Positions 1-64,000 are shown, numbered from the stretch's first letter. The stretch: 64,000 bases of DNA from Candidatus Beckwithbacteria bacterium (GCA_026397255.1 JAPLVF010000013.1:251532-315531); one strand, 5' to 3'. Notes: generated by a model not told the origin, from the sequence alone. A program made the numbers and translations.

Positions 1-579
1 TTCGCCGGTGACATCGATAATATCGCTAATGTCCGTCGGGTCAACCACTTTTTTCTCCGCTACAATATAGTTATAAGGAACATTGTTATAGTAAGCAATA
101 ATTTTATCGCCTTTTTCCAGTTTTCCTAAAAGATAGAAAACCGCATTAAACCGTTCCACATCAAAAGTCGCGTCAGTCGAATGGCCGAAAATATAAACCG
201 TACCGTTTTCTCCCGGAACCGCCGTCCCGACCGCATGGGCGACTCCACCCGCCTGTTTTAACACCGATTGGTAGGCTTTTACATCCTCGGGGTTAACATT
301 TTCCGTCACCGACACGTTGACAAAAATTTTCGGGATCACCAAACCAAACTGGGTTGACAAGGGCTTGACCACATCAGCGTTGGCCAATTGTTTAAAACCG
401 GACATTGATACCATCATGCCTGAAAAACCAACAGTTGGTTTACCGGTTGACGCGGCTTTTACTTCTTGCTGATAACGCGCTTCGGTGATGACGCTCGGAC
501 CGAAAATCCAGGCTAAAATTACCACAATTAGCCCTAAACTTAAATTAATCCCCCAAATGATTAATTTTTTATTTTTCAT
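1..579 (-). CDS. Sortase (class A/E-like transpeptidase), 3' end truncated by the window edge. The N-terminal signal-anchor is present.
   Basis: Manual minus-strand translation from ATG at 579-577 gives MKNKKLIIWGINLSLGLIVVILAWIF (TM anchor). Further on: ...GENGTVYIFGHS...FAVFYLLGKLEKGDKIIAYYNNVPYNYIVAEKKVVDPTD, matching the sortase His-loop and beta6/beta7 region. The catalytic TLxTC should lie beyond position 1. Not in the ORF track because the ORF runs off the window. Confidence 0.55.
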   Translation of the reverse strand, partial: MKNKKLIIWGINLSLGLIVVILAWIFGPSVITEARYQQEVKAASTGKPTVGFSGMMVSMSGFKQLANADVVKPLSTQFGLVIPKIFVNVSVTENVNPEDVKAYQSVLKQAGGVAHAVGTAVPGENGTVYIFGHSTDATFDVERFNAVFYLLGKLEKGDKIIAYYNNVPYNYIVAEKKVVDPTDISDIIDVTGE

Positions 580-582
580 AAA

Positions 583-1986
583 CTAAAACCCAAATAATAA
601 TTTCACTAATAGTAAAGTTGCTCCCAAACCGGCACTGCCAACGCTTAACCAAGTCGGTGCTCCGGTTGAAGGCTGGCTGGGCGGAAAATTTGGCGTTGGA
701 CTGGCTCCGTTAATACCGTTAACCGGATAGTTGCCAAAATAAAACTTATAGTTTTTGCTTTGATTCAGAGTTTGTTCTACTACCGTTCCGGTCGTATTTA
801 ACCACCCTTCCTGACCCAACTCCTGTATCTTAACTCTATCACCGATATTGACCGTGATGGTGTCTCCGGCGTCTCCATTCGGTTCAATCGTGTAGCTTTC
901 TTCTTGCCCGCCATTCACCTGATAGGTAAATTCCCAGGCCCGATTAGTCGAACCTTCCCCGGTTTCTCTAACCCCGTTTTTATTAGCATCTAAAAATTTC
1001 TCAATAACAAAAGTGGGTTGATTGGCTCCCGGCGATGGGCTGGGACTGGGACTGGAACCGGGTTCGGGTGAAGGGCTGGCGGAAATTCGTTGGTTGCCAA
1101 AATCAAAAGTATAAGTATGTCCCGCCTGGCTTAATGTTTGTGTCTGATTTTTAGGAGTGGTAATCTTCCAACCGGATTTAGTAAATTCCTCTACTTCGAC
1201 TTTGGTTCCTTTGTTCATGGTTGTCTTAGCTGATAAACCGCTGGCAGTGGCCGTATTAATCGCTTTCCAGTCGCCGTCGTTAATGCTGTATTGGAACGAC
1301 CAGGTCTTATTCGGACTGCCTTCATTAGAATCTTTGTCACCGTCGCCGTTTAAATCATTAAATTTGCGGATTTGAAAATAGGCTTTATTAGAAGATGGGG
1401 TGGGTTTATAGGAAAAAATCACTAAAAAATCATTATAGTCTGAGGCTGGCTCACCAGCCGTATCCCAATCTGACCAGCATTGAGTGGAAACAATCGGTTC
1501 ACCGTTGTCATTTACTTCCTTAACATAGGCCTCAATATTCACCGGTGGGTCTGCCAAACCGCTAACGCCGCATTGTTTTCCGTCATTAATCGGCGTTTGC
1601 CAATTAAAGTCGGGTTGGTAAACATCGTTGACTTTCGCGGAGATTTTTTCCGTTAGGCTTTCTTGAGCCTTAATATTAATTCCGGTATCTTTATAGTTGC
1701 CGGTGCTTATCTCAAAAACATTCGGAGTTTCTTGGTAAGTTAGCTCAAACTTTCTATTGGTCCAGGAGTCAAACCGCCAATAATAGATCCGGACCTCGCC
1801 GTCTTTAGGAAATTTTAACGTGGTTGGGTTAGTGCCGCTAGTTAACTCTTCCGGCTGCGCTTGGGCAATAAACGCTTCCTGCCGATTCAGACTGGATAGG
1901 TATGTCCGCATCGATAAATTTAGGCTGACTAGGCCAGTCACTACGATTACCCCGATCCACAAAAGTTTTTTCCAGGCAAACTTCAT
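583..1986 (-). CDS. Secreted or cell-surface protein with an N-terminal signal-anchor, an internal (SP)n linker (SPSPEPGSSPSPSPSPG) and a C-terminal hydrophobic anchor.
   Basis: 467-aa ORF. N-terminal TM MKFAWKKLLWIGVIVVTGLVSL, Ser/Pro-rich linker, C-terminal ...PSTGAPTWLSVGSAGLGATLLLVKLLFGF. Function unknown. Confidence 0.6.
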   Translation of the reverse strand: MKFAWKKLLWIGVIVVTGLVSLNLSMRTYLSSLNRQEAFIAQAQPEELTSGTNPTTLKFPKDGEVRIYYWRFDSWTNRKFELTYQETPNVFEISTGNYKDTGINIKAQESLTEKISAKVNDVYQPDFNWQTPINDGKQCGVSGLADPPVNIEAYVKEVNDNGEPIVSTQCWSDWDTAGEPASDYNDFLVIFSYKPTPSSNKAYFQIRKFNDLNGDGDKDSNEGSPNKTWSFQYSINDGDWKAINTATASGLSAKTTMNKGTKVEVEEFTKSGWKITTPKNQTQTLSQAGHTYTFDFGNQRISASPSPEPGSSPSPSPSPGANQPTFVIEKFLDANKNGVRETGEGSTNRAWEFTYQVNGGQEESYTIEPNGDAGDTITVNIGDRVKIQELGQEGWLNTTGTVVEQTLNQSKNYKFYFGNYPVNGINGASPTPNFPPSQPSTGAPTWLSVGSAGLGATLLLVKLLFGF

Positions 1987-2050
1987 CTTAAAATAATCCT
2001 ACACTATTTTACCAAGTTCTTCAAAAAAAGCGGCGTGATAGAATAAAATT

Positions 2051-3409
2051 ATGAGAAATTTTAAGACCTGGGTCGGGTTATTAATTTTAGTCGGAGGGTT
2101 AATCATCGCCTTAAGCTTGGGAAGAAGGGCCACCCGACTGCTACCCGGTGCGGCGGGCCAACCGGCTAATATTATTGTCAAGGCAGATGAAAGCGTAGGG
2201 CCTCTGCCCCGCCCCTGGACAAATTTAGCCCAAGGCGGTGAAGAATCCACCGGGATGCTCAGCCAAACCGTTGGCAAAATCAAACCATTAAAACCCACCT
2301 ATATCCGCCTTGACCATATATATGATTTTTATGACACGATTAAAAAAGAAAACGGACAGTTAAATTTTAACTGGACGAAATTAGATAAAGAAATTGAGGC
2401 AATTTTACAAACCGGGGCAAAACCGTTTTTATCTTTATCTTATCTACCGCAAGGCTTCGGGTTAAACGACTGGCAGGCAATCGTTAAGGCCACCATCAAT
2501 CATTATTCCGGCAAGAATGAGAAAAATTTGACAGACGTTTATTATGAAGTTTGGAACGAGCCGGATTTATTCGGCGACTGGAAAATTTCCGGCGAAAAAA
2601 ATTATTTGGACCTGTACCGGTTGGCGGCGGTCGGGGCCGATCAAATCACCAATGCCAATCTGTTTAAGTTGGGCGGGCCAGCCACGACCGGCATGTACCG
2701 CAACTGGATGGAAGCGCTATTTAATTTAATCGACAAAGAAAGTCTAAGATTGGATTTTATCTCCTGGCACCGTTACGGCCTCAACCCGAGTGATTTTTCG
2801 GCCGATACTGATGAAATTAGCAATTTAATCGGCCAATATCCTAAATTAATCAAAGCGGAAAGAATTGTTTCTGAGTGGGGATTTGATCCGAAAAACAACT
2901 CCGGTTATGACAGCGCGTTTGGAGCCGCCCATATCTTAGCCAGCGTCAGGGAAATGTTTAATCGGATTCAAAAAGCTTTTTTGTTTGAAATTAAAGACGG
3001 CAAAGACCCGAAGGGTCAACCATTTTGGGGCCGGTGGGGACTCTTAACCCATGAATCAACCGGCCTATTAATTAAGCCCAGATATAACATGCTGCTCTGG
3101 TTGAACGATCTGGGAACAAACCGCTTATTATTGTCCGGAGAAAATGGGTTTATAAGAGGCATTGCCGCTAAGAAAGAAAACGACATTCAGATTTATTTAG
3201 TGAATTATGACCCGGCTAATCAGCATGAAGAAACAGTCCCAATAATCGTCAAAAATTTACCACTGGGACAATATCAGGTGACAACCGAGTGGTTCGGACA
3301 GAAACCGGAAACTAAAATAATAACGATTACCGCCGGCACCTACGTTGACTCGGTTAACTTAAAACCAAATCAAAGCACCAGAGTTAGCTTAACGCCGAAC
3401 AACCGCTAA
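2051..3409 (+). CDS. Secreted clan GH-A (TIM-barrel) glycoside hydrolase, GH39/GH5-like.
   Basis: N-terminal TM. Acid/base motif YYEVWNEPD and nucleophile motif IVSEWGFDP are typical of clan GH-A retaining hydrolases. Confidence 0.6.
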   Translation: MRNFKTWVGLLILVGGLIIALSLGRRATRLLPGAAGQPANIIVKADESVGPLPRPWTNLAQGGEESTGMLSQTVGKIKPLKPTYIRLDHIYDFYDTIKKENGQLNFNWTKLDKEIEAILQTGAKPFLSLSYLPQGFGLNDWQAIVKATINHYSGKNEKNLTDVYYEVWNEPDLFGDWKISGEKNYLDLYRLAAVGADQITNANLFKLGGPATTGMYRNWMEALFNLIDKESLRLDFISWHRYGLNPSDFSADTDEISNLIGQYPKLIKAERIVSEWGFDPKNNSGYDSAFGAAHILASVREMFNRIQKAFLFEIKDGKDPKGQPFWGRWGLLTHESTGLLIKPRYNMLLWLNDLGTNRLLLSGENGFIRGIAAKKENDIQIYLVNYDPANQHEETVPIIVKNLPLGQYQVTTEWFGQKPETKIITITAGTYVDSVNLKPNQSTRVSLTPNNR

Positions 3410-5191
3410 AAAAGCTTCCTGAGAGAGATTGACCTTACCCACCCGCTTCATCCGTTTTTTGCCGCGCTTCTGACTGGCTAAAAGCTTGGCTTTGCGGCTT
3501 AAATCGGCGGCGTGGAGTTTAACCGTGACGTCTTTGCGGTAGGCTTTAATCGTTTCCCGGGCTAAAATTTTACCGCCCAAAACTACCTGGATTGGTAGTT
3601 CAAACTGCTGACGGGGAATGGCGGCTTTTAATTTTTTCGCTAATTTTAAGGCTAAGCTGACAGCCGCAGGGCGAACAGTTAAAACTGATAAGGGTTCAAC
3701 CAGCTGACGATTAAGTAAAATTTCCAGTTTAACGATGTCGCTTAAAACAAAACGGGAAAAACGCCAATCAAGGCTGGCAAAACCGGAAGAAACCGATTTT
3801 AAACGATCAAAAAAACCGCTGATTAATTCCCGGAGCGGCATAAAATAAACCAGCTTGACCTGGCTGCCAAAAAATTCCTGGGATTTCAGCTCGGCCCGAT
3901 ACTCGCGGCATAAATCCATCACCCCGCCCAGATAAGTAAGCGGGGTAAACAAAGATAAATCAATATACGGCTCCAGAGTTTGGTTGATTAACGAGGGGTC
4001 GGGAAAATCGGCCGGGCTAAGGATGGAAATAAGTTGGTGATTTTTCTTCAATTCAATCTGGTATTCAACCGACGGACTGGTAGTAATCAGGTTTAAATCA
4101 AATTCCCTTTCCAGACGCTCCTGGACGATCTCGGCGTGCAACAGCCCCTGAAAACCGATTTTAAAACCGCTGCCTAAAACCGCCGAGTTGACGGGATTGT
4201 AAGTAATGCTGGAGTCGGTTAAATGAAATTTTTCCAAAGAGGTTTTTAATTTAATAAAGTCTTGGTTGTCAATTGGATAAAAATCCATAAAGACAACCGG
4301 TAAGGGTTCCTGATATCCCGGCAAAGCGGAAACGGCCGAGCCTGATTCAACAATCGTGTCGCCGACGCGGCAAAGAGAAATATCTTTCAGGCCGGTGGCC
4401 AGATAGCCAACCTCGCCACAGGTTAATTGCTGCGTCGGTTTTAGGCTAGGAGAAAAGTAACCGATTTCCTGAGTTTTAAAGACGGTCGCGTTAGAAAAAA
4501 ATTTAAGCTGGGTAGAGGCAGTAATTTGGCCGTTGACTAAACGGACGCAAGCAATAACGCCGTGATGGGGATGATAAAAAGAGTTAAAAACTAAAGCTTG
4601 CAGGGGGCTGTCCTCCTTCGCTGAAGCTACGGCGGGCGAAGGAATCCGATCAATAACAGCTTTAAGCAATTCCGGTACGCCAGCGCCTGTTTTGGCAGAC
4701 ACTAATAAAATCTCCGAGGCTTTAAAACCGAATGAATCCTGTAATTCCTGCTTAACCCGATCAATTTCGGCATTGGCTAGGTCAATTTTATTAATCACCG
4801 GAATTAATTCCAAATGACTAGCCATGGCTAAATTGGCATTAGCCATTGTCTGGGCCTGAATTCCCTGGGTAGCGTCAACTAATAAAATGGCGCCTTCGCA
4901 AGCATTGAGCGACCGGGAAACTTCGTAGGAAAAATCAACGTGACCGGGGGTATCGATCAAATTTAGAATATAGGAGTTAGCATTTAGCAAATAGCGCATG
5001 CGGACAGGGGCGAGTTTAATGGTGATTCCCCGTTCTTTTTCAATCGGATTAGAGTCCAAGAACCGTTCCTCGAAATCTTTTTTGGCAATCGTACCGGTGG
5101 CTTGCAAAAATCGGTCGGTTAAAGTAGTTTTGCCATGATCGATATGACTGATAACGCAAAAATTTCTAATAGTTGATTGGTAGAGATTCAT
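3389..5191 (-). CDS. lepA: Elongation factor 4 (LepA).
   Basis: N-terminus VISHIDHGKTTLTDRFL (GTPase G1), DTPGHVDF, NKIDL. Length 600 aa and domain order match LepA. Confidence 0.95.
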   Translation of the reverse strand: MNLYQSTIRNFCVISHIDHGKTTLTDRFLQATGTIAKKDFEERFLDSNPIEKERGITIKLAPVRMRYLLNANSYILNLIDTPGHVDFSYEVSRSLNACEGAILLVDATQGIQAQTMANANLAMASHLELIPVINKIDLANAEIDRVKQELQDSFGFKASEILLVSAKTGAGVPELLKAVIDRIPSPAVASAKEDSPLQALVFNSFYHPHHGVIACVRLVNGQITASTQLKFFSNATVFKTQEIGYFSPSLKPTQQLTCGEVGYLATGLKDISLCRVGDTIVESGSAVSALPGYQEPLPVVFMDFYPIDNQDFIKLKTSLEKFHLTDSSITYNPVNSAVLGSGFKIGFQGLLHAEIVQERLEREFDLNLITTSPSVEYQIELKKNHQLISILSPADFPDPSLINQTLEPYIDLSLFTPLTYLGGVMDLCREYRAELKSQEFFGSQVKLVYFMPLRELISGFFDRLKSVSSGFASLDWRFSRFVLSDIVKLEILLNRQLVEPLSVLTVRPAAVSLALKLAKKLKAAIPRQQFELPIQVVLGGKILARETIKAYRKDVTVKLHAADLSRKAKLLASQKRGKKRMKRVGKVNLSQEAFLAVVRR

Positions 5192-6773
5192 CGTGAGTAA
5201 AGCGTTTAATTAAAACCGTAAAGCTATCCAGCTCTCTAATTTTTAAAATTTTGGAAAAAACTGAGTAAACCGTCAAGCCAATTAAGGTCGTGATAATCGA
5301 TAAAATAATCAAATCAAGGGTCCGGGCGGTATCAAGAATATACCGGTCAAGAACACGCAAAGGAATCCAAAGACTGAAGCCGGTTAAAATCGTCGCTAAA
5401 GACATTTTTAAAAAAGGAATAAATAATAAGTGGCGGTCAAAGCCGCCGGTCAACCGGGCGAGAAAAAATAACAACAAGGCTGCATGTAAAAAACTAGCCA
5501 GGGAAACTCCCAAGGCCAAACCTAAAACACCGAAATGAAACTGATAAATAAACAGAATACTAAAGGCAACATTGGTAAAAACGGCGGCAATAGCCAGATA
5601 TAAAGGGGTACGGGTGTTGGATAGCGCATAAAAACCGCGGACCAGAATTTGAATAGCAGATTGGGCAAAAACAGAAATAGCAAAGAGGGCAACCACTTTG
5701 CCGGTTAAAATCGTCGCCTCCCAGGGGAAAGTCCGAGCACCGAAAGCCAGACGAACGGCCGGAATTCTTAAGACCAGCAAAATCATTCCGGCCGGCAAAC
5801 TTAAATATAAAGCCTGATTAAGGGATGATAAAAGCAGGGTTTTAAATTTATCCAAAGAATCCCGGGAAACATTCTGAGACAGAGTGGGCAAGGCGGCCTG
5901 ACCGATGGTGGCCCCGAACAAACCGACCGGCAAGTTGTTTAAATTTTGAGCAAAATAAAAAATGGCTAAAGAGCCGACCGACAAAGAAGTGGCCAGAAAA
6001 ACAGCCATGGTCAGCTCAATTTGGCTGACCGCTAAAGCTAAAGTTCGGGGAAACATTAATCGGCCAATCCGTTTCACCCCGGGATGTCGAAAATCAAAAC
6101 TAAAACGATAATTAAAACCTAAGCTCTTAACTAAAGGCACCTGAATTAAAAAATGCAAAAAGGCGCCGAGAATGACGCCAAGCGCCGGACCGTAGATTCC
6201 AAACATAGGTCCCAAAACCAGAATCCCAAAAATTATTCCCAAATTATAAGCAATCGGGGAAAGGGCAGGAATTAAAAAATAATGATGCGACTGCAAGATG
6301 CCGGTTAAAAAATTAGAAACCAAAAAACAAGCTTGGGCCAGCAATAAGATACGCGTCAAGACGGTCATCAGATTAAGCTGATCGACGGAAAAATTAGGGG
6401 CAATTAAATGGCTTAAGGGCCGGGCAAAAATAAATAAAACAGCGCCTAAAATCATAAATAAGGCCAGACCGATGTTAATAACGCTGGAAGCGACATGCCA
6501 GGCTTCATGTTTTTCTTTAATTAAATAGTGGGAGAAAACCGGAATAAAGGCAGCGGAAAAAGCGCCAACGACTAAAAGCTGAAAAATCATGTCCGGCAGC
6601 CGAAAGGCGGCAAAATAAACATCCAACTGCCAAGAACTTAACGGATTAAAAAAAGCGCCGGCCAAAAATCTGTCCCGCAACAACCCCAAAATCCGGGACA
6701 AAAAAACCGCAAACATCAGAGTACTGGCGGCAGAAAGAGTGTCTGGCTGTGGCCGAAGCCAACGATTTCTCAT
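5166..6773 (-). CDS. murJ: Lipid II flippase MurJ/MviN. The start was moved to the internal ATG (MRNRW...); the track ORF extends to 6866 and overlaps the rpsT promoter.
   Basis: At least 12 predicted TM helices. N-terminal motif LSRILGLLRDRFLAGAF is typical of MurJ. The 3' end overlaps the lepA start by 26 nt. Confidence 0.8.
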   Translation of the reverse strand: MRNRWLRPQPDTLSAASTLMFAVFLSRILGLLRDRFLAGAFFNPLSSWQLDVYFAAFRLPDMIFQLLVVGAFSAAFIPVFSHYLIKEKHEAWHVASSVINIGLALFMILGAVLFIFARPLSHLIAPNFSVDQLNLMTVLTRILLLAQACFLVSNFLTGILQSHHYFLIPALSPIAYNLGIIFGILVLGPMFGIYGPALGVILGAFLHFLIQVPLVKSLGFNYRFSFDFRHPGVKRIGRLMFPRTLALAVSQIELTMAVFLATSLSVGSLAIFYFAQNLNNLPVGLFGATIGQAALPTLSQNVSRDSLDKFKTLLLSSLNQALYLSLPAGMILLVLRIPAVRLAFGARTFPWEATILTGKVVALFAISVFAQSAIQILVRGFYALSNTRTPLYLAIAAVFTNVAFSILFIYQFHFGVLGLALGVSLASFLHAALLLFFLARLTGGFDRHLLFIPFLKMSLATILTGFSLWIPLRVLDRYILDTARTLDLIILSIITTLIGLTVYSVFSKILKIRELDSFTVLIKRFTHDESLPINY

Positions 6774-6774
6774 C

Positions 6775-6803
6775 TTGACGCGAGTATAACAAAAATATAA
6801 AAT
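6775..6803 (+). promoter_or_regulatory. Sigma70-like promoter for rpsT. TTGACG at 6775-6780, a 17-nt spacer, then TAAAAT at 6798-6803. The ATG follows at 6811, so the transcript is leaderless or nearly so.
   Basis: Read directly from the sequence. Only 7 nt lie between the -10 and the ATG, and there is no Shine-Dalgarno. Confidence 0.45.
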
Positions 6804-6810
6804 CCAAACC

Positions 6811-7059
6811 ATGCCAATACTAAAATCCGCCATTAAAAAACTAAAGCAGGATAAAAAAAGAACCAAGGTGAATAAGCCTTATCGCGAAAAATACCGGTTA
6901 GCGGTAAAAACGGCCAGAATCCATCCCAGTCTAAAAACGCTAAAATTGGCGGCGGCGGCGTTGGATAAAGCGGCAAAAAAGAAAGTCATTCATAAAAATA
7001 AAGCCAATCGACTCAAGTCGAGATTGACACGACTTCTCAAAAAGACAAAAAAGAAGTAG
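6811..7059 (+). CDS. rpsT: 30S ribosomal protein S20.
   Basis: MPILKSAIKKLKQDKKRTKVNK...IHKNKANRLKSRLTRLLKK. The basic helical protein of this length and pattern matches bS20. Confidence 0.85.
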   Translation: MPILKSAIKKLKQDKKRTKVNKPYREKYRLAVKTARIHPSLKTLKLAAAALDKAAKKKVIHKNKANRLKSRLTRLLKKTKKK

Positions 7060-7068
7060 AATTAACTA

Positions 7069-7617
7069 ATGCCTGCCATCAAAAAAGAAATCAACTTGCT
7101 ACCGAAAGAGCCTTGGGAAAAAGGCTTTTTAGGAAATTTAATCCACTGGGTGTTATCGGTCGGCCGCTACGTAGTCGTATTTACCGAGTTAATTGTAATT
7201 TCCAGTTTTTTATACCGATTTAGCTTGGATAAAAAATTAGCCGACTTGAATGAAAAAATAAAACAAGAAAAGACAGTAGTCGAAAGCTACGGTGATTTTG
7301 AAGATAAATTCAGACAGGTACAAAAACAGTTAGAAGAAGTAAAGATAAAAGAAGATGAATCAATCCCGATTGGACTGATTTTAAATACTATCAGTGAGAT
7401 TACCCCCACAGAAACAGTCTATGAATCAATCACAATTAATAACCAAGTGGTTGAGTTACAGGGCCGGGTTTTATCAGAAGTGGGATTAGCCACCTTGCTG
7501 ACCCAGGCCCAAGCCCGGAAAGAATTTTCAGACATCAACTTAGAAAATGTCACCTCCGGAAAAAATAACAGCCAAGAAATAAATTTTCAAATGACCTTAA
7601 CTTTAGCTAAAAAATGA
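7069..7617 (+). CDS. PilN-like bitopic membrane protein (type IV pilus or competence assembly component), tentative.
   Basis: INLLPKE N-terminal motif, a single TM (VVVFTELIVISSFLY) and a coiled-coil periplasmic segment. This is PilN architecture, but no pilM lies adjacent. Confidence 0.4.
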   Translation: MPAIKKEINLLPKEPWEKGFLGNLIHWVLSVGRYVVVFTELIVISSFLYRFSLDKKLADLNEKIKQEKTVVESYGDFEDKFRQVQKQLEEVKIKEDESIPIGLILNTISEITPTETVYESITINNQVVELQGRVLSEVGLATLLTQAQARKEFSDINLENVTSGKNNSQEINFQMTLTLAKK

Positions 7618-8204
7618 AACAAGATTATTTACGCTGGGCACAACAACCAATAGTGAGAATTTCCGGATTAATTTCCCTAACCTTTTTTACGGTCGCCTTC
7701 TTTGGTATCTTTGCCATTATGCCAACCTTTAAAACAATCGCTAAACTTAATAAAGAAATTGAAGACAGCCAAATAATTGACAGTCAACTTTATAAAAAAA
7801 CCGTTAGCTTGCAGGCCGCTCAAACAAATTATGACAAAGTTATTAATGATTTAGGTTTAGTAAATCGGGTAATGCCGGAAAGGGAAGAGTTTGAAACCCT
7901 GTCCTGGCAGATAGCCTGGCTGGCTAGCCAAAAAGGGGTAGAGCTGACAAGCGGCACTTTTAACACTTTCAACTTGGTCGGGCCCAGTGAAACCGGTTTA
8001 CAAACCCTGGAAATTGATTTGACGGTCAGCGGCCCCTATTTAAACATTAAGGATTATTTCGTCTCCTTAACCGGCTTTGACCGATTAATCACCATTAGCG
8101 ACGTAAATTTCGGCAGTAAGAATTCAAATAATCTAAAAAATAATCTGAACTTAACCGCTAACTTAAAATTAACTGCCTATTGGTTACCTAAGGAGGGAAA
8201 ATAA
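7614..8204 (+). CDS. PilO-like bitopic membrane protein, tentative.
   Basis: A TM followed by a coiled coil, then a C-terminal beta-rich region (RLITISDVNF). A 4-nt overlap with the upstream gene indicates an operon. Confidence 0.35.
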   Translation: MKQDYLRWAQQPIVRISGLISLTFFTVAFFGIFAIMPTFKTIAKLNKEIEDSQIIDSQLYKKTVSLQAAQTNYDKVINDLGLVNRVMPEREEFETLSWQIAWLASQKGVELTSGTFNTFNLVGPSETGLQTLEIDLTVSGPYLNIKDYFVSLTGFDRLITISDVNFGSKNSNNLKNNLNLTANLKLTAYWLPKEGK

Positions 8205-8507
8205 ATGCTCAGCGGAGTGCAAAAATCCTGGCGCAAAGACTTATTCAGATTGTCAATAATGACATTAATTACCGTGGTCGTCTGGATCGGCTTGGCCACT
8301 TACCAAGCTTTAACCAAAAGCCAGATAAAACCGGATGTAGCCAAGGCAATTTTACCCTTGACGCCAACCCTCGACATTGACACAATGGAAAGGATTAAAC
8401 AAAAACAGGTTACTCCTAATATTGATTGGGGCAGCCTAACGCCGGTAAAGCCGGAAATTTTAGCGGTGCCCAAAGAAGCGACTGCCAGCAGCCATGCAAA
8501 CGAATAA
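8205..8507 (+). CDS. Small membrane protein, hypothetical.
   Basis: 100 aa with one TM helix (IMTLITVVVWIGLATY). The start is adjacent to the stop of the upstream gene (8204). Confidence 0.4.
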   Translation: MLSGVQKSWRKDLFRLSIMTLITVVVWIGLATYQALTKSQIKPDVAKAILPLTPTLDIDTMERIKQKQVTPNIDWGSLTPVKPEILAVPKEATASSHANE

Positions 8508-9828
8508 AGTTCATTTCCCCACTGCCTTAGGCTTGTTAATTTTATTAGTGGCAATATTTTTAGGCGTGTTTTTTGCCAAAACCAGAACAGTAAACACCAA
8601 CCAGAGCCAAGAAACAGCCACGCCCAGTCAAATAAGAATTACCAACGTGACTGATAATGGTTTTTCCACGTCTTGGCTGACAGATCAACAGACAGAAGGG
8701 TTTCTTAAATACGGCACTAAAGAAACAGAGTTAAGCCAATCAACCCTGGATGACCGGGACCAACTATCAGGAGAAAAAGGGAAGTTTGAAGTGCATTATG
8801 TGACGAGTAAAAATTTAATGCCAGCAACTAAATATTATTTTAAAATTGACTCGGGCGGCAAACAGTTTGACAACAACGGCAAACCGTTTGAGGTCGTCAC
8901 GGGCCCAACTTTAACTAATGCTCCCAGCGCTGACCCAATTTACGGCACGATTTTAACTCAATCAGGAACAGCGGCAGAAGGAGTGATTGTTTATATAAAT
9001 GTGGCTAATGCCGCACCCTTATCAGCTCTAACAAAAACTAACGGCAACTGGGCGTTATCGTTAGCCACAGCCAGAACGTCAGATTTAAGCGGCTTCTTAA
9101 AATACGACACCCAGGCGACAATTATAAATCTTTTAGTCCAAGCGGGAAAGTTGGGAACGGCTTCGGCAATTACGACCGCCACTAATGATAACCCGGTGCC
9201 GGATATCAGTCTGGGTAAGTCCGAGGATTTTCGGGCCCAGGCCATGCCTTCGTCTTCGACTACGGCAGGCGACGCCGGAGCAACGGAAAGCGGACAAATA
9301 GGACAAAAAAGCGGATTTTTGTTAAATCCGCTGGTGGCCCAAGTAGCCACCGAGAGCGGCGAGGTGACCTTGAACAATCCTGCCTACGACGGCGAGGTGA
9401 TTAATGCCACCCAGCCGGCTTTTATGGGCAGCGGGCCGGCAGGGAAAATTTTGGCAATTGAGATTCACTCCACGCAAACCTATACCGGCTCGGCCACGGT
9501 TAACAGCAGCGGGGAATGGGAATTTAACGCACCGAAAGGGTTAACCCCGGGAGAGCATACGGTCACAATTAACTATATCGGAACTGACGGAAAAGAGGCG
9601 ACAATCAGCCGTAATTTTGTGATTGCCCAGGCGGGAGAAACAACCGTGCCGGCCATTACCGCGACCCCTTCGGGAGGAACAACTTCCCCTAGTCCCGCTC
9701 CCCGAACCTCAATGCCGGCAACCGGCAGCGGTATTCCTCACCCCGGCTCAAGTGAGATTTCTTTACTAATGCTGTTGACAGGGTTAGGATTAATTATCGG
9801 TAGTTTAAAAATTAAAAATATTGTATAA
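8494..9828 (+). CDS. Secreted FN3/purple-acid-phosphatase-N-like domain protein with a C-terminal sortase-type sorting signal (MPATGSG, TM, KIKNIV).
   Basis: Signal anchor, then ITNVTDNGFSTSWLTDQQTEGFLKYGT (FN3-like). C-terminus: ...SMPATGSGIPHPGSSEISLLMLLTGLGLIIGSLKIKNIV. Confidence 0.6.
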   Translation: MQTNKVHFPTALGLLILLVAIFLGVFFAKTRTVNTNQSQETATPSQIRITNVTDNGFSTSWLTDQQTEGFLKYGTKETELSQSTLDDRDQLSGEKGKFEVHYVTSKNLMPATKYYFKIDSGGKQFDNNGKPFEVVTGPTLTNAPSADPIYGTILTQSGTAAEGVIVYINVANAAPLSALTKTNGNWALSLATARTSDLSGFLKYDTQATIINLLVQAGKLGTASAITTATNDNPVPDISLGKSEDFRAQAMPSSSTTAGDAGATESGQIGQKSGFLLNPLVAQVATESGEVTLNNPAYDGEVINATQPAFMGSGPAGKILAIEIHSTQTYTGSATVNSSGEWEFNAPKGLTPGEHTVTINYIGTDGKEATISRNFVIAQAGETTVPAITATPSGGTTSPSPAPRTSMPATGSGIPHPGSSEISLLMLLTGLGLIIGSLKIKNIV

Positions 9829-9836
9829 ATAAACTT

Positions 9837-11318
9837 ATGGACAATATCGGCCTGCAGCCACCATTCACTCCGCCACCAGAAAGACCCTCAGTTACTCTTC
9901 CACCGATTCCGCCGACGACGCCACCAGCACCACCAGCCACTCCACCAGTACAACCACTAGTGCAACCGGAACAACCAATAATCCAACCGCCCCATAATCA
10001 AAGGGCGAAAAAGGCCAAAAAAGTTTTGCCGAAGTTAGCAGTCGGCACACTCTTAGTCGCGCTTTTGGTGGGAGGATTAGTGTTAGGGAAAAACTTAATC
10101 GGGCAAAAAACTAGTGTAGAGAAATTGGCAACCGCCACGATTTGCGAATCGCCTTCGCCATATCCGTATACTCACCCACTTGACTGTGGGGCCCAATGTT
10201 GTAATAAGGACACACAATACTGTTGTACATTTGGTTGTAAAGATAAATCTGATGGCCCTTGCCCCGGTGAAAGCCCAACGACCGGACATTTTGCCAATTC
10301 AGAATGTTTCGAAACCGGCTGCCATGTCAGCGACGCTGACTGGAATAACGGAGTTAGTCCTCTTTGTGTTGTGATGCATTACTGGTGTCCTAATGGAGGA
10401 GCTTCGTGGGATCCAAATGTGTGTGGCGAAGCTGTAAGTGGTTACCAAATAATTGGTAATCGGGTTCAAGAAGCGGTTTTTTCTCAAGATTGTGGTACTG
10501 AACAAATCGATTTAATATGCCAGGGCGTTACGGATCATCCCCATAGAAATCGCCATAAGGGGCCTTGCGCTAGTCCGTCACCGAGCGAACAACCGGCATC
10601 ACCTAGTCCGAGCCCGTCGGTTTCATCACCCAGCCCGAGCCCGTCGTCGTCACTTACAACTATTCCAAATTGCACAAGCTTAATAACAACTGCTGATCTA
10701 AATAATTTGCAAGTAGGAACCGAATATTCTTTCCAATTAACAGCCGGAGGTACTGCTCCAATTACTAGCGTAGAAATGTCTGTTTATGGTAGTAGTTGTT
10801 CGAATAATCTTAAAACATATACTCCACAGACTGTTTCTGGTCCGGGGACTTACACGATTAAATGGACTCCTACCCAAGCAGGTTCGTTTACAGCTTACGG
10901 CAGGATCTGGAACGATGGTGTAGCTGAGTGTCGGGCTGACTGTGTTGATGGTCCACCACGATACTTATGCGCTAATGCCCAAGCGTGTAAATTAACAGGC
11001 ACTGTCACATCACCAACAACCATCAGTTGCGTGGAATTAACGAAAAATACGGCCAACCCTAAATTAAATGACGCTGTGCCTTTTGTTTGCAATGCAGGTT
11101 ATTCTTCACCTTCTCTCGTGGCTTTCTTTAGATACAGCACCAACGGCGGTTCAACTTACAGCGACCGTTTACCTACGAACGGCGTAGTAATAAATCCCGG
11201 CGCTTACCGAGCCTATTATACGATTACTATTGGCCAAATCGGCAACTGGGTTGTCCAATGCCGCATTTGTACCAGCGCGGCGGCGACTACCTGTACTGCT
11301 TGGGGGCAGGCAAATTAA
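9837..11318 (+). CDS. Membrane-anchored, Cys-rich extracytoplasmic protein with a Pro-rich N-terminal tail and (SP)n linker.
   Basis: N-terminus PPFTPPPERPSVTLPPIPPTTPPAPPATPP, then a TM helix, then about 40 Cys in the ectodomain and an internal ASPSPSEQPASPSPSPSVSSPSPSPSSS linker. Confidence 0.55.
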   Translation: MDNIGLQPPFTPPPERPSVTLPPIPPTTPPAPPATPPVQPLVQPEQPIIQPPHNQRAKKAKKVLPKLAVGTLLVALLVGGLVLGKNLIGQKTSVEKLATATICESPSPYPYTHPLDCGAQCCNKDTQYCCTFGCKDKSDGPCPGESPTTGHFANSECFETGCHVSDADWNNGVSPLCVVMHYWCPNGGASWDPNVCGEAVSGYQIIGNRVQEAVFSQDCGTEQIDLICQGVTDHPHRNRHKGPCASPSPSEQPASPSPSPSVSSPSPSPSSSLTTIPNCTSLITTADLNNLQVGTEYSFQLTAGGTAPITSVEMSVYGSSCSNNLKTYTPQTVSGPGTYTIKWTPTQAGSFTAYGRIWNDGVAECRADCVDGPPRYLCANAQACKLTGTVTSPTTISCVELTKNTANPKLNDAVPFVCNAGYSSPSLVAFFRYSTNGGSTYSDRLPTNGVVINPGAYRAYYTITIGQIGNWVVQCRICTSAAATTCTAWGQAN

Positions 11319-11320
11319 CT

Positions 11321-11929
11321 ATGAAAAAAGATAATAAATGGCTATTGTGGGGACTGATTGGCTTTACGGCTATCTTGCTGATAACGGCAATAATTTTATT
11401 CCTGCAGTTAAGGAAACCAACACAGCCCTTGCCGACGCCAAAACCAGTCGCCTCACCGCAAGTTCCGGAAATAAATGTAGCGGGTACGGCTGGTGTCTGT
11501 GAGCTAAGCTTTACGGTGACAGCGTCACCTTCACCCTCACCGAGTCCGGGGACGTCACCTTCACCCTCACCGAGTCCGGGGACGTCACCTTCACCCTCAC
11601 CGAGTCCGGGGACGTCACCACAACCAAACGTTTGTTTTGACACCTGCAGCACAGATGATGAATGTAAGGTGGCTAATTCTGAGTGGAGGTGTATGACTGT
11701 GTCCGGCGATAAGCGCTGTGTTAACCCTAACTGCACGGACGAGACCGACTGTAACTGCAATATCGCTTCCTCGCCTAACCCAACAATTATCGCCTACGCT
11801 TCACCAACTCTTCCACCCCAAACCAAGGGCGGCCAGCCGGTGTTACCGCAAGCGGGTATTTCCGGACCGGCAGTTTTAGGGGTTTCAGCCGGACTGTTGC
11901 TGATGCTGGCCGGGTTGTTGTTGTTTTAA
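11321..11929 (+). CDS. Small surface protein carrying an (SPSPSPSPGT)x3 tandem-repeat linker, a Cys-rich domain and a C-terminal LPQAG plus TM anchor. The start was moved to the ATG at 11321.
   Basis: MKKDNKWLLWGLIGFTAILLITAIILF (TM). Three identical 10-aa repeats encoded by three identical 30-nt units. The protein ends VLPQAGISGPAVLGVSAGLLLMLAGLLLF. Confidence 0.6.
   Translation: MKKDNKWLLWGLIGFTAILLITAIILFLQLRKPTQPLPTPKPVASPQVPEINVAGTAGVCELSFTVTASPSPSPSPGTSPSPSPSPGTSPSPSPSPGTSPQPNVCFDTCSTDDECKVANSEWRCMTVSGDKRCVNPNCTDETDCNCNIASSPNPTIIAYASPTLPPQTKGGQPVLPQAGISGPAVLGVSAGLLLMLAGLLLF
11524..11613 (+). repeat. Three perfect tandem copies of a 30-nt unit (gtcaccttcaccctcaccgagtccggggac), in-frame within the CDS.
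   Basis: Identical 30-mers at 11524-11553, 11554-11583 and 11584-11613. They encode S-P-S-P-S-P-S-P-G-T repeats. Confidence 0.9.
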
Positions 11930-11931
11930 AT

Positions 11932-13134
11932 TCAGCGCCAGGTAGGTAACCAGAACCAATATTTTAGTAAGTTTACAGGTAGTGGTATTGCGGTATTTAA
12001 GGGGTAGAAGAAAATAAAAGTTATAATCGTTATAAATATTATAAATTTTATAATTTTGGCTGGCAGAGCGTTAACCACTTGAGCTAAAATTAAACATAAA
12101 AAGGGCAGGGCGGGCAGATAGTGATGTAAAAACATAATCCGGGGAGAAAAAACGAAAGGAAAAAAGAGAAAGAAATAACAAATCAGAAGAAATAAATTGC
12201 TGCAGAAAATTAAGGAAATTAAACCGCCCCAGAAAACTAACGGGTTGCCAAGATTATAAATATTGGCGACAGAATTTTTAAAATACTCAACATAAAACCA
12301 AACCGGCCGGATTAGAAACGGCCACTGCCAGGCAGAAGACTGATAAGAGTGAGTGGCGGTAAGGTGGGTTTGATACCAAATAATTTGCTTGTGAAGATCA
12401 AAAAAACTGGTCAAGCTGCCGCCGCGGAGAAATAACTGAGAATAAGAGAGAAAATAAATAATCACTGTAATAAGTAATATGTAAACTGTAAACAAAAATT
12501 TTTTGGGAGATCTAATCAGAAAGAAAATTAGGTAAATCGGAAAAAGCAAGACGGCAGAATGTTTGGTGGCCACGGCCAAGCCGGTAAAAATAGCAGTAAG
12601 AAAGAGATTACGATAAGGAGACGCCTTCACATGCGTAAAGGAGTCTCCTTTAATAAATCGACAAAAGAAAGTGAGGGCAAAAATAATCCAGGTAGTCACA
12701 AAAATATCATTCATGGTAATCCGCGACATCGTCAACTGAAGATTGTCAAAAGCAAAAAAAGCGGCAGCCATTAAAGCGATTTTTTTATTTTTAAATAATG
12801 TCAGGGCGAAATAATAAAGGGCGGCAATGGAGATTGTCCCAAAAAGGGCACTGGGGAATCGCCAACCGAAACTGTTATCGCCGAAAATCTTAACTGAGTT
12901 CGCTTGAATTAATTTAGCTAAAGGCGGATGAAGCCAATCATAGGCGGTATTGGGTTCGGGCGCTTTGGCAAAGGGATTATAGGCATCAAGGTTCCCCTGA
13001 CTAATCGCCCGCACGGCCGGAACATGATAAACCTCGTCGAAAACATAGGCAGCCGGGACACCCAAGCGGAAAACCCGCAGGAAAAAACTAACAACGAGCA
13101 ACAACCATAACGCTCTCGTGTAAAATGGTTTCAT
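11932..13134 (-). CDS. GT-C fold membrane glycosyltransferase, GT39/PMT-ArnT-like (protein O-mannosyltransferase family). The start is tentatively placed at MKPFY.
   Basis: A loop-1 motif YVFDEVYHVPA (DE motif) is typical of PMT/GT39. There are more than 10 TM helices. An in-frame palindromic element sits at 12615-12650. The track ORF extends to 13248. Confidence 0.6.
   Translation of the reverse strand: MKPFYTRALWLLLVVSFFLRVFRLGVPAAYVFDEVYHVPAVRAISQGNLDAYNPFAKAPEPNTAYDWLHPPLAKLIQANSVKIFGDNSFGWRFPSALFGTISIAALYYFALTLFKNKKIALMAAAFFAFDNLQLTMSRITMNDIFVTTWIIFALTFFCRFIKGDSFTHVKASPYRNLFLTAIFTGLAVATKHSAVLLFPIYLIFFLIRSPKKFLFTVYILLITVIIYFLSYSQLFLRGGSLTSFFDLHKQIIWYQTHLTATHSYQSSAWQWPFLIRPVWFYVEYFKNSVANIYNLGNPLVFWGGLISLIFCSNLFLLICYFFLFFPFVFSPRIMFLHHYLPALPFLCLILAQVVNALPAKIIKFIIFITIITFIFFYPLNTAIPLPVNLLKYWFWLPTWR
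12615..12650. repeat. Palindromic hairpin element family A, copy 1 (AAGGAGACGCCTTCACATGCGTAAAGGAGTCTCCTT), located inside the GT39-like CDS.
   Basis: Read directly from the sequence. Translated in-frame on the minus strand as KGDSFTHVKASPY. Confidence 0.85.
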
Positions 13135-14566
13135 GCTGTCTATTGTAGCAAGTTTTGTTTTTTGGCTTGGCTGGGTTGGGTTTTTTACGATTACCTGGAG
13201 CCATGTTCTGGTGAAAGAGGCAGCGGGCTGGTGGTCAAGTTGCGCCAATTGTTGGGGCGATTGGTCGGCCCACCTGGCTTATACGACCAGTTTTGCCTAC
13301 GGCCACAATTTCCCGCCACAACTGCCGATAATGGCCGGCCACAAATTCAGTTATCCGTTTCTGATCGACTGGTTGTCAGCCATACTCGTGAAATTGGGCT
13401 TGGATTTAAGATGGGCATTAATTATCCCCGGCTGGATTCTATCGTTAATTTTGATTTGGCTGATTGTCAGATTGGGGCAAAAATTAACCGGCAGCTTGGC
13501 GGTGGGCCGGTTGGCCTCATTGATTTTTTTATTTAACGGCGGCAAGAAATTTTTAAATATTGTGGTAGCCCAATTAATGCCGCAAAGAGGCTGGTTGTTG
13601 GGCATGAGTTTAGGGATAATTATTTACTTATTGTTTTGGCAGTGGCTGGAAAAAAAGCAAAAAAAATATTTATTAATTGCCGGGATAATTGCCGGCTGCC
13701 TACCCTTAATTCATTTACATTCATTGGCGGCAGTGATTTTTGTAGCCGGGTGGTTAGTAATATTTAATTTCTCCCGGCAGTGGCTGTATTTTTTCCTACC
13801 ATTGGCTTTGTTGGCCACACCCCAGATATTAAGTTTTTATTCTCTGGGATTACATTTAATTAAGTTTAACCCGCAGTGGTTAGGTTTAGACCTAGGCTTA
13901 GTGATAATTTTAGGATTGATCGGTTTTATCAAGGCGGATAAAAGACTTAAAAAATTTGTTCTGCCTTTTTGGGGATTATTTATTTTGGCTAGTTTATTTG
14001 TTTTCCAGCCATTTGATTGGGACAATACCAAGATTTTTGACCATTGGTATTTAATGCTGGCAATTTTAGCCAGCCTCGCCTTACAAAAAATGTGGCAAAA
14101 ATCCTGGTGGTTAAAAATTGGGGCAGGAATTTTGTTTGGTTTAATGATTTGGCCAGGTTTGGCGGAAACGATTAAATTTAACCAGTACCAAAAAAATAAA
14201 TATTTGTTTTTCGGTAATGAAGAGCTGGCTTTAGCCGAAGTGGGTAAAAAAAACATTCCCCCGCAGGCAGTGGTTTTAACCGCCAGTAATCATAACCATT
14301 GGCTGCCAACTTTAACCGGGAGAAAAATTGTTTTAGGTTATACCGCCTGGTTATGGTCCTATGGCGTTAATTACCAACAAAGAGAGGCAGATGTAAAATT
14401 AATGTATCAAACGGGGAGCAAATCATTGCTGGAGAAATATAAAGTTAATTATGTGTTAATCGGGCCGGAAGAACGCCGTCAATTTAGGGTAAATGAAGCT
14501 TGGTTTAACAAGAATTTTCCGGTAATTGAATTGAACAGAGAGAATAAACTTTACCAAATCAACTGA
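13133..14566 (+). CDS. Polytopic membrane protein, probably a GT-C-type glycosyltransferase. The start is ambiguous.
   Basis: 477 aa with roughly 12 TM helices and a C-terminal soluble domain. The start codon is interleaved with the divergent gene's start at 13132-13135. Confidence 0.5.
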   Translation: MLSIVASFVFWLGWVGFFTITWSHVLVKEAAGWWSSCANCWGDWSAHLAYTTSFAYGHNFPPQLPIMAGHKFSYPFLIDWLSAILVKLGLDLRWALIIPGWILSLILIWLIVRLGQKLTGSLAVGRLASLIFLFNGGKKFLNIVVAQLMPQRGWLLGMSLGIIIYLLFWQWLEKKQKKYLLIAGIIAGCLPLIHLHSLAAVIFVAGWLVIFNFSRQWLYFFLPLALLATPQILSFYSLGLHLIKFNPQWLGLDLGLVIILGLIGFIKADKRLKKFVLPFWGLFILASLFVFQPFDWDNTKIFDHWYLMLAILASLALQKMWQKSWWLKIGAGILFGLMIWPGLAETIKFNQYQKNKYLFFGNEELALAEVGKKNIPPQAVVLTASNHNHWLPTLTGRKIVLGYTAWLWSYGVNYQQREADVKLMYQTGSKSLLEKYKVNYVLIGPEERRQFRVNEAWFNKNFPVIELNRENKLYQIN

Positions 14567-14579
14567 AAACTGACAGCAG

Positions 14580-15746
14580 TTAAAGAAGATTACGCAGCAG
14601 CAGACAGTAAAAAACCGCATACTGCTGATTGTGCTGATAAAAATTTTCAATAAATTGGGTGTAAAACAAAGGGTAAACTAACTGGTCAAAAATAGCGATA
14701 AAGGCTAATAAAACAAACATTAATAAATATTTAAGCTTATTGTTTTTTTTGAACTCTAAAAACGGAAACAAAGATAAAAACCACCAAATATATTGCGGAT
14801 TAAGATTTTTGGAAAAAACCAGAAAAATTAAAGTCAGGCAAAAAATAATGGCAAAATTGAATTGTTTAAAGTAAGATCTTTTAAACCACAAGAATAAATA
14901 AAATAAACCTACCGGCAGCAACCAGATTGAATTAAAAAACGGCAGCTTTAGGCTAGTAATAAAGTTTAAGTTAATTCCCCAAACTCCATAACCACCCAAT
15001 GGGGGCGGTGGTTGATGAAATTTTAATAAAGAGGTTGCAGTTAAAAGGCTTGCAGGCACGCTTTCGATGCTGACATATTTATTTTTATGAAAGGCTAAGG
15101 TTTCAGCTATCTGTTCCCATCGCCCTCCGAAAGCAAAAAAGATTAAAACCGGTAAAATAATGGCGCCTAAATAAAATAAAATAAATTTTTTTAGTTTCGG
15201 CAGCTGATGGCGGTAAAGAAGAAATAAGTAGGGCAAAAAAATTATTGGGTAAATTTTAATACCGGTGGCCAAACCCAAAGCCAAGCCCGAAAAAGAGAGT
15301 TTCTGCTTCTGCCAAAAAATTAGGCCTAAAATTATTAAGAAAGCGGCAAAAGTATCAAAGCGAAATAAGCTGATTGGGCCGAAACATAAAATCAAGATTA
15401 AAAATTGCCATCGGCGGCGGGAAAGCAAAAAACTGATAAAAATAATTAATAAATTGAGCCAAATGACTGCTTTTAAATATAAGGCGTAGTTGAGCTTAGA
15501 CCAGCCGGAAAAAATTGCCGGAAGAAAATTATAAAAAAGAGTGGCCGGTAGCAGTTCATTGTCTTTATAGCTTCCAAAAGAATTATGTTTAAAAAAGGCG
15601 GTTAAGCGCGTATACCAAACCCAAACATCTACCTGTAAATGGGCATTCCAAAGCGGATTTTGCGACTGAAAATAAAGAGCTAGAAAAACAAGTAAGCCTA
15701 AAACTCCCAACAAAATTGATTTTTTTCTGAGTAAAATATTAAGCAT
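14580..15746 (-). CDS. Polytopic membrane protein, GT-C/GT87-like putative glycosyltransferase.
   Basis: 388 aa with about 11 TM helices. Family not resolved. Confidence 0.45.
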   Translation of the reverse strand: MLNILLRKKSILLGVLGLLVFLALYFQSQNPLWNAHLQVDVWVWYTRLTAFFKHNSFGSYKDNELLPATLFYNFLPAIFSGWSKLNYALYLKAVIWLNLLIIFISFLLSRRRWQFLILILCFGPISLFRFDTFAAFLIILGLIFWQKQKLSFSGLALGLATGIKIYPIIFLPYLFLLYRHQLPKLKKFILFYLGAIILPVLIFFAFGGRWEQIAETLAFHKNKYVSIESVPASLLTATSLLKFHQPPPPLGGYGVWGINLNFITSLKLPFFNSIWLLPVGLFYLFLWFKRSYFKQFNFAIIFCLTLIFLVFSKNLNPQYIWWFLSLFPFLEFKKNNKLKYLLMFVLLAFIAIFDQLVYPLFYTQFIENFYQHNQQYAVFYCLLLRNLL

Positions 15747-15761
15747 AACTAAAATTCTAGC

Positions 15762-17204
15762 ATGAAAAAGATTATTGTAATCGCGATTTTTATTCTAGCC
15801 TTGGGGTTGAGAGTTTATAAATTGAGTTTGAGCCCGCCGGGATTGTATGCCGATGAGGCGTCCATCGGTTACAATGCCTACTCTATCTTGAAAACTGGGA
15901 AGGATGAACATGGAGTTGCCTGGCCAATATTTTTCCAGGCCTTTGGTGATTATAAAAATCCGGTATTTATTTATTCTTTGGCGCCGCTAATCAAGCTAAA
16001 TGGTTTAAAACCAGAGACAATCCGCTTGGGAGCGGCTATCTGGGGCAGTCTGGCAATTCCCTTGTTAATGGCGGTGGCTTGGGCAGCGACGGCAAACTTT
16101 ACTTTAAGCTGTTTGGCTGGAGTAGTTTTGGCCTTAATGCCGTGGCACCTCCATTACAGCCGGCTAGGTTTTGAAGCGATTACTTTGCCAACCTTAATGC
16201 TTTTATCTTTATGGTTATTTCTTAAATGGCTAAAAAATAAAAAAATTCTCGCGGGGATCGCTTTGGCGCTAAGTTTATTTTTAATGTTTTACAGTTATAC
16301 CACTGCCCGCTTGTGGATGCCGCTATTGGGTTTGATTTTACTAATACTTTTTCGCAAACAACGGTTGAGTTTGACTAAAAAAATAGTTGTTTTTGATTCG
16401 CTGCTAATAATGTTTTTACCGCTTTTGATCTGGCTTAGACAATTTCCGGATAGTTTAACGGCACGGATGAATCAAATTGCCATTTGGGCAGATAAGCCCC
16501 CTTTGCAAAAAATGTGGCAACGTTTTTGGTCGACCTATGCCGGCCATTTTACTTTCAGCTGGCTTTTTTCCCGGGGCGACACAACCATCCGTCACTCCAG
16601 CGGCATCAGCTCAGAAATGCTGTTAAGTTTTGCCCCCTGGTTAATCATTGGTTTAATCATGCTAATAAAACAATGCCGCAAACAACCTTTTTGGCAGCTG
16701 ACCTTAATTATGATCGGCCTATTCCCGTTAGCGGCGGCTTTAACCCAAACCAGCCCGATTGCCACCAGAACTTTACAAGCGACCCCATTTTTCAGCCTGG
16801 CAATTGCTTGGGGAATAATAAAATTAAAAAAGCCGTTGTTGATTATTTTGGCCTTGATAATTATCGGGTTGGAGTTCGGCCGTTATTACCGGGATTTAAT
16901 TTATTTTTATCCAAAACGGGTGAGTCAACCGTGGGATGGTTTTGATAGCCAACTGGGCCCAGCCATTAAAACGGCTTACCAGAAAAGCCAAGAACAAAAA
17001 AAGCCATTATTTTTATCTAGTAAAATCGAGCAAGCTTATATTCAGGGTTTGTTTTTTACCCAAGCTGATCCCCGGCTCTGGCAGACAAAACATCAGACTC
17101 CATTTACGGTAGCTAAGTTTAAGGCAGTTAAAGCTGGTGAGATATGGGTGATTACCCGAGACGAATGTCCGCAAAAAGATAAAGATTATTGCGTTTTATT
17201 CTGA
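15762..17204 (+). CDS. GT-C fold glycosyltransferase, ArnT/PMT (GT39/GT83)-like.
   Basis: N-terminal loop YADEASIGYNAYSILKTGKDEHGVAWPIFF carries a DE motif and basic loop as in ArnT/PMT. About 12 TM helices and a C-terminal soluble domain. Confidence 0.65.
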   Translation: MKKIIVIAIFILALGLRVYKLSLSPPGLYADEASIGYNAYSILKTGKDEHGVAWPIFFQAFGDYKNPVFIYSLAPLIKLNGLKPETIRLGAAIWGSLAIPLLMAVAWAATANFTLSCLAGVVLALMPWHLHYSRLGFEAITLPTLMLLSLWLFLKWLKNKKILAGIALALSLFLMFYSYTTARLWMPLLGLILLILFRKQRLSLTKKIVVFDSLLIMFLPLLIWLRQFPDSLTARMNQIAIWADKPPLQKMWQRFWSTYAGHFTFSWLFSRGDTTIRHSSGISSEMLLSFAPWLIIGLIMLIKQCRKQPFWQLTLIMIGLFPLAAALTQTSPIATRTLQATPFFSLAIAWGIIKLKKPLLIILALIIIGLEFGRYYRDLIYFYPKRVSQPWDGFDSQLGPAIKTAYQKSQEQKKPLFLSSKIEQAYIQGLFFTQADPRLWQTKHQTPFTVAKFKAVKAGEIWVITRDECPQKDKDYCVLF

Positions 17205-18235
17205 TAAAGAAGTTCGGAAACGTAAGAATAGACAGACTGCCAGTTATTGTTAACCGGCAACAAGACCCACTGGCCGTAAAGACTACTGGGCGGATTGTAT
17301 AAAAGAGCGGGAATATCTTCGCTGCTGCTGCCTTGGTCAACGATCCCGGTGCGCAGACTGGAAGATTTAACTCTTAAAACCAGCTTAACTAAATCAATAT
17401 AGCTAGAGGTAGAAAGATCGGTTTTGACAGCATGCTTAAATTCTTGGTAAAGAGCTTTAAGCTTGGCAGGATTTAATAAAACGGAGGGTGATAACACTTT
17501 GTCTTTGAAGGCCAATAAAACCAATTGCTGGCGTTGGGCCCGGGCATAATCACTCCCTTCCTCTCCCTGGGAATAGCGGGAACGGACATATTTTAACGCC
17601 AGAGAACCATCCATGTGCTGTTGGCCGGGAGAAAAGGTTAAGGCTTCGTAGCGGCTGGATTCGGGTTCGGCGGTTTCTTTGCCCGGAACCGGATACTGCG
17701 GGTCGGTAAAACCATGAAGAACATTAAGATCAATTCCGCCCACAATATCGATGGCTCTTTCAAAACCGGAGAAATCCAGAAGAACAGCGTAATGGACCGG
17801 CTGGTTAATAATCTCGGAAACAGCACTTTTAGCCAAAACCAGGCCGCCGCCCAACTGCTTGGCTTCACCAAATTCGTAGGCAGTATTAATTTTAGCGGAT
17901 AGGGATTCTATCCAAATATCGCGCGGCAAAGAAATAAGAACCGTATCCGAGTGAGTTAAATTAACAGAAATAAACATAATACTGTCGGTTAAGTCGGCGC
18001 CGGGATGATCGCCGCCGCCAATACCCAGAAGCAAAAAGTTGGTGCGGCCGCGAAAAGAATTAAGCTGAGTAATGGCCGGATTAATCAGAGAAAAAATTTT
18101 AGTCAGCGGCTTGGTTTTCGGGATAAACCAGATAAAAAATAGAATGATTAAACTAATAACCGCTAAATAAAAAACCGGCCGGAGAAAGAGAATAAATTGG
18201 TAAGTACGACGTTTTAATTTAGGCACTAAAGACAT
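17186..18235 (-). CDS. LytR-CpsA-Psr (LCP) family glycopolymer phosphotransferase.
   Basis: N-terminal TM, then LLLGIGGGDHPGADLTDSIMFISVNL...LISLPRDIW... The LCP core motif is present. Confidence 0.8.
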   Translation of the reverse strand: MSLVPKLKRRTYQFILFLRPVFYLAVISLIILFFIWFIPKTKPLTKIFSLINPAITQLNSFRGRTNFLLLGIGGGDHPGADLTDSIMFISVNLTHSDTVLISLPRDIWIESLSAKINTAYEFGEAKQLGGGLVLAKSAVSEIINQPVHYAVLLDFSGFERAIDIVGGIDLNVLHGFTDPQYPVPGKETAEPESSRYEALTFSPGQQHMDGSLALKYVRSRYSQGEEGSDYARAQRQQLVLLAFKDKVLSPSVLLNPAKLKALYQEFKHAVKTDLSTSSYIDLVKLVLRVKSSSLRTGIVDQGSSSEDIPALLYNPPSSLYGQWVLLPVNNNWQSVYSYVSELLYQNKTQ

Positions 18236-18249
18236 GTTATGATTCTAAC

Positions 18250-19989
18250 ATGAACCTAAACCAGCAACAAAAAAAGGCAGTGGAGTTTAAGGACGGTCCC
18301 TTATTAATTTTAGCGGGGGCCGGATCAGGGAAAACCCGGGCACTAACCTATCGGGCGGCTTATTTAATTAAAGAAAAAGGGATTGATCCCCAACGATTAC
18401 TATTAGTGACTTTTACCAATAAAGCCGCCAAGGAAATGAAAGAACGGGTCAATAAATTAATCGGCGCTAACCTGCCCTGGGCAGGAACATTCCACGGTTT
18501 TTGCGCCCGGATATTAAGAATTGACGGGCAGGCCATAAACTTACCAAAAAATTTTGTAATTTTTGACGAAGATGATTCTTTGGCAACAATTAAACAGGCA
18601 ATGGATAATTTAAAAATAGACAATAAGCTTTACCGGAAAAACAATATTAAGGCCTGTATTTCGGCAGCCAAAAACGAGTTAATTAACAGTCTTGAATATT
18701 CACAATTAGCCCGCGGAGTTTTTGGAGAAACGGTGGCTAAGGTTTTCCGTGAGTACCAAAGACTGTTGAAAGAATATCAAGCCCTGGATTTTGATGACTT
18801 ATTAATGTTAGGGGTAAAACTATTAAAAGAAAGCGGACCGGTAGCCAAAAAATACCAAGAAAAATTCCAATACGTGTTAGTAGATGAGTACCAAGATACC
18901 AACAAGGCCCAGTATGAATTAACCAAGGCATTGGTAAAAAAATGGCGTAATTTAACGGCGGTCGGCGATTTTTCCCAAAGTATTTACTCATGGCGGGGAG
19001 CAGATTTTAGAAATCTGAATAATCTTCAGGTTGATTTTCCGGATTTAAAAATTATTAACTTGGAACAAAATTACCGCTCGACTAAAAATATTTTGGACGC
19101 GGCTAATCAAGTAATCAGTAAAAACAAATCCCACCCGATTTTAAAACTTTGGGCCAACAGCCAAGAGGGCCCAAAAATAAGAATTTTTGAGGCTGGTGAC
19201 GAAAAGGAAGAAGCGGCGTTTATTGCTAAAGAAGTAAAAAAATTAAAATATAAAGATTGCGCGGTTTTATACCGAACCAATGCCCAGTCAAGAACAATTG
19301 AAGAGGCGTTTTTAAAAATTGGCATTCCTTATGTTTTAGTGGGCGGAGTAAAATTTTACTCGAGAAAAGAAATTAAAGATTGCTTGGCTTATCTAAGGTT
19401 TTTGGTGAACCCAAAAGACAAGGTTAGTTTTGACCGAATTGTTAAACTGGGGAAAAAACAATTGGACAAATTTCTGGAATGGAAAAGGCCAACATATTTA
19501 ACGACCAGGAAAATTTTAGAAAAAATTTTAGAAATTACCGCATATTTAAAAAGATTTGACGAGAAAGACGAAGAAGATTTAGAAAGACTAGAAAATATTA
19601 AAGAATTAATGAGTGTGGCGGAAGAATACAGCGACTTAAATGAGTTTTTGCAAAATACGGCTTTGGTGGAAGAGGGAGATTCAATAAAAGAAAATAAAAA
19701 CGCTGTCACCCTAATGACCTTGCATGCCTCTAAGGGATTGGAGTTTAAAAATGTGTTTATGATCGGAATGGAAGAAGGCCTATTCCCCCACGCCCGGTCG
19801 ATGATGAACCGAGACGAAATGGAGGAAGAAAGACGGCTTTGCTATGTGGGGATGACCAGGACAAAAGAAAATTTATTTTTTTCTTATGCCCGGAAAAGAC
19901 TATATTTTGGTTTCTTAGGCAGTAACGCCGTCAGCCGCTTCTTGGGCGATATTGAGGAAAATTTGCTAGAATCAATTAATGATTATTAG
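18250..19989 (+). CDS. uvrD: UvrD/PcrA-family DNA helicase, short form (579 aa).
   Basis: Walker A AGAGSGKTRALTYR, motif II VLVDEYQDTN, and YRSTKNIL. The C-terminal region is shorter than in canonical UvrD. Confidence 0.85.
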   Translation: MNLNQQQKKAVEFKDGPLLILAGAGSGKTRALTYRAAYLIKEKGIDPQRLLLVTFTNKAAKEMKERVNKLIGANLPWAGTFHGFCARILRIDGQAINLPKNFVIFDEDDSLATIKQAMDNLKIDNKLYRKNNIKACISAAKNELINSLEYSQLARGVFGETVAKVFREYQRLLKEYQALDFDDLLMLGVKLLKESGPVAKKYQEKFQYVLVDEYQDTNKAQYELTKALVKKWRNLTAVGDFSQSIYSWRGADFRNLNNLQVDFPDLKIINLEQNYRSTKNILDAANQVISKNKSHPILKLWANSQEGPKIRIFEAGDEKEEAAFIAKEVKKLKYKDCAVLYRTNAQSRTIEEAFLKIGIPYVLVGGVKFYSRKEIKDCLAYLRFLVNPKDKVSFDRIVKLGKKQLDKFLEWKRPTYLTTRKILEKILEITAYLKRFDEKDEEDLERLENIKELMSVAEEYSDLNEFLQNTALVEEGDSIKENKNAVTLMTLHASKGLEFKNVFMIGMEEGLFPHARSMMNRDEMEEERRLCYVGMTRTKENLFFSYARKRLYFGFLGSNAVSRFLGDIEENLLESINDY

Positions 19990-21016
19990 AGATATCAGTC
20001 AAGCCGACAAAGACGCTTTTAATCAAAAAGCCGGGCATCCGCTGCAAGCCTATGAATGGGGGCAATTCCGTGAATTAACCGGAGTGAAGGTAATCAGAAA
20101 AGGTATTTTTGAAGGGAAAAAATTAATTACCCCAATGCAAGTAACCATTCATCCCCTGCCTGCGCAGGCAGGTTTGCCAAAAATAAACTTGAATATTGGT
20201 TATTTTCCTAAAGGACCGATGCCGGATGAAACACAGCTTAAGGTTTTAAGGCAAATCGGGGAAGAAAATCGGTGCTTGTTTATTAAGCTGGAGCCAAATG
20301 TTCCCCGGGCTAGCGCCTCGGAGGCGATCGATAAATTTTTATTTGACCGCGGCTGCAAAAAAGGCCGGCCGATGTTTACCAAATATACCTTTGAATTAAA
20401 TCTCAAAGAATCCGAGGAAACGCTCTTGAAAAACATGCATCCAAAAACCCGCTATAACATTAACTTGGCACAAAGAAAGGGCGTTAAGGTGGTGGCCGAC
20501 AATTCCCAAAAGTCATTTAAGTGGTTTATAAAGCTACTGTTTGAAGAAACGGTCAAGCGGCAGGGTTTTTATAGCCATACGCCCGACTATTTTGCCAAAA
20601 TGTGGCAAGTGTTAAAACCGACGGGGATGGCACAAATTTTGCGGGCAGAATATCAGGGAAAAATTTTGGCAACTTTTATGGTGTTTGTCTTTAACAACAA
20701 AATTTATTACCCTTACGGCGCTTCCACGCGCGAGGACAAAGAGTTAATGGCGCCGAATTTAGTCATGTGGGAAACAATCCGTTTGGGTAAAAAATTGAAT
20801 TGTCAAAGTTTAGATATGTGGGGAGCATTGGGGCCGAAACCAAACCCCAAAGACCCCTGGTATGGTTTTCATCGGTTTAAACAAGGGTACGGAACAAATT
20901 TGATCGAGTTCTTGGGAAGTTATGATTTGGTGCTTAGGCCAAAGGCCTACGGGCTTTACCGAATAGCGGAAGAATTACGCTGGCTAGGCCTGAGATTAAA
21001 AGCAAAAATTAGATGA
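19979..21016 (+). CDS. FemAB/FemX-family aminoacyl-tRNA:peptidoglycan-precursor aminoacyltransferase.
   Basis: YYPYGASTREDKELMAPNLVMWETIRLGKKLNCQSLDMWGA matches the C-terminal FemABX (GNAT-fold) core. Confidence 0.65.
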   Translation: MIIRDISQADKDAFNQKAGHPLQAYEWGQFRELTGVKVIRKGIFEGKKLITPMQVTIHPLPAQAGLPKINLNIGYFPKGPMPDETQLKVLRQIGEENRCLFIKLEPNVPRASASEAIDKFLFDRGCKKGRPMFTKYTFELNLKESEETLLKNMHPKTRYNINLAQRKGVKVVADNSQKSFKWFIKLLFEETVKRQGFYSHTPDYFAKMWQVLKPTGMAQILRAEYQGKILATFMVFVFNNKIYYPYGASTREDKELMAPNLVMWETIRLGKKLNCQSLDMWGALGPKPNPKDPWYGFHRFKQGYGTNLIEFLGSYDLVLRPKAYGLYRIAEELRWLGLRLKAKIR

Positions 21017-21825
21017 AGGAAACGGACTTAAGACAAAGCCGGGAATATGCTCAATATATGAAGGCACTGGGCTGGCAGACAGAAGCAGGGGCATTGATTA
21101 AAAAACTACCATTTGTCCCCTGGTCATTTATTAAAATTCAACGGCAAAAACGGAAAATCGATTTTGATAAAATGGCGAAAAAATATCGGGCGCTGCAAAT
21201 TAAAATTGAGCCCCCTTGGGGTGATAAAACCGATTACGGTAAGTTTGGTTTTAGGCCGGATAATTCACCGATGCTGCCGACAAAAACGACTTGGCTGGAT
21301 TTAACCAAAAGCGAAAGGCAATTATTGAAAGAAATGCATTACAAAACAAGATATAACATTAAGAAATTTTCAATCCGCCAGCTGGCGGACAGGTTTTCAA
21401 TGATAAGTGGGGATAAAATAACAGAAAATCAACTACGGGAATTTTATGAGATTTACAGAAAAAATTACCAGAAACAAAAATTCTGGGGGTTAAACTTTAA
21501 TCAATTAAAGTGTTTATTAAAGGCGTTTAAGTTAAAAAGTTATTTGTTGACGATAAAAAACTTAGGTGGGTTAATTATTTTAGTCCACAACAGTGTGGTT
21601 TACTATTCCCATAATGCCAGCACTCAGGAAGGCAGACAAAAATTTGCGCCGACAATTTTAATTTGGCAGGCAATTAAGTTAGCGAAAAAATTGTGTTTAA
21701 AAAGATTTGATTTTGAAGGAATTAATGACAAACGCTGGCCCGGCTTTACCAGGTTTAAAAGAAGTTTCGGCGGAAAAGAGATAGAATATAGAGGTAGTTT
21801 AAGTAAATGGTATTTATGTATTTAG
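21013..21825 (+). CDS. FemAB/FemX-family aminoacyltransferase, second and shorter tandem paralog.
   Basis: VVYYSHNASTQEGRQKFAPTILIWQAIKLAKKLCLKRFDFEGI. A 4-nt overlap with the upstream paralog indicates an operon. Confidence 0.6.
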   Translation: MKETDLRQSREYAQYMKALGWQTEAGALIKKLPFVPWSFIKIQRQKRKIDFDKMAKKYRALQIKIEPPWGDKTDYGKFGFRPDNSPMLPTKTTWLDLTKSERQLLKEMHYKTRYNIKKFSIRQLADRFSMISGDKITENQLREFYEIYRKNYQKQKFWGLNFNQLKCLLKAFKLKSYLLTIKNLGGLIILVHNSVVYYSHNASTQEGRQKFAPTILIWQAIKLAKKLCLKRFDFEGINDKRWPGFTRFKRSFGGKEIEYRGSLSKWYLCI

Positions 21826-22271
21826 CCTTGGAAAATATCCGCAGTCTTTATAATGTCGGGGCGATTTTCCGGACAGCCAGTTTTTTTGGGATAAAACATG
21901 TTTTATTGGTTGGGTATTCGGGTAGAAAGGCGGCTGGTCTTAATGAGTTGCACGAAAAAGTGAAAAAGACGGCCTTAGGAACGGAAAAAGATCTGGAAAT
22001 TAAATTTTTAAAAAATTCTCAAGAATTAATTAAGTTTAGTCGGGATAACAAATTAAAAATAATCGCGATTGAACAGGATAAAAATAGCGTGGCGATTGAC
22101 CACTGGCAGCCAAAGAAAAATTCAGTGCTTGTCCTGGGTAATGAAGTTAACGGGGTGAGTAAGGAAGTTTTGGCCGCGGCCGATGAAGTTGTGGAAATCC
22201 CCCGGTTGGGCAAAAAAGGGTCGTTAAATGTCAGCGTCGCGGCAGGAATTATCTTAGGCAGATGCTTGTAG
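21807..22271 (+). CDS. SpoU/TrmH-family RNA 2'-O-methyltransferase (SPOUT fold, TrmL-size).
   Basis: NVGAIFRTASFFGI...LVLGNEVNGVSKEVLAAADEVVEIPRLGKKGSLNVSVAAGIILG. SpoU motifs 1-3 are present. Confidence 0.75.
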   Translation: MVFMYLALENIRSLYNVGAIFRTASFFGIKHVLLVGYSGRKAAGLNELHEKVKKTALGTEKDLEIKFLKNSQELIKFSRDNKLKIIAIEQDKNSVAIDHWQPKKNSVLVLGNEVNGVSKEVLAAADEVVEIPRLGKKGSLNVSVAAGIILGRCL

Positions 22272-22895
22272 ATATGGATCAAGTTTAGCAGCAATAGCAC
22301 TGGTGTCTGGTGATTTTTTAAAGTAACCAATTAGTTGTCTCACATCGGAATTCTCTAGTTGTTTTGTAGCTGTTTCAAAAAGTCTTCTCCCCATAGATTC
22401 TTCTGGACTGTCTTCTAGGCTCGTGCCGACATTTAAAGCGCATAATAAATTAAACCCTTCAGGAGTACTATATGCTTTGTCTGCATCCCACCCTTTAACG
22501 TCAAGTCCTAGAAATTCTTCAATTTTTTCTGATAATTTTCCGCCTGCTTCTACTGAGTTTAGGTGTTGAGTTAAACGATCATGCAGTCTTTCGTCAAAAA
22601 GAATGTTAAGACCATTACCTCTAAGATAACCTTTATAAAGCTCTGTCGATGGGTTTTCTGACTTAGGCAAAGTAGCTAAGGATACACCAAAATTAAAGGC
22701 TTCTTCAGGATTTTTAGAAATTATTTCCTGTAAAAACCCGTCATTTACTATCCAGGCTTGAATGGCAGCTTTAAGATTATGATTAGCCTCGTGATGAGTC
22801 CCGATTAATGAAACTAAAAGAGACCTAATTTCTGGCCGTTGCTCAACTGGAATATCTTTTATATCCTGAAAGATCGCTTCAACTAATTCAGTCAT
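22254..22895 (-). CDS. Hypothetical protein with atypically low GC and unusual codon usage. It is the last gene of the rmuC / helicase-nuclease operon.
   Basis: 213-aa ORF. Third positions are visibly A/T-rich compared with its neighbours. I recognise no motifs. Confidence 0.45.
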   Translation of the reverse strand: MTELVEAIFQDIKDIPVEQRPEIRSLLVSLIGTHHEANHNLKAAIQAWIVNDGFLQEIISKNPEEAFNFGVSLATLPKSENPSTELYKGYLRGNGLNILFDERLHDRLTQHLNSVEAGGKLSEKIEEFLGLDVKGWDADKAYSTPEGFNLLCALNVGTSLEDSPEESMGRRLFETATKQLENSDVRQLIGYFKKSPDTSAIAAKLDPYLQASA

Positions 22896-22911
22896 AAGTT
22901 GTTGTATTATA

Positions 22912-25875
22912 TCACTTGATTAACTCCAGCTGTTTGGTTTTGGGGAGGCCGTCGGGCCAACAGTGGCGCTGAAATTCACAGCGGACACACTGGTGGTAAT
23001 CAGTGGTGCGAATAAAGTTAAGGGCGCGAATTTCTTTCATGGCGCTAATAATGGTGGCGCGTAAATCTTTTAAGTCATCATCGGAAATTTTAAAAGATTC
23101 CTGCCGAAACTTACCGCTTTGTCGGTTAGGCTCGACAAAATCAATTTCTGCTTCGGTCACTTCCAGGCGGAAAGTTTGATCAAGTTTAGTTAACAGCTTG
23201 TAAAAAACCAGCTGGCGGTAATAGTCGCCTTGGGAGTTTTTAGTCTTGCCCATAATGGCGTTACGGGTTTGGGGTTGGCCGGTTTTGTAGTCAACCACCC
23301 GGACAGTTTTATTAACCATGTCAAGCGGGTCAATCCGGTCAATTTTCCCGGTTAAAGGAATATCTCCCAAAAAGGTCTTTGACCAACCGTAACCAAAAAA
23401 TTTTTCAGTAAACATGGCTTTAATAAAATCATCCTGATAATAATCATAATAAGCGGTTAGAATTTTTGCCCCCTGTTTTAAGCGGCTGGCAGATTCGTTT
23501 TTATCCAACACTTCTGCTTCCAAGGCTTTAGTAAATTTATCCAAGAGGAATTGTTTGCTTGGGTGTTTGTCGTCGAGAATAAACTGACGGTGAAAATTTT
23601 CCAAGGCTTTGTGAACGGCCGTACCAAAAGACATAAAAGAAGCCTTGGCCCGGGGAACGCGAATCAAGTTATTAAGTTTAAACTTATAGGCACAGGTAAG
23701 AAAAGTGTTTAAAGCGGTAGGAGAAAGCTTAAAGTTTTTAACCAAATTGGCTAAAAATTCTTTTTCAGAAAAAGTTAGAGTTGGCTGACTAACCGGCTCT
23801 AAAAATTGACGCAAAATTCTGGCTTGATCTTGATTTAATTTTGGCAAAATTATTTTTTTAAATTTATCGGGAATTTCTGAGATAAACATGGTGGGGACAG
23901 CCTCGCTGACATGGCCGCTATTGGCATAGCGTTCGGCAAAAGAAATAAAGATTTTTTTCTTGGCCCGGGTAAGACTGACGTAAAATAAACGACGTTCATC
24001 TTCATTTTTTTCTTTTTTTTCTAAATCCGAATGGGTTAAGATTCCCGCGGGCAACTTAATTAATTCACGGGTCCGATTATTCCCCCATTTGCCATCAATG
24101 GCCTTAATAATAAAAACATAGTTCCATTCTTTGCCTTTGGCTTTATGGGCGGTGCTCAGAGTAACGGCGTTGGTTTTAATATCCAAATCAGCGGCGGAAA
24201 TTTTTAAGTGATTAATTTCCATCAACTCCAATGATTTTAAAAATGAGTCCAGCTTTAAACTATGATCAGCATTATTAAGGCGCTTAATGGCGCTGAAAAA
24301 AGAATTAAGAATATTTAATTTAGCGGTGGCGTCAGGTTGGCTCAAAATCCAATCAAGAAAACCGCTTTGTTTAATTACCGTCTCGAAAAACTGAGAAAAA
24401 GTTAACTGGCTGTTTAATTCCTGCCACTGGCTTAATTGTTTCACAAACTCAATTAAACGTTCCGGTTGAGCCAAGCTTAAAGAGTGAAAATTGTCGGATA
24501 AAATCACGTCCACTAAAGACAAATTGGCCTTGCTGGCACGACGGCTGAGCTTAAGAATATCAAGAGAGTTAAATTTTAAAAATTCGTAGTGAAGCAGGGT
24601 GAATAAGTCCAGGTCTTCCAAGTTTTTGGGGCTTAAATTAATCGCTTTTAAAAGAGTTAACAACTTAACAATGGTCGGATCCTCCAGAACGTTGCCGCCG
24701 CCCTCAATGTCCGTAGGAATGCCCAACTTTGAAAAAAGATCGGCAATGTCCAGGGCGTCGGCATTATGACGGTATAAAACAGCAATTTCTTCCGGTTTAA
24801 CTCCTTGGTTAATTAATTTTTTAATCCGGCGGCCGGCCCAGTAAAGCTCGACTATTTCCGAAGGCAAACGCACTAGATTAATTGGTAATTCCGGAGAAAC
24901 TTTTTGGCTAATTAACTTGGATTTAGCGGTTTTTACTACGTCCTCGATTTTTAAATGATTTTTTTGAATTAAATGAAAACTGGTATCCAAAATTGTCTGA
25001 GTCGAACGGTAGTTTTGATCCAAGCTAATAATTTTGGCCTGAGGGTAAGTCTTGGTAAAAGAAACAATATTTTCCAGAGAAGCACCCTGAAAGCGAAAGA
25101 TGGATTGATTGCTGTCGCCGACGACAAAAACATTAGCTTGATCCCCCCAGTAAGAAGCCAATAAATCAACGACTTGATTTTGGGCTGAGTTCGTATCCTG
25201 GTATTCATCGACCAAGAAATATTGCAATCGCTCCTGATAGATACGTAGCAAGGTTTGATCGCTTTTAAAGGCAGCGACAACCAGGTTAATCATGTCTTCA
25301 AAATCATAGCGGCCACGATCGATTAGAGCCTGCTGATACAAAGAATAAATTTTTAACAGCTCCGGCAATTTTTTATCTTTCTCGCTGGAAATGATTGATT
25401 TAAATTTTTCCGGGGAGACCGCTTCCCGCTTTAAATCCTGGATGGCTTTAATTAAGGCCGGCGTGTAATAAAAAGGTGTGTTGACAGGCTTTAAATAATC
25501 AAAGTTGTGGGAAGTTAAGATTTCGTGAAAGATTTCCACGCGCTCCAAATCGGACAAAGGTTCCATCTGGGGCGAAATGACGAAATGGTCGGGAAATTCC
25601 TGGATTACTGAAGAGCAAAAAGAATGAAAGGTAAAAATATTAACGTAATAAGCAGTCGGGCCAATGGTTTGTGTCAGACGTTCACGCATGGCCTTGGCAC
25701 CGGATTCGGTAAAGGTTAGGGCTAAAATCGCATCGGGGGAAGTATCGGTCTTTTTCAAAATATTGGCGATCCGCTCGGCAATGATTTGAGTTTTGCCGGT
25801 TCCCGGACCGGCAATCACCATAACCGGGCCTTCAATTGTGTCGACGGCCAACTGCTGAGAGGAATTAAGCTTCAT
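22912..25875 (-). CDS. Single-chain UvrD-like helicase fused to a C-terminal PD-(D/E)XK nuclease with a Cas4/AddB-type Fe-S Cys cluster.
   Basis: Walker A AGPGTGKTQ, motif II LVDEYQDTN and YRSTQTIL (helicase). C-terminal RVVDYKTG (nuclease Lys motif) plus Cys spaced as C...C-x2-C-x5-C (TCAYKF...CVRCEFQRHC). Confidence 0.8.
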   Translation of the reverse strand: MKLNSSQQLAVDTIEGPVMVIAGPGTGKTQIIAERIANILKKTDTSPDAILALTFTESGAKAMRERLTQTIGPTAYYVNIFTFHSFCSSVIQEFPDHFVISPQMEPLSDLERVEIFHEILTSHNFDYLKPVNTPFYYTPALIKAIQDLKREAVSPEKFKSIISSEKDKKLPELLKIYSLYQQALIDRGRYDFEDMINLVVAAFKSDQTLLRIYQERLQYFLVDEYQDTNSAQNQVVDLLASYWGDQANVFVVGDSNQSIFRFQGASLENIVSFTKTYPQAKIISLDQNYRSTQTILDTSFHLIQKNHLKIEDVVKTAKSKLISQKVSPELPINLVRLPSEIVELYWAGRRIKKLINQGVKPEEIAVLYRHNADALDIADLFSKLGIPTDIEGGGNVLEDPTIVKLLTLLKAINLSPKNLEDLDLFTLLHYEFLKFNSLDILKLSRRASKANLSLVDVILSDNFHSLSLAQPERLIEFVKQLSQWQELNSQLTFSQFFETVIKQSGFLDWILSQPDATAKLNILNSFFSAIKRLNNADHSLKLDSFLKSLELMEINHLKISAADLDIKTNAVTLSTAHKAKGKEWNYVFIIKAIDGKWGNNRTRELIKLPAGILTHSDLEKKEKNEDERRLFYVSLTRAKKKIFISFAERYANSGHVSEAVPTMFISEIPDKFKKIILPKLNQDQARILRQFLEPVSQPTLTFSEKEFLANLVKNFKLSPTALNTFLTCAYKFKLNNLIRVPRAKASFMSFGTAVHKALENFHRQFILDDKHPSKQFLLDKFTKALEAEVLDKNESASRLKQGAKILTAYYDYYQDDFIKAMFTEKFFGYGWSKTFLGDIPLTGKIDRIDPLDMVNKTVRVVDYKTGQPQTRNAIMGKTKNSQGDYYRQLVFYKLLTKLDQTFRLEVTEAEIDFVEPNRQSGKFRQESFKISDDDLKDLRATIISAMKEIRALNFIRTTDYHQCVRCEFQRHCWPDGLPKTKQLELIK

Positions 25876-26891
25876 TTTAATTTGGGGATGTCGTCATCGG
25901 GAGTTAATTCACGGCTGGTACGAAGTTTTTGGCCAATGGAATTGTAGGCAGAATTGACCTCGGAAAATTTATTGTGGGCGTTAAGAATATGGCTGCCAAG
26001 AGTCACCAGTTTTTCTTCCACTTTTTCATAGTCGGTTTGGATGGCCCGCAAGAGGCTAAAAATTTCCCGGGATTTATGTTCGATTTTTTTACCCTCAAAA
26101 GATAAAAGAATCATCTGCAAATGGGCATAAAGGGTCGAGGGGGAAACCGGAAAAATCCGATTGCGTTTGGCAAAATCCATCACCTCAGTCAAGTTAACTA
26201 GTTCGTAATAAACCGCTTCGGAGGGAACATACATCAGGGCAAAATCCATGGTGCCTTCTTCCGGCAAAATATATTTTTGGGAAATGGCTTTAATATGTTT
26301 TTTAACATCGGCACTAAAGGCCCGGCGGGCTATTTCCTGATCGGATTTATCTTTAGCCTTAACAATTCTTTGAAAGTTTTCCATGGGGAATTTGGAGTCA
26401 ATTGGCAAAATACCAGCATCGGTTTGAATGGCGGCATCGACTTTGTCACCGGACTTAAAAGAATACTGCAAATGAAAACTTTTTTTGGGAAACATCTGGC
26501 AAATTAAGTCTTTTAAAACCTGCTCACCGATATTCCCCCTTAATTTGGGTGAGCGTAAAAATTCGTTTAATTCTTTCATGGAGCGGGAAACCTCGGTAAA
26601 CTCACCGGCTTCTTTTTGCAAACCGCCGATCACTTCCGCAGCTTTGTCTAAGCGTTTATTTAAAGTGTGGGAAGATTGTTGAAGCGTGTCAATCATGTGC
26701 TGATTGGAAGTTTGCAAAGAATCGGACAAAACTCTTTGTAAATCTTTAATGTCTTTTTGGGTGGATTTGGCCCATTCCATTAAAGTTAGGTCCTCTTTTT
26801 TTCTGGTTAAAAACCAAATAACGACAGCAAAGCCGATAACAATTAAGGCGGTAATTAAATAAATCTCTGGAGTCATGATTAATTCTAACAT
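25872..26891 (-). CDS. rmuC: DNA recombination protein RmuC.
   Basis: N-terminal TM plus coiled coil. ...LPIDSKFPMENF...DFALMYVPSEAVYYE matches the RmuC core. A 4-nt overlap with the downstream helicase-nuclease gene indicates an operon. Confidence 0.7.
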   Translation of the reverse strand: MLELIMTPEIYLITALIVIGFAVVIWFLTRKKEDLTLMEWAKSTQKDIKDLQRVLSDSLQTSNQHMIDTLQQSSHTLNKRLDKAAEVIGGLQKEAGEFTEVSRSMKELNEFLRSPKLRGNIGEQVLKDLICQMFPKKSFHLQYSFKSGDKVDAAIQTDAGILPIDSKFPMENFQRIVKAKDKSDQEIARRAFSADVKKHIKAISQKYILPEEGTMDFALMYVPSEAVYYELVNLTEVMDFAKRNRIFPVSPSTLYAHLQMILLSFEGKKIEHKSREIFSLLRAIQTDYEKVEEKLVTLGSHILNAHNKFSEVNSAYNSIGQKLRTSRELTPDDDIPKLK

Positions 26892-26906
26892 ATACTAAAG
26901 ATTAGA

Positions 26907-27233
26907 ATGATTAAGAGGCGTAAAAACTATCTACCGACATTGCTGTTAGTTTTAATTCTGTGGGCGTTATTGGGTTTAATGCTTTATTTTGTCGAGCCGG
27001 CAATGGTAAAGGATATTTTAATACCGGGGTTGTATTTACCATTTTTCTTGTTGTTTTTTCCGGCGAGCAGTTTAACGTTAGGAATAATTTTTAACAACAG
27101 CCTGAGGGGGCTTTTGTTGGCCATTGGAATAACTGCCTGGTTAATTTTAAAAGTTTATCAACTGGATAATTGGCTGAATATAATTTTAATTTCGGGAATA
27201 ATAATAACAGTTGACAGATATCTGTCCACATAG
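26907..27233 (+). CDS. Small membrane protein, hypothetical.
   Basis: 108 aa with 3 TM helices. Confidence 0.4.
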   Translation: MIKRRKNYLPTLLLVLILWALLGLMLYFVEPAMVKDILIPGLYLPFFLLFFPASSLTLGIIFNNSLRGLLLAIGITAWLILKVYQLDNWLNIILISGIIITVDRYLST

Positions 27234-27281
27234 TTTAATTAATTAAAGAGCCGTCTTCATATAAATTTCGGCGAGCCAAGC

Positions 27282-27653
27282 ATGCAGATATCAAAAAAGA
27301 ACGTTAACAAACAAGTTGAAAAAAGAATTTTTAAATCGCTGTATCAAGTGTTGGCAGATTTAAGAAAACCGGACGAAGTAGAAAAATTTTTAGGCGATAT
27401 TTTGAGCGAAACGGAAACAACGGTCTTGGCCAAAAGGTTGGGAATTGCCTGGTATCTTAATAAAAAGATGTCTTACGACCTGATCCGGAAAGATTTGAAA
27501 GTGTCTTCGGCGACCATTGCCACGGTCCGAAGCTGGCTAGAAAAAGACAGTGTGGGTTTAAAGCTGGCAATTAAGGCAATTGAGGCAGACGAGTGGGCCG
27601 GAGAGATGGCCAATAAAGTCAAGCAGTCGGTAAAAAAGATTTTTAAGAAATAA
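27282..27653 (+). CDS. YerC/YecD-family TrpR-like helix-turn-helix protein.
   Basis: LADLRKPDEVEKFLGDILSETETTVLAKRLGIAWYL...SYDLIRKDLKVSSATIATV is typical of the YerC/YecD family. Confidence 0.55.
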   Translation: MQISKKNVNKQVEKRIFKSLYQVLADLRKPDEVEKFLGDILSETETTVLAKRLGIAWYLNKKMSYDLIRKDLKVSSATIATVRSWLEKDSVGLKLAIKAIEADEWAGEMANKVKQSVKKIFKK

Positions 27654-27670
27654 TCAGCTAAAATAGGCTG

Positions 27671-29086
27671 ATGCTAGATAAATTTTATGTGACCGCGGCG
27701 ATTCCTTACGTCAACGGATTTCCCCACCTGGGGCATTCTTTGGAGTTTATCGTTACTGATGTCATTCAAAGATACCAAAAACTATTAGGTAAAGAGGTGT
27801 TTTGCGTGTCCGGATCAGATGAAAACGGGCAAAAAATTTTAGAGGCGGTGGCAAAAGAGGGTTTGAAACCGCAGGAATTAGCGGATAAAAATACTTTAAG
27901 ATTTCAAGATCATGCCAAGCATTTAAACGTTCATTTTGATGTCTGGCGCAGGGCGACTGACCAAAAACTCCACTGGCCGGGGGTCAAAGAGTTGTGGCAA
28001 AGATGTATTAAAAGCGGAGATATTTACAAGAAAAAATACAGCGGGCTTTATTGTGTTGGCTGCGAACAGTTTTACACCAAAGACGAGCTTGTTAACGGTA
28101 AATGTCCGGAGCATAACCGGGTGCCGGAATTAATTGAAGAAGAAAATTATTTTTTTAAATTATCCAAGTATCAAAAACAATTGGAAGATTTAATTAAAAA
28201 TGATGAATTAAAGGTGTTTCCGCAAATCCGCAAAAATGAAACCTTAGGTTTTATTAAACAAGGCCTGGAAGACTTTTCGGTTTCGAGACCAAAAGAGCGC
28301 TTGAGCGGCTGGGGCATTCCCGTTCCAAATGATCCAAAACAGGTAATGTATGTTTGGTTTGACGCCTTGACAGTTTATATGACGGCGGTGGGTTGGGGCT
28401 ATGACCAAAAGTTATGGGACAAATGGTGGCCGGCGGATGTCCACGTGATTGGTAAGGGCATTTACCGCTTCCACACGGTTTACTGGCCGGCGATGCTGCT
28501 ATCAGCTAAGCTCCCCTTACCGAAAGCGGTTTTGGTCCACGGCTACATTACCTCCGGAGGCCAGAAAATGGCTAAGTCATTAGGCAATACGATTGATCCG
28601 GAAGAGGTTTTAAACCAGTACGGTGTGGATGCTGTTAGGTATTTTTTACTTAAAGAAATTCCCACTCAATCTGACGGCGATTTTACTCACGAAAGATTTA
28701 AAGAAATATATAATGCTGATTTGGCTAATGGTTTGGGGAACTTGGTTTCCCGGGTGGCCAAAATGGCGGAAAAAGACGGTTTGAGCGGAATTAAAGATTA
28801 TGTGAAGAAAATCACTATTAGCGATGACCTTAATCGTTATGAATTTAACCAGGCATTAATTAAATTGTGGGAAGAATTAAGAAGTTTAGACTTAGAAATT
28901 TCTCGGTTTGAGCCATGGAAGAAAACGGCTGCCGAGCGAAAAAATAAGTTAATTGAGCACTCCAAAAAGTTATTAAGCTTTTCCTGGCAGCTGCAGATAT
29001 TTTTGCCGGAAACAGCCAAAAAAATTGAGAAAATATTCAGCGGGAGTAAAATAAAAATAGAAAAAGGTCTTTTTCTAAGGCTATAA
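27671..29086 (+). CDS. metG: Methionyl-tRNA synthetase, short form lacking the C-terminal tRNA-binding extension.
   Basis: PYVNGFPHLGH (HIGH), Zn knuckle CVGCEQF...CPEH, KMAKSLGN (KMSKS). Confidence 0.9.
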   Translation: MLDKFYVTAAIPYVNGFPHLGHSLEFIVTDVIQRYQKLLGKEVFCVSGSDENGQKILEAVAKEGLKPQELADKNTLRFQDHAKHLNVHFDVWRRATDQKLHWPGVKELWQRCIKSGDIYKKKYSGLYCVGCEQFYTKDELVNGKCPEHNRVPELIEEENYFFKLSKYQKQLEDLIKNDELKVFPQIRKNETLGFIKQGLEDFSVSRPKERLSGWGIPVPNDPKQVMYVWFDALTVYMTAVGWGYDQKLWDKWWPADVHVIGKGIYRFHTVYWPAMLLSAKLPLPKAVLVHGYITSGGQKMAKSLGNTIDPEEVLNQYGVDAVRYFLLKEIPTQSDGDFTHERFKEIYNADLANGLGNLVSRVAKMAEKDGLSGIKDYVKKITISDDLNRYEFNQALIKLWEELRSLDLEISRFEPWKKTAAERKNKLIEHSKKLLSFSWQLQIFLPETAKKIEKIFSGSKIKIEKGLFLRL

Positions 29087-29123
29087 AACGAAGTAATTAG
29101 GTTAGATAAGATATAATTAAGGC

Positions 29124-29945
29124 ATGTTTGTCGATACGCATTGCCATTTGAATTTTGAGGCGTTTGCCAAAGACTGGCAGAGCGTGGTGGAAGAAGCCAA
29201 GCAATCAGGTGTGAGAAAAATGATCCTGGTCGGGACAGATATTAAAACCTGTCAAAAAGCCATCGAGATGGCGAGGGAAACGGCTGAGCTTTACGCCACC
29301 ATCGGCTTTCATCCCCATCACGTTAAGTCTTTGGTCGGTCTTGCCTACGCCCGAGTCCAAATTTGCCAAATTACTGATCAATTAAAAAAACTGGGGAAAA
29401 ATAAAAAAGTGGTGGCTATTGGTGAGTGCGGTCTGGATTATCATGTTTATCGGAAAACAAAATATTCTTCGGAGGTAACTGAAGAGGAAAAAACTTTGCA
29501 AAAACAATTGTTCGGGATGCAAACCCAGTTGGCAAAAGAGTTAAAATTACCGCTCATTATTCATAACCGCGAGGCCGGGGAGGAAACCCTGGATACTTTA
29601 AATCATTTTTGCAAGAATGACGGCAAATACCCCCGGGGTGTATTTCACTGTATCTCCGGCAGTAAAAAGTTGTTGAAAAAAATTCTGGAAATGGGATTTT
29701 TTGTTGGCGTGGATGGAAATATTACTTACAGCCAAGAAGTGCAGGAGTTAGCCAAAAATGCGCCCCTGGACAGAATTTTACTGGAAACTGACGCACCATA
29801 TTTATCGCCCAAACACGACGGCAGCCGGAATTTTCCCCAAAGTGTTAAAATAGTCGCACAGTTTTTAGCGAAACTAAAAGGCACTTCAATTAATCAAATT
29901 GAGACGCAAACCACTAAAAACGCAGAAAAACTGTTTAAGTTATGA
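29124..29945 (+). CDS. tatD: TatD-family metal-dependent DNase/hydrolase.
   Basis: MFVDTHCHLNF at the N-terminus, GECGLDY, and a C-terminal ETDAPYL motif. Confidence 0.85.
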   Translation: MFVDTHCHLNFEAFAKDWQSVVEEAKQSGVRKMILVGTDIKTCQKAIEMARETAELYATIGFHPHHVKSLVGLAYARVQICQITDQLKKLGKNKKVVAIGECGLDYHVYRKTKYSSEVTEEEKTLQKQLFGMQTQLAKELKLPLIIHNREAGEETLDTLNHFCKNDGKYPRGVFHCISGSKKLLKKILEMGFFVGVDGNITYSQEVQELAKNAPLDRILLETDAPYLSPKHDGSRNFPQSVKIVAQFLAKLKGTSINQIETQTTKNAEKLFKL

Positions 29946-31429
29946 GGGGTTGGCTAGTAAACCACGAAAAAAAAGTCTTGCGGGCTTTAGAAATGATGCC
30001 GGGGTTAATTTCCTGGTCGTTGATTATCTTCCCTATCTGGGGGGCTTTTTTAGTCCCGACTCTGGTCGCATATTATATTATTGCTTTTGATGTTTACTGG
30101 CTTTACCGGTCAATTTGGACAGCCATGATGTCACTGTTGGCCCATTTTAGATTAAAAGCAGCTCAGGAATTTGACTGGTTAAAGGAAACCAAGTCGTTTT
30201 TGGATTGGCGGAAAGTTCATCACATTGTGGTAATCCCGACTTATAAAGAACCCGGGCATATTTTGGAAAGAACTTTAACGGCTTTGGCCAAACAAACATA
30301 CCCACGAGAAAATTTAACGGTGGTCATGGCCTTTGAGGAAAGAGAAGGAGAAGAAGCCAGACAAAAAGCAAAACATTTGCAAAGAACTTACGGAAAAGAA
30401 TTTGGAAATTTTTTAATAACTTTCCATCCGGATATCAGGGGCGAAGTTAAAGGGAAATCTTCCAATACAGCCTGGGGGGCAAAAATAGCCAAAAAAATGT
30501 TAGTGGATAAGCAAAAAGCGGACATTGATTATGTGACGATTACTTCCAATGATGCCGACGTCATCCTCCACCGACAATATTTTGCCTACTTAACCTTTAA
30601 ATTTTTAGATGACCCGAGGCGGTATCAAAAAATCTGGCAATCGGCCATACAGTTTTATAACAATATTTGGCGATTGCCGGCAATCACCCGAGCCTACAAC
30701 CGGGTGTCCAGCGTGGTTCAGACGGGCGTGTTAATGCGGCGTGACCGGCTGATGAATTTTTCCACCTATTCCATCAGTTTAAAACTGGTGGATAAAGTCG
30801 GCTATTGGGATGTGGACGTCATCCCGGAAGATTACCGGATGTTTTTTAAGATTTTTTATGCAATTAGGGGTAAGGTGGAAGTAGATCCAATCTTTTTACC
30901 TTCTTTTTGCGACGCGGCCGAATCAACCAGCTGGTGGAAAACAATGGTAAACCAATACGAACAGGTGAAACGCTGGTCTTGGGGGGTCAGCGACGATGCT
31001 TACATTATTTATAAATGGCTGACGGTGCCGAAAATGCCTTTTTGGGAAAAAACAATTAGGTCTTTATATGTGATTAAGGATCATATTTTGTGGCCGGTAA
31101 ACTGGTTCGCGATTACCCTGGGGGCTAATATTCCTCCACTTTTGAATAAAGAGTTTGGGCGAACGATTATCGGGAAAACCTTACCGCAAGTGTCTTCAGG
31201 AATATTAACTTTGTCTTTGGTGGCCTTTGCGGCAATATTTTTCGTTGACTGGCAAGAAAAACCAAAAGCCCCCAAAGAATTAGCCTTGTGGAAAAAGATT
31301 TTCAGCCCGCTGGAATTTGTTTTGCTGCCGGTGGTGGGATTTTTCTTTACCGCCCTGCCGGGATTAGACGCACATACGCGACTGCTTTTGGGAAGATATC
31401 TGGAGTACCGGGTAACAGAAAAAGTGTAG
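29942..31429 (+). CDS. Processive GT2-family membrane glycosyltransferase (cellulose/chitin/PNAG-synthase-like).
   Basis: VVIPTYKEPG (DXD region), ITSNDADVI, and QxxRW motif QYEQVKRWSWG. TM helices at both ends. Confidence 0.7.
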   Translation: MRGWLVNHEKKVLRALEMMPGLISWSLIIFPIWGAFLVPTLVAYYIIAFDVYWLYRSIWTAMMSLLAHFRLKAAQEFDWLKETKSFLDWRKVHHIVVIPTYKEPGHILERTLTALAKQTYPRENLTVVMAFEEREGEEARQKAKHLQRTYGKEFGNFLITFHPDIRGEVKGKSSNTAWGAKIAKKMLVDKQKADIDYVTITSNDADVILHRQYFAYLTFKFLDDPRRYQKIWQSAIQFYNNIWRLPAITRAYNRVSSVVQTGVLMRRDRLMNFSTYSISLKLVDKVGYWDVDVIPEDYRMFFKIFYAIRGKVEVDPIFLPSFCDAAESTSWWKTMVNQYEQVKRWSWGVSDDAYIIYKWLTVPKMPFWEKTIRSLYVIKDHILWPVNWFAITLGANIPPLLNKEFGRTIIGKTLPQVSSGILTLSLVAFAAIFFVDWQEKPKAPKELALWKKIFSPLEFVLLPVVGFFFTALPGLDAHTRLLLGRYLEYRVTEKV

Positions 31430-31448
31430 GGGTAATGTACAATAAGCT

Positions 31449-32873
31449 ATGTGGCAGAAGTTTGTTCATTGGATTGAGAAAAATGAGGGCTTAATTTTAA
31501 TTTTATTGCTGGTGATAATTTTACGGATCCCCTCTTTATACGAACCATATTGGTACGGCGACGAGGGAATTTACCTGACCTTAGGGCAAGCGTTAAGAAA
31601 GGGGTTGGTGTGGTACCGGGATATTCACGATAATAAGCCGCCGATGCTTTACCTAGTGGCGGCTATGGCCGGTAATTTATTTTATTTTAGGTTAATTCTG
31701 CTGGTTTGGTTTGAGGCAACGGTGGTGGCCTTCTTCAGATTAATGCAGTTAATGCTGCCTGGCAAAAAAGCGGCCTGGTATTGGTCAACTTTGATGATGA
31801 TTGGCTTAATCACTTTGGTTGAAGGAAATATTGCCAACGCGGAAATTTTTATGGCGTTACCCACAATTATCGGATTGCTGTTGGTTTTTGGGGGAAGACG
31901 GTTGTTAGCGGCAGGCTGTTTTTTCTCAATGGCGTTTTTATTTAAAGTGCCGGCAGGATTTGATTTTGGGGCGGTTTGGCTCTGGCTAATAATACTTGAA
32001 AAAAACAGACTTAAAAATGTTTTCCGGCTGTCACTGGGATTTATTTTGCCAATTTTGGGGACGATGGGGTATTACGCAATTGCCGGCGGCTTGGAGCCTT
32101 ATGTCCGTTCGGCGCTCTTTCAAAATATCGGCTATTTAAGTTCCTGGAACAATAGCCAATCCGGTCTGGGCGGGCGGGCACTAATCCTGATCGTTTTGCT
32201 GGGGATAATCTTTATTTTAGCTAAAAAATTCAAACTAAAGACCAAGCTTAGCCTCACAATGATGTGGACGGTGATGGCTTTATTTGGGGCATTATTATCA
32301 GCCAGACCATATCCACATTACTTAATTCAACCAGCTATACCGGGAGCAATTTTAATCAGTTGGTTTATTTTTAGCCAAAAGAGGGTTGTCAGGCTGATGA
32401 TTTTGGGCTTGGCTGGTGTCACGATTTTGGCATATTGGCAAATCCATTTTTGGGGTTACCCGATTTTGGCCTATTATAAAAATTTCGGTAATTACGTTTT
32501 AAAGAAAAAATCAACCGAGGATTATCGGAATTGGTTTGATGCAAAAGTTAATCAGAATTATAAAGTGGCAGCAGAGATAAAGGAAAAAACCTTAAAAGAA
32601 GAGCGCATTTTTATTTGGGGAGACGAACCGGGGATTTACGCCTTAGCGGAAAGGCTGCCCATTGGCCGCTACACGGTTGCCTATCATATAATTGATTTTA
32701 ACGGCTTTAAAGAAACCATAGAGGCATGGGATAAACAACCGCCGAAAGTGGTGGTGGTAATGGAATATGAAAGCAAAAAATTTCCGGAAATGGATAGCCG
32801 ACTAAGCACTAATTATGTTTTAACTAGTGAAATTAACCAGGCATTAATTTACCGCCGAGTCGAAACAAAATGA
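31449..32873 (+). CDS. Polytopic membrane protein, GT-C-like putative glycosyltransferase.
   Basis: Early loop YGDEGIYLTLGQAL (DE motif). About 12 TM helices and a C-terminal soluble domain. Confidence 0.5.
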   Translation: MWQKFVHWIEKNEGLILILLLVIILRIPSLYEPYWYGDEGIYLTLGQALRKGLVWYRDIHDNKPPMLYLVAAMAGNLFYFRLILLVWFEATVVAFFRLMQLMLPGKKAAWYWSTLMMIGLITLVEGNIANAEIFMALPTIIGLLLVFGGRRLLAAGCFFSMAFLFKVPAGFDFGAVWLWLIILEKNRLKNVFRLSLGFILPILGTMGYYAIAGGLEPYVRSALFQNIGYLSSWNNSQSGLGGRALILIVLLGIIFILAKKFKLKTKLSLTMMWTVMALFGALLSARPYPHYLIQPAIPGAILISWFIFSQKRVVRLMILGLAGVTILAYWQIHFWGYPILAYYKNFGNYVLKKKSTEDYRNWFDAKVNQNYKVAAEIKEKTLKEERIFIWGDEPGIYALAERLPIGRYTVAYHIIDFNGFKETIEAWDKQPPKVVVVMEYESKKFPEMDSRLSTNYVLTSEINQALIYRRVETK

Positions 32874-33253
32874 AAACACTGAAGCTGGATTTCAAGACAG
32901 TAAAAAAACAAGTGGATACTTTGGCTTCCGACAAGGCTGCAAAAAATGGTTTAAGGCTGCTTTTTGCGGCTCTGGGGGTGAGTTGGTTATGGCTAGGGGG
33001 CTGGTGGCATAAATTACCGCCGGAAGTGCCGTTGTTTTATAGCCTGGCTTATGGTGAGGGCCGGCTGGCCGACAGATGGGAATTATGGTTGTTGCCGGCC
33101 TTGATGCTCTTAGTTGATTTAATCTCGATTAAAGCAGCAGGAAATTTAATTGAAAAAGACAAATTACTGGCGCAAATATTAGTGTGGATAGCGGCAATCA
33201 TAACGACCATGATGTTAATTGCTTTGGTAAAAATAGTTTTTTTAATTACCTGA
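32870..33253 (+). CDS. Small membrane protein, hypothetical.
   Basis: 127 aa with 3-4 TM helices. Overlaps both neighbouring genes by 4 nt, so it sits within an operon. Confidence 0.4.
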   Translation: MKTLKLDFKTVKKQVDTLASDKAAKNGLRLLFAALGVSWLWLGGWWHKLPPEVPLFYSLAYGEGRLADRWELWLLPALMLLVDLISIKAAGNLIEKDKLLAQILVWIAAIITTMMLIALVKIVFLIT

Positions 33254-33256
33254 TTT

Positions 33257-34351
33257 ATGCCCCTGATTCAATTAATTAAACCGTTAATTGTGGCTGTAAT
33301 TTTAAGTTGGCTAAGTACCGGGGCAGTAATTAAAATTTATAAAAAATTGAATTGGCTGGATGATCCCAAAAAACAAAAACACCCTAAGGTGGTGCATCAA
33401 TATCCGGTGCCAAGGGGTGGCGGTTTAGCTATTGCTTTGGCCATTATTAGCTGCAGTTTATTATTTCTGCCCTTAGATAAACATTTGACCGGTATTCTTT
33501 TGGGAACAGTGGTTTTGGCAGTCTTGGGGACAATTGACGATGTAAAAAACTTAAATCCATATAAACGGTTACTTTGGGGTTTCGTCGCGGCCGGCATAGT
33601 GGTAGCGGCCGGCATTGGCGTACCTTATATTTCCAACCCCTTGAAGGCCGGGGCAGTGATTGATTTATCCCAACCACAAGTCCAGGTTTTCTTTTTCGGA
33701 AAATTAAGAACCATCTGGGTTTTAGCTGACATCATGGCTTTAATCTGGATTGTAGGAACAATGAATTTTGTCAATTGGGCTAAGGGGGTAGACGGACAGT
33801 TGCCGGGAATTGTGGTGATCGCCGGAATTATTGTCGGTTTGTTAAGCTTAAAGTTTGCCGGGGATGTGACCCAATGGCCGGTAATTGTTTTGGCTTTGAT
33901 TTTGGCCGGAGCTTATTTAGGATTTTTAGTTTGGAATTTTTATCCGCAGAAGATTATGCCGGGGTACGGCGGCGGGGCTTTGGCCGGTTATTTTTTGGCA
34001 GTGTTGGCGATTTTATCAGGAGCAAAAGTGGCCACGGCAATTTTGGTTTTAGGCGTACCGATGATTGATGCGATTTACAGTGTTTTAAGGCGGGTTTTGG
34101 CCGGAAAATCTCCGGTTTGGGGCGACCGGGGACACTTGCACCACAAATTAATGGATTTAGGTTGGGGGAAAAGGCGAATTGCTGTATTTTATTGGCTGGT
34201 ATCCGGGGTTTTGGGTTGGTTAGCCCTGAAATTGAATAGTCAATATAAACTCTATACAATGATTTTATTAGGAGTAATTATCGGAGGAGCGCTTTTATGG
34301 TTGAATATGGCTACCTACTTCTTAAAGAAGCCCGGCCAAGACAAATCCTGA
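33257..34351 (+). CDS. Polyprenyl-phosphate N-acetylhexosamine-1-phosphate transferase of the MraY/WecA family (Pfam Glycos_transf_4).
   Basis: NFVNWAKGVDGQLPG resembles the N-x-x-N-x-x-D-G-x-D-G-L motif. 10-11 TM helices. No cell-division genes nearby, so a WecA-like initiating transferase is favoured over MraY. Confidence 0.65.
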   Translation: MPLIQLIKPLIVAVILSWLSTGAVIKIYKKLNWLDDPKKQKHPKVVHQYPVPRGGGLAIALAIISCSLLFLPLDKHLTGILLGTVVLAVLGTIDDVKNLNPYKRLLWGFVAAGIVVAAGIGVPYISNPLKAGAVIDLSQPQVQVFFFGKLRTIWVLADIMALIWIVGTMNFVNWAKGVDGQLPGIVVIAGIIVGLLSLKFAGDVTQWPVIVLALILAGAYLGFLVWNFYPQKIMPGYGGGALAGYFLAVLAILSGAKVATAILVLGVPMIDAIYSVLRRVLAGKSPVWGDRGHLHHKLMDLGWGKRRIAVFYWLVSGVLGWLALKLNSQYKLYTMILLGVIIGGALLWLNMATYFLKKPGQDKS

Positions 34352-35223
34352 AAAATTTAGCCTTGTTCACCGGTTTAATATTTTCCGGATGGCTGTTTAT
34401 CGCGGAAAAGTTTTGGATAGTGGCCATGTCTTTTGTAGTTTTTTCAATTCTGACCGGGTCGATTTATATTTTCAACGACATTATTGATATTAAGGCTGAT
34501 AAAAACCATCCGTTTAAAAAATTCCGGCCCTTGGCGAGCGGTAAACTGCCGATTCCCATCGCCTTATTTTTTAGTCTGGCGGGAATATTAATCAGCCTAA
34601 CCTTGGGTTGGTCACTGTCTTATTTTTTATTTTTAATTATGATCGGCTATATAGGATTGCAGCTACTATATACTTTGAGTTTTAAACATAAGCCTATTCT
34701 TGACGTGATGACGATTGCGATGGGGTTTGTGATCAGGGTTTACGGCGGCGCCCTGGTGATCAGCGCCCATTTGAATGTATGGCTGCTCTTATGTATTATT
34801 TCTTTCTCATTATTTTTGGCGATCGGAAAGAGGCGAAGTGAATTGACTTTATTACAAGGGCAGTCGGCCAGCCGCCTGGTTTTAGGACGATACCCAGAGA
34901 AACTACTGGATTTGTATACGGCGATGTTCGCCAATACCACCTGGTTGACTTACGCTCTATTTACTTTTATGTTTCCGGCGTTTGAATTTAAGGGCAGAGT
35001 CCTAACTTTGTTATCAACCCTACCCCACACTTTCCGCTCAGAAAAATGGCTAATGGCCACAATTCCTCTGGTAATTTACGGAGTTATGCGTTATTTGCAA
35101 TTGATTTACGAGCGTAATGAAGGCGAATCGCCGGAAAAAATTCTCACTTCAGACAAAGGAATGTTAATCACGGTAGTGATTTGGGGATTGATGACAATCG
35201 GAATTCTTTACGGGTTAGGATAA
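34297..35223 (+). CDS. UbiA-superfamily prenyl-phosphate transferase, decaprenyl-phosphate phosphoribosyltransferase (DPPR synthase)-like.
   Basis: FNDIIDIKADKNHPFKKFRPLASG (Asp-rich motif 1 plus an HPxKxxRPxAxG-like stretch). 8-9 TM helices. The 5' end overlaps the upstream gene by 55 nt, so the true start may be downstream. Confidence 0.65.
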   Translation: MVEYGYLLLKEARPRQILKNLALFTGLIFSGWLFIAEKFWIVAMSFVVFSILTGSIYIFNDIIDIKADKNHPFKKFRPLASGKLPIPIALFFSLAGILISLTLGWSLSYFLFLIMIGYIGLQLLYTLSFKHKPILDVMTIAMGFVIRVYGGALVISAHLNVWLLLCIISFSLFLAIGKRRSELTLLQGQSASRLVLGRYPEKLLDLYTAMFANTTWLTYALFTFMFPAFEFKGRVLTLLSTLPHTFRSEKWLMATIPLVIYGVMRYLQLIYERNEGESPEKILTSDKGMLITVVIWGLMTIGILYGLG

Positions 35224-35461
35224 AGATTTATTGATTAAATCGAAATGAATCTTCGACGGATTGAATCACGACCTCCCATGCATTTAAGTCATCTAAAGAT
35301 ATTCTGCTGAGTGATTTTGGTGAGTCAGGATTATTTATCTCATCTTGAGTGATAGATTTTTCTCCTTTTAGGGCTAAGCTTTTCCCAGAGACCGGAATTG
35401 AAACAATTATAGGAGTTGCCTCTTCTTCTATGCCAGCAATGGAAAATATTTGTACTTCTAT

Positions 35462-35710
35462 TCAATCTATCTGTCTACTAATTTGTTTATGCTGTCTACT
35501 AATTTGTTTATGAAGGAGGGGGTATTTGGCTCTAGCAACTGGTGACAGCAACCCGTATAGCAGTTTATCCCCAAAATTCCGTTCATCAGGGATGGGTTGA
35601 CCATGATCTAGTAATAACTTTCTGGCTTGCGCGGTAAGAGCCGTTATTTTCTCAACTTTTGGTTGATTTTCCTGATTGAAAGCCTTAGCTTCCTCTAGTA
35701 ATAATCCCAT
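35462..35710 (-). CDS. Small hypothetical protein containing an in-frame 21-nt tandem duplication.
   Basis: 82-aa ORF ending ...HKQISRQHKQISRQID, produced by the duplicated 21-mer at 35471-35512. Confidence 0.3.
   Translation of the reverse strand: MGLLLEEAKAFNQENQPKVEKITALTAQARKLLLDHGQPIPDERNFGDKLLYGLLSPVARAKYPLLHKQISRQHKQISRQID
35471..35512. repeat. Perfect 21-nt tandem duplication (ctgtctactaatttgtttatg x2).
   Basis: Read directly from the sequence. Confidence 0.9.
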
Positions 35711-35751
35711 ACTATTCTCCTTGGGCAGGAAAATTAATAAATCGTGTTTTC

Positions 35752-36663
35752 TTACTCGTATTTTTCGGCGTACTTGCCGGAAATCCAGCCTTCTTTACCG
35801 GTAGCATATTCGATTTTGTACCAACCGGATTGGCTATCAACTAAAGGAAATTTCTGGCCATGGTCAACTTTGGTTAGTTCTTCGCCGCTGGTTGACGGCT
35901 CGCTTCTGACCCTTACCCAACCGGTATCAGGAGCGTTAATCTGAACGTAGGGCCGGGCCAGTTCAGCTGAACCGGTGGCGGTTTTGGGCGAGGGCTTGGG
36001 GGTGGCTTTAGGCGAGGCCGCCGGGGTGGCTTCAGGTATTTCTTCCTGAGGAGCAATCTCCGCCAAACGAGCTAACTGAACAGAAGCAATTAATTTATTC
36101 CCTTTAACGGTTTTGGCTTTAATAGTTTTATCCTTAAACCCAGGTGAGGAAATTAATAAAACGTGGTCACCTTCGGAAATTTTATCTAAAGAAATCGGGG
36201 CAAAGCCACGGGGTTCGCCGTCCAGATTAACCACGGCGCCGTCGGGAGTAGTCACGACAGAGATGGAACTAGAACTTTTATCGGCAATTGGTTCAAAAGA
36301 CAAAATTTCGCCGGAAGACAAGTCGGCAGTTAAGGCTAATTCGCGATCAACCACAGTGAGAATGCCCGGGCTTAAAGTAACCCGTCCTTCCCAAGGATTC
36401 AGGGCTTGTCCGGAAGACTCAGGCACAATTTTTAAAACATAGTCGCCGGATTTTAATTTTTCGTTATAATAAGGCGTTTGGCCTAAATGCTGGCCGTCAA
36501 GAAAAACAGTCGCCTGGGGAGTAGTAGAAACAGAAAGGGCAGCCTGTTTCCGGCCGGGGAAAGTACAACCGGAGAAAAAAACTATAAACAGCAATAAGCA
36601 AGTAGTAAGTAGTGATTTTTTCAGCATCGGGAAAATTTTAACAATAAATCTGATAAAATACAA
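35752..36663 (-). CDS. Lipoprotein-like secreted protein with two PEGA domains and a C-terminal bacterial SH3 (SH3b) domain.
   Basis: N-terminal signal with Cys (FFSGCTF). PEGA-like TPQATVFLDGQHLGQTPY and VTTPDGAVVNLDGEPRG. C-terminal WVRVRSEPSTSGEELTKVDHGQKFPLVDSQSGWYKIEY is SH3b. Confidence 0.6.
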   Translation of the reverse strand: MYFIRFIVKIFPMLKKSLLTTCLLLFIVFFSGCTFPGRKQAALSVSTTPQATVFLDGQHLGQTPYYNEKLKSGDYVLKIVPESSGQALNPWEGRVTLSPGILTVVDRELALTADLSSGEILSFEPIADKSSSSISVVTTPDGAVVNLDGEPRGFAPISLDKISEGDHVLLISSPGFKDKTIKAKTVKGNKLIASVQLARLAEIAPQEEIPEATPAASPKATPKPSPKTATGSAELARPYVQINAPDTGWVRVRSEPSTSGEELTKVDHGQKFPLVDSQSGWYKIEYATGKEGWISGKYAEKYE

Positions 36664-36677
36664 ATAAGGTTTGTTAT

Positions 36678-36748
36678 GGCCTGGTGTCCGAATAGCTAGG
36701 AAGCGGTCTGCAAAACCGCGTACGTGGGTGCAAATCCCGCCCAGGCCT
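36678..36748 (+). tRNA. tRNA-Cys (anticodon GCA), with CCA not encoded.
   Basis: Perfect 7-bp acceptor stem (GGCCTGG/CCAGGCC) and 5-bp anticodon stem (GCGGT/ACCGC). Loop CTGCAAA carries U33 and A37. Discriminator U73 is the Cys identity element. D-stem is 3 bp. T-arm is GTGGG-TGCAAAT-CCCGC with an atypical G at position 55 and one G-U pair. Confidence 0.6.
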
Positions 36749-36751
36749 CTT

Positions 36752-37933
36752 ATGCATATTGTTCAAATTTGTCAACGTTTCTATTATGGTCATGGACAAG
36801 AGATACATGTATATAATCTCTCTAATGAGTTAGCTCGACTGGGGCATAAAATTACTATTGTTACTTCTGATATCAATGCTTCTGATATTTTCAAAAAAGA
36901 CCTAAAATTACATGAAAATATTAATATCATGATTAGTAAAGCCATAAAGATAAAATATCCAACAAACCAACTATTGTTCCCAAATTTAGGAGAAGAGTTA
37001 CTACAAATGAATAATGTCGACATTATTCATGCTCATGGGGCAATGTGTTATTCGTCTCTTGTTGGTTTGACTATTGCTAAGACTAAGAAAATTCCTTTTG
37101 TCTTTACACCACACTTTCACCCATGGAGATTCTTTGAACAAAGGCCATACCGTTATATACGAGAGGCTTACGAAAAAACTTTTACTATTCCAATTATGCG
37201 GGAATCATCGGCAGTGATTGCAGTTTCTCCATTTGAAAAAAATTATTTAGTTGTGCGTCGTAAGCTTTCTCAGGAAAAAATTCATGTCGTTGCCAATGGA
37301 ATTAACGCTTTTTACTACCCCTCTGTTGTGTCGCGACGAGCGGTTCGCCAGCACCATGATATTCCAGAAAATAAACGATATCTTATCGCTTTTGGTACAA
37401 AAACTGATCCTCGAAAAGGAGTTGATCGTACACTCCAGGTTTTTGACCTAATCAATAAAAAAATTCCTGAAACACAACTTATAATCGTTGGCTGGAAGTA
37501 TAAAAAGAAGGCTGACCACATTGCAAATCTAATGGATGCCTTGCCTTGTAAAAAAAACGTCACAACCCTTGGTTATGTATCTGAGGATGAAAAAGTGGCA
37601 TTAATAAAAATGAGTGACGTCCTCATTTCCCCCACAAGCTATGAAGCTTTTGGAATTATTCTTGGAGAAGCGATGATGTTAAAAGTTCCAGTCGTAGTGA
37701 CCAGAGTTGGCGGGACACCCTTTATTGTTCGACATCGAAAAACTGGACTTACCGTCGGTAGATATAATAGCATTAATAAATTTGCACAATATACACTAGA
37801 ATTACTCCGAGATAACAAGCTACGTGAGCGTATGGGAGAAGAAGGAAAACGACTGGTTAAAAAATACTTTACGTGGAAAAAAATTACAAAGGATGTTAAT
37901 CGAGTATATTTAAGTGTACTTAAAAAGCAATAA
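36752..37933 (+). CDS. GT4-family (GT-B) glycosyltransferase. The start was moved to MHIV; the track ORF begins at 36671 and runs through the tRNA.
   Basis: C-terminal EAFGIILGEAMMLKVPVVVTRVGG (GT4 EX7E-type region). About 394 aa. Confidence 0.8.
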   Translation: MHIVQICQRFYYGHGQEIHVYNLSNELARLGHKITIVTSDINASDIFKKDLKLHENINIMISKAIKIKYPTNQLLFPNLGEELLQMNNVDIIHAHGAMCYSSLVGLTIAKTKKIPFVFTPHFHPWRFFEQRPYRYIREAYEKTFTIPIMRESSAVIAVSPFEKNYLVVRRKLSQEKIHVVANGINAFYYPSVVSRRAVRQHHDIPENKRYLIAFGTKTDPRKGVDRTLQVFDLINKKIPETQLIIVGWKYKKKADHIANLMDALPCKKNVTTLGYVSEDEKVALIKMSDVLISPTSYEAFGIILGEAMMLKVPVVVTRVGGTPFIVRHRKTGLTVGRYNSINKFAQYTLELLRDNKLRERMGEEGKRLVKKYFTWKKITKDVNRVYLSVLKKQ

Positions 37934-39095
37934 GTGCCTTATGGCGATTGATTATCAGCTTAAACAGATTAAGGTGCTGAAGAGCAACGTTAGGCCAAGT
38001 CATTAACCGACCAAGACTATAAGCATTCTTCTCTATTTCCTGCCTTTGTTTTGGATTTTGCCAATAATAAATTACTTTCTGGGCCAGTGCCTGATAATTA
38101 CGAAAAGGAACTAAGATCCCCCGGTTATGGGAAAGAACTTCTCGGGCATAAAGATAAGGCGTGGAAATGCAAAATTTCCCGGCTCCAAGCGCATAACTTA
38201 AGGCTCCGGAGGCAGATTGTTGAGGCGATAAATAAGGTGTGACATAAATATCGATTGTTCTTAACCATAAAATTAACTTCTCGAGGGAAAGATATTGATT
38301 GATAAATTTAACATTATCTCTAATGCCTAATTGTTTAATCATTTTTTTAAGGGATTGGCGATAAGCTTCGCCGTCACGCTGAAGGACAACAGGATGGGTT
38401 TTCCCGATAACCAGGTATAAAACCTGAGGAAGGTGCTGTTTGATGATGGCGACCGCTTTTAAAGAATATTCAATTCCTTTGCTTTGAGTAATCAGATTGA
38501 TGTTGCCTAAAATTAAACGCTTGGCCAATTTCTTTTTTCGTTTATATTTGTCTGTGGAGCAGTAAGCTAAGTCCGGAATACCATGAGGAATAACCACAAT
38601 TTTTTGTGTCGGGATGCCATAATCTTTAACTAATTTTTGCCGGCTTTGATTGATCATGACCGTAACCGCTTGTGATTTGGCAATGATCTTTTTCAGAATC
38701 AGGCCGTGGCGAGACCGAGGGTCATCGGAAAGGCTGTGAATAGTGGTGACGAGAGGTAATTTTAAAGCATTAATAAATGGCAGTAAATAATCACCACATT
38801 GGCCACCGAAAAGGCCAAATTCATGCTGAAGAGAAACTAAGTCTGCCCCGGAATGATTAATGAACTCGGCCGCTTTAAGATAGTCGTGGGGCTGAAGGTG
38901 GTTTAAAACAAACTTAACCTCTTTGGGATAATCCAGACTTTCTTGTCCCCGGTTGACAGCAATAATTTTAGCTAAGTGATAAGGATTTAAGAGATTAACG
39001 GCATTAGTCAGGTTTTTAGTATAAGTGGCAATGCCACAGTGCCGAGGAATATACGAGGATACATAAATAATCCGCTTGGCTAAATTTTTTATCAT
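37920..39095 (-). CDS. GT4-family (GT-B) glycosyltransferase.
   Basis: Typical group-1 glycosyltransferase C-terminal half. Convergent with the upstream GT4 gene, overlapping it by 14 nt. Confidence 0.7.
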   Translation of the reverse strand: MIKNLAKRIIYVSSYIPRHCGIATYTKNLTNAVNLLNPYHLAKIIAVNRGQESLDYPKEVKFVLNHLQPHDYLKAAEFINHSGADLVSLQHEFGLFGGQCGDYLLPFINALKLPLVTTIHSLSDDPRSRHGLILKKIIAKSQAVTVMINQSRQKLVKDYGIPTQKIVVIPHGIPDLAYCSTDKYKRKKKLAKRLILGNINLITQSKGIEYSLKAVAIIKQHLPQVLYLVIGKTHPVVLQRDGEAYRQSLKKMIKQLGIRDNVKFINQYLSLEKLILWLRTIDIYVTPYLSPQQSASGALSYALGAGKFCISTPYLYAREVLSHNRGILVPFRNYQALAQKVIYYWQNPKQRQEIEKNAYSLGRLMTWPNVALQHLNLFKLIINRHKALIAF

Positions 39096-40105
39096 GATTT
39101 TTTTATGGCGGCCACAAGAGAGGCAAGCTTGACTGATTTGGCACCAATACGGTTGTCAGCGGCGCCATAATAAATATAAAGAGTCCCGTCTTTGACGACT
39201 GCACCGGTGGGAAAGACAACGTTATTGACAGTGCCGGTTTTTTCCCAATAAATGCGGGGTGAAAACAGAGGTTCTTTTAATCGACCGAGAACTTTAGTGG
39301 GATTTTTAAGATCAAGCAAGGCGGCGCCGGCGTGATAAATCTTCCCCAAGGGTGTATCTTCAACCGCATGATAGATAATTAACCAACCGTCTTTTGTTTT
39401 AATCGGCGGACAGCCGCCGCCAACATTGCGGCTTTCATACCAAAAAAGAGGCTCAAGGACAATAAAATTGCCTAAATTTTTTAAATAATGACGCCAGAAA
39501 TGTTCTGATAACTTCGAAAAATCTTTAAAGTAAATTATTTGAATTCCAGGCAGAATCCGATGAAGCATGGCAAATTTATGATGGAATTTTTGGGGAAAAA
39601 GAGAGGCGTCTTTTTCATAAAGTAAAACATCTTGCCCTTTTTTTTCTTTGTAGAACATCTCGAACATGCGATACCGCTCTTTAATTTTTGACTCACGGAA
39701 AATGTCTTCGGCCTTATCATAAGAGATTGCCGGCGAAATCAGGCCGTGTTTAGCAAAATGAATAAGGTCCTGACTGGTAGCATAAGCAATGCGGGCGTTT
39801 TGGCCATCATAAGCAGTATAGAAAAGATAATATGTTCCTTGAAAAAAGGTAATCCGGGGATCTTCCACGCCTTTTTTTTCGTATTCGTTTTCAGGAAAGA
39901 GAATTGGCTTGGGTAGTCTTTTAACAACCTTGTTGTTGACCAACTGGCAGTAGCCAATGGAAGAAATGTCATTTTGGTTGATTGCCCGATAAAACATGTG
40001 GGTAACGTCATTAACCTGAATGCAGGCCGGATTGAGAACAGCTTTGGCTTCAAATTCCCGATGGGTTTTCTCTAAAATTATTCCCTCGTCTTTAATTTTT
40101 AACAT
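39092..40105 (-). CDS. GH130-family glycoside phosphorylase/hydrolase (beta-mannoside phosphorylase-like).
   Basis: NPACIQVNDVTHMFYRAIN...DPRITFFQGTYYLFYTAYDG...GGCPPIKTKDGWLIIYHAV matches the GH130 five-bladed propeller. Confidence 0.7.
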   Translation of the reverse strand: MLKIKDEGIILEKTHREFEAKAVLNPACIQVNDVTHMFYRAINQNDISSIGYCQLVNNKVVKRLPKPILFPENEYEKKGVEDPRITFFQGTYYLFYTAYDGQNARIAYATSQDLIHFAKHGLISPAISYDKAEDIFRESKIKERYRMFEMFYKEKKGQDVLLYEKDASLFPQKFHHKFAMLHRILPGIQIIYFKDFSKLSEHFWRHYLKNLGNFIVLEPLFWYESRNVGGGCPPIKTKDGWLIIYHAVEDTPLGKIYHAGAALLDLKNPTKVLGRLKEPLFSPRIYWEKTGTVNNVVFPTGAVVKDGTLYIYYGAADNRIGAKSVKLASLVAAIKKS

Positions 40106-40139
40106 TACTAATTATAGCTTATCTGATAAAATACAGGTT

Positions 40140-41366
40140 ATGCTAAAACAAATTGCGATGATTTCCTACCATACCTGCCCTTTAGCAGCCGAGGAAGGTA
40201 AAGAAACCGGCGGAATGAATGTTTATGTGCTGGAGTTATCAAAAGAACTGGCGAAACAGGGGTGGAAAGTGGATATTTTTACCAGAGCGCAAGGTTTAAA
40301 TTGCAGTAAAATCGTTAATTTCCGGCCAAACCTAAGGGTAATTCACTTAAGCGCCGGGGTTCGAGGGTATATTTCTAAAAAAGAGCTGCCCCGCTACATT
40401 GATGAATTTACCCAAAAAGTGATTAATTTTATCCACAAAGAAAAAATCAGCTACCGTGTTTTACACGCTCACTATTTTATGTCCGGTTTAATCGGGGCGA
40501 ATTTAATCAAAGAAGCGTTCCCGAATTTACCTTTAATCATGCACTTCCACACCCTGGCATTAATGAAAAATCTGGTGGCCAGAGACGAAGGCGAAAGAGA
40601 GTCAGAATACCGGGTAAAAAGTGAGTTTAAACTGGTTAAAATAGCGGATAAAATTATTGCCTCTAGTCTAAACGACAAAACCTTTATCAGTACGCTTTAT
40701 AACTGCCCGGATGAAAAAATCAGAGTGATTGCTCCGGGCGTAGACATAAAGTTATTCCACCCGATAGCCAGAGAAAAAGCCCTGAAATTTATTAAAGAAC
40801 CGGAAACAAGTAAGATTATTCTTTTTGTTGGCCGGGTGGAGCCGCTAAAAGGAGTGGATGTGTTAATGTATGCTTTGAAAATCTGTTTAAAAAAACGGCC
40901 GACAGTCAATTTCCGCCTGTTAATTGTCGGGGGGAATAACCGAAGCCGGTATTTTAACTGTAAGGAGTTAAAAAGACTGAAGTCTTTACAAGAAACTTTA
41001 GGTTTGGGTTCAATTGTCAAGTTTGTTTCCCAGCAGAAACAGAAAGAGCTGCCTTTTTATTACAACGCCGCCGATCTGGTAGTGATGCCGTCATATTACG
41101 AAACTTTCGGCATGACTGCCCTGGAGGCAATGGCCTGCGGCGCGCCGGTGATTACCACCGATACTTCGGGGGCGTCGGAAATTATCGGCAAACAGCGCAA
41201 TTTAATTATCCCTGTCAGCAATCCTTTAACCCTGGCATCAGAGATAATATTCAGTTTAAAGCAGAAAAAGAACTTACAGACGCAAAAACAAATGTTAAGT
41301 AAAGTCAGATATTTATCCTGGAAAAAAGTGGCCCAAGAAACGGCTAAATTATACCGGGAGCTCTAA
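40140..41366 (+). CDS. GT4-family glycosyltransferase, MshA/sucrose-phosphate-synthase-like. The start was moved to MLKQIAM.
   Basis: N-terminal HTCPLAAEEGKETGGMNVYV is the donor/acceptor loop typical of MshA-like GT4 enzymes. C-terminal E..E region FGMTALEAMACGAPVITT. Confidence 0.75.
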   Translation: MLKQIAMISYHTCPLAAEEGKETGGMNVYVLELSKELAKQGWKVDIFTRAQGLNCSKIVNFRPNLRVIHLSAGVRGYISKKELPRYIDEFTQKVINFIHKEKISYRVLHAHYFMSGLIGANLIKEAFPNLPLIMHFHTLALMKNLVARDEGERESEYRVKSEFKLVKIADKIIASSLNDKTFISTLYNCPDEKIRVIAPGVDIKLFHPIAREKALKFIKEPETSKIILFVGRVEPLKGVDVLMYALKICLKKRPTVNFRLLIVGGNNRSRYFNCKELKRLKSLQETLGLGSIVKFVSQQKQKELPFYYNAADLVVMPSYYETFGMTALEAMACGAPVITTDTSGASEIIGKQRNLIIPVSNPLTLASEIIFSLKQKKNLQTQKQMLSKVRYLSWKKVAQETAKLYREL

Positions 41367-41367
41367 C

Positions 41368-41431
41368 TTGACTTATAGGCCTAAAGTGCTATAATGCGTC
41401 TATTCCTCCAAGTATTGGAGGATTTTTTATG
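41368..41431 (+). promoter_or_regulatory. Sigma70-like promoter (TTGACT at 41368-73, 16-nt spacer, TATAAT at 41390-95). It is followed by a hairpin (TCCTCCAA-gta-TTGGAGGA, 41404-41422) plus a T6 run. The hairpin's 3' arm is the ribosome-binding site (GGAGGA) for the M23 peptidase gene.
   Basis: Read directly from the sequence. 8-bp perfect stem, 3-nt loop, then TTTTTT, then ATG at 41429. Confidence 0.55.
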
Positions 41432-42094
41432 ATTTTAAAAAGGCTGATTTTGCTGTGCTGGTCAATGCTCCTGATGGCATTAATGCTACCCTATCAGATA
41501 TTTAGGGTGTTTGTGCCGGCTACCAGGAGAGGACGGCCGGGCAGCCACCCAATCTCCAAGTTTTTTAGGCATACATTTGAGAACAAAAAAACCAGGCAGG
41601 TGGTCGGGGCGGGTTTGACCATAATCCTCATGTTTTCCGGGTTAATGAGTAATATTGCGGCGGCTAATGAACCCTTAAAAACAGACGAAACGGTGATGGT
41701 CAGTCCTGATAGCCAGATTGAAACTAAAACGTCTTTACAACACCCAATTAAGGGGGTACTTGCTCAAGGCTTTCATGGTCTGCACAAGGGTATAGATATT
41801 TTAGCACCGCTTGGGACGGAAATTAGGCCAATTAATAGCGGCCAGGTGATTGAGATTAGTTTTGGCCGGATTGGCTGGGGCAATACGGTGGTAGTGGAAC
41901 ATGAACAGGGATTGAAGTCACGTTATGCCCATATGAGAGATATCAACGTTGTTGAAGGACAAGCTGTTGATAAAGAAGTGGTTTTAGGAACTGTCGGTAT
42001 GACCGGCTGGACGACTGGGCCCCATCTGCATTTGGAAACCTACCAATATGATAAAGCGATTGATCCGCAAAGCGTGCTGCCGGAATTTCCTTAG
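41429..42094 (+). CDS. M23-family (LytM) peptidoglycan endopeptidase.
   Basis: HKGIDILAPLGTEI...GNTVVVEHEQGLKSRYAHM...GMTGWTTGPHLHLE, i.e. the HxxxD and HxH motifs. Confidence 0.8.
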   Translation: MILKRLILLCWSMLLMALMLPYQIFRVFVPATRRGRPGSHPISKFFRHTFENKKTRQVVGAGLTIILMFSGLMSNIAAANEPLKTDETVMVSPDSQIETKTSLQHPIKGVLAQGFHGLHKGIDILAPLGTEIRPINSGQVIEISFGRIGWGNTVVVEHEQGLKSRYAHMRDINVVEGQAVDKEVVLGTVGMTGWTTGPHLHLETYQYDKAIDPQSVLPEFP

Positions 42095-42231
42095 AAAATT
42101 ACCTTAATACCGACGGCTTGTTGGTTGGCGGAAATTAAAGAGATGGCCAAAACCGCCAAAGCGATCAGGAAAAAAACAATGGAAGCCAGAGCGGATAAAA
42201 GATATTGCTGGAGTTTGGAAAGTTTAAGCAT
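42091..42231 (-). CDS. Possible 46-aa hydrophobic membrane peptide. Its ATG overlaps the stop of the upstream HIT gene (ATGCTTAA).
   Basis: Manual translation gives MLKLSKLQQYLLSALASIVFFLIALAVLAISLISANQQAVGIKVIF. Not in the ORF track because it is under 60 aa. Confidence 0.25.
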   Translation of the reverse strand: MLKLSKLQQYLLSALASIVFFLIALAVLAISLISANQQAVGIKVIF

Positions 42232-42835
42232 ATAAATTTTTCCATTTCTTTTCGAGCTTAATTATATCCTCTTGCGCTTGTTTCATAATTTCCTGGTTCT
42301 GCTCCATTTGTTTCCAATCCCCGCGTTCTGGTGTTCCCAGCGCCCGGGCAAATCTGTCACGGAAAAAGCGCGGAACGCCTAAACTAGTTTGAACCAGCCA
42401 CATTTTTCTGTCGATAGAAAAAAACAAATATTTTCCCTCTTTTTTAAAGGTTTTAAGTAAGCTGGCTAATTGGATTATCGGTATCAAATTGGTTTGACCC
42501 TCTGGAACAATTATCTCCGGCTCTCCCTGAAAAGGTAGCAGGTGAACATGGGAGTGAAAAACGGTTTGGCCAATCACCCCATGCTCAAAACTACTCATGA
42601 CTTGATATTCTTTTTTTAGAAAGGCGGAGGCCTTATGATACAAGTTTAAAAATTCTTCAAATAGTTTTTGAGGGTAGGCGCCAACGCAGGGAAAATGGTC
42701 TTTAGGAATAATCAAAATGTGACCTTCTACTAAAGGGTGAATGTCACAAACAACATAAAAGTTTTTGGTAGTTTTTAAAAGATGACTTAGGGCTGATGAA
42801 TGAGGATCGCAGTGAGGGCAATCTTTAACAAACAT
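42224..42835 (-). CDS. HIT-family nucleotide hydrolase/transferase.
   Basis: Histidine triad VFHSHVHLLPF with an N-terminal Cys/His Zn-like CPHCDPH. Confidence 0.6.
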   Translation of the reverse strand: MFVKDCPHCDPHSSALSHLLKTTKNFYVVCDIHPLVEGHILIIPKDHFPCVGAYPQKLFEEFLNLYHKASAFLKKEYQVMSSFEHGVIGQTVFHSHVHLLPFQGEPEIIVPEGQTNLIPIIQLASLLKTFKKEGKYLFFSIDRKMWLVQTSLGVPRFFRDRFARALGTPERGDWKQMEQNQEIMKQAQEDIIKLEKKWKNLYA

Positions 42836-42848
42836 AGTTTATTCTACC

Positions 42849-42875
42849 AAAAACCCCGGCGGAAAACCGGGGTTT
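42849..42875 (-). terminator. Rho-independent terminator for groESL: AAA-CCCCGG-cggaaaa-CCGGGG-TTT, with a T5 run on the minus strand.
   Basis: 6-bp GC stem with a 7-nt loop. The flanking A and T tracts make it read as a terminator in both directions. Confidence 0.6.
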
Positions 42876-42900
42876 GGAGTTTAATATTAAAAAGCGTACA

Positions 42901-44529
42901 TTACATCCCCATACCGCCCATGTCGCCCATGCCCGGAGTGGTATTTTTCTTGTCCTCACTGGGTTTGTCACAAATCAGACACTCGGTGGTCAGAATCATG
43001 CTGGCGACCGAGGCGGCGTTTTGCAAAGCCGTCCGGGTAACTTTGGCCGGATCCAGAATTCCCTGGGCCAACATGGAACCGAATTCCAGGGTGAGGGTGT
43101 TAAAGCCAAAATCGGCCTTGCCTTCTTCGACTTTTTTAACCACCCAGCCGGCATCAACGCCGGAGTTTTCGGCTAATAGTCGAACCGGTTGCTTTAAGGC
43201 ATACCTTAAGATATCCAGACCGATTTTTTCATCGTCGTTGATTGTCTTAACGCTATCCAGGACTTTAGCGGCCCGAAGCAGGGTAATCCCGCCACCGGGA
43301 ACAATACCCTCTTCCACAGCGGCTTTGGTGGCCTCAACGGCGTCTTTGACACGTTCCTGAGTTTCTTTCAGCTCAATTTCCGTGGCCGCACCGACATTAA
43401 TGACGGCGACCCCGCCGGAAAGTTTAGCCAGACGCTCCTGCAATTTTTCTTTATCAAAGTCCGAAGTAGTCCGGTCGACTTCTTTTTTAATCGAAGCAAT
43501 CCGGGCCTGAATCGCGGCTTTGATGCCTTTACCGCCGATAATCCGGCAATTGTCTTTATCAGCCCAGACTTTATCCGCCCGACCGCAGTCTTCAACCGTA
43601 ACGCTGTCTAATTTCCGGCCGGTATCTTCGGAAATCACGGAACCGCCGGTCAAAATCGCAATGTCTTCCAACATGGCTTTTCTCCGATCGCCGAAGCCCG
43701 GGGCCTTAACGGCCAGTAAATTAAAGGCGCCGCGCAATTTATTAACGACTAGGGTCGCTAGGGCTTCGCCTTCAATTTCGTCGGCAATAATCACAATGTT
43801 TTTGGTGACTTTGACCGCGCCTTCCAAAAAAGGTAAAAGGTCGGCAATCGCGGTGACTTTTTTGTCGGTAATTAAGATAACCGGGTCATCAATTTCCGCC
43901 TCCATTTTGTCGGCATTGCTGACAAAATAGGGAGAAACATAACCATTGTCAAACTCCATACCTTCTTTGTGATCAATGGTCATCTCAAAGCCCTTAGATT
44001 CTTCGACTTCGACCACGCCGTCGCGGCCGGCCATTTTTAACGCTTCGGCGATTTTGGCGCCGATGTTGGCATCAGAAGCAGAAATAGTGGCCACCTGTTT
44101 AATTTCCTGGTCGGTTTTAACCGGCTTGCTGATCTTTTTAACTTCGGCGACAATGGCTTCCACACCCTTATCAATGCCTTTTTTAATGAGCATCGGGTTG
44201 GCGCCGGCAGTGACATTTTTCATTCCCTGGGACACAATTGCCTGAGCTAAAAGTGTCGACGTGGTGGTGCCGTCACCGGCAACATCGTTGGTTTTGCTGG
44301 CTGCTTCTTTAATTAACTGAGCGCCCATATTTTCAAATGGGTCTTCCAGCTCAATTTCTTTGGCAACGGTGACGCCGTCATGAACAATATTGGGAGCGCC
44401 CCATTTTTTGTCCAAAGCGACGTTGCGGCCTTTGGGGCCCAAGGTGATAACCACAGCCTTAGATAAAATGTTGACACCCTTTAAAAGTTTTTGGCGGGCA
44501 TCATCGGAAAAAATAAGTTGTTTTGACAT
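42901..44529 (-). CDS. groL: Chaperonin GroEL (Hsp60).
   Basis: 542 aa. [25 protein letters not shown]-terminal GGM repeats ([11 protein letters not shown]). Confidence 0.95.
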
Positions 44530-44541
44530 ACTTCGACTCCT

Positions 44542-44850
44542 TTATTTGACGATTATGGCTAATACGTCTTTAAATTCAATAAATAAGATTTCGTCTTTGT
44601 CAGTGAGGCCTAATTTAACTTCGTTGCCGCCCCATTTTTTGTAGATAATGGTGTCGTTGACTTTACAAGGCGCGGGGCGCTTAGCGCCGGAGTCGGTTAC
44701 TTCTTCGGGTCCAATCGCCAAAACTTTGGCTTGCTGGGGTTTTTCGTCGTGGGAATCGGGTAGATAAATACCGGAAGCGGTTTTTTTCTGTTGAGCGACC
44801 GGTTCAACTAAAATATAGCCGGCAGTGGGCTGAAAATTGGGCTTAGCCAT
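44542..44850 (-). CDS. groS: Co-chaperonin GroES (Hsp10). The start was moved to MAKPNFQP, which has an AGGAGG RBS 7 nt upstream.
   Basis: 102 aa. GYILVEPV...SGIYLPD...KVLAIGP is a typical GroES sequence. The track ORF (to 44889) reads through the 5' UTR. Confidence 0.9.
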   Translation of the reverse strand: MAKPNFQPTAGYILVEPVAQQKKTASGIYLPDSHDEKPQQAKVLAIGPEEVTDSGAKRPAPCKVNDTIIYKKWGGNEVKLGLTDKDEILFIEFKDVLAIIVK

Positions 44851-44936
44851 AAAAATCCTCCTTAAATCCGCCAGCTGGCGGATTATCACTCTATTATAAC
44901 AAGTGCTATTTTAAGGGCGTAAAGATTTCTTGTCAA
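44851..44936 (-). promoter_or_regulatory. groESL promoter region. It contains TTGACA (44936-44931), a 17-nt spacer and TAAAAT (44913-44908). A CIRCE-like inverted repeat ATAGCACTT-N9-GAGTGATAA lies at 44909-44883, and its spacer carries TTATAAT. The 20-nt palindrome AATCCGCCAGCTGGCGGATT at 44885-44866 sits in the 5' UTR.
   Basis: Reverse-complement of 44848-44950 reads ...TTGACAagaaatctttacgccctTAAAATagcacttgttataatagagtgataATCCGCCAGCTGGCGGATttAAGGAGGatttttATG. CIRCE consensus TTAGCACTC-N9-GAGTGCTAA is matched at 15 of 18 positions. Confidence 0.5.
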
Positions 44937-44951
44937 GGGCAGTTTCCAATA

Positions 44952-46196
44952 TTATTGAGATTTTATTATTTTGGTGGTGGAGATTTGGGGGTTGTGAGGC
45001 AGGACGATGACGACGCGGCCGCCGGAGCACTGCATAGTCCGGCGCTTGACGGCAAGGTTTGGAGTGCTACTAGAAACAGCCAAAATATCCGGCTTAATTT
45101 GATTAATTAAAGCGCTATGGTCTTCGTCAGAATCGAATTTTTCCGGAAGAGGAAAAACTTCATCGCTAAGCTTTAATTTTTGTAAATTTTTTATTCTTAC
45201 TTCTAATTTATTAATTGGCCGGCCGGGACCTTTAAGCTGGCGAACACGCTGGTCGGCTTCGACGCCAACTAATAAAATACCGCCTTGGTTTTTTGCGGCC
45301 AAAAGCAGTTTTTTATGCTCAATGTGTAAGATGTCGAAAACGCCGGTAACGAGAATTATTTTTGTAGCCTTATGATATTTTTTTAAAACAATCTCTCCGG
45401 TCGGCCGGGGATGAAAAAAAGCAAAGTGACGGCCGATTTTTTCGTGGGTAATTTTTCGCTTCATGTAAAAGTATTGAAATTTAAAAGCTAAAGATTCAAA
45501 AAAATCCATTAATAATCCAATAAGGTCCGACCTTTTTTCAGATTTGTCTTTTAAGGTCGGACCTTGAGGAAAGGAGGGGCCTTGGAAAAAGTTGGGTAAG
45601 TATTGTTTGTACCATGAGTTGGCTGTTAAAAAATTTTGATAGGCTTGGTCACGATTATACAGCGGTTTTAATTGGCAAAGCTCATGGGCGGTATATAGGT
45701 TTTGTTGGGCTAAGATTAAAGCGGATTCGTCCAAAAAAAGATTGAGACAAAAACGGTTGTTAATTTTGTGGCCGCGGCGAAGACGAAAAAATAATAAAGC
45801 AGTTAATAATAAACGAGCTAACCAAAGACGGTTTTTACTAGTAATAATTAATAAATCAATGTCGTCATTTTCAATGCTATTATTCATGCTTAAAGCGCCG
45901 GTAACACCAACTAATTTTATCCAGGGAATCAGGGAAAAAAGCCACTTAATTTGCTTAAGTTTCTGCCACTTTAATTGACTAAAGTGCCAACGTTTTTTTC
46001 TTAAACTCACCAGTTTTTGCCGACCGGGAAGATGAAAATAGGAAGAAGTTGTCCAATAAGGAGACACCTTCGCATTCGCAAAGGAGTCTCCTTTAATGGG
46101 GGAAAATTTAATGACTTCTTCTCTGGTTAAGGGATAGTCAAAAATATCGGCATAGGCAACGGGGGCTAAAATTCCCCGATTAGTTAGCCACGCCAT
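44952..46196 (-). CDS. Two-domain protein with an N-terminal nucleotidyltransferase-like region and a C-terminal cytidylyltransferase-like (RfaE-II/TagD-type HxGH-fold) domain. The start was moved to MAWLTN. It contains an in-frame palindromic element.
   Basis: C-terminal ILVTGVFDILHIEHKKLL...RPINKLEVR (nucleotidyl transfer motif). N-terminal DDIDLLIITSKNRLWLARLL. The element at 46058-46093 encodes KGDSFANAKVSPYW. Confidence 0.5.
   Translation of the reverse strand: MAWLTNRGILAPVAYADIFDYPLTREEVIKFSPIKGDSFANAKVSPYWTTSSYFHLPGRQKLVSLRKKRWHFSQLKWQKLKQIKWLFSLIPWIKLVGVTGALSMNNSIENDDIDLLIITSKNRLWLARLLLTALLFFRLRRGHKINNRFCLNLFLDESALILAQQNLYTAHELCQLKPLYNRDQAYQNFLTANSWYKQYLPNFFQGPSFPQGPTLKDKSEKRSDLIGLLMDFFESLAFKFQYFYMKRKITHEKIGRHFAFFHPRPTGEIVLKKYHKATKIILVTGVFDILHIEHKKLLLAAKNQGGILLVGVEADQRVRQLKGPGRPINKLEVRIKNLQKLKLSDEVFPLPEKFDSDEDHSALINQIKPDILAVSSSTPNLAVKRRTMQCSGGRVVIVLPHNPQISTTKIIKSQ
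46058..46093. repeat. Palindromic hairpin element family A, copy 2 (AAGGAGACACCTTCGCATTCGCAAAGGAGTCTCCTT), located inside the CDS 44952-46196.
   Basis: Read directly from the sequence. Identical to copy 3 including the 5' flank CCAAT. Translated in-frame as KGDSFANAKVSPYW. Confidence 0.85.
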
Positions 46197-47640
46197 ATTG
46201 CGACAACACCTGGGAAACTCCTTGAGATAAGTTTTTGGTAATATCGGTTTCGGACTGGTTTTTAAGATAACCATTAATGGCGTCTTCATAATATTTAATC
46301 AGTTTAGTGTCCAAACCGTTATCAGAAGTGTTAGCAGCCATCGGCCAAGATTGGGCGGTTAAGCCAGTAGCAACAATTGCCCCCAAATACGGGTCGGCTT
46401 GAAGCTGGCTGGCCATGTCCTGACGAGGATAGGGTTCACCGAAAAGCCTAGATTGAGAAGCAGAGTTATAGAGTTTAATTAATGCCTCACGGGAGCTTAA
46501 ATATTTAACAAAATCCCAGGCGGCAGCCTGATTAGCGGATTTTTTGGAAACTCCTTCAAGCCAATAGGTGGCCCAATTAACATTAGTGCCGGGCAGTTGA
46601 GGAACAGGATAAAGTTTAAAATTTAATTTGGGATTGGTCTGTTTAATTTCCAGGGCGCGCCAGGACGGGGCAATTATCATGGCCACCTTACCCGTAGCAA
46701 AAGCCAGGGTAGAGTTGGGCAAGGCGTCACTCCAAGAACGATCCTGGGTGACAAAAAGGGTATAAAATTTTAAGGCAGAGGTGACGGCTTCTGTATCGGC
46801 CTTACCGGGATTGCCGCCGTTTTGCAAAATCATCAGGCCTAAAATATCGGAAAAATTATCCACGTTGCTGGCAGCGCCTAAGGCGACGCCGGCCCGGGTG
46901 GGAATCCCCCGGGCATCTCTAGTGGTTAAATTAAAAGCGGTTTGGCGCAAGTTATCCCAGGTGGCCGGCACCTTTAAAGAGGAATCCTGACTAAAAATAT
47001 CTTCATTAACATATAAGGCCAAAGCATCAAACATTAAAGGGACGCCGTAGTAATGTCCGTTAAAGAAAACGTCTTTTTTAACCACCGGGTAAAAAGTCGT
47101 GTCAAATTCATTAGGAGAATAAATGGTGTCCGGGATCGGGGACAAGTCAGTTTTAAACATCGGCAGCCAAGTATTGTGCCAGCGGAAAATATCCGGGCCG
47201 CCGCCTTTAGCCAGGCTGGACTGCAACCGTTCGCGGTAGTCCTGAGACGATTGAAGCAGGTACTGAATGGTGACGTTGGGGTGAGTGGATTGATAGTCGC
47301 TGATAATGGAGGCCATTAAATTTTCCGGCTCCCAGAGACCCCAATATTGCAAGGTAATTGTCTCCGGAACTTTGGGTTTTTGAAATTTTGGCAAAATCAC
47401 CTTGGTGACTAAAAGAAAGAGTAAAAATAAGAGGGCAGCACCGATTAATAACGGGAAAATGTGCTTGAAAAACGGCTCGGAAACCTGATTAGGGGCGGCC
47501 GGCTCGCCTGGTGGCGGGGTGGACGGCACTCCTTCGCCAGAGGTTTCGACGGGCAAGGCCGGGGCGGTTAACGAACCTCCTTCGCCAGGAGCTTCGGCGG
47601 TTGAGATCGGAAAGGGTGGTTCAACAACGTCGCTAGACAT
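46180..47640 (-). CDS. Family-1 extracellular solute-binding protein (sugar ABC-type SBP), membrane-anchored with a Pro-rich N-terminal tail. No permease or ATPase genes are adjacent.
   Basis: TLQYWGLWEPENLMASIISDYQSTHPNVTIQY... is the SBP_bac_1 pattern. The N-terminal 60 aa are Pro/Glu/Gly-rich and followed by a TM. Confidence 0.7.
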   Translation of the reverse strand: MSSDVVEPPFPISTAEAPGEGGSLTAPALPVETSGEGVPSTPPPGEPAAPNQVSEPFFKHIFPLLIGAALLFLLFLLVTKVILPKFQKPKVPETITLQYWGLWEPENLMASIISDYQSTHPNVTIQYLLQSSQDYRERLQSSLAKGGGPDIFRWHNTWLPMFKTDLSPIPDTIYSPNEFDTTFYPVVKKDVFFNGHYYGVPLMFDALALYVNEDIFSQDSSLKVPATWDNLRQTAFNLTTRDARGIPTRAGVALGAASNVDNFSDILGLMILQNGGNPGKADTEAVTSALKFYTLFVTQDRSWSDALPNSTLAFATGKVAMIIAPSWRALEIKQTNPKLNFKLYPVPQLPGTNVNWATYWLEGVSKKSANQAAAWDFVKYLSSREALIKLYNSASQSRLFGEPYPRQDMASQLQADPYLGAIVATGLTAQSWPMAANTSDNGLDTKLIKYYEDAINGYLKNQSETDITKNLSQGVSQVLSQYGVAN

Positions 47641-47667
47641 TATGTTATCATCTTAACAAGAGCGATT

Positions 47668-49374
47668 ATGAGAAGCAAATTAGTTTATGTCTGGGCGGGA
47701 ATATTAATTGGTTTAAGCGGCATTATTTCTTTATATCATTTGGCTTACCTGAATAAAATTTACCCTTACGTCTCAGTCGGCTTAGTAAATATTTCTAACT
47801 TAACTTTGGACCAGGCAGAAAAAAGACTGGCCAGTTTTTCCCCTTCAAAAATACCCGTGATTAAGTTAACTTTTGGCAACCAGGAATGGCCGATAAATTT
47901 GGCGGAGACGCAAATTAAATATGATCCAAAGGCCACAGCAGAAGAAGCGTTTTTAAGAGGTAGGGGTCAAGGAATTGTTAAAGATTCGACAGTAAAATGG
48001 CAACAGTGGTTTAAGCCGAAAAACTTAACCATGAATTATTCAGTTGACGAACAAAAGTTACAAGAATTAATCGACGTGGTCACCCAAGCCGTGGAAGAAA
48101 AACCAATAATGCCGGCATTAACCTTAAACAACGATGGAAAAATTAGTTTAGTCCCGGGCAAGAATGGCCGCTTGGTGGAAAAAGATATTTTGGAACAAAC
48201 AATTTTAAATCAAATCGGGCGGTTAAATTTTAATAACGTGGCCATCCCGATCAAGTTAATTACAATCGATGTTTCCGGAGAAGAATTAAGCCAAGCGCAA
48301 ATAAAAGCAGAGGCAATAAAAGATAAAACCTTAACCTTAAAATATGCCGACTTTTCCAGAGAGATCAAGGGACAAGAGCTAATTAATTTAATCAGCTGGC
48401 ATAACGACTGGGATGAAGAAAAAATAACAGAGATAATTAATAGTTTGGGGCAGGATATAAACCGTGAGGCACAAAACGCGATGTTTCAGTTTGCCAACAA
48501 CCGGGTGACAGAGTTTAAGCCAGCGCTACCCGGACTGAAAGTTAACGAAGCAGAAACACGGAAACGAATTATTGATAGTTTAAACACTTGGCAGCCGGTA
48601 GAGGTGGCGGTCGAGACAGAGGAGCCGAAAATCAAAACAGAACAAGCTAATGACCTGGGGATTAAAGAATTAATCGGCAAGGGTGAATCGTATTTTTATC
48701 ATTCGATTCCCGGCCGCATCCACAATATCGCTTTGACCGCTGCCAAATTAAACGGGGTTTTAGTCGCGCCGGGAGAAACTTTTTCTTTTAACCAAACCGT
48801 GGGTGATATTTCCGCGGCGACCGGTTACGAAGCGGCTTACATTATTAAAGAAGGCCGGACAGTGCTGGGCGATGGCGGCGGAGTTTGTCAGGACTCAACT
48901 ACCCTCTTCAGGGCGGTTTTGAATGCTGGACTGGAGATTGTCGAGCGCCGGGCCCATGCTTACCGGGTTGGTTATTATGAAAATAACTCCGCTCCGGGAT
49001 TTGACGCCACTGTTTTCGCTCCATCGCCGGACTTTAAATTTACCAATGATACCGGGGCGTATGTTTTAATTCAAACCACGACGGATACGGAGAAACTGTA
49101 TTTAAAAATGGAACTGTACGGCACCAATGACGGCCGGACAGTCACCATCAGCAACATCAGATTGTGGGACCAAACGCCGCCGCCGCAACCGCTTTATCAA
49201 GATGACCCGACGTTACCGGCCGGGCAAGTAAAACAAGTGGACTTTGCCGCCTGGGGAGCGAAAGCGGCGTTTGACTGGAAAGTGGCAAGAAATGGCGAAA
49301 CCTTGCGCCAAAAAACTTTTTATTCTGTTTACCAACCCTGGCAGGCAGTGTATTTAAGAGGGACAAAAATTTAA
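47668..49374 (+). CDS. VanW-family protein (putative peptidoglycan-associated), membrane-anchored.
   Basis: C-terminal YHSIPGRIHNIALTAAKLNGVLVAPGETFSFNQTVGDIS...GGGVCQDSTTLFRAVLNAGLEIVERRAHAYRVGYY is the VanW domain. Confidence 0.7.
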   Translation: MRSKLVYVWAGILIGLSGIISLYHLAYLNKIYPYVSVGLVNISNLTLDQAEKRLASFSPSKIPVIKLTFGNQEWPINLAETQIKYDPKATAEEAFLRGRGQGIVKDSTVKWQQWFKPKNLTMNYSVDEQKLQELIDVVTQAVEEKPIMPALTLNNDGKISLVPGKNGRLVEKDILEQTILNQIGRLNFNNVAIPIKLITIDVSGEELSQAQIKAEAIKDKTLTLKYADFSREIKGQELINLISWHNDWDEEKITEIINSLGQDINREAQNAMFQFANNRVTEFKPALPGLKVNEAETRKRIIDSLNTWQPVEVAVETEEPKIKTEQANDLGIKELIGKGESYFYHSIPGRIHNIALTAAKLNGVLVAPGETFSFNQTVGDISAATGYEAAYIIKEGRTVLGDGGGVCQDSTTLFRAVLNAGLEIVERRAHAYRVGYYENNSAPGFDATVFAPSPDFKFTNDTGAYVLIQTTTDTEKLYLKMELYGTNDGRTVTISNIRLWDQTPPPQPLYQDDPTLPAGQVKQVDFAAWGAKAAFDWKVARNGETLRQKTFYSVYQPWQAVYLRGTKI

Positions 49375-50360
49375 ATTAGCTTTTGCTGTTCTAGACTGGC
49401 CGGTGGGTTTTTGCCAAAATGGGAATAGGCTTTGGGGGTGGCAAAACGGCCGCGGGGGGAACGCTTTAAAAATCCAATCTGCATTAAATAGGGCTCTATT
49501 ACCTCTTCGATGGTTTCTTTATCTTCACTAATAATCGCGGCTAAAGTTTCCAGGCCAACCGGACCGCCTTGATATTTATCAATTAAAGCCCTTAAAAGCC
49601 GACGGTCGTTGGCATCCAAGCCCATTTCATCAACTTCCAAAAGCGCCAAAGATTCATCTAAAACCGCTTTGGTAATCCCCGATTCGCCTTGAATTTGGGC
49701 GAGGTCACGACAACGCTTTAAAAGTTTTAAAGCAATCCGAGGGGTACCTCTGGCCCGGCGGGCTAAACTCTCGGCTGCGGCCGAATCGAGATTAATTTTG
49801 AGTTTGTGACTGGCGTTTTTAAGCACCTGCATTAAGTCTTCGGGCTCATAAAAAGTTAAGCGGTGAACAATACCAAAGCGGTCACGCAAGGGAGCGGCAA
49901 TTAAACCGATCCGGGTGGTGGCGCCGATAAGGGTAAACTTGGGTAAATCCAGTTTTAAAGTTCGGGCGGACGGACCCTGGCCGACGATAATATCCAAGTG
50001 ATAATCCTCCATCGCCGGATAAAGCGTTTCTTCAACGATTTTGGGTAAACGATGGACTTCGTCAATAAAGAAAATGTCACCTTGGTTTAAGTTGGTTAAA
50101 ATTGAGGCCAAGTCCCCGGCCCGCTCCAAAGCCGGCCCGGAAGAAGCACGAATATTAACATTTAATTCTTTAGCAATTAAGTGAGCCAGGGAGGTTTTGC
50201 CCAAACCGGGCGGGCCGTAAAGCAAGATATGCTCAACCGGCTCTTTTCTTTTTTTGGCGGCAGATAAAGCCACCCGTAAAGCTTTTTTAATTTTCCCCTG
50301 GCCAACAAAAGTATCCCAGGAGTCGACCCGGAGATTGGGAAATAAATCTTGTTTATCCAT
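49371..50360 (-). CDS. ruvB: Holliday junction branch-migration ATPase RuvB.
   Basis: LLYGPPGLGKTSLA, DEVHRL, and the C-terminal winged-helix region. Confidence 0.95.
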   Translation of the reverse strand: MDKQDLFPNLRVDSWDTFVGQGKIKKALRVALSAAKKRKEPVEHILLYGPPGLGKTSLAHLIAKELNVNIRASSGPALERAGDLASILTNLNQGDIFFIDEVHRLPKIVEETLYPAMEDYHLDIIVGQGPSARTLKLDLPKFTLIGATTRIGLIAAPLRDRFGIVHRLTFYEPEDLMQVLKNASHKLKINLDSAAAESLARRARGTPRIALKLLKRCRDLAQIQGESGITKAVLDESLALLEVDEMGLDANDRRLLRALIDKYQGGPVGLETLAAIISEDKETIEEVIEPYLMQIGFLKRSPRGRFATPKAYSHFGKNPPASLEQQKLI

Positions 50361-50362
50361 AA

Positions 50363-50938
50363 TTATTTTTTGCCTAATAATTTAATGGCTTGAGAAATCT
50401 TCGCCTCTAAGGTGGGTTGGTCGCTAACCTGATTCAAGGCTTCGCGGGCTTCTTGCCGGGAAAAGCCCAGGCTGGTTAAAGCATTAACCACGTCTTTAGT
50501 GACGCTGGTATCGCTGGTTAAGTCCAGCTCTTTTAAGCTACCGAGCTTGGATTTTAATTCAATAATAATTTTTTGGCTATTTTTGCGGCCCAGGCGAGGC
50601 ACAGTGGTAAAAAAATCAACGTCGGCCTGATTAACCGCCTGAGTAATGGCGTTGACACCTTTGTCCATAATATGAATGCCAGTTTTGGGGCCGACACCGG
50701 AAACAGAAATAATTAATTTAAATAATTGAAGTTCGTCTTTGGTGGCAAAACCATAAAGATCCAGAGCATCATCACGAACATGGGTGTAGATAAATAAAGT
50801 GCGGGGTTCGGAGTACGGAGCGCGGAGTGATTCAAGAAGTTTTTGAATGACAAAAACTTTATAACCAACACCGTTAACGTCAAGAATAATCGATTCGCTG
50901 TCTAAAATTTCCGCTTTGCCGGTAAGTTTGGCGATCAT
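50363..50938 (-). CDS. ruvA: Holliday junction DNA helicase subunit RuvA.
   Basis: MIAKLTGKAEI...GVGYKVF... with an HhH region (SGVGPKTG). Confidence 0.9.
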   Translation of the reverse strand: MIAKLTGKAEILDSESIILDVNGVGYKVFVIQKLLESLRAPYSEPRTLFIYTHVRDDALDLYGFATKDELQLFKLIISVSGVGPKTGIHIMDKGVNAITQAVNQADVDFFTTVPRLGRKNSQKIIIELKSKLGSLKELDLTSDTSVTKDVVNALTSLGFSRQEAREALNQVSDQPTLEAKISQAIKLLGKK

Positions 50939-50942
50939 TAAC

Positions 50943-51431
50943 TTATTTTATCTTATTTCCCAACTTATTACTAAAGGCGTGGGTGAGAGCAATCGCCAGA
51001 GCATCGGCGACGTCATCGGGTTGAGGAATAGTATTTAATTTTAAAATTGATTTAACCATTTGCTGGACCTGAGTTTTTTCGGCGCGGCCATAACCGGTGA
51101 CAGCCATTTTTACCTGCAGAGGAGTGTAAGAAAAGATTGGCATATTAAGCTTTTCTGCCGCAAGCAAGATAACCCCCCTAGCCTGCGCTACCTTAATGAC
51201 CGTAGTTTGATTTTTAAAGAAAAACAGGCTTTCGACGGCCACGGCAGCGGGTTTAATTTTACTTAGTATTTTGGTAAAGCCGGCAAATAATTTTAAGAGC
51301 CGTTGAGATTCGGACAATTTAAGGCTGGTTTCCAAACAGCCGTAATCGCCTACCTGACAGTCGTTGTTTTTTTCGGACACGACTCCCCAACCGATTCTGG
51401 CTGTACCGGGATCAACACCTAAAATAAGCAT
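50943..51431 (-). CDS. ruvC: Holliday junction resolvase RuvC.
   Basis: MLILGVDPGTARIGWGVV... The catalytic Asp/Glu pattern is present. Confidence 0.9.
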   Translation of the reverse strand: MLILGVDPGTARIGWGVVSEKNNDCQVGDYGCLETSLKLSESQRLLKLFAGFTKILSKIKPAAVAVESLFFFKNQTTVIKVAQARGVILLAAEKLNMPIFSYTPLQVKMAVTGYGRAEKTQVQQMVKSILKLNTIPQPDDVADALAIALTHAFSNKLGNKIK

Positions 51432-51460
51432 AAGATAATTATAATGGTAAAATAGAATTT

Positions 51461-53548
51461 ATGGATAAACAGTATCAGCCGAAAGAGTTTGAGGCAAAAA
51501 TTTACCAGATGTGGGAAAAGTCAGGCGCGTTTAAACCGACAGCGAAGGGTAAGCCGTACACGATTATTATGCCACCGCCGAATGCGAATGATCCGTTACA
51601 CGTAGGCCACGCAATGTTCGTGACAATTGAAGATATTTTTATCCGTTATCATCGGATGTTGGGTGAAGCAACTTTGTGGCTGCCGGGAACCGATCATGCC
51701 GGAATTGAAACTCAATATGTGTTTGAAAAGAAACTGAAAAAAGAAGGCAAAAGCCGCTTTGATTTTGACCGGGAAACTTTATACCAAATGATTTGGGATT
51801 ACGTGCAGAAAAATAAAACTACAGCAATTGATCAAATGAAAAAATTGGGGGCAAGCGCTGATTGGACCAAGCTAAAATTTACTTTAGATAAAGATATTGT
51901 CGATCAGGCATTGGACGCATTTATTAAATTATATAAAGACGGGTTGGTTTACAGAGGCTTGAGGCTCGTTAATTATTGTACCGGATGCGGAACAGGTTTT
52001 TCTAATTTAGAAATAAATCACATCGAGAGAACTGAACCACTTTATTACTTAAAATACGGCCCATTTACTTTGGCAACAACCAGACCGGAAACTAAATTTG
52101 GGGATACGGCGGTAGCAGTTAACCCAAAAGACAAGCGTTATCAAAAATGGATTGGTAAACAAATTGAGGTCGAGGGACTAGCGGGAAAATTTAAATTAAA
52201 AGTAATTAGTGATAATTATGTCGACATGAAGTTTGGCACAGGAGTAGTAAAAATTACGCCAGCCCATGATTTTAATGATTATGAGGTGTGGCAAAGACAT
52301 AAAAACGAAATTCCTCAACCAAAACAAGTAATCGACTTTAATGGCAAGCTAAATGCTTTAGCCGGCAAGTATCAAGGGATGAAAATTAATGAGGTTAGAA
52401 AAGTGATTGTTGAAGATCTAAAACAAAAAGGATTGATGGTAAAAATTGATGAAAATTATCAGCATGCTCTGGCTGTGTGTTACCGCTGCGGCCGAACAAT
52501 TGAACCATTGCCCATGGCCCAGTTTTTCATTAAAGTTAAGCCTTTAACCAAAAAAGTCTTGGCTTCCTTGAATAAGGGTGAGGTAAAAATTTATGGATCA
52601 GGCAGGGAAAAAATTCTTCGTCACTGGTTGGCTATTTTAGACGACTGGAATATCTCCCGACAAATTGTTTGGGGTATTACTATTCCAGTTTGGTACTGTA
52701 ATAAAAAGACTAATGATCCGGGTCAGTGTTTTGTGGTTAGTCAAACAAGGCCAAAAAAGTGTCCCAAGTGTGGGGCGACTGAATTCGAAGCGGAAACTGA
52801 CACTTTTGACACCTGGTTTTCCTCTTCTCAATGGCCCTTCCTTACACTTAGGGCAAGTCCTGACAAGAATGATTTTGAACGTTTCTATCCAACCAGCTTA
52901 ATGGAGACAGGTTATGATATTTTGCCGATTTGGGTAATGCGAATGTTAATGATGGGTTTGCATTTAACCGAAAAAGTGCCATTTAAACAAGTTTATTTAC
53001 ATGGCTTGGTAAGAGATGAAAAAGGACAAAAGATGAGTAAAAGTAAAGGGAATGCGATGAATCCGCTGGATGTGGTAGAAAAATACGGAGCCGATGCCTT
53101 AAGAATGGCTTTAGTGATGAGCACGACAGCCGGACAAGATAGCACCGTAGGTGAAGGAAAAATCCGGGGAATGCGAAATTTAACAAATAAGATCTGGAAT
53201 GCAACAAGATATGTGCTTAATATGCCTGAGCAAAAAGGACAATCGAAATACGAAAAAGAATTGAAAGAAAATTTAAAAATAAATATTAAAACTGTTACTG
53301 GTAGATTAAACAAGTTAAAACCTGGACAGGCCGCAGAGTGGATTTATGATTGGTTTTGGCATACTTATTGCGACCGTTATATTGAGTTGGCAAAAAAAGG
53401 GCTAATCGGGAAAAAATTAATGATTGAGGTTCTGCAAACAAATTTAAAACTCCTCCACCCGTTTGTGCCGTTTGTGACCGAAGCGGTTTGGCAACAATTG
53501 CCGGGAAATAAAGAAAAGTTGTTAATAAATTCAAGATGGCCAAAATAA
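51461..53548 (+). CDS. valS: Valyl-tRNA synthetase, short form (695 aa) lacking the C-terminal coiled-coil.
   Basis: PPPNANDPLHVGHA (HIGH), GTDHAGIETQ, editing-domain motif GTGVVKITPAHDFNDY, KMSKSKGN. Confidence 0.9.
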   Translation: MDKQYQPKEFEAKIYQMWEKSGAFKPTAKGKPYTIIMPPPNANDPLHVGHAMFVTIEDIFIRYHRMLGEATLWLPGTDHAGIETQYVFEKKLKKEGKSRFDFDRETLYQMIWDYVQKNKTTAIDQMKKLGASADWTKLKFTLDKDIVDQALDAFIKLYKDGLVYRGLRLVNYCTGCGTGFSNLEINHIERTEPLYYLKYGPFTLATTRPETKFGDTAVAVNPKDKRYQKWIGKQIEVEGLAGKFKLKVISDNYVDMKFGTGVVKITPAHDFNDYEVWQRHKNEIPQPKQVIDFNGKLNALAGKYQGMKINEVRKVIVEDLKQKGLMVKIDENYQHALAVCYRCGRTIEPLPMAQFFIKVKPLTKKVLASLNKGEVKIYGSGREKILRHWLAILDDWNISRQIVWGITIPVWYCNKKTNDPGQCFVVSQTRPKKCPKCGATEFEAETDTFDTWFSSSQWPFLTLRASPDKNDFERFYPTSLMETGYDILPIWVMRMLMMGLHLTEKVPFKQVYLHGLVRDEKGQKMSKSKGNAMNPLDVVEKYGADALRMALVMSTTAGQDSTVGEGKIRGMRNLTNKIWNATRYVLNMPEQKGQSKYEKELKENLKINIKTVTGRLNKLKPGQAAEWIYDWFWHTYCDRYIELAKKGLIGKKLMIEVLQTNLKLLHPFVPFVTEAVWQQLPGNKEKLLINSRWPK

Positions 53549-53556
53549 ATTCCAAT

Positions 53557-53600
53557 AAGGAGACACCTTCGCATTCGCAAAGGAGTCTCCTTTTAAAATA
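53557..53600 (+). terminator. Intrinsic terminator of valS, formed by copy 3 of the palindromic element (AAGGAGAC-A-CCTT...AAGG-A-GTCTCCTT) followed by TTTTAAAATATTT.
   Basis: The hairpin lies 9 nt after the valS stop and is followed by a T-run. Confidence 0.6.
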
Positions 53601-53642
53601 TTTAATAACTCTAGGCAAAAGTGTTTACCGGCCGGTAAAACC

Positions 53643-53662
53643 GATCCGCCAGCTGGCGGATC
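53643..53662. repeat. Perfect 20-nt palindrome GATCCGCCAGCTGGCGGATC, family B copy 2.
   Basis: Read directly from the sequence. Related copies at 44866-44885 (AATCCGCCAGCTGGCGGATT) and 59969-59984 (TCCGCCAGCTGGCGGA). Confidence 0.85.
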
Positions 53663-53668
53663 CCCTGT

Positions 53669-53988
53669 TGAAAAAAATAAAAATTGTTTATTTGTTGGTG
53701 GTTTTGTTAATTGTCGGAATGATCGGCAACTATCAATATTGGCAGGAGAAAAGAGCGTTCCAGGCCAGCCAAAAACAAAAAACTGTAATTCAGCAGGAAA
53801 TTGTTTCATTGGAAAAAGAGCTAGAAAAAAAACCGGAATACCGGGATGTTTTATTAAAATTAGCGCTATTAAATTACCAGATTTTGGAGACGGAAAAAGC
53901 AAAAGAGTACTGGAATCGGGCAAATTATCTAGATCCAAATAATTTAGAAGTGCAAAAAATCGGAGAGGTTATTTCTTCTCAGCTTTAG
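53669..53988 (+). CDS. Small membrane-anchored TPR-like protein, with a tentative TTG start. The track ORF from 53536 reads through the valS terminator and is probably 5'-overextended.
   Basis: TM IVYLLVVLLIVGMIG followed by helical repeats (...EYWNRANYLDPNNLEVQKIG). Confidence 0.3.
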
Positions 53989-54712
53989 GCTCGGACTTAG
54001 TTTCAGGCTTGGCAGCTTCTTTTTTAGGCTCAGGTTTGACACCAGGCTTAGGCTCCTTCGCCAAGGCTTCGGCGCCCGAAGCGGGTTTGGCTTCACCTTC
54101 AGCCGGAACAGCGGCTTCGACAACTGGCGCGGCAACGACTTCTTCTTTGGTCGGCTCTTCAATCTTAACTACCAACTCATCTAAGTTCTCGGACATTATT
54201 TTAACTTTGGCGGTATCGACCTTAATATCTTTCAAACTAATCCCCTGGCCGATTTCTGCCAATTTAGAAACGTCAATCATGAATTTTTCCGGTAAGTCCC
54301 GGGGTAGGGCTTCAACTTCTGTCTCATGAATTAGCTGAATGAGAACGCCGCCCTTGGTGGTGGCCGGGGCAATGCCGCTAACCTCAACCGGAATGGCGAC
54401 AACAACTTTCTTGGTCAGGTCAACCTGGTGAAAGTCCGCGTGTAAAATTTCGTCAGTAACCGGATGTTGTTGAACTGAATGAATTAAGACCGGGCGTGGC
54501 TTTGCTTCTTTGATTATTTCCAGGTCTAAAATGGCGGTTTCTCCGGCTTTGGCGAAAACCGCCTTAAATTCTTTGGCAGGAATTTGAATGGATAAAGATT
54601 TAACATCTTTACCATAAATATTGGCGGGAATAATCCCCTGGCGGCGGAGTTGTTTAACCTTACGGCCGGAAATTTTTCTTGGTTCAGCTTTTAATTTCAG
54701 ATTGTTTGGCAT
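53969..54712 (-). CDS. rplY: 50S ribosomal protein L25 / general stress protein Ctc, with a Lys/Glu/Pro/Ala-rich C-terminal extension.
   Basis: MPNNLKLKAEPRKISGRKVKQLRRQGIIPANIYGK... is the bL25 N-domain. The C-terminal 60 aa are low-complexity (EAKPASGAEALAKEPKPGVKPEPKKEAAKPE). Confidence 0.85.
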   Translation of the reverse strand: MPNNLKLKAEPRKISGRKVKQLRRQGIIPANIYGKDVKSLSIQIPAKEFKAVFAKAGETAILDLEIIKEAKPRPVLIHSVQQHPVTDEILHADFHQVDLTKKVVVAIPVEVSGIAPATTKGGVLIQLIHETEVEALPRDLPEKFMIDVSKLAEIGQGISLKDIKVDTAKVKIMSENLDELVVKIEEPTKEEVVAAPVVEAAVPAEGEAKPASGAEALAKEPKPGVKPEPKKEAAKPETKSEPKAEKK

Positions 54713-54748
54713 AACGAGGATAATAACATAATAAATACAAAAATTCCA

Positions 54749-54784
54749 TTAAGGTGACGCCTTCACATTCGTAAAGGAGTCACC
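54749..54784. repeat. Palindromic hairpin element family A, copy 4 (AAGGTGACGCCTTCACATTCGTAAAGGAGTCACCTT), intergenic. It is a likely terminator of the 1039-aa gene and lies upstream of rplY.
   Basis: Read directly from the sequence. Carries compensatory stem changes (GGTGAC/GTCACC versus GGAGAC/GTCTCC in copies 1-3). Confidence 0.8.
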
Positions 54785-54795
54785 TTTCCCATTTT

Positions 54796-57700
54796 TTACC
54801 TCTCGGTAAAGTCGACGGTAAAAATGCGGTCCAGGCTCATGTCGGATTTAAAAGTAACCACCTGGGGAGAAATTTGCCCGACCGGATTAATGCTCGTAAC
54901 TGACAAAAAGCTGGGGTAGTTAATGATGGCTTCCAGCTGATCATCAATAATCCCCGGCTGTTTCGGGATAACGAGAGCGAGCCGGCCCTGACGATTAGTT
55001 AAATTAAGCGGTTGGGTTAAACGATAAGTTATTTCCACTTTTAAAGAGTTTTTAACCGGCACGGTAACCGGAAAGCCAATAACAAATTTATCATTAATTG
55101 TTTCCTGGTCAACGTCTTTCAGATTTAATTTATTATCGCCCATTTTAACGGAGATGAGGACTGTCCCCTGAGGCAAGTATTCCCGCAAGTAGCTGCGGTA
55201 AATTCCACCAGGCCAAGCATCGGCCGGACTTTGATTTTGATAATCAATACTGGTGACGGCTAATATTTCTTTGGTTTTTAAAATAGTTAATTCCTGCCGG
55301 ATTAACCGTTTAAGAAAATAATTGGCCTTATTAATGCCTAAGTTTGCCTCGACTAAGTAGGAGTAGTCGCTGGTCACCGGCAATTTTGTGGCTAAATTTA
55401 GCTGAGGAGAATAAAGCGCGCCGGACCAATTTTCTTGCAGCAACAGCTTTTGGCTATCAGCATCGTGAAGATAAATTAATAATTGCTTTTGGGCCAAAGA
55501 GTTTTCAAATGCCTGGCTAAATTTAAGCAAATCTTGGGGAGAAGAATTTTTCATGCGAGTAAAAATTTCCCGGGCCAGGGCGCCTAAAAAGTCTTTTTTC
55601 TGAGTCGAGCCGGGGAAAAAATCAATTTCCGAGTGATATTCGGCCCGCTCAAAAAGATTGTCAGCAGTCACCTCTTCGTTGTAGTCAGGGAGGGTAATCG
55701 GACCAGTGGCCCGAAGCATTTCTTTGACTGCCGGAAGATTGACGGCAATAACGCCGTCAACGTTACGATTAGTGGTTTTACCTAAAAACCATTCGGCTCT
55801 TTGGGCAGAAATCGGAAAATCCGGATCCCAGTTAGAATCACGGAAATACCAGGTGTTTTGGCCTAAAAATTTAGCAATCGGCTGGGGCGGTTGAACATAC
55901 CCCTTTAACTGGCCATCGGCACTGTAAATATCTTCAACCACAAAGTCCAAAAGTTTGCCTTTTTCAAAAGTTAATAACCCGTAAGAGCCAATAAAGCCGC
56001 CGGTGGGCCGCAATTCGCTGGAGTTTTGAAAAAGCAAAAGATAAACTTTTTTAGAATCCTGGGCAATAAAACCCGGAATTAAAGGTAAAAGTGTCCGTCC
56101 CTGATTAATTTGATCGCGAATAGATGGCAGGCTGGTAGTTAAGGTTTGAAGTTTAAGCGTCAGCGGGGTTAATAAGGCTGAGGCTGATTCTCTGCCTGAC
56201 TGTAGCTCTGATTCAACAAAGGAAAATTCCGTATATGCCTGATCAAGATTGAGCTGAATGTCTTTAAGGGCTTGGCTGATGTTGCCATCCTGATGTTGAA
56301 AAATGATTTGCGCTAAAATCGTCCCGGCTTCGCCGGTTTTGGCTAAATGAACGGCCCCCTGACTAAGTTTGCTGCCGATAAACAATAGGCCGTCAAGGTT
56401 GGAGATTAATTTTGGGCCGCCAATAATTGAAGCCAGCAACCGGGAATGGCTTAGATAACTGCGGCTGGCGTCAAAGTTTTTTTGGGCCCGGAGACTTAAT
56501 TTAGTCATTTGGTTTACCTGACTGAAGTCTGGCAGGGCGGCAATTTGTTTCAAGCTGGAGGCGGCCCTCGTTCCGGAAATAAGCAAAAGAGTTGGCGGGG
56601 CAAAAAAATACAACACAAGGAGAACAATAAATAATAATAAATATTTATGGCGGCGAGAAAGATGAATCGGATGAGGCCGTAAAGACAATTTGATGGCTTT
56701 CTTAGGACGAAAAAAATTAAAGTTAATTTTGGGGAAAGTAATTTTAGGAAATTTAAAAGGCGGTTTGACAGGCTTAGTTTTAGTGGGGGGCGGAGCGGGC
56801 TTAATCCCCAACTCTTCGGGAGTATAAAGCGGCTCAGGGGAAATTGTTTCTTCGGAGGATTTTTGTTTTTCCGCCTGAAAGGCTTGACCGCCTTCCAACC
56901 ATTTAATGGTAGCTAAAATGCCTTGGTCAAAACTGACTTTAGGCGTCCAACCAAGTTCTTCCTGAGACTCCAAAATTTCCGGCGATAAATTGACGTCAGT
57001 TTCCTCTTGGTGGGCCGGAACAAATTCAATCGACAGGTTTTTATCGGGCAAGACTTGTTTTAATTTGTAAGTTAAATTTAAAACGGTGGTTTTTTGGGGA
57101 TTAATTAAAGTAAAAATTCTAGCCTGAGAGCTTTGAGAAAACATGGCCTTGGTCAGGCCGTAAACAATATCAGTGATGTAGGTCGGGTAAAGCGATTGAA
57201 GGCCCTGGCCAAAAATTTTTAATGGGCCGGCTTGCTTAACGGCCAAAAGCAGGCGGTTAATTTCACCGTCAGCAGTTAAGTTCATCCCCGGTCCGTAAGC
57301 AAAGCCCAGACGGACAATCCGAGCATCAAGCTGGTAACGATTAAGATATTCAAAAACAAGGGCCTCGGAAAACCGTTTGGCTTCGTGATGAGAATAAATT
57401 TCTTCATTGGTTTGGTTAGATCCAAAATAATGAGCTAAGTCGGTTGAAGAAAGAAAGCCGGAAAAAAGATCGGCATTAGAAACAAGTAAAAATTTACTGG
57501 ATTGTTTTTTAGCAATTTCCAGCAGCTCCCGCGTACCAAGCGAGTTAACTAAAAGAGTTTCCAGACTGAGGTCACGACCGGAGACATAGGCTTCAAACCC
57601 TGCCAAATGAAAAATATAATCCACTTTGGGAATGGTGGCAGAAAACGGTTTGTCTAAATCTTGTTCTAAAAAAATAAAGTTGGGTTGATGAAAAAGATTT

Positions 57701-57888
57701 TTAAGATTGGCCTTTTTACCACTAATCCAGTTATCAACAGCATAGACCCGACAGTTTTGGGCTAATAAAGTTTCGCAAAGTTGGGAACCGATAAAACCAG
57801 CGGCACCGGCAACTAAGGCCGAGGGAAGATGAGGAACTGACTGAAGTTTTTGTTTAGGCATAGGCAGGATAAAACTTCTTTCTTTCAT
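54796..57888 (-). CDS. Fusion protein. An N-terminal NAD-dependent sugar epimerase/dehydratase (extended SDR, about 330 aa) is joined through a Pro/Lys-rich linker and a single TM to a large (about 600 aa) extracytoplasmic domain of unknown function.
   Basis: LVAGAAGFIGSQLCETLL (Rossmann GxxGxxG). Linker PAPPPTKTKPVKPPFKFPKITFPKINF. TM YLLLFIVLLVLYFFAPPTLLLI. The start is set at ATG 57888; the track uses TTG at 57915. Confidence 0.65.
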   Translation of the reverse strand: MKERSFILPMPKQKLQSVPHLPSALVAGAAGFIGSQLCETLLAQNCRVYAVDNWISGKKANLKNLFHQPNFIFLEQDLDKPFSATIPKVDYIFHLAGFEAYVSGRDLSLETLLVNSLGTRELLEIAKKQSSKFLLVSNADLFSGFLSSTDLAHYFGSNQTNEEIYSHHEAKRFSEALVFEYLNRYQLDARIVRLGFAYGPGMNLTADGEINRLLLAVKQAGPLKIFGQGLQSLYPTYITDIVYGLTKAMFSQSSQARIFTLINPQKTTVLNLTYKLKQVLPDKNLSIEFVPAHQEETDVNLSPEILESQEELGWTPKVSFDQGILATIKWLEGGQAFQAEKQKSSEETISPEPLYTPEELGIKPAPPPTKTKPVKPPFKFPKITFPKINFNFFRPKKAIKLSLRPHPIHLSRRHKYLLLFIVLLVLYFFAPPTLLLISGTRAASSLKQIAALPDFSQVNQMTKLSLRAQKNFDASRSYLSHSRLLASIIGGPKLISNLDGLLFIGSKLSQGAVHLAKTGEAGTILAQIIFQHQDGNISQALKDIQLNLDQAYTEFSFVESELQSGRESASALLTPLTLKLQTLTTSLPSIRDQINQGRTLLPLIPGFIAQDSKKVYLLLFQNSSELRPTGGFIGSYGLLTFEKGKLLDFVVEDIYSADGQLKGYVQPPQPIAKFLGQNTWYFRDSNWDPDFPISAQRAEWFLGKTTNRNVDGVIAVNLPAVKEMLRATGPITLPDYNEEVTADNLFERAEYHSEIDFFPGSTQKKDFLGALAREIFTRMKNSSPQDLLKFSQAFENSLAQKQLLIYLHDADSQKLLLQENWSGALYSPQLNLATKLPVTSDYSYLVEANLGINKANYFLKRLIRQELTILKTKEILAVTSIDYQNQSPADAWPGGIYRSYLREYLPQGTVLISVKMGDNKLNLKDVDQETINDKFVIGFPVTVPVKNSLKVEITYRLTQPLNLTNRQGRLALVIPKQPGIIDDQLEAIINYPSFLSVTSINPVGQISPQVVTFKSDMSLDRIFTVDFTER

Positions 57889-58103
57889 GTTAGCGGATAA
57901 TTGCCCCAAGAACAAGGTGCTATTTGCGGAGAATCGTTTTAACCTATTCGGTTAGTACTTTTTTCTAGGACTGCTTTACAGGCTAAATTTGTTTTTAGTG
58001 ATTAGTCTGTTAACTAAATATTTTTTCGTTAGCACTCTTTTACATGAAATCTTCTTGAGTCAAAAAAGTTAGTTTTAAAAAACTAAACAAGGAGAAAAAG
58101 GGT

Positions 58104-58523
58104 CTAGATTAGGTGGTCGAGGGCAAGGTTGACTAGGCGGTCGGCGGCGGTGTTTTTTTCGCGGGGAATGTGGGCGTATTTAATTGAACCGCCAACTTTA
58201 GCTTCCAGCTCGCGGAGAAAAATAATTTTTTGACGCAACTGGGTGTCTTTAATTTTCCATAAACCGTTCAGTTGGTTAACCACAAGTTGCGAGTCGAGGT
58301 GAAAAACGATTTCTGATTGATGATTAACGAATTCTGATTTTTCAGAAAGCCACTCCAGGGCGACAATAACGGCTTGGTATTCAGCCAAATTGTTGGTGGC
58401 AATTCCGATAGTTTTACCAAAAGAGTGAATAATTGTTCCAGAAGCGTTTTTAATGACAAAGCCTACGGCTGCCGGGCCAGGATTGCCCCGACTGCCCCCG
58501 TCGGTATAAATATTGAGAGTCAT
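58104..58523 (-). CDS. rnhA: Ribonuclease HI.
   Basis: MTLNIYTDGGSRGNPGPAAVGFVI...HIPREKNTAADRLVN carries the RNase H DEDD residues. Confidence 0.85.
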   Translation of the reverse strand: MTLNIYTDGGSRGNPGPAAVGFVIKNASGTIIHSFGKTIGIATNNLAEYQAVIVALEWLSEKSEFVNHQSEIVFHLDSQLVVNQLNGLWKIKDTQLRQKIIFLRELEAKVGGSIKYAHIPREKNTAADRLVNLALDHLI

Positions 58524-59044
58524 TCTTGTTTGGGCCCCACTTCGCTAGAAGGGGCCTCCTTCGCTGAAGCTACGGCGGCCGAAGCAGGTTTAACAATTAA
58601 GTGGCGATTGCGGCCTTCGCCTTCGGATTCAGTGGCCACCTTAGGATCGGTGCTTAAAAAGGCGTGAATCGTGTGCCGCTCAAAAGGATTTAAATTAAAT
58701 AAAGCCATGGGCTGACCGGAAAACTTAACCCGTTGGGCAGTGTCTTGGGCCAGCTTAATCAAGGTTTCTTCGCGTTTTTGGCGATAGTCCCCGATGTTCA
58801 CCACCAACTTGCACCACTCGCCTTTTTGCCGATACAACAACAGATTTAACATTAGCTGTAGAGCGCTGATGGTGTCGCCGTGATAGCCAATCAGCATACC
58901 CATTTCCTGATCAGCCAACTCTAAGTCTAGTAAGTAGCTGTCCGGCTCAGGAGAAGAAATGGTAATTTTGGTTGGTTCAACCCCCAACTGACTTAAAAGT
59001 TGTTTGGTTAGTTTGGCAATATTTTTTTCAGTGCTTTTTTCCAT
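58520..59044 (-). CDS. khpB: KhpB/Jag (KH plus R3H RNA-binding protein).
   Basis: KH region GMLIGYHGDTISALQ and R3H region NLNPFERHTIHAFL. Conserved position after yidC. Confidence 0.8.
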   Translation of the reverse strand: MEKSTEKNIAKLTKQLLSQLGVEPTKITISSPEPDSYLLDLELADQEMGMLIGYHGDTISALQLMLNLLLYRQKGEWCKLVVNIGDYRQKREETLIKLAQDTAQRVKFSGQPMALFNLNPFERHTIHAFLSTDPKVATESEGEGRNRHLIVKPASAAVASAKEAPSSEVGPKQE

Positions 59045-59816
59045 AATTTAAGGTTAGTTGCTGAACCAGCATAATAAGAGAGAAAACCAACCAATAAAGC
59101 ACCAACCCTGAAGGAAATTTAAAACCAATAAAAATTGTCATTAACGGAAACAAATAAAGCATTTGCGTCTGCATGGCAGTGGCCATGTCGTCGGCTTGTC
59201 CGGGGGTTTTTTGAGCAACAACGGCATTTTTTTTGGCAGCCGGCATCATTAATTTGGAAGAAAGAAACTGGACAACGGCGGCGGCAATTAAGAAAATGCC
59301 GGGAAATTTGTCAATGGTCAGGCCAAGGATTTTAATGGCGGGAATAGAAAATAAGTCCGGCTGGGTGAGGTTAAGATATAAAAACCGGGAATTTAAAGAA
59401 AAATCCAGGGGAAGTTTTAAGACAGGATAAAGAATATTATTAAGATTAGTAACGAGGTCTCCCCGACTTTGCAAAACCTGATTAAAGGCCTGATAAAGAG
59501 CAATTAAAACGACAATCTGAATAATTTGGGGCAGGCAGCCGGCGGCTGGGTTAAGACCGTGGCTTTGAAAAAGCTCTAGTTGTTTTTTAGCAAACACTTG
59601 TTTGTCTTTGCCATATTTTTCTTTAAGTTTCGCCAGCTCGGGTTGAAGTTCTTTCATTTTTTGGCCGGTTTTCAAAGAAGGAAGAGTGAGGGGGGTTAAG
59701 ACCAGCCGGATTAAAACAGTCAAACCAATAATGGCCAAGCCAAGATTGTGGCCCAGTAATTCGTATAAAAAAATCAAGGCGTTAACTAAAGGATGATAAA
59801 AAAAGGTGTTCCACAT
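59028..59816 (-). CDS. yidC: Membrane protein insertase YidC, short form.
   Basis: 262 aa with 5 TM helices, LTLPSLKTGQKMKELQPEL..., in conserved synteny. Confidence 0.85.
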   Translation of the reverse strand: MWNTFFYHPLVNALIFLYELLGHNLGLAIIGLTVLIRLVLTPLTLPSLKTGQKMKELQPELAKLKEKYGKDKQVFAKKQLELFQSHGLNPAAGCLPQIIQIVVLIALYQAFNQVLQSRGDLVTNLNNILYPVLKLPLDFSLNSRFLYLNLTQPDLFSIPAIKILGLTIDKFPGIFLIAAAVVQFLSSKLMMPAAKKNAVVAQKTPGQADDMATAMQTQMLYLFPLMTIFIGFKFPSGLVLYWLVFSLIMLVQQLTLNYGKKH

Positions 59817-59819
59817 AGT

Positions 59820-60017
59820 TTAATTCAAGGGGTCGTAACCACCCTTTGACCAGGGGTGACACTTAATAATTCTTTTAAGGCTCAAAAAGCCACCTTTTAA
59901 TATACCATATTTGGCAATAGCCTCGTAGGAATATTGAGAACAGGTAGGAATAAAACGGCAGGAGCGGGTCCGCCAGCTGGCGGATTGGTAAAAACGGATT
60001 AATTTAAGAGCGAGCAT
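59820..60017 (-). CDS. yidD: Membrane protein insertion efficiency factor YidD.
   Basis: LIRFYQ...[19 protein letters not shown]... The conserved RFISPLLGPR-like segment is replaced by SASWRTRS, which is encoded by the CCGCCAGCTGGCGG palindrome. Confidence 0.8.
59969..59984. repeat. Palindrome family B copy 3 (TCCGCCAGCTGGCGGA), located inside the yidD CDS.
   Basis: Read directly from the sequence. Confidence 0.85.
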
Positions 60018-60337
60018 GATTGTAGCAACTGCAAAAGATCGGCCTGAATGACAGAAAGCGGCCGGTTAAGAATTGTGGTGTTGGCTAAAAATAATAGTTC
60101 TGTGTTGGGCTTAAGCTTGGTTAAATATGGCCTAATGGCTTCACGAACCAGGCGTTTGTGGCGGTTGCGAACAACGGCCAGGCGGCTGACCTTGACGGGA
60201 ACAATAATACCAATTAAGGGTTGGTTGTTTTTTCGAGAATTAATTTTTAAAGTAAAGAATTGAGAAGAAAAGCTTTGTTTAGATTTAAGTAAAATCGGGA
60301 GGCGGTGGCCTGGTAGGCGATAAGCGTGAGAAAACAT
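59999..60337 (-). CDS. rnpA: RNase P protein component.
   Basis: Basic 112-aa protein ([15 protein letters not shown]). Its start overlaps the rpmH stop (TAATG). Confidence 0.8.
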
Positions 60338-60480
60338 TAAACAGCCAATTTCTGGCGGCCTTTAAGCCGGCGGCGCTTGAGAACTTTACGACCAGAAAAA
60401 GTTTTTAATCGCTCACGGAAGCCGTGCGTCCGACGCCGGCGGATTTTAGAGGGTTGATAGGTGCGTTTAGTCTTAGCCAT
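60337..60480 (-). CDS. rpmH: 50S ribosomal protein L34.
   Basis: Manual translation gives [47 protein letters not shown]. Not in the track because it is under 60 aa. Confidence 0.85.
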
Positions 60481-60589
60481 TAGGTTAAGAATAATATATT
60501 TTGATGAATTTGGCAATCTGGTTTGTATCTTTCGGGTTATCTTGGTGTTGACAGGGTGTGGATAACTTTATATCTTTAGTCAGACGACT
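60481..60589. promoter_or_regulatory. Divergent rpmH/dnaA control region. The dnaA promoter has TTGACA (60548-53) and TATATC/TATCTT near 60569-76, with a perfect DnaA box (TGTGGATAA = TTATCCACA) at 60557-60565 between the -35 and -10.
   Basis: Read directly from the sequence. A DnaA box inside its own promoter implies autoregulation. Confidence 0.5.
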
Positions 60590-62002
60590 ATGGACAAGGG
60601 TTTTTTGTGGACGGCGATTTTATCAGAGATGGAGCTTAATTTGTCTCCGGGAAATTTTGCGACCTGGATCGGGCCGATTCGTTGTTTAGGTTTAAAAGAA
60701 ATTAATAAAAACGGGTTTTGCCTGGAATTGGGTTGCCCATCGGTATTTCATAAAAACCAGGTGGGAGAAAGATATTTAGGCCAAATTCAGGCAATGGCGG
60801 AAAAAAATCTGGGAAAAAGGTGCGAGATTAAGCTGAATATTGAGCAAAAAGAGGAAAAAAAAGTCAAGAGAGAAACAAATGACTTGTTCTCCGTAGATGC
60901 AGCGAAACTGGCGGACGAGGCCTACCGGCGGACAGCGGCAAAAGCCGGATTGACGTTGGGATTTACTTTTGAAAACTTTGCGGTTTCTTCCTCAAACGAA
61001 GTGGCTTACGCGGCAGCCAAAACCGCAGCCAACAAGCCCGGGGAAATTTACCATTTAATTTTTATTTTCGGGGGGGTGGGGGTGGGAAAAACCCACTTAA
61101 TGCAGGCGGTGGGACATGAGATTTTGAAAAAAAATCCGGACACCTCTTTGGTTTACTGCACCGGAGAAGAGTTTACCAACGAAATTATTGAGGCAATCCG
61201 GAATAAAACCACGGCCTTGTTCCGGCAGAAATACCGTAAGGCTAAGATGTTGTTTTTAGACGATGTCCAGTTTATTGCCGGCAAAGAAAAGGTCCAGGAA
61301 GAATTTTTTCATACTTTTAATGCCGTGCAAAAAGAGGGGGGGCAAATAATTTTAACCTCTGACCGCCTGCCAACAGAGATTTCCGGACTGGAAGACCGCC
61401 TAAGGTCAAGGTTTGAGGGGGGATTAACCGTAGATATCCAAAAGCCGGAGTTTGAATTAAGAACAGCGATTTTATTAATCAAGGCCCAGCAGAAAAAAAT
61501 TGAGCTGCCAATGAGAGTGGCCCAGGTGGTGGCCGCCAACGTCGAGTCTGTCCGGGGACTAGAAGGAATATTAATGCGACTGTACGGCGAACAACAGACA
61601 AGAAAAGAGCCCTTAACTGAAGAGTTGGCCATGGCTTTGTTAAACAGGATCAACGGGGAGGCAAAACAACTCAAAAACAGACTGAACCCGAAACAGATTT
61701 TAGGGGCCGTTTCTGATTATTACCAGGTAAAACCGATGGATTTAAGGGGGGAAAGCCGGCTAAGGGCGTTGGTTTTAGCCCGCCAGGTGGCGATGTATTT
61801 ATTAAGAAGGGAGTTGTTCTTACCGCAAACTGCCGTAGGGGCGCTTTTGGGTGGAAGAGACCACACCACTATTATTCACGGAGAGGGGAAGATTGCTAAA
61901 GATTTGGGAACAAACGAACAGCTGAGGCTGGACGTTACCAACATCAGAAAAAATATTTATAAACAAAGTGGACAACAAGGAGGGTTATCAACCAACCAAT
62001 AG
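60590..62002 (+). CDS. dnaA: Chromosomal replication initiator DnaA.
   Basis: GGVGVGKTHLMQAVGHE (Walker A), LFLDDVQFIAGKE, and the C-terminal HTH GGRDHTTIIH. Confidence 0.95.
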   Translation: MDKGFLWTAILSEMELNLSPGNFATWIGPIRCLGLKEINKNGFCLELGCPSVFHKNQVGERYLGQIQAMAEKNLGKRCEIKLNIEQKEEKKVKRETNDLFSVDAAKLADEAYRRTAAKAGLTLGFTFENFAVSSSNEVAYAAAKTAANKPGEIYHLIFIFGGVGVGKTHLMQAVGHEILKKNPDTSLVYCTGEEFTNEIIEAIRNKTTALFRQKYRKAKMLFLDDVQFIAGKEKVQEEFFHTFNAVQKEGGQIILTSDRLPTEISGLEDRLRSRFEGGLTVDIQKPEFELRTAILLIKAQQKKIELPMRVAQVVAANVESVRGLEGILMRLYGEQQTRKEPLTEELAMALLNRINGEAKQLKNRLNPKQILGAVSDYYQVKPMDLRGESRLRALVLARQVAMYLLRRELFLPQTAVGALLGGRDHTTIIHGEGKIAKDLGTNEQLRLDVTNIRKNIYKQSGQQGGLSTNQ

Positions 62003-62166
62003 GTTTATCCACAGTTTATCAACAAAAAAATCCACCGAAAAAGACGGGGTTGTCAACCGGTATTTTTAGCAGTGAAATAAGGGGAAAAATCGATTATAAT
62101 ACACTTATCAACAAAGACTATTAATATTACTACTATTTTTAATTCTAATTAGTAATAAGGAGAGAT
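62003..62166. other. Candidate oriC. DnaA boxes TTATCCACA (62005-13), TTATCAACA (62016-24 and 62105-13) and TTGTCAACC (62050-58), plus an AT-rich unwinding element (62111-62160) immediately upstream of dnaN.
   Basis: Read directly from the sequence. The canonical dnaA-oriC-dnaN arrangement. Confidence 0.65.
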
Positions 62167-63297
62167 ATGAAAGTTTCTTTACTGCAGGAGAATTTAGCCA
62201 AAGGAGTGGGGGTAGTCAGTCGGGCAGTAGCCACAAAAACACAATTGCCGGTATTGGCAAATATTTTAATAACAACTGATCAAGGGAAGCTAAAATTAAC
62301 CACAACAAACTTAGAAACAGGAATAAATCTATGGCTAGGCGGAAAAGTAGAAAAAGAAGGGAAAATAACGATCCCGGCCAGGATTTTAAACGAAGCAATC
62401 AGCTCATTGCCTGCCGGGACAGTGGAGTTGATAGCCGAGGCAGATAAGTTAAAAATTAGCTGTGGGAAATACAAGGCGGAAATTAACGGAATTAACGCGG
62501 AAGAATTCCCGGCGGTGCCGAGTTTAAAAAACAAAAAAACCAGCGGGCAAGGGATTAAAATCGACAGGGAAATAATTGAGACAGGAATAAATCAGGTGGC
62601 GGTGGCAGCGGCAACGGACGAAGGCCGCCCGGTGTTTACGGGAGTAAAAATGGAATTAGGAGAAGGGGGTTTACGTTTAGCGGCAACAGATGGATACCGC
62701 TTAAGCGTTAAAACAATCAGCGGACTGAAGGGGATAAAAAAGAAAAAAGAAATGATTGTGCCGGCGCGAGCATTAATGGAATTAATCAGGGTTTTAGGGG
62801 CGGCGGAAACGGAAGTAAAAGAGGTAATTTTTGAGGCAACAGAAGAAGAAAAACAACTGATTTTGTCTTTTGGTGAAGGCGAGGTGGTAACGAGGCTGTT
62901 AGAGGGGGAATTCCCGGACTTTGACAAAATTGTACCGCAGACACACACGACCACAATTGAATTAAATACCGAAGAATTAACCCAGGCGGTGAGGGCGGCG
63001 GCGGTGTTTGCCAAAGACAGCGCCAATATTGTGAAGTTTAAAATTACTGACGGCGGGCTATTGATTTCAGCCAATACGCCTCAAGTGGGAGGCAATGAAG
63101 TCGAAGTGGCGGGCAAAAAAACCGGAGAGACGGGGGAAATTGCTTTTAACAGCCGCTATTTAATTGAGATGCTGAATGCGATTGGGGCGAAAGAACTAAA
63201 ATTAGAAATTTCCGGGCCATTAAATCCGGGAGTGTTTAAGCCGTTAGGCGACAACAGCTTTTTGCATATTATTATGCCGGTGAGAGTTCAGGCGTAG
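62167..63297 (+). CDS. dnaN: DNA polymerase III beta sliding clamp.
   Basis: 376 aa with a three-domain clamp pattern. AAGGAG RBS 6 nt upstream. Confidence 0.95.
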   Translation: MKVSLLQENLAKGVGVVSRAVATKTQLPVLANILITTDQGKLKLTTTNLETGINLWLGGKVEKEGKITIPARILNEAISSLPAGTVELIAEADKLKISCGKYKAEINGINAEEFPAVPSLKNKKTSGQGIKIDREIIETGINQVAVAAATDEGRPVFTGVKMELGEGGLRLAATDGYRLSVKTISGLKGIKKKKEMIVPARALMELIRVLGAAETEVKEVIFEATEEEKQLILSFGEGEVVTRLLEGEFPDFDKIVPQTHTTTIELNTEELTQAVRAAAVFAKDSANIVKFKITDGGLLISANTPQVGGNEVEVAGKKTGETGEIAFNSRYLIEMLNAIGAKELKLEISGPLNPGVFKPLGDNSFLHIIMPVRVQA

Positions 63298-63341
63298 TAA
63301 AAACTTGACTTGGGGCCTATAATAGCTTTTGGATTTTAAAT

Positions 63342-64000
63342 ATGACTGGTATTCCGGAAATTCTCCAGTCTGCCCCGCAAATTAGCCAAAAGGCTCAGGA
63401 AATTGGTTCATTGGGAAATATGGTTCATTTGGCGCTTGAAACAAGAAAGGCCCTAGCTGACCCAAATCTTTTTAGTTTTCTTAAAGATTCGGGTCACCCA
63501 TATGGATTGTTATTGCTAAATCAAGCTGGTTCTGCCCCCATTGGATGGTCTATTGTATTGTCAAGTTCTTATGCGATGAGTCAGACATGGCCTGGTTTAA
63601 TGGATGAGCGGAGTGGGAAAGCTTCTTCTGTGGCGAGCGAAATTGCAATTCCCAACCCGACAATAAGGGGGGCTGTCTCTTTATTTCTTTCAAGTAGCGT
63701 AATCGCTTGGTCGTCGTTGGATGGCACTAATAGTGGGAGGGAAAGCAACTCTGAGGATAGTTCTGAAATGAGTTCTTCCTCGTCTCATCCTTTAGAGTTT
63801 TCGGATGGCCTAAGCGGGGCTGTAAAAGGCGAAACTAAAATAGGTAAAAGAGGCATTAGTCTTGGGGCGGTAGGGATAAATTTAACGAAATTTTCTGGGC
63901 AAGAACCATATGGGATTAAAAATTCTCAGGGAGAGCAATTGGCGGAAATTAAGCCTCAGGACTCTTTAGCCTTTATTCATGTAAATAGAGAGTCAAAAGA
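63342..64000 (+). CDS. Hypothetical protein, 3'-truncated by the window edge, with atypical Ser-rich composition and codon usage.
   Basis: Open frame from ATG 63342 to the window end: MTGIPEILQSAPQISQKAQEIGSLGNMVHLALE... Not in the track because there is no stop. Confidence 0.35.
   Translation, partial: MTGIPEILQSAPQISQKAQEIGSLGNMVHLALETRKALADPNLFSFLKDSGHPYGLLLLNQAGSAPIGWSIVLSSSYAMSQTWPGLMDERSGKASSVASEIAIPNPTIRGAVSLFLSSSVIAWSSLDGTNSGRESNSEDSSEMSSSSSHPLEFSDGLSGAVKGETKIGKRGISLGAVGINLTKFSGQEPYGIKNSQGEQLAEIKPQDSLAFIHVNRESK

Follow-up and report, generated by a model that had tools for sequence, protein, structure and literature searches.

Can a palindromic repeat of a few dozen nucleotides settle inside a conserved protein gene of a Beckwithbacteria genome and be read through there as part of the protein? 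This question is raised by a 36-nt element at positions 46058-46093 of the stretch of DNA analysed here (64,000 nucleotides of Candidatus Beckwithbacteria bacterium, GCA_026397255.1, JAPLVF010000013.1:251532-315531; hereafter the window). The first-pass annotation had described the element as an in-frame insertion into a minus-strand gene, similar to the RPEs of Rickettsia, with a sister copy in a glycosyltransferase gene. We examine below where the copies lie, what is conserved in them, how they relate to known repeats and how they may have arrived at their present positions.

Copies of the element in the window

The element at 46058-46093 reads AAGGAGACACCTTCGCATTCGCAAAGGAGTCTCCTT on the plus strand. 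A degenerate-pattern count yielded four copies in the 64-kb window (starting at 12615, 46058, 53557 and 54751), compared with 0.00 expected from 100 shuffles. All four have the same absolute orientation, two being genic and two intergenic, and the 46058 copy therefore belongs to a small dispersed family. The copies, a second type of hairpin and the two host genes are as follows.

44952..46196, minus strand: host gene 1, cytidylyltransferase fusion of 414 aa, nucleotidyltransferase-like in its N-terminal part, CTP_transf_like domain at the C-terminus (283-412)
46058..46093, minus strand: the hairpin in question, stem core AGAC/GTCT, in host gene 1, encoding K35-W48 = KGDSFANAKVSPYW
45522..45565, minus strand: second hairpin type, in the same gene and in frame, read as QGPTLKDKSEKRSDL, residues 211-225
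11932..13248, minus strand: host gene 2, GT39/PMT-family membrane glycosyltransferase, Pfam PMT match (49-244) spanning the element
12615..12650, minus strand: second genic copy, in host gene 2, K200-Y212 of the 438-aa ORF
53557..53592, minus strand: intergenic copy, 9 nt past the stop codon of the ValRS (valyl-tRNA synthetase) gene
54751..54786, minus strand: intergenic copy between a DUF4012/epimerase gene (end 54796) and the L25 gene (start 54712)

The 53557 copy is identical to the 46058-46093 copy over 43 nt; it is antisense to the flanking plus-strand genes, yet keeps the absolute orientation of the other window copies. The 54751 copy carries a compensated change in the stem (AAGGTGAC/GTCACCTT). 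A conserved tail, ATTGGA on the sense strand, follows the 46058 copy at positions 46052-46057, and the same tail follows the hairpin at 45522-45565, which is built as AAGGTCCGACCTT-N18-AAGGTCGGACCTT and has the same architecture with a longer loop. With this hairpin the window holds five in all, about one per 13 kb. Two of the five fall in the approximately 5% of the DNA that is non-coding, as expected if selection removes most genic insertions. A stop codon is at most about 10 nt away from either intergenic window copy. Of the three hairpins of L002, another Patescibacteria MAG, one is intergenic and located 3' of groEL. In this small sample, formed by the window and L002, genic copies are unusually frequent for a REP-type repeat. 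The putative translated peptides of the genic window hairpins are KGDSFANAKVSPYW, KGDSFTHVKASPYR and QGPTLKDKSEKRSDL.

Host genes and insertion sites

On the minus strand, the 46058 copy is read without a stop as ...FSPI-KGDSFANAKVSPYW-TTSSY... in the ORF 44952-46196/46289, in agreement with the first-pass annotation. For each of the two host proteins there is an identical NCBI protein, encoded on a 358,919-bp contig; the product of host gene 1 corresponds to P0001, whose start is the ATG at 46196, upstream of the element. It had also been considered that the true start lies downstream, which would turn this copy into a 5'-UTR or intergenic element and its in-frame reading into an artefact of ORF calling. 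The annotated start does overlap the upstream gene by 17 nt, and many REPs that seem to encode the N-terminus of a predicted protein are in fact extragenic (Di Nocera et al., PMC3733652). We nevertheless regard a downstream start as highly improbable. The 34 residues N-terminal to the element align with 24-25 homologs, share the motif AYADIFDYPLT..E with invariant Y15, F19 and E27, and are modelled by AlphaFold (pTM 0.73) as confident helices with a block pLDDT of 85-87. The lack of a methionine over a long stretch past the element, already pointed out in the annotation, was confirmed in that the next one is residue 104 of 414, inside the conserved nucleotidyltransferase core. In the GT39 gene, moreover, the copy lies mid-gene within the Pfam PMT match. 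Because the upstream residues are conserved and modelled as confident helices, host gene 1 starts at ATG 46196, and the 46058 element is therefore inside the coding sequence.

The peptide K35-W48 falls in a coil (residues 32-45) with a block pLDDT of 62-64 compared with 85-87 in the flanking blocks, and the peptide of the 45522 hairpin lies in the loop that is modelled with the lowest confidence (206-223, pLDDT below 50). In homologs, the site of the 46058 copy is a variable linker. Some homologs have unrelated sequence there, while L011 carries an intact hairpin with the core ACTC, L012 a decayed half-copy that has lost its folding, and L002 a hairpin of a different family. The cytidylyltransferase orthologs contain two to five in-frame hairpins each, which belong to at least three families overall.

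The 12615 copy has the same orientation and frame as the 46058 copy and is read as ...CRFI-KGDSFTHVKASPY-RNLFL..., again as previously annotated. In the NCBI model of the protein (P0121, 400 aa, beginning MKPFY) it corresponds to K162-Y174. AlphaFold (pTM 0.79) places a helix at 180-200, a coil at 201-210 (pLDDT below 50 at 203-208) and a helix at 211-228. Given that K200-Y212 is encoded by the element and falls between modelled helices, the peptide is predicted to form a loop between transmembrane helices. The expectation that the inserted segments would be located in loops was thus borne out by the models of both window peptides.

Alignment with homologs, proposed earlier as a check, identifies the GT39 segment as a lineage-specific insertion. 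It is missing from the orthologs P0124, P0126, P0128, P0129 and P0131 (72-77% identity), and a variant segment occupies the same place in P0123, P0125, P0127 and P0130. On the DNA level, this position (site 1) is empty in L003, with the sequence TTT TAT CGG / AAA AAT CTC (FFYR/KNLFLT), and filled in the window (core AGAC), L004 (TCCG), L005 (AGAC), L006 (ACGC) and L007 (TCCG); compared with the empty site of the ortholog, the window has a net gain of 15 codons. The window, L003 and L004 have an empty site at a second position (site 2), which in L006, L007 and L009 is filled by 42-45 nt in place of about 15 nt. The peptide signature dictated by the hairpin, [KQ]G-x-[STPA]-[FL]...K-x-x-P-[YC]-[WRQ], was detected in 21 of 120 GT39 homologs; the regions concerned are three loops that separate hydrophobic segments, and a single protein has at most three copies. 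Homologs carrying a segment have the hairpin as well, and the situation envisaged as an argument against insertion, a segment without the nucleotide signature of the element, was not encountered among them.

The conserved unit is the hairpin

The sense-strand consensus of the element is (TTA)AAGG-NNNN-N-CCTTTRC-loop-GYGAAGG-N-N'N'N'N'-CCTT-ATTGG(A), with a core of 36 nt that extends to about 48 nt with its flanks. The copies form a two-tier hairpin with folding energies of -18 to -27 kcal/mol and z-scores of -4.8 to -7.7 versus shuffles. A structure alignment was built from nine copies, namely the four of the window, three from GT39 orthologs, one from L001 (a JGI metagenome contig) and one from L002. 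Every one of the 135 cells of this alignment (15 pairs in nine copies) holds a standard pair, compared with 40-58% in controls with slid partners, and six of the 15 pairs have changed on both sides. The outer AAGG/CCTT ends and the inner CCTT/AAGG are invariant, and a single 1x1 mismatch separates the outer from the inner tier. Between these parts lies a hypervariable core of 4 bp that is complementary in every copy (AGAC/GTCT, TGAC/GTCA, TCCG/CGGA, ACGC/GCGT, ACTC/GAGT). Several cores coexist within one genome, as seen for AGAC, TGAC and TCCG in the window and for ACGC and TCCG in L006. The hairpin is followed on the sense strand by ATTGG or ATCGG in nearly all copies, usually continued by A/T-A-T, and is often directly preceded by TTA. 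In 14 of 15 copies the RNA of the sense strand is the more stable one, with a difference of 3-6 kcal/mol, owing to a U.G wobble that is retained in the inner stem on the host-sense strand (7/9 copies).

The peptide, on the other hand, differs radically with the stem core (GDS..SPY, GPF..GPY, GRS..RPY), while base pairing is always retained. No frame except KG is open in each of the four window copies. Exclusive use of this frame (KG...SPY) was considered and discarded, as genic copies of L002 (SKDSPLRSEGESLL, twice) and L001 (RRLLCIGKGVSL and AKESPLHSLLSLQRRLLYK) are read in the other two sense frames. It could be argued that KG-x-S-F...K-x-S-P-Y-W is a peptide motif selected at the protein level and that the palindrome is incidental, a view that draws on the one frame common to all GT39 sites and the site in host gene 1. 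We consider it very unlikely. The peptide changes radically with the core while pairing persists, identical DNA is present at non-coding positions, and other genes use other frames that give unrelated peptides. For these reasons, the conserved unit is the nucleic acid hairpin and not the peptide.

Genic copies are located in loops or linkers of their host proteins, to which they add 9-15 residues (about 13 at the two window sites), and all 16 genic copies known from DNA sequence are in sense orientation to the host gene. The open frame and the conserved flanks suggest that the element peptide is produced by ordinary translation.

Comparison with known repeats

RPEs (Ogata et al. 2000, reviewed in PMC2229807 and PMC10969869) are 105-146 bp long according to PMC2229807, with about 30-50 encoded residues, a long stem-loop and terminal inverted repeats of about 12 bp. 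The present element shares with them its palindromic nature, its occurrence both between genes and fused in frame into conserved protein genes, and its absence from orthologs of these genes. Several families per genome, several insertions per gene, and host proteins that apparently still function, with the inserts at tolerant positions, are likewise common to both. In contrast to RPEs, the element measures only 36-48 nt and contributes 9-15 residues, and its host lineage is Patescibacteria rather than Alphaproteobacteria; judging from the descriptions cited above, it appears unrelated to RPEs in sequence. The short RPE-4/-6, catalogued among the intragenic REPs by Di Nocera et al. 2013 (PMC3733652), carry a CGTC tag that is missing here; CGTC occurs incidentally in the 12615 and 54751 copies only, in which the mismatch base is C. 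The term "RPE-like" used by the first-pass annotation is thus apt for the in-frame insertion and the placement in loops, but does not extend to membership in the family, from which size and tag exclude the element. It is best understood as an analogy of behaviour.

With REPs, which recur in the genome as imperfect palindromes of 20-40 nt and bear a short conserved motif at only one of their ends (Di Nocera et al. 2013, PMC3733652), the element has in common its organization in small dispersed units, some of them wholly inside ORFs and translated, the presence of several families per genome, and a mobility hypothesised to involve single-stranded hairpins. It differs in that the constant GTAG/CGTC tag is replaced by a conserved end that reads ATTGG/ATCGG in the sense direction (CCAAT on the complementary strand), and in that the copies are singletons rather than head-to-head or tail-to-tail dimers. 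The two tiers with their hypervariable 4-bp core, and the far stronger concentration in loops of particular genes, are further differences. Pfam annotation of the 56 ORFs in the 64-kb window revealed no transposase, no RAYT (the IS200/IS605-type Y1 transposase of REPs), no Y1_Tnp and no other mobilising gene. MITEs with ORFs, such as the 107-bp form of Correia/NEMIS, ERIC and RU-3, are about 100-200 bp long and have terminal inverted repeats and a duplication of TA or another target site (Delihas 2008, PMC2229807). The element lacks a target-site duplication and, at a third of their length, falls below the MITE size range of about 100-400 bp.

Short G+C-rich hairpins that colonise protein-coding genes are also represented by the GC clusters and the "byp" hairpins of yeast mitochondria. 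The byp elements disrupt the reading frame, and the ribosome bypasses them. The element described here keeps the frame and contains no stop codon, and ordinary translation is therefore enough.

A full-text literature search combining CPR, Patescibacteria or Microgenomates with palindromic repeat, REP or MITE returned only CRISPR or unrelated mentions. Within the literature searched, the family thus appears to be undescribed in this lineage. The first exact pattern had no match in species-representative genomes and none in viral contigs, whereas a looser pattern scan and a metagenome scan gave one locus each. A profile search with a tripled 17-aa motif resulted in one non-significant match, the motif being too short to reach significance against 5.8 billion sequences.

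Probable turnover of the copies and possible route of spread

The similarity between elements does not follow that between their host genes. The GT39 genes of the window and L005 form the most divergent pair, with 66% nucleotide identity over 366 shared codons and 44.5% at third positions, and their hairpin cores are identical at 38 of 39 positions. In the closest gene pair, L004 and L007 (80%), the outer core is common, but the inner stem and the loop differ. L013 contains three intact hairpins in one gene, two of which, at different sites, are identical at 33 of 34 positions, and one intact hairpin of this locus is located directly 3' of a decayed half-copy. Further decayed remnants are the half-copy of L012 and a 10-aa remnant in L008. 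Sequence comparison thus indicates that element similarity is decoupled from host-gene phylogeny. Together with the near-identical paralogs, the decayed remnants and the different families in one linker, this pattern fits a turnover in which copies would spread within a genome, re-insert or convert at tolerant or preferred sites and decay, and not one ancient insertion that stayed in place. The evidence for spread is comparative and comes from genomes at least 20% diverged; neither strain-level polymorphism nor active transposition was observed.

Copies of the repeat are scattered through genomes of Beckwithbacteria and related Microgenomates, where they are found in intergenic DNA as well as in frame within genes. 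We propose with a probability of roughly 0.7 that the family is a selfish or neutral repeat of REP/RPE-like behaviour that is translated where it is tolerated. The repeat would spread within the genome as a selfish or neutral unit, and genic insertions would persist only if the frame stays open and the landing loop is tolerant. A hairpin in such a loop would simply be translated, and copies would later decay or be overwritten by new ones.

Filled and empty alleles differ by 27, 30 or 45 nt, and no target-site duplication was found at the two empty/filled comparisons (GT39 sites 1 and 2), which argues against a simple cut-and-paste insertion. A TATCGN repeat at GT39 site 1 was examined as a candidate duplication and rejected, since it is better explained as the element's own tail, which also follows unrelated copies. 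More tentatively, the spread may proceed via a single-stranded hairpin intermediate recognised by a putative enzyme. The covarying stem, the conserved tail on one side only, the missing target-site duplication and the uniform strand orientation would make this the most likely route.

The sense orientation of all 16 genic copies is accounted for only partly by a model of random insertion and subsequent filtering; a stop-codon filter likewise favours sense copies. The window holds rnpA-yidC-jag and dnaA-dnaN, and its GC skew is positive on either side of dnaA and for 10 kb past dnaN; no copy of the element is present in the 9.3 kb past dnaN. A monotonic genome-wide G/C disparity was reported for Beckwithbacteria and relatives and interpreted as possible unidirectional replication (PMC7143001). 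The skew of the window matches this disparity. The orientation may therefore be linked to the replication strand, as it is for hairpin elements whose movement involves single-stranded DNA; a GC-skew test of replication strand versus transcription was confounded, as the short contigs are dominated by the composition of the host gene itself.

Alternative explanations

The hairpin might instead be a selected structural signal, which would make the genic copies functional rather than tolerated. Such a signal could act as an mRNA-stabilising or RNase-processing stem, as a translational pause after a transmembrane helix, or as single-stranded DNA on the C-rich strand. The complete pairing with its compensatory changes, the retention of the U.G wobble and the greater stability of the sense RNA would be accounted for equally well by this idea. 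The sense orientation of every genic copy and the near-identity of the window and L005 copies in genes of 66% identity are compatible with it, too. All three GT39 sites directly follow hydrophobic helices, and the five hairpins of the window share one absolute strand, the lineage being one with a reported monotonic GC skew. However, many close orthologs do without the element, decayed remnants that no longer fold survive in otherwise intact genes, and one and the same linker holds hairpins of different families from one ortholog to another. The location in loops is predicted by tolerance alone, and the intergenic copies are not canonical terminators and belong to no Rfam family. On balance, we judge selection for a structural signal to be unlikely. 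Its specific form, a strand-specific structural code under selection that consists of ribosome-pausing mRNA stems or of single-stranded DNA hairpins on the C-rich strand, seems rather improbable to us. If it were true, mRNA stems after transmembrane helices or at domain boundaries would pause the ribosome and aid membrane insertion or folding, single-stranded DNA hairpins would be connected with the way in which Beckwithbacteria-like genomes replicate, which is unusual and possibly unidirectional, and a co-evolving protein would recognise the hypervariable 4-bp core as a specificity determinant. As for intrinsic terminators, none of the copies was called in a terminator scan, and the T-run is missing; the real groEL terminators are separate hairpins, one at 42851-42875 in the window and another in L002. 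The only Rfam match in the window was a tRNA, and permissive matches over the copies scored 14-21 bits against cut-offs of 55-195.

In other bacteria, DNA uptake sequences are found within coding regions and also in inverted pairs. Signals of this kind could be suspected in a lineage with competence and pilus genes, of which PilN and PilO are encoded in the window. The low density of about one hairpin per 13 kb, the coexistence of several cores per genome and the covariation of loop and inner stem, which is not required of an uptake word, leave this explanation with hardly any credibility. Hairpins can also originate from chimeric reads, and nothing specific here points to such an artefact of assembly or sequencing. 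Family members are present in independent NCBI, ENA, JGI and Logan assemblies at orthologous positions with diverged flanks, and we therefore attach virtually no weight to this source of error.

Implications

Reduced CPR/Patescibacteria genomes are usually described as poor in mobile DNA. For a related genome, Ch65, no mobile-element genes at all were reported (PMC7143001). A selfish or neutral repeat translated where tolerated would mean that tiny hairpin repeats have colonised loops of conserved proteins in such genomes, with up to three sites in one glycosyltransferase. The insertion of palindromic repeats into protein genes, known from Rickettsia and from intragenic REPs, would thereby be extended to an uncultivated, distant bacterial branch and to a smaller element size. 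A measurable share of the "lineage-specific insertions" and low-confidence loops of CPR proteins may be derived from repeats and not be adaptive, and the repeat segments should be masked in the annotation, homology search and structure prediction of such proteins. The repeats may also be usable as presence/absence markers in strain tracking. Finally, their uniform orientation, combined with the genome-wide G/C asymmetry, may offer a way to study the spread of small hairpins where no transposase is evident.

Further in-frame repeats in coding sequences

In-frame repeats other than the approximately 36-nt hairpin element were present in the window, one of them within the same cytidylyltransferase-fusion gene (44952-46196, minus strand) that carries the copy of the element at 46058-46093:

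45522-45565: second hairpin type, AAGGTCCGACCTT-N18-AAGGTCGGACCTT, in-frame in the cytidylyltransferase-fusion gene
4612-4641, 58555-58584 and 54052-54081: 30-nt repeat, with the coding-strand sequence CTTCG[CG]CCGCCGTAGCTTCAGCGAAGGAGG
11523-11619: a 30-nt unit present three times in exact tandem within the ORF 11258-11929

The second hairpin type is translated as QGPTLKDKSEKRSDL within a disordered loop, and relatives of it (AGGGTCCGACCCT...) occur once or twice per orthologous gene in the loci L011 and L012 and in L002, another Patescibacteria MAG. The 30-nt repeat is 29/30 identical between two unrelated genes, LepA and Jag/KhpB. In LepA it separates the GTPase domain from domain 2 and is read as PSPAVASAKED, and in Jag/KhpB it encodes ASAAVASAKEA in the C-terminal tail; a weaker copy is found in the tail of L25. 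This repeat has the motif CCTTCGC/GCGAAGG in common with the 36-nt element, and the copies in LepA, Jag/KhpB and L25 probably represent a further in-frame repeat family. The tandem units at 11523-11619 are translated as SPSPSPGT repeats, and the product of this ORF is a probable secreted or membrane-anchored protein.

Three intact hairpins lie within a single GT39 gene, a homologue of the PMT-family glycosyltransferase gene of the window, at L013 1504-2011. Two of these match at 33/34 positions, while the third is set apart by a compensated pair. Given that a decayed half-copy, CAAGGTCTTTCCCTA, is located directly upstream of one of the intact hairpins, the arrangement suggests re-insertion next to older remnants.

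Hairpins and palindromes near the chaperonin genes

In L002 (2060-2110), the 36-nt element follows the groEL stop codon, but the actual terminator is another hairpin, CCCCGG...CCGGGG, which has a T-run and is located a few bases beyond the element. The groEL gene of the window likewise has a separate downstream terminator (42851-42875). Two further features were identified:

44865-44884 and 53643-53662: perfect palindrome ATCCGCCAGCTGGCGGAT, two copies
44936-44908: strong promoter-like site, TTGACA-17-TAAAAT, ahead of groES

One copy of the palindrome lies between this promoter-like site and the groES start, and the other shortly ahead of a gene for a TPR-like membrane protein, whose probable start is the TTG at 53668. 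The palindrome is a candidate operator common to both genes, such as one belonging to a heat-shock regulon.

Origin region

58520-63297 and L010, the sequence continuing past the right edge of the window: jag, yidC and rnpA (minus strand), dnaA and dnaN (plus strand)
L010 3744-6298: VirB4/TraG-like (AAA_10, P-loop_TraG) and TraC-like genes, after dnaN and just past the right edge

The GC skew nonetheless remains positive on either side of dnaA and through the 10 kb past dnaN, in agreement with the monotonic, genome-wide G/C disparity described for Beckwithbacteria (PMC7143001). The VirB4/TraG-like and TraC-like genes suggest that a conjugative or integrated element adjoins the origin region.
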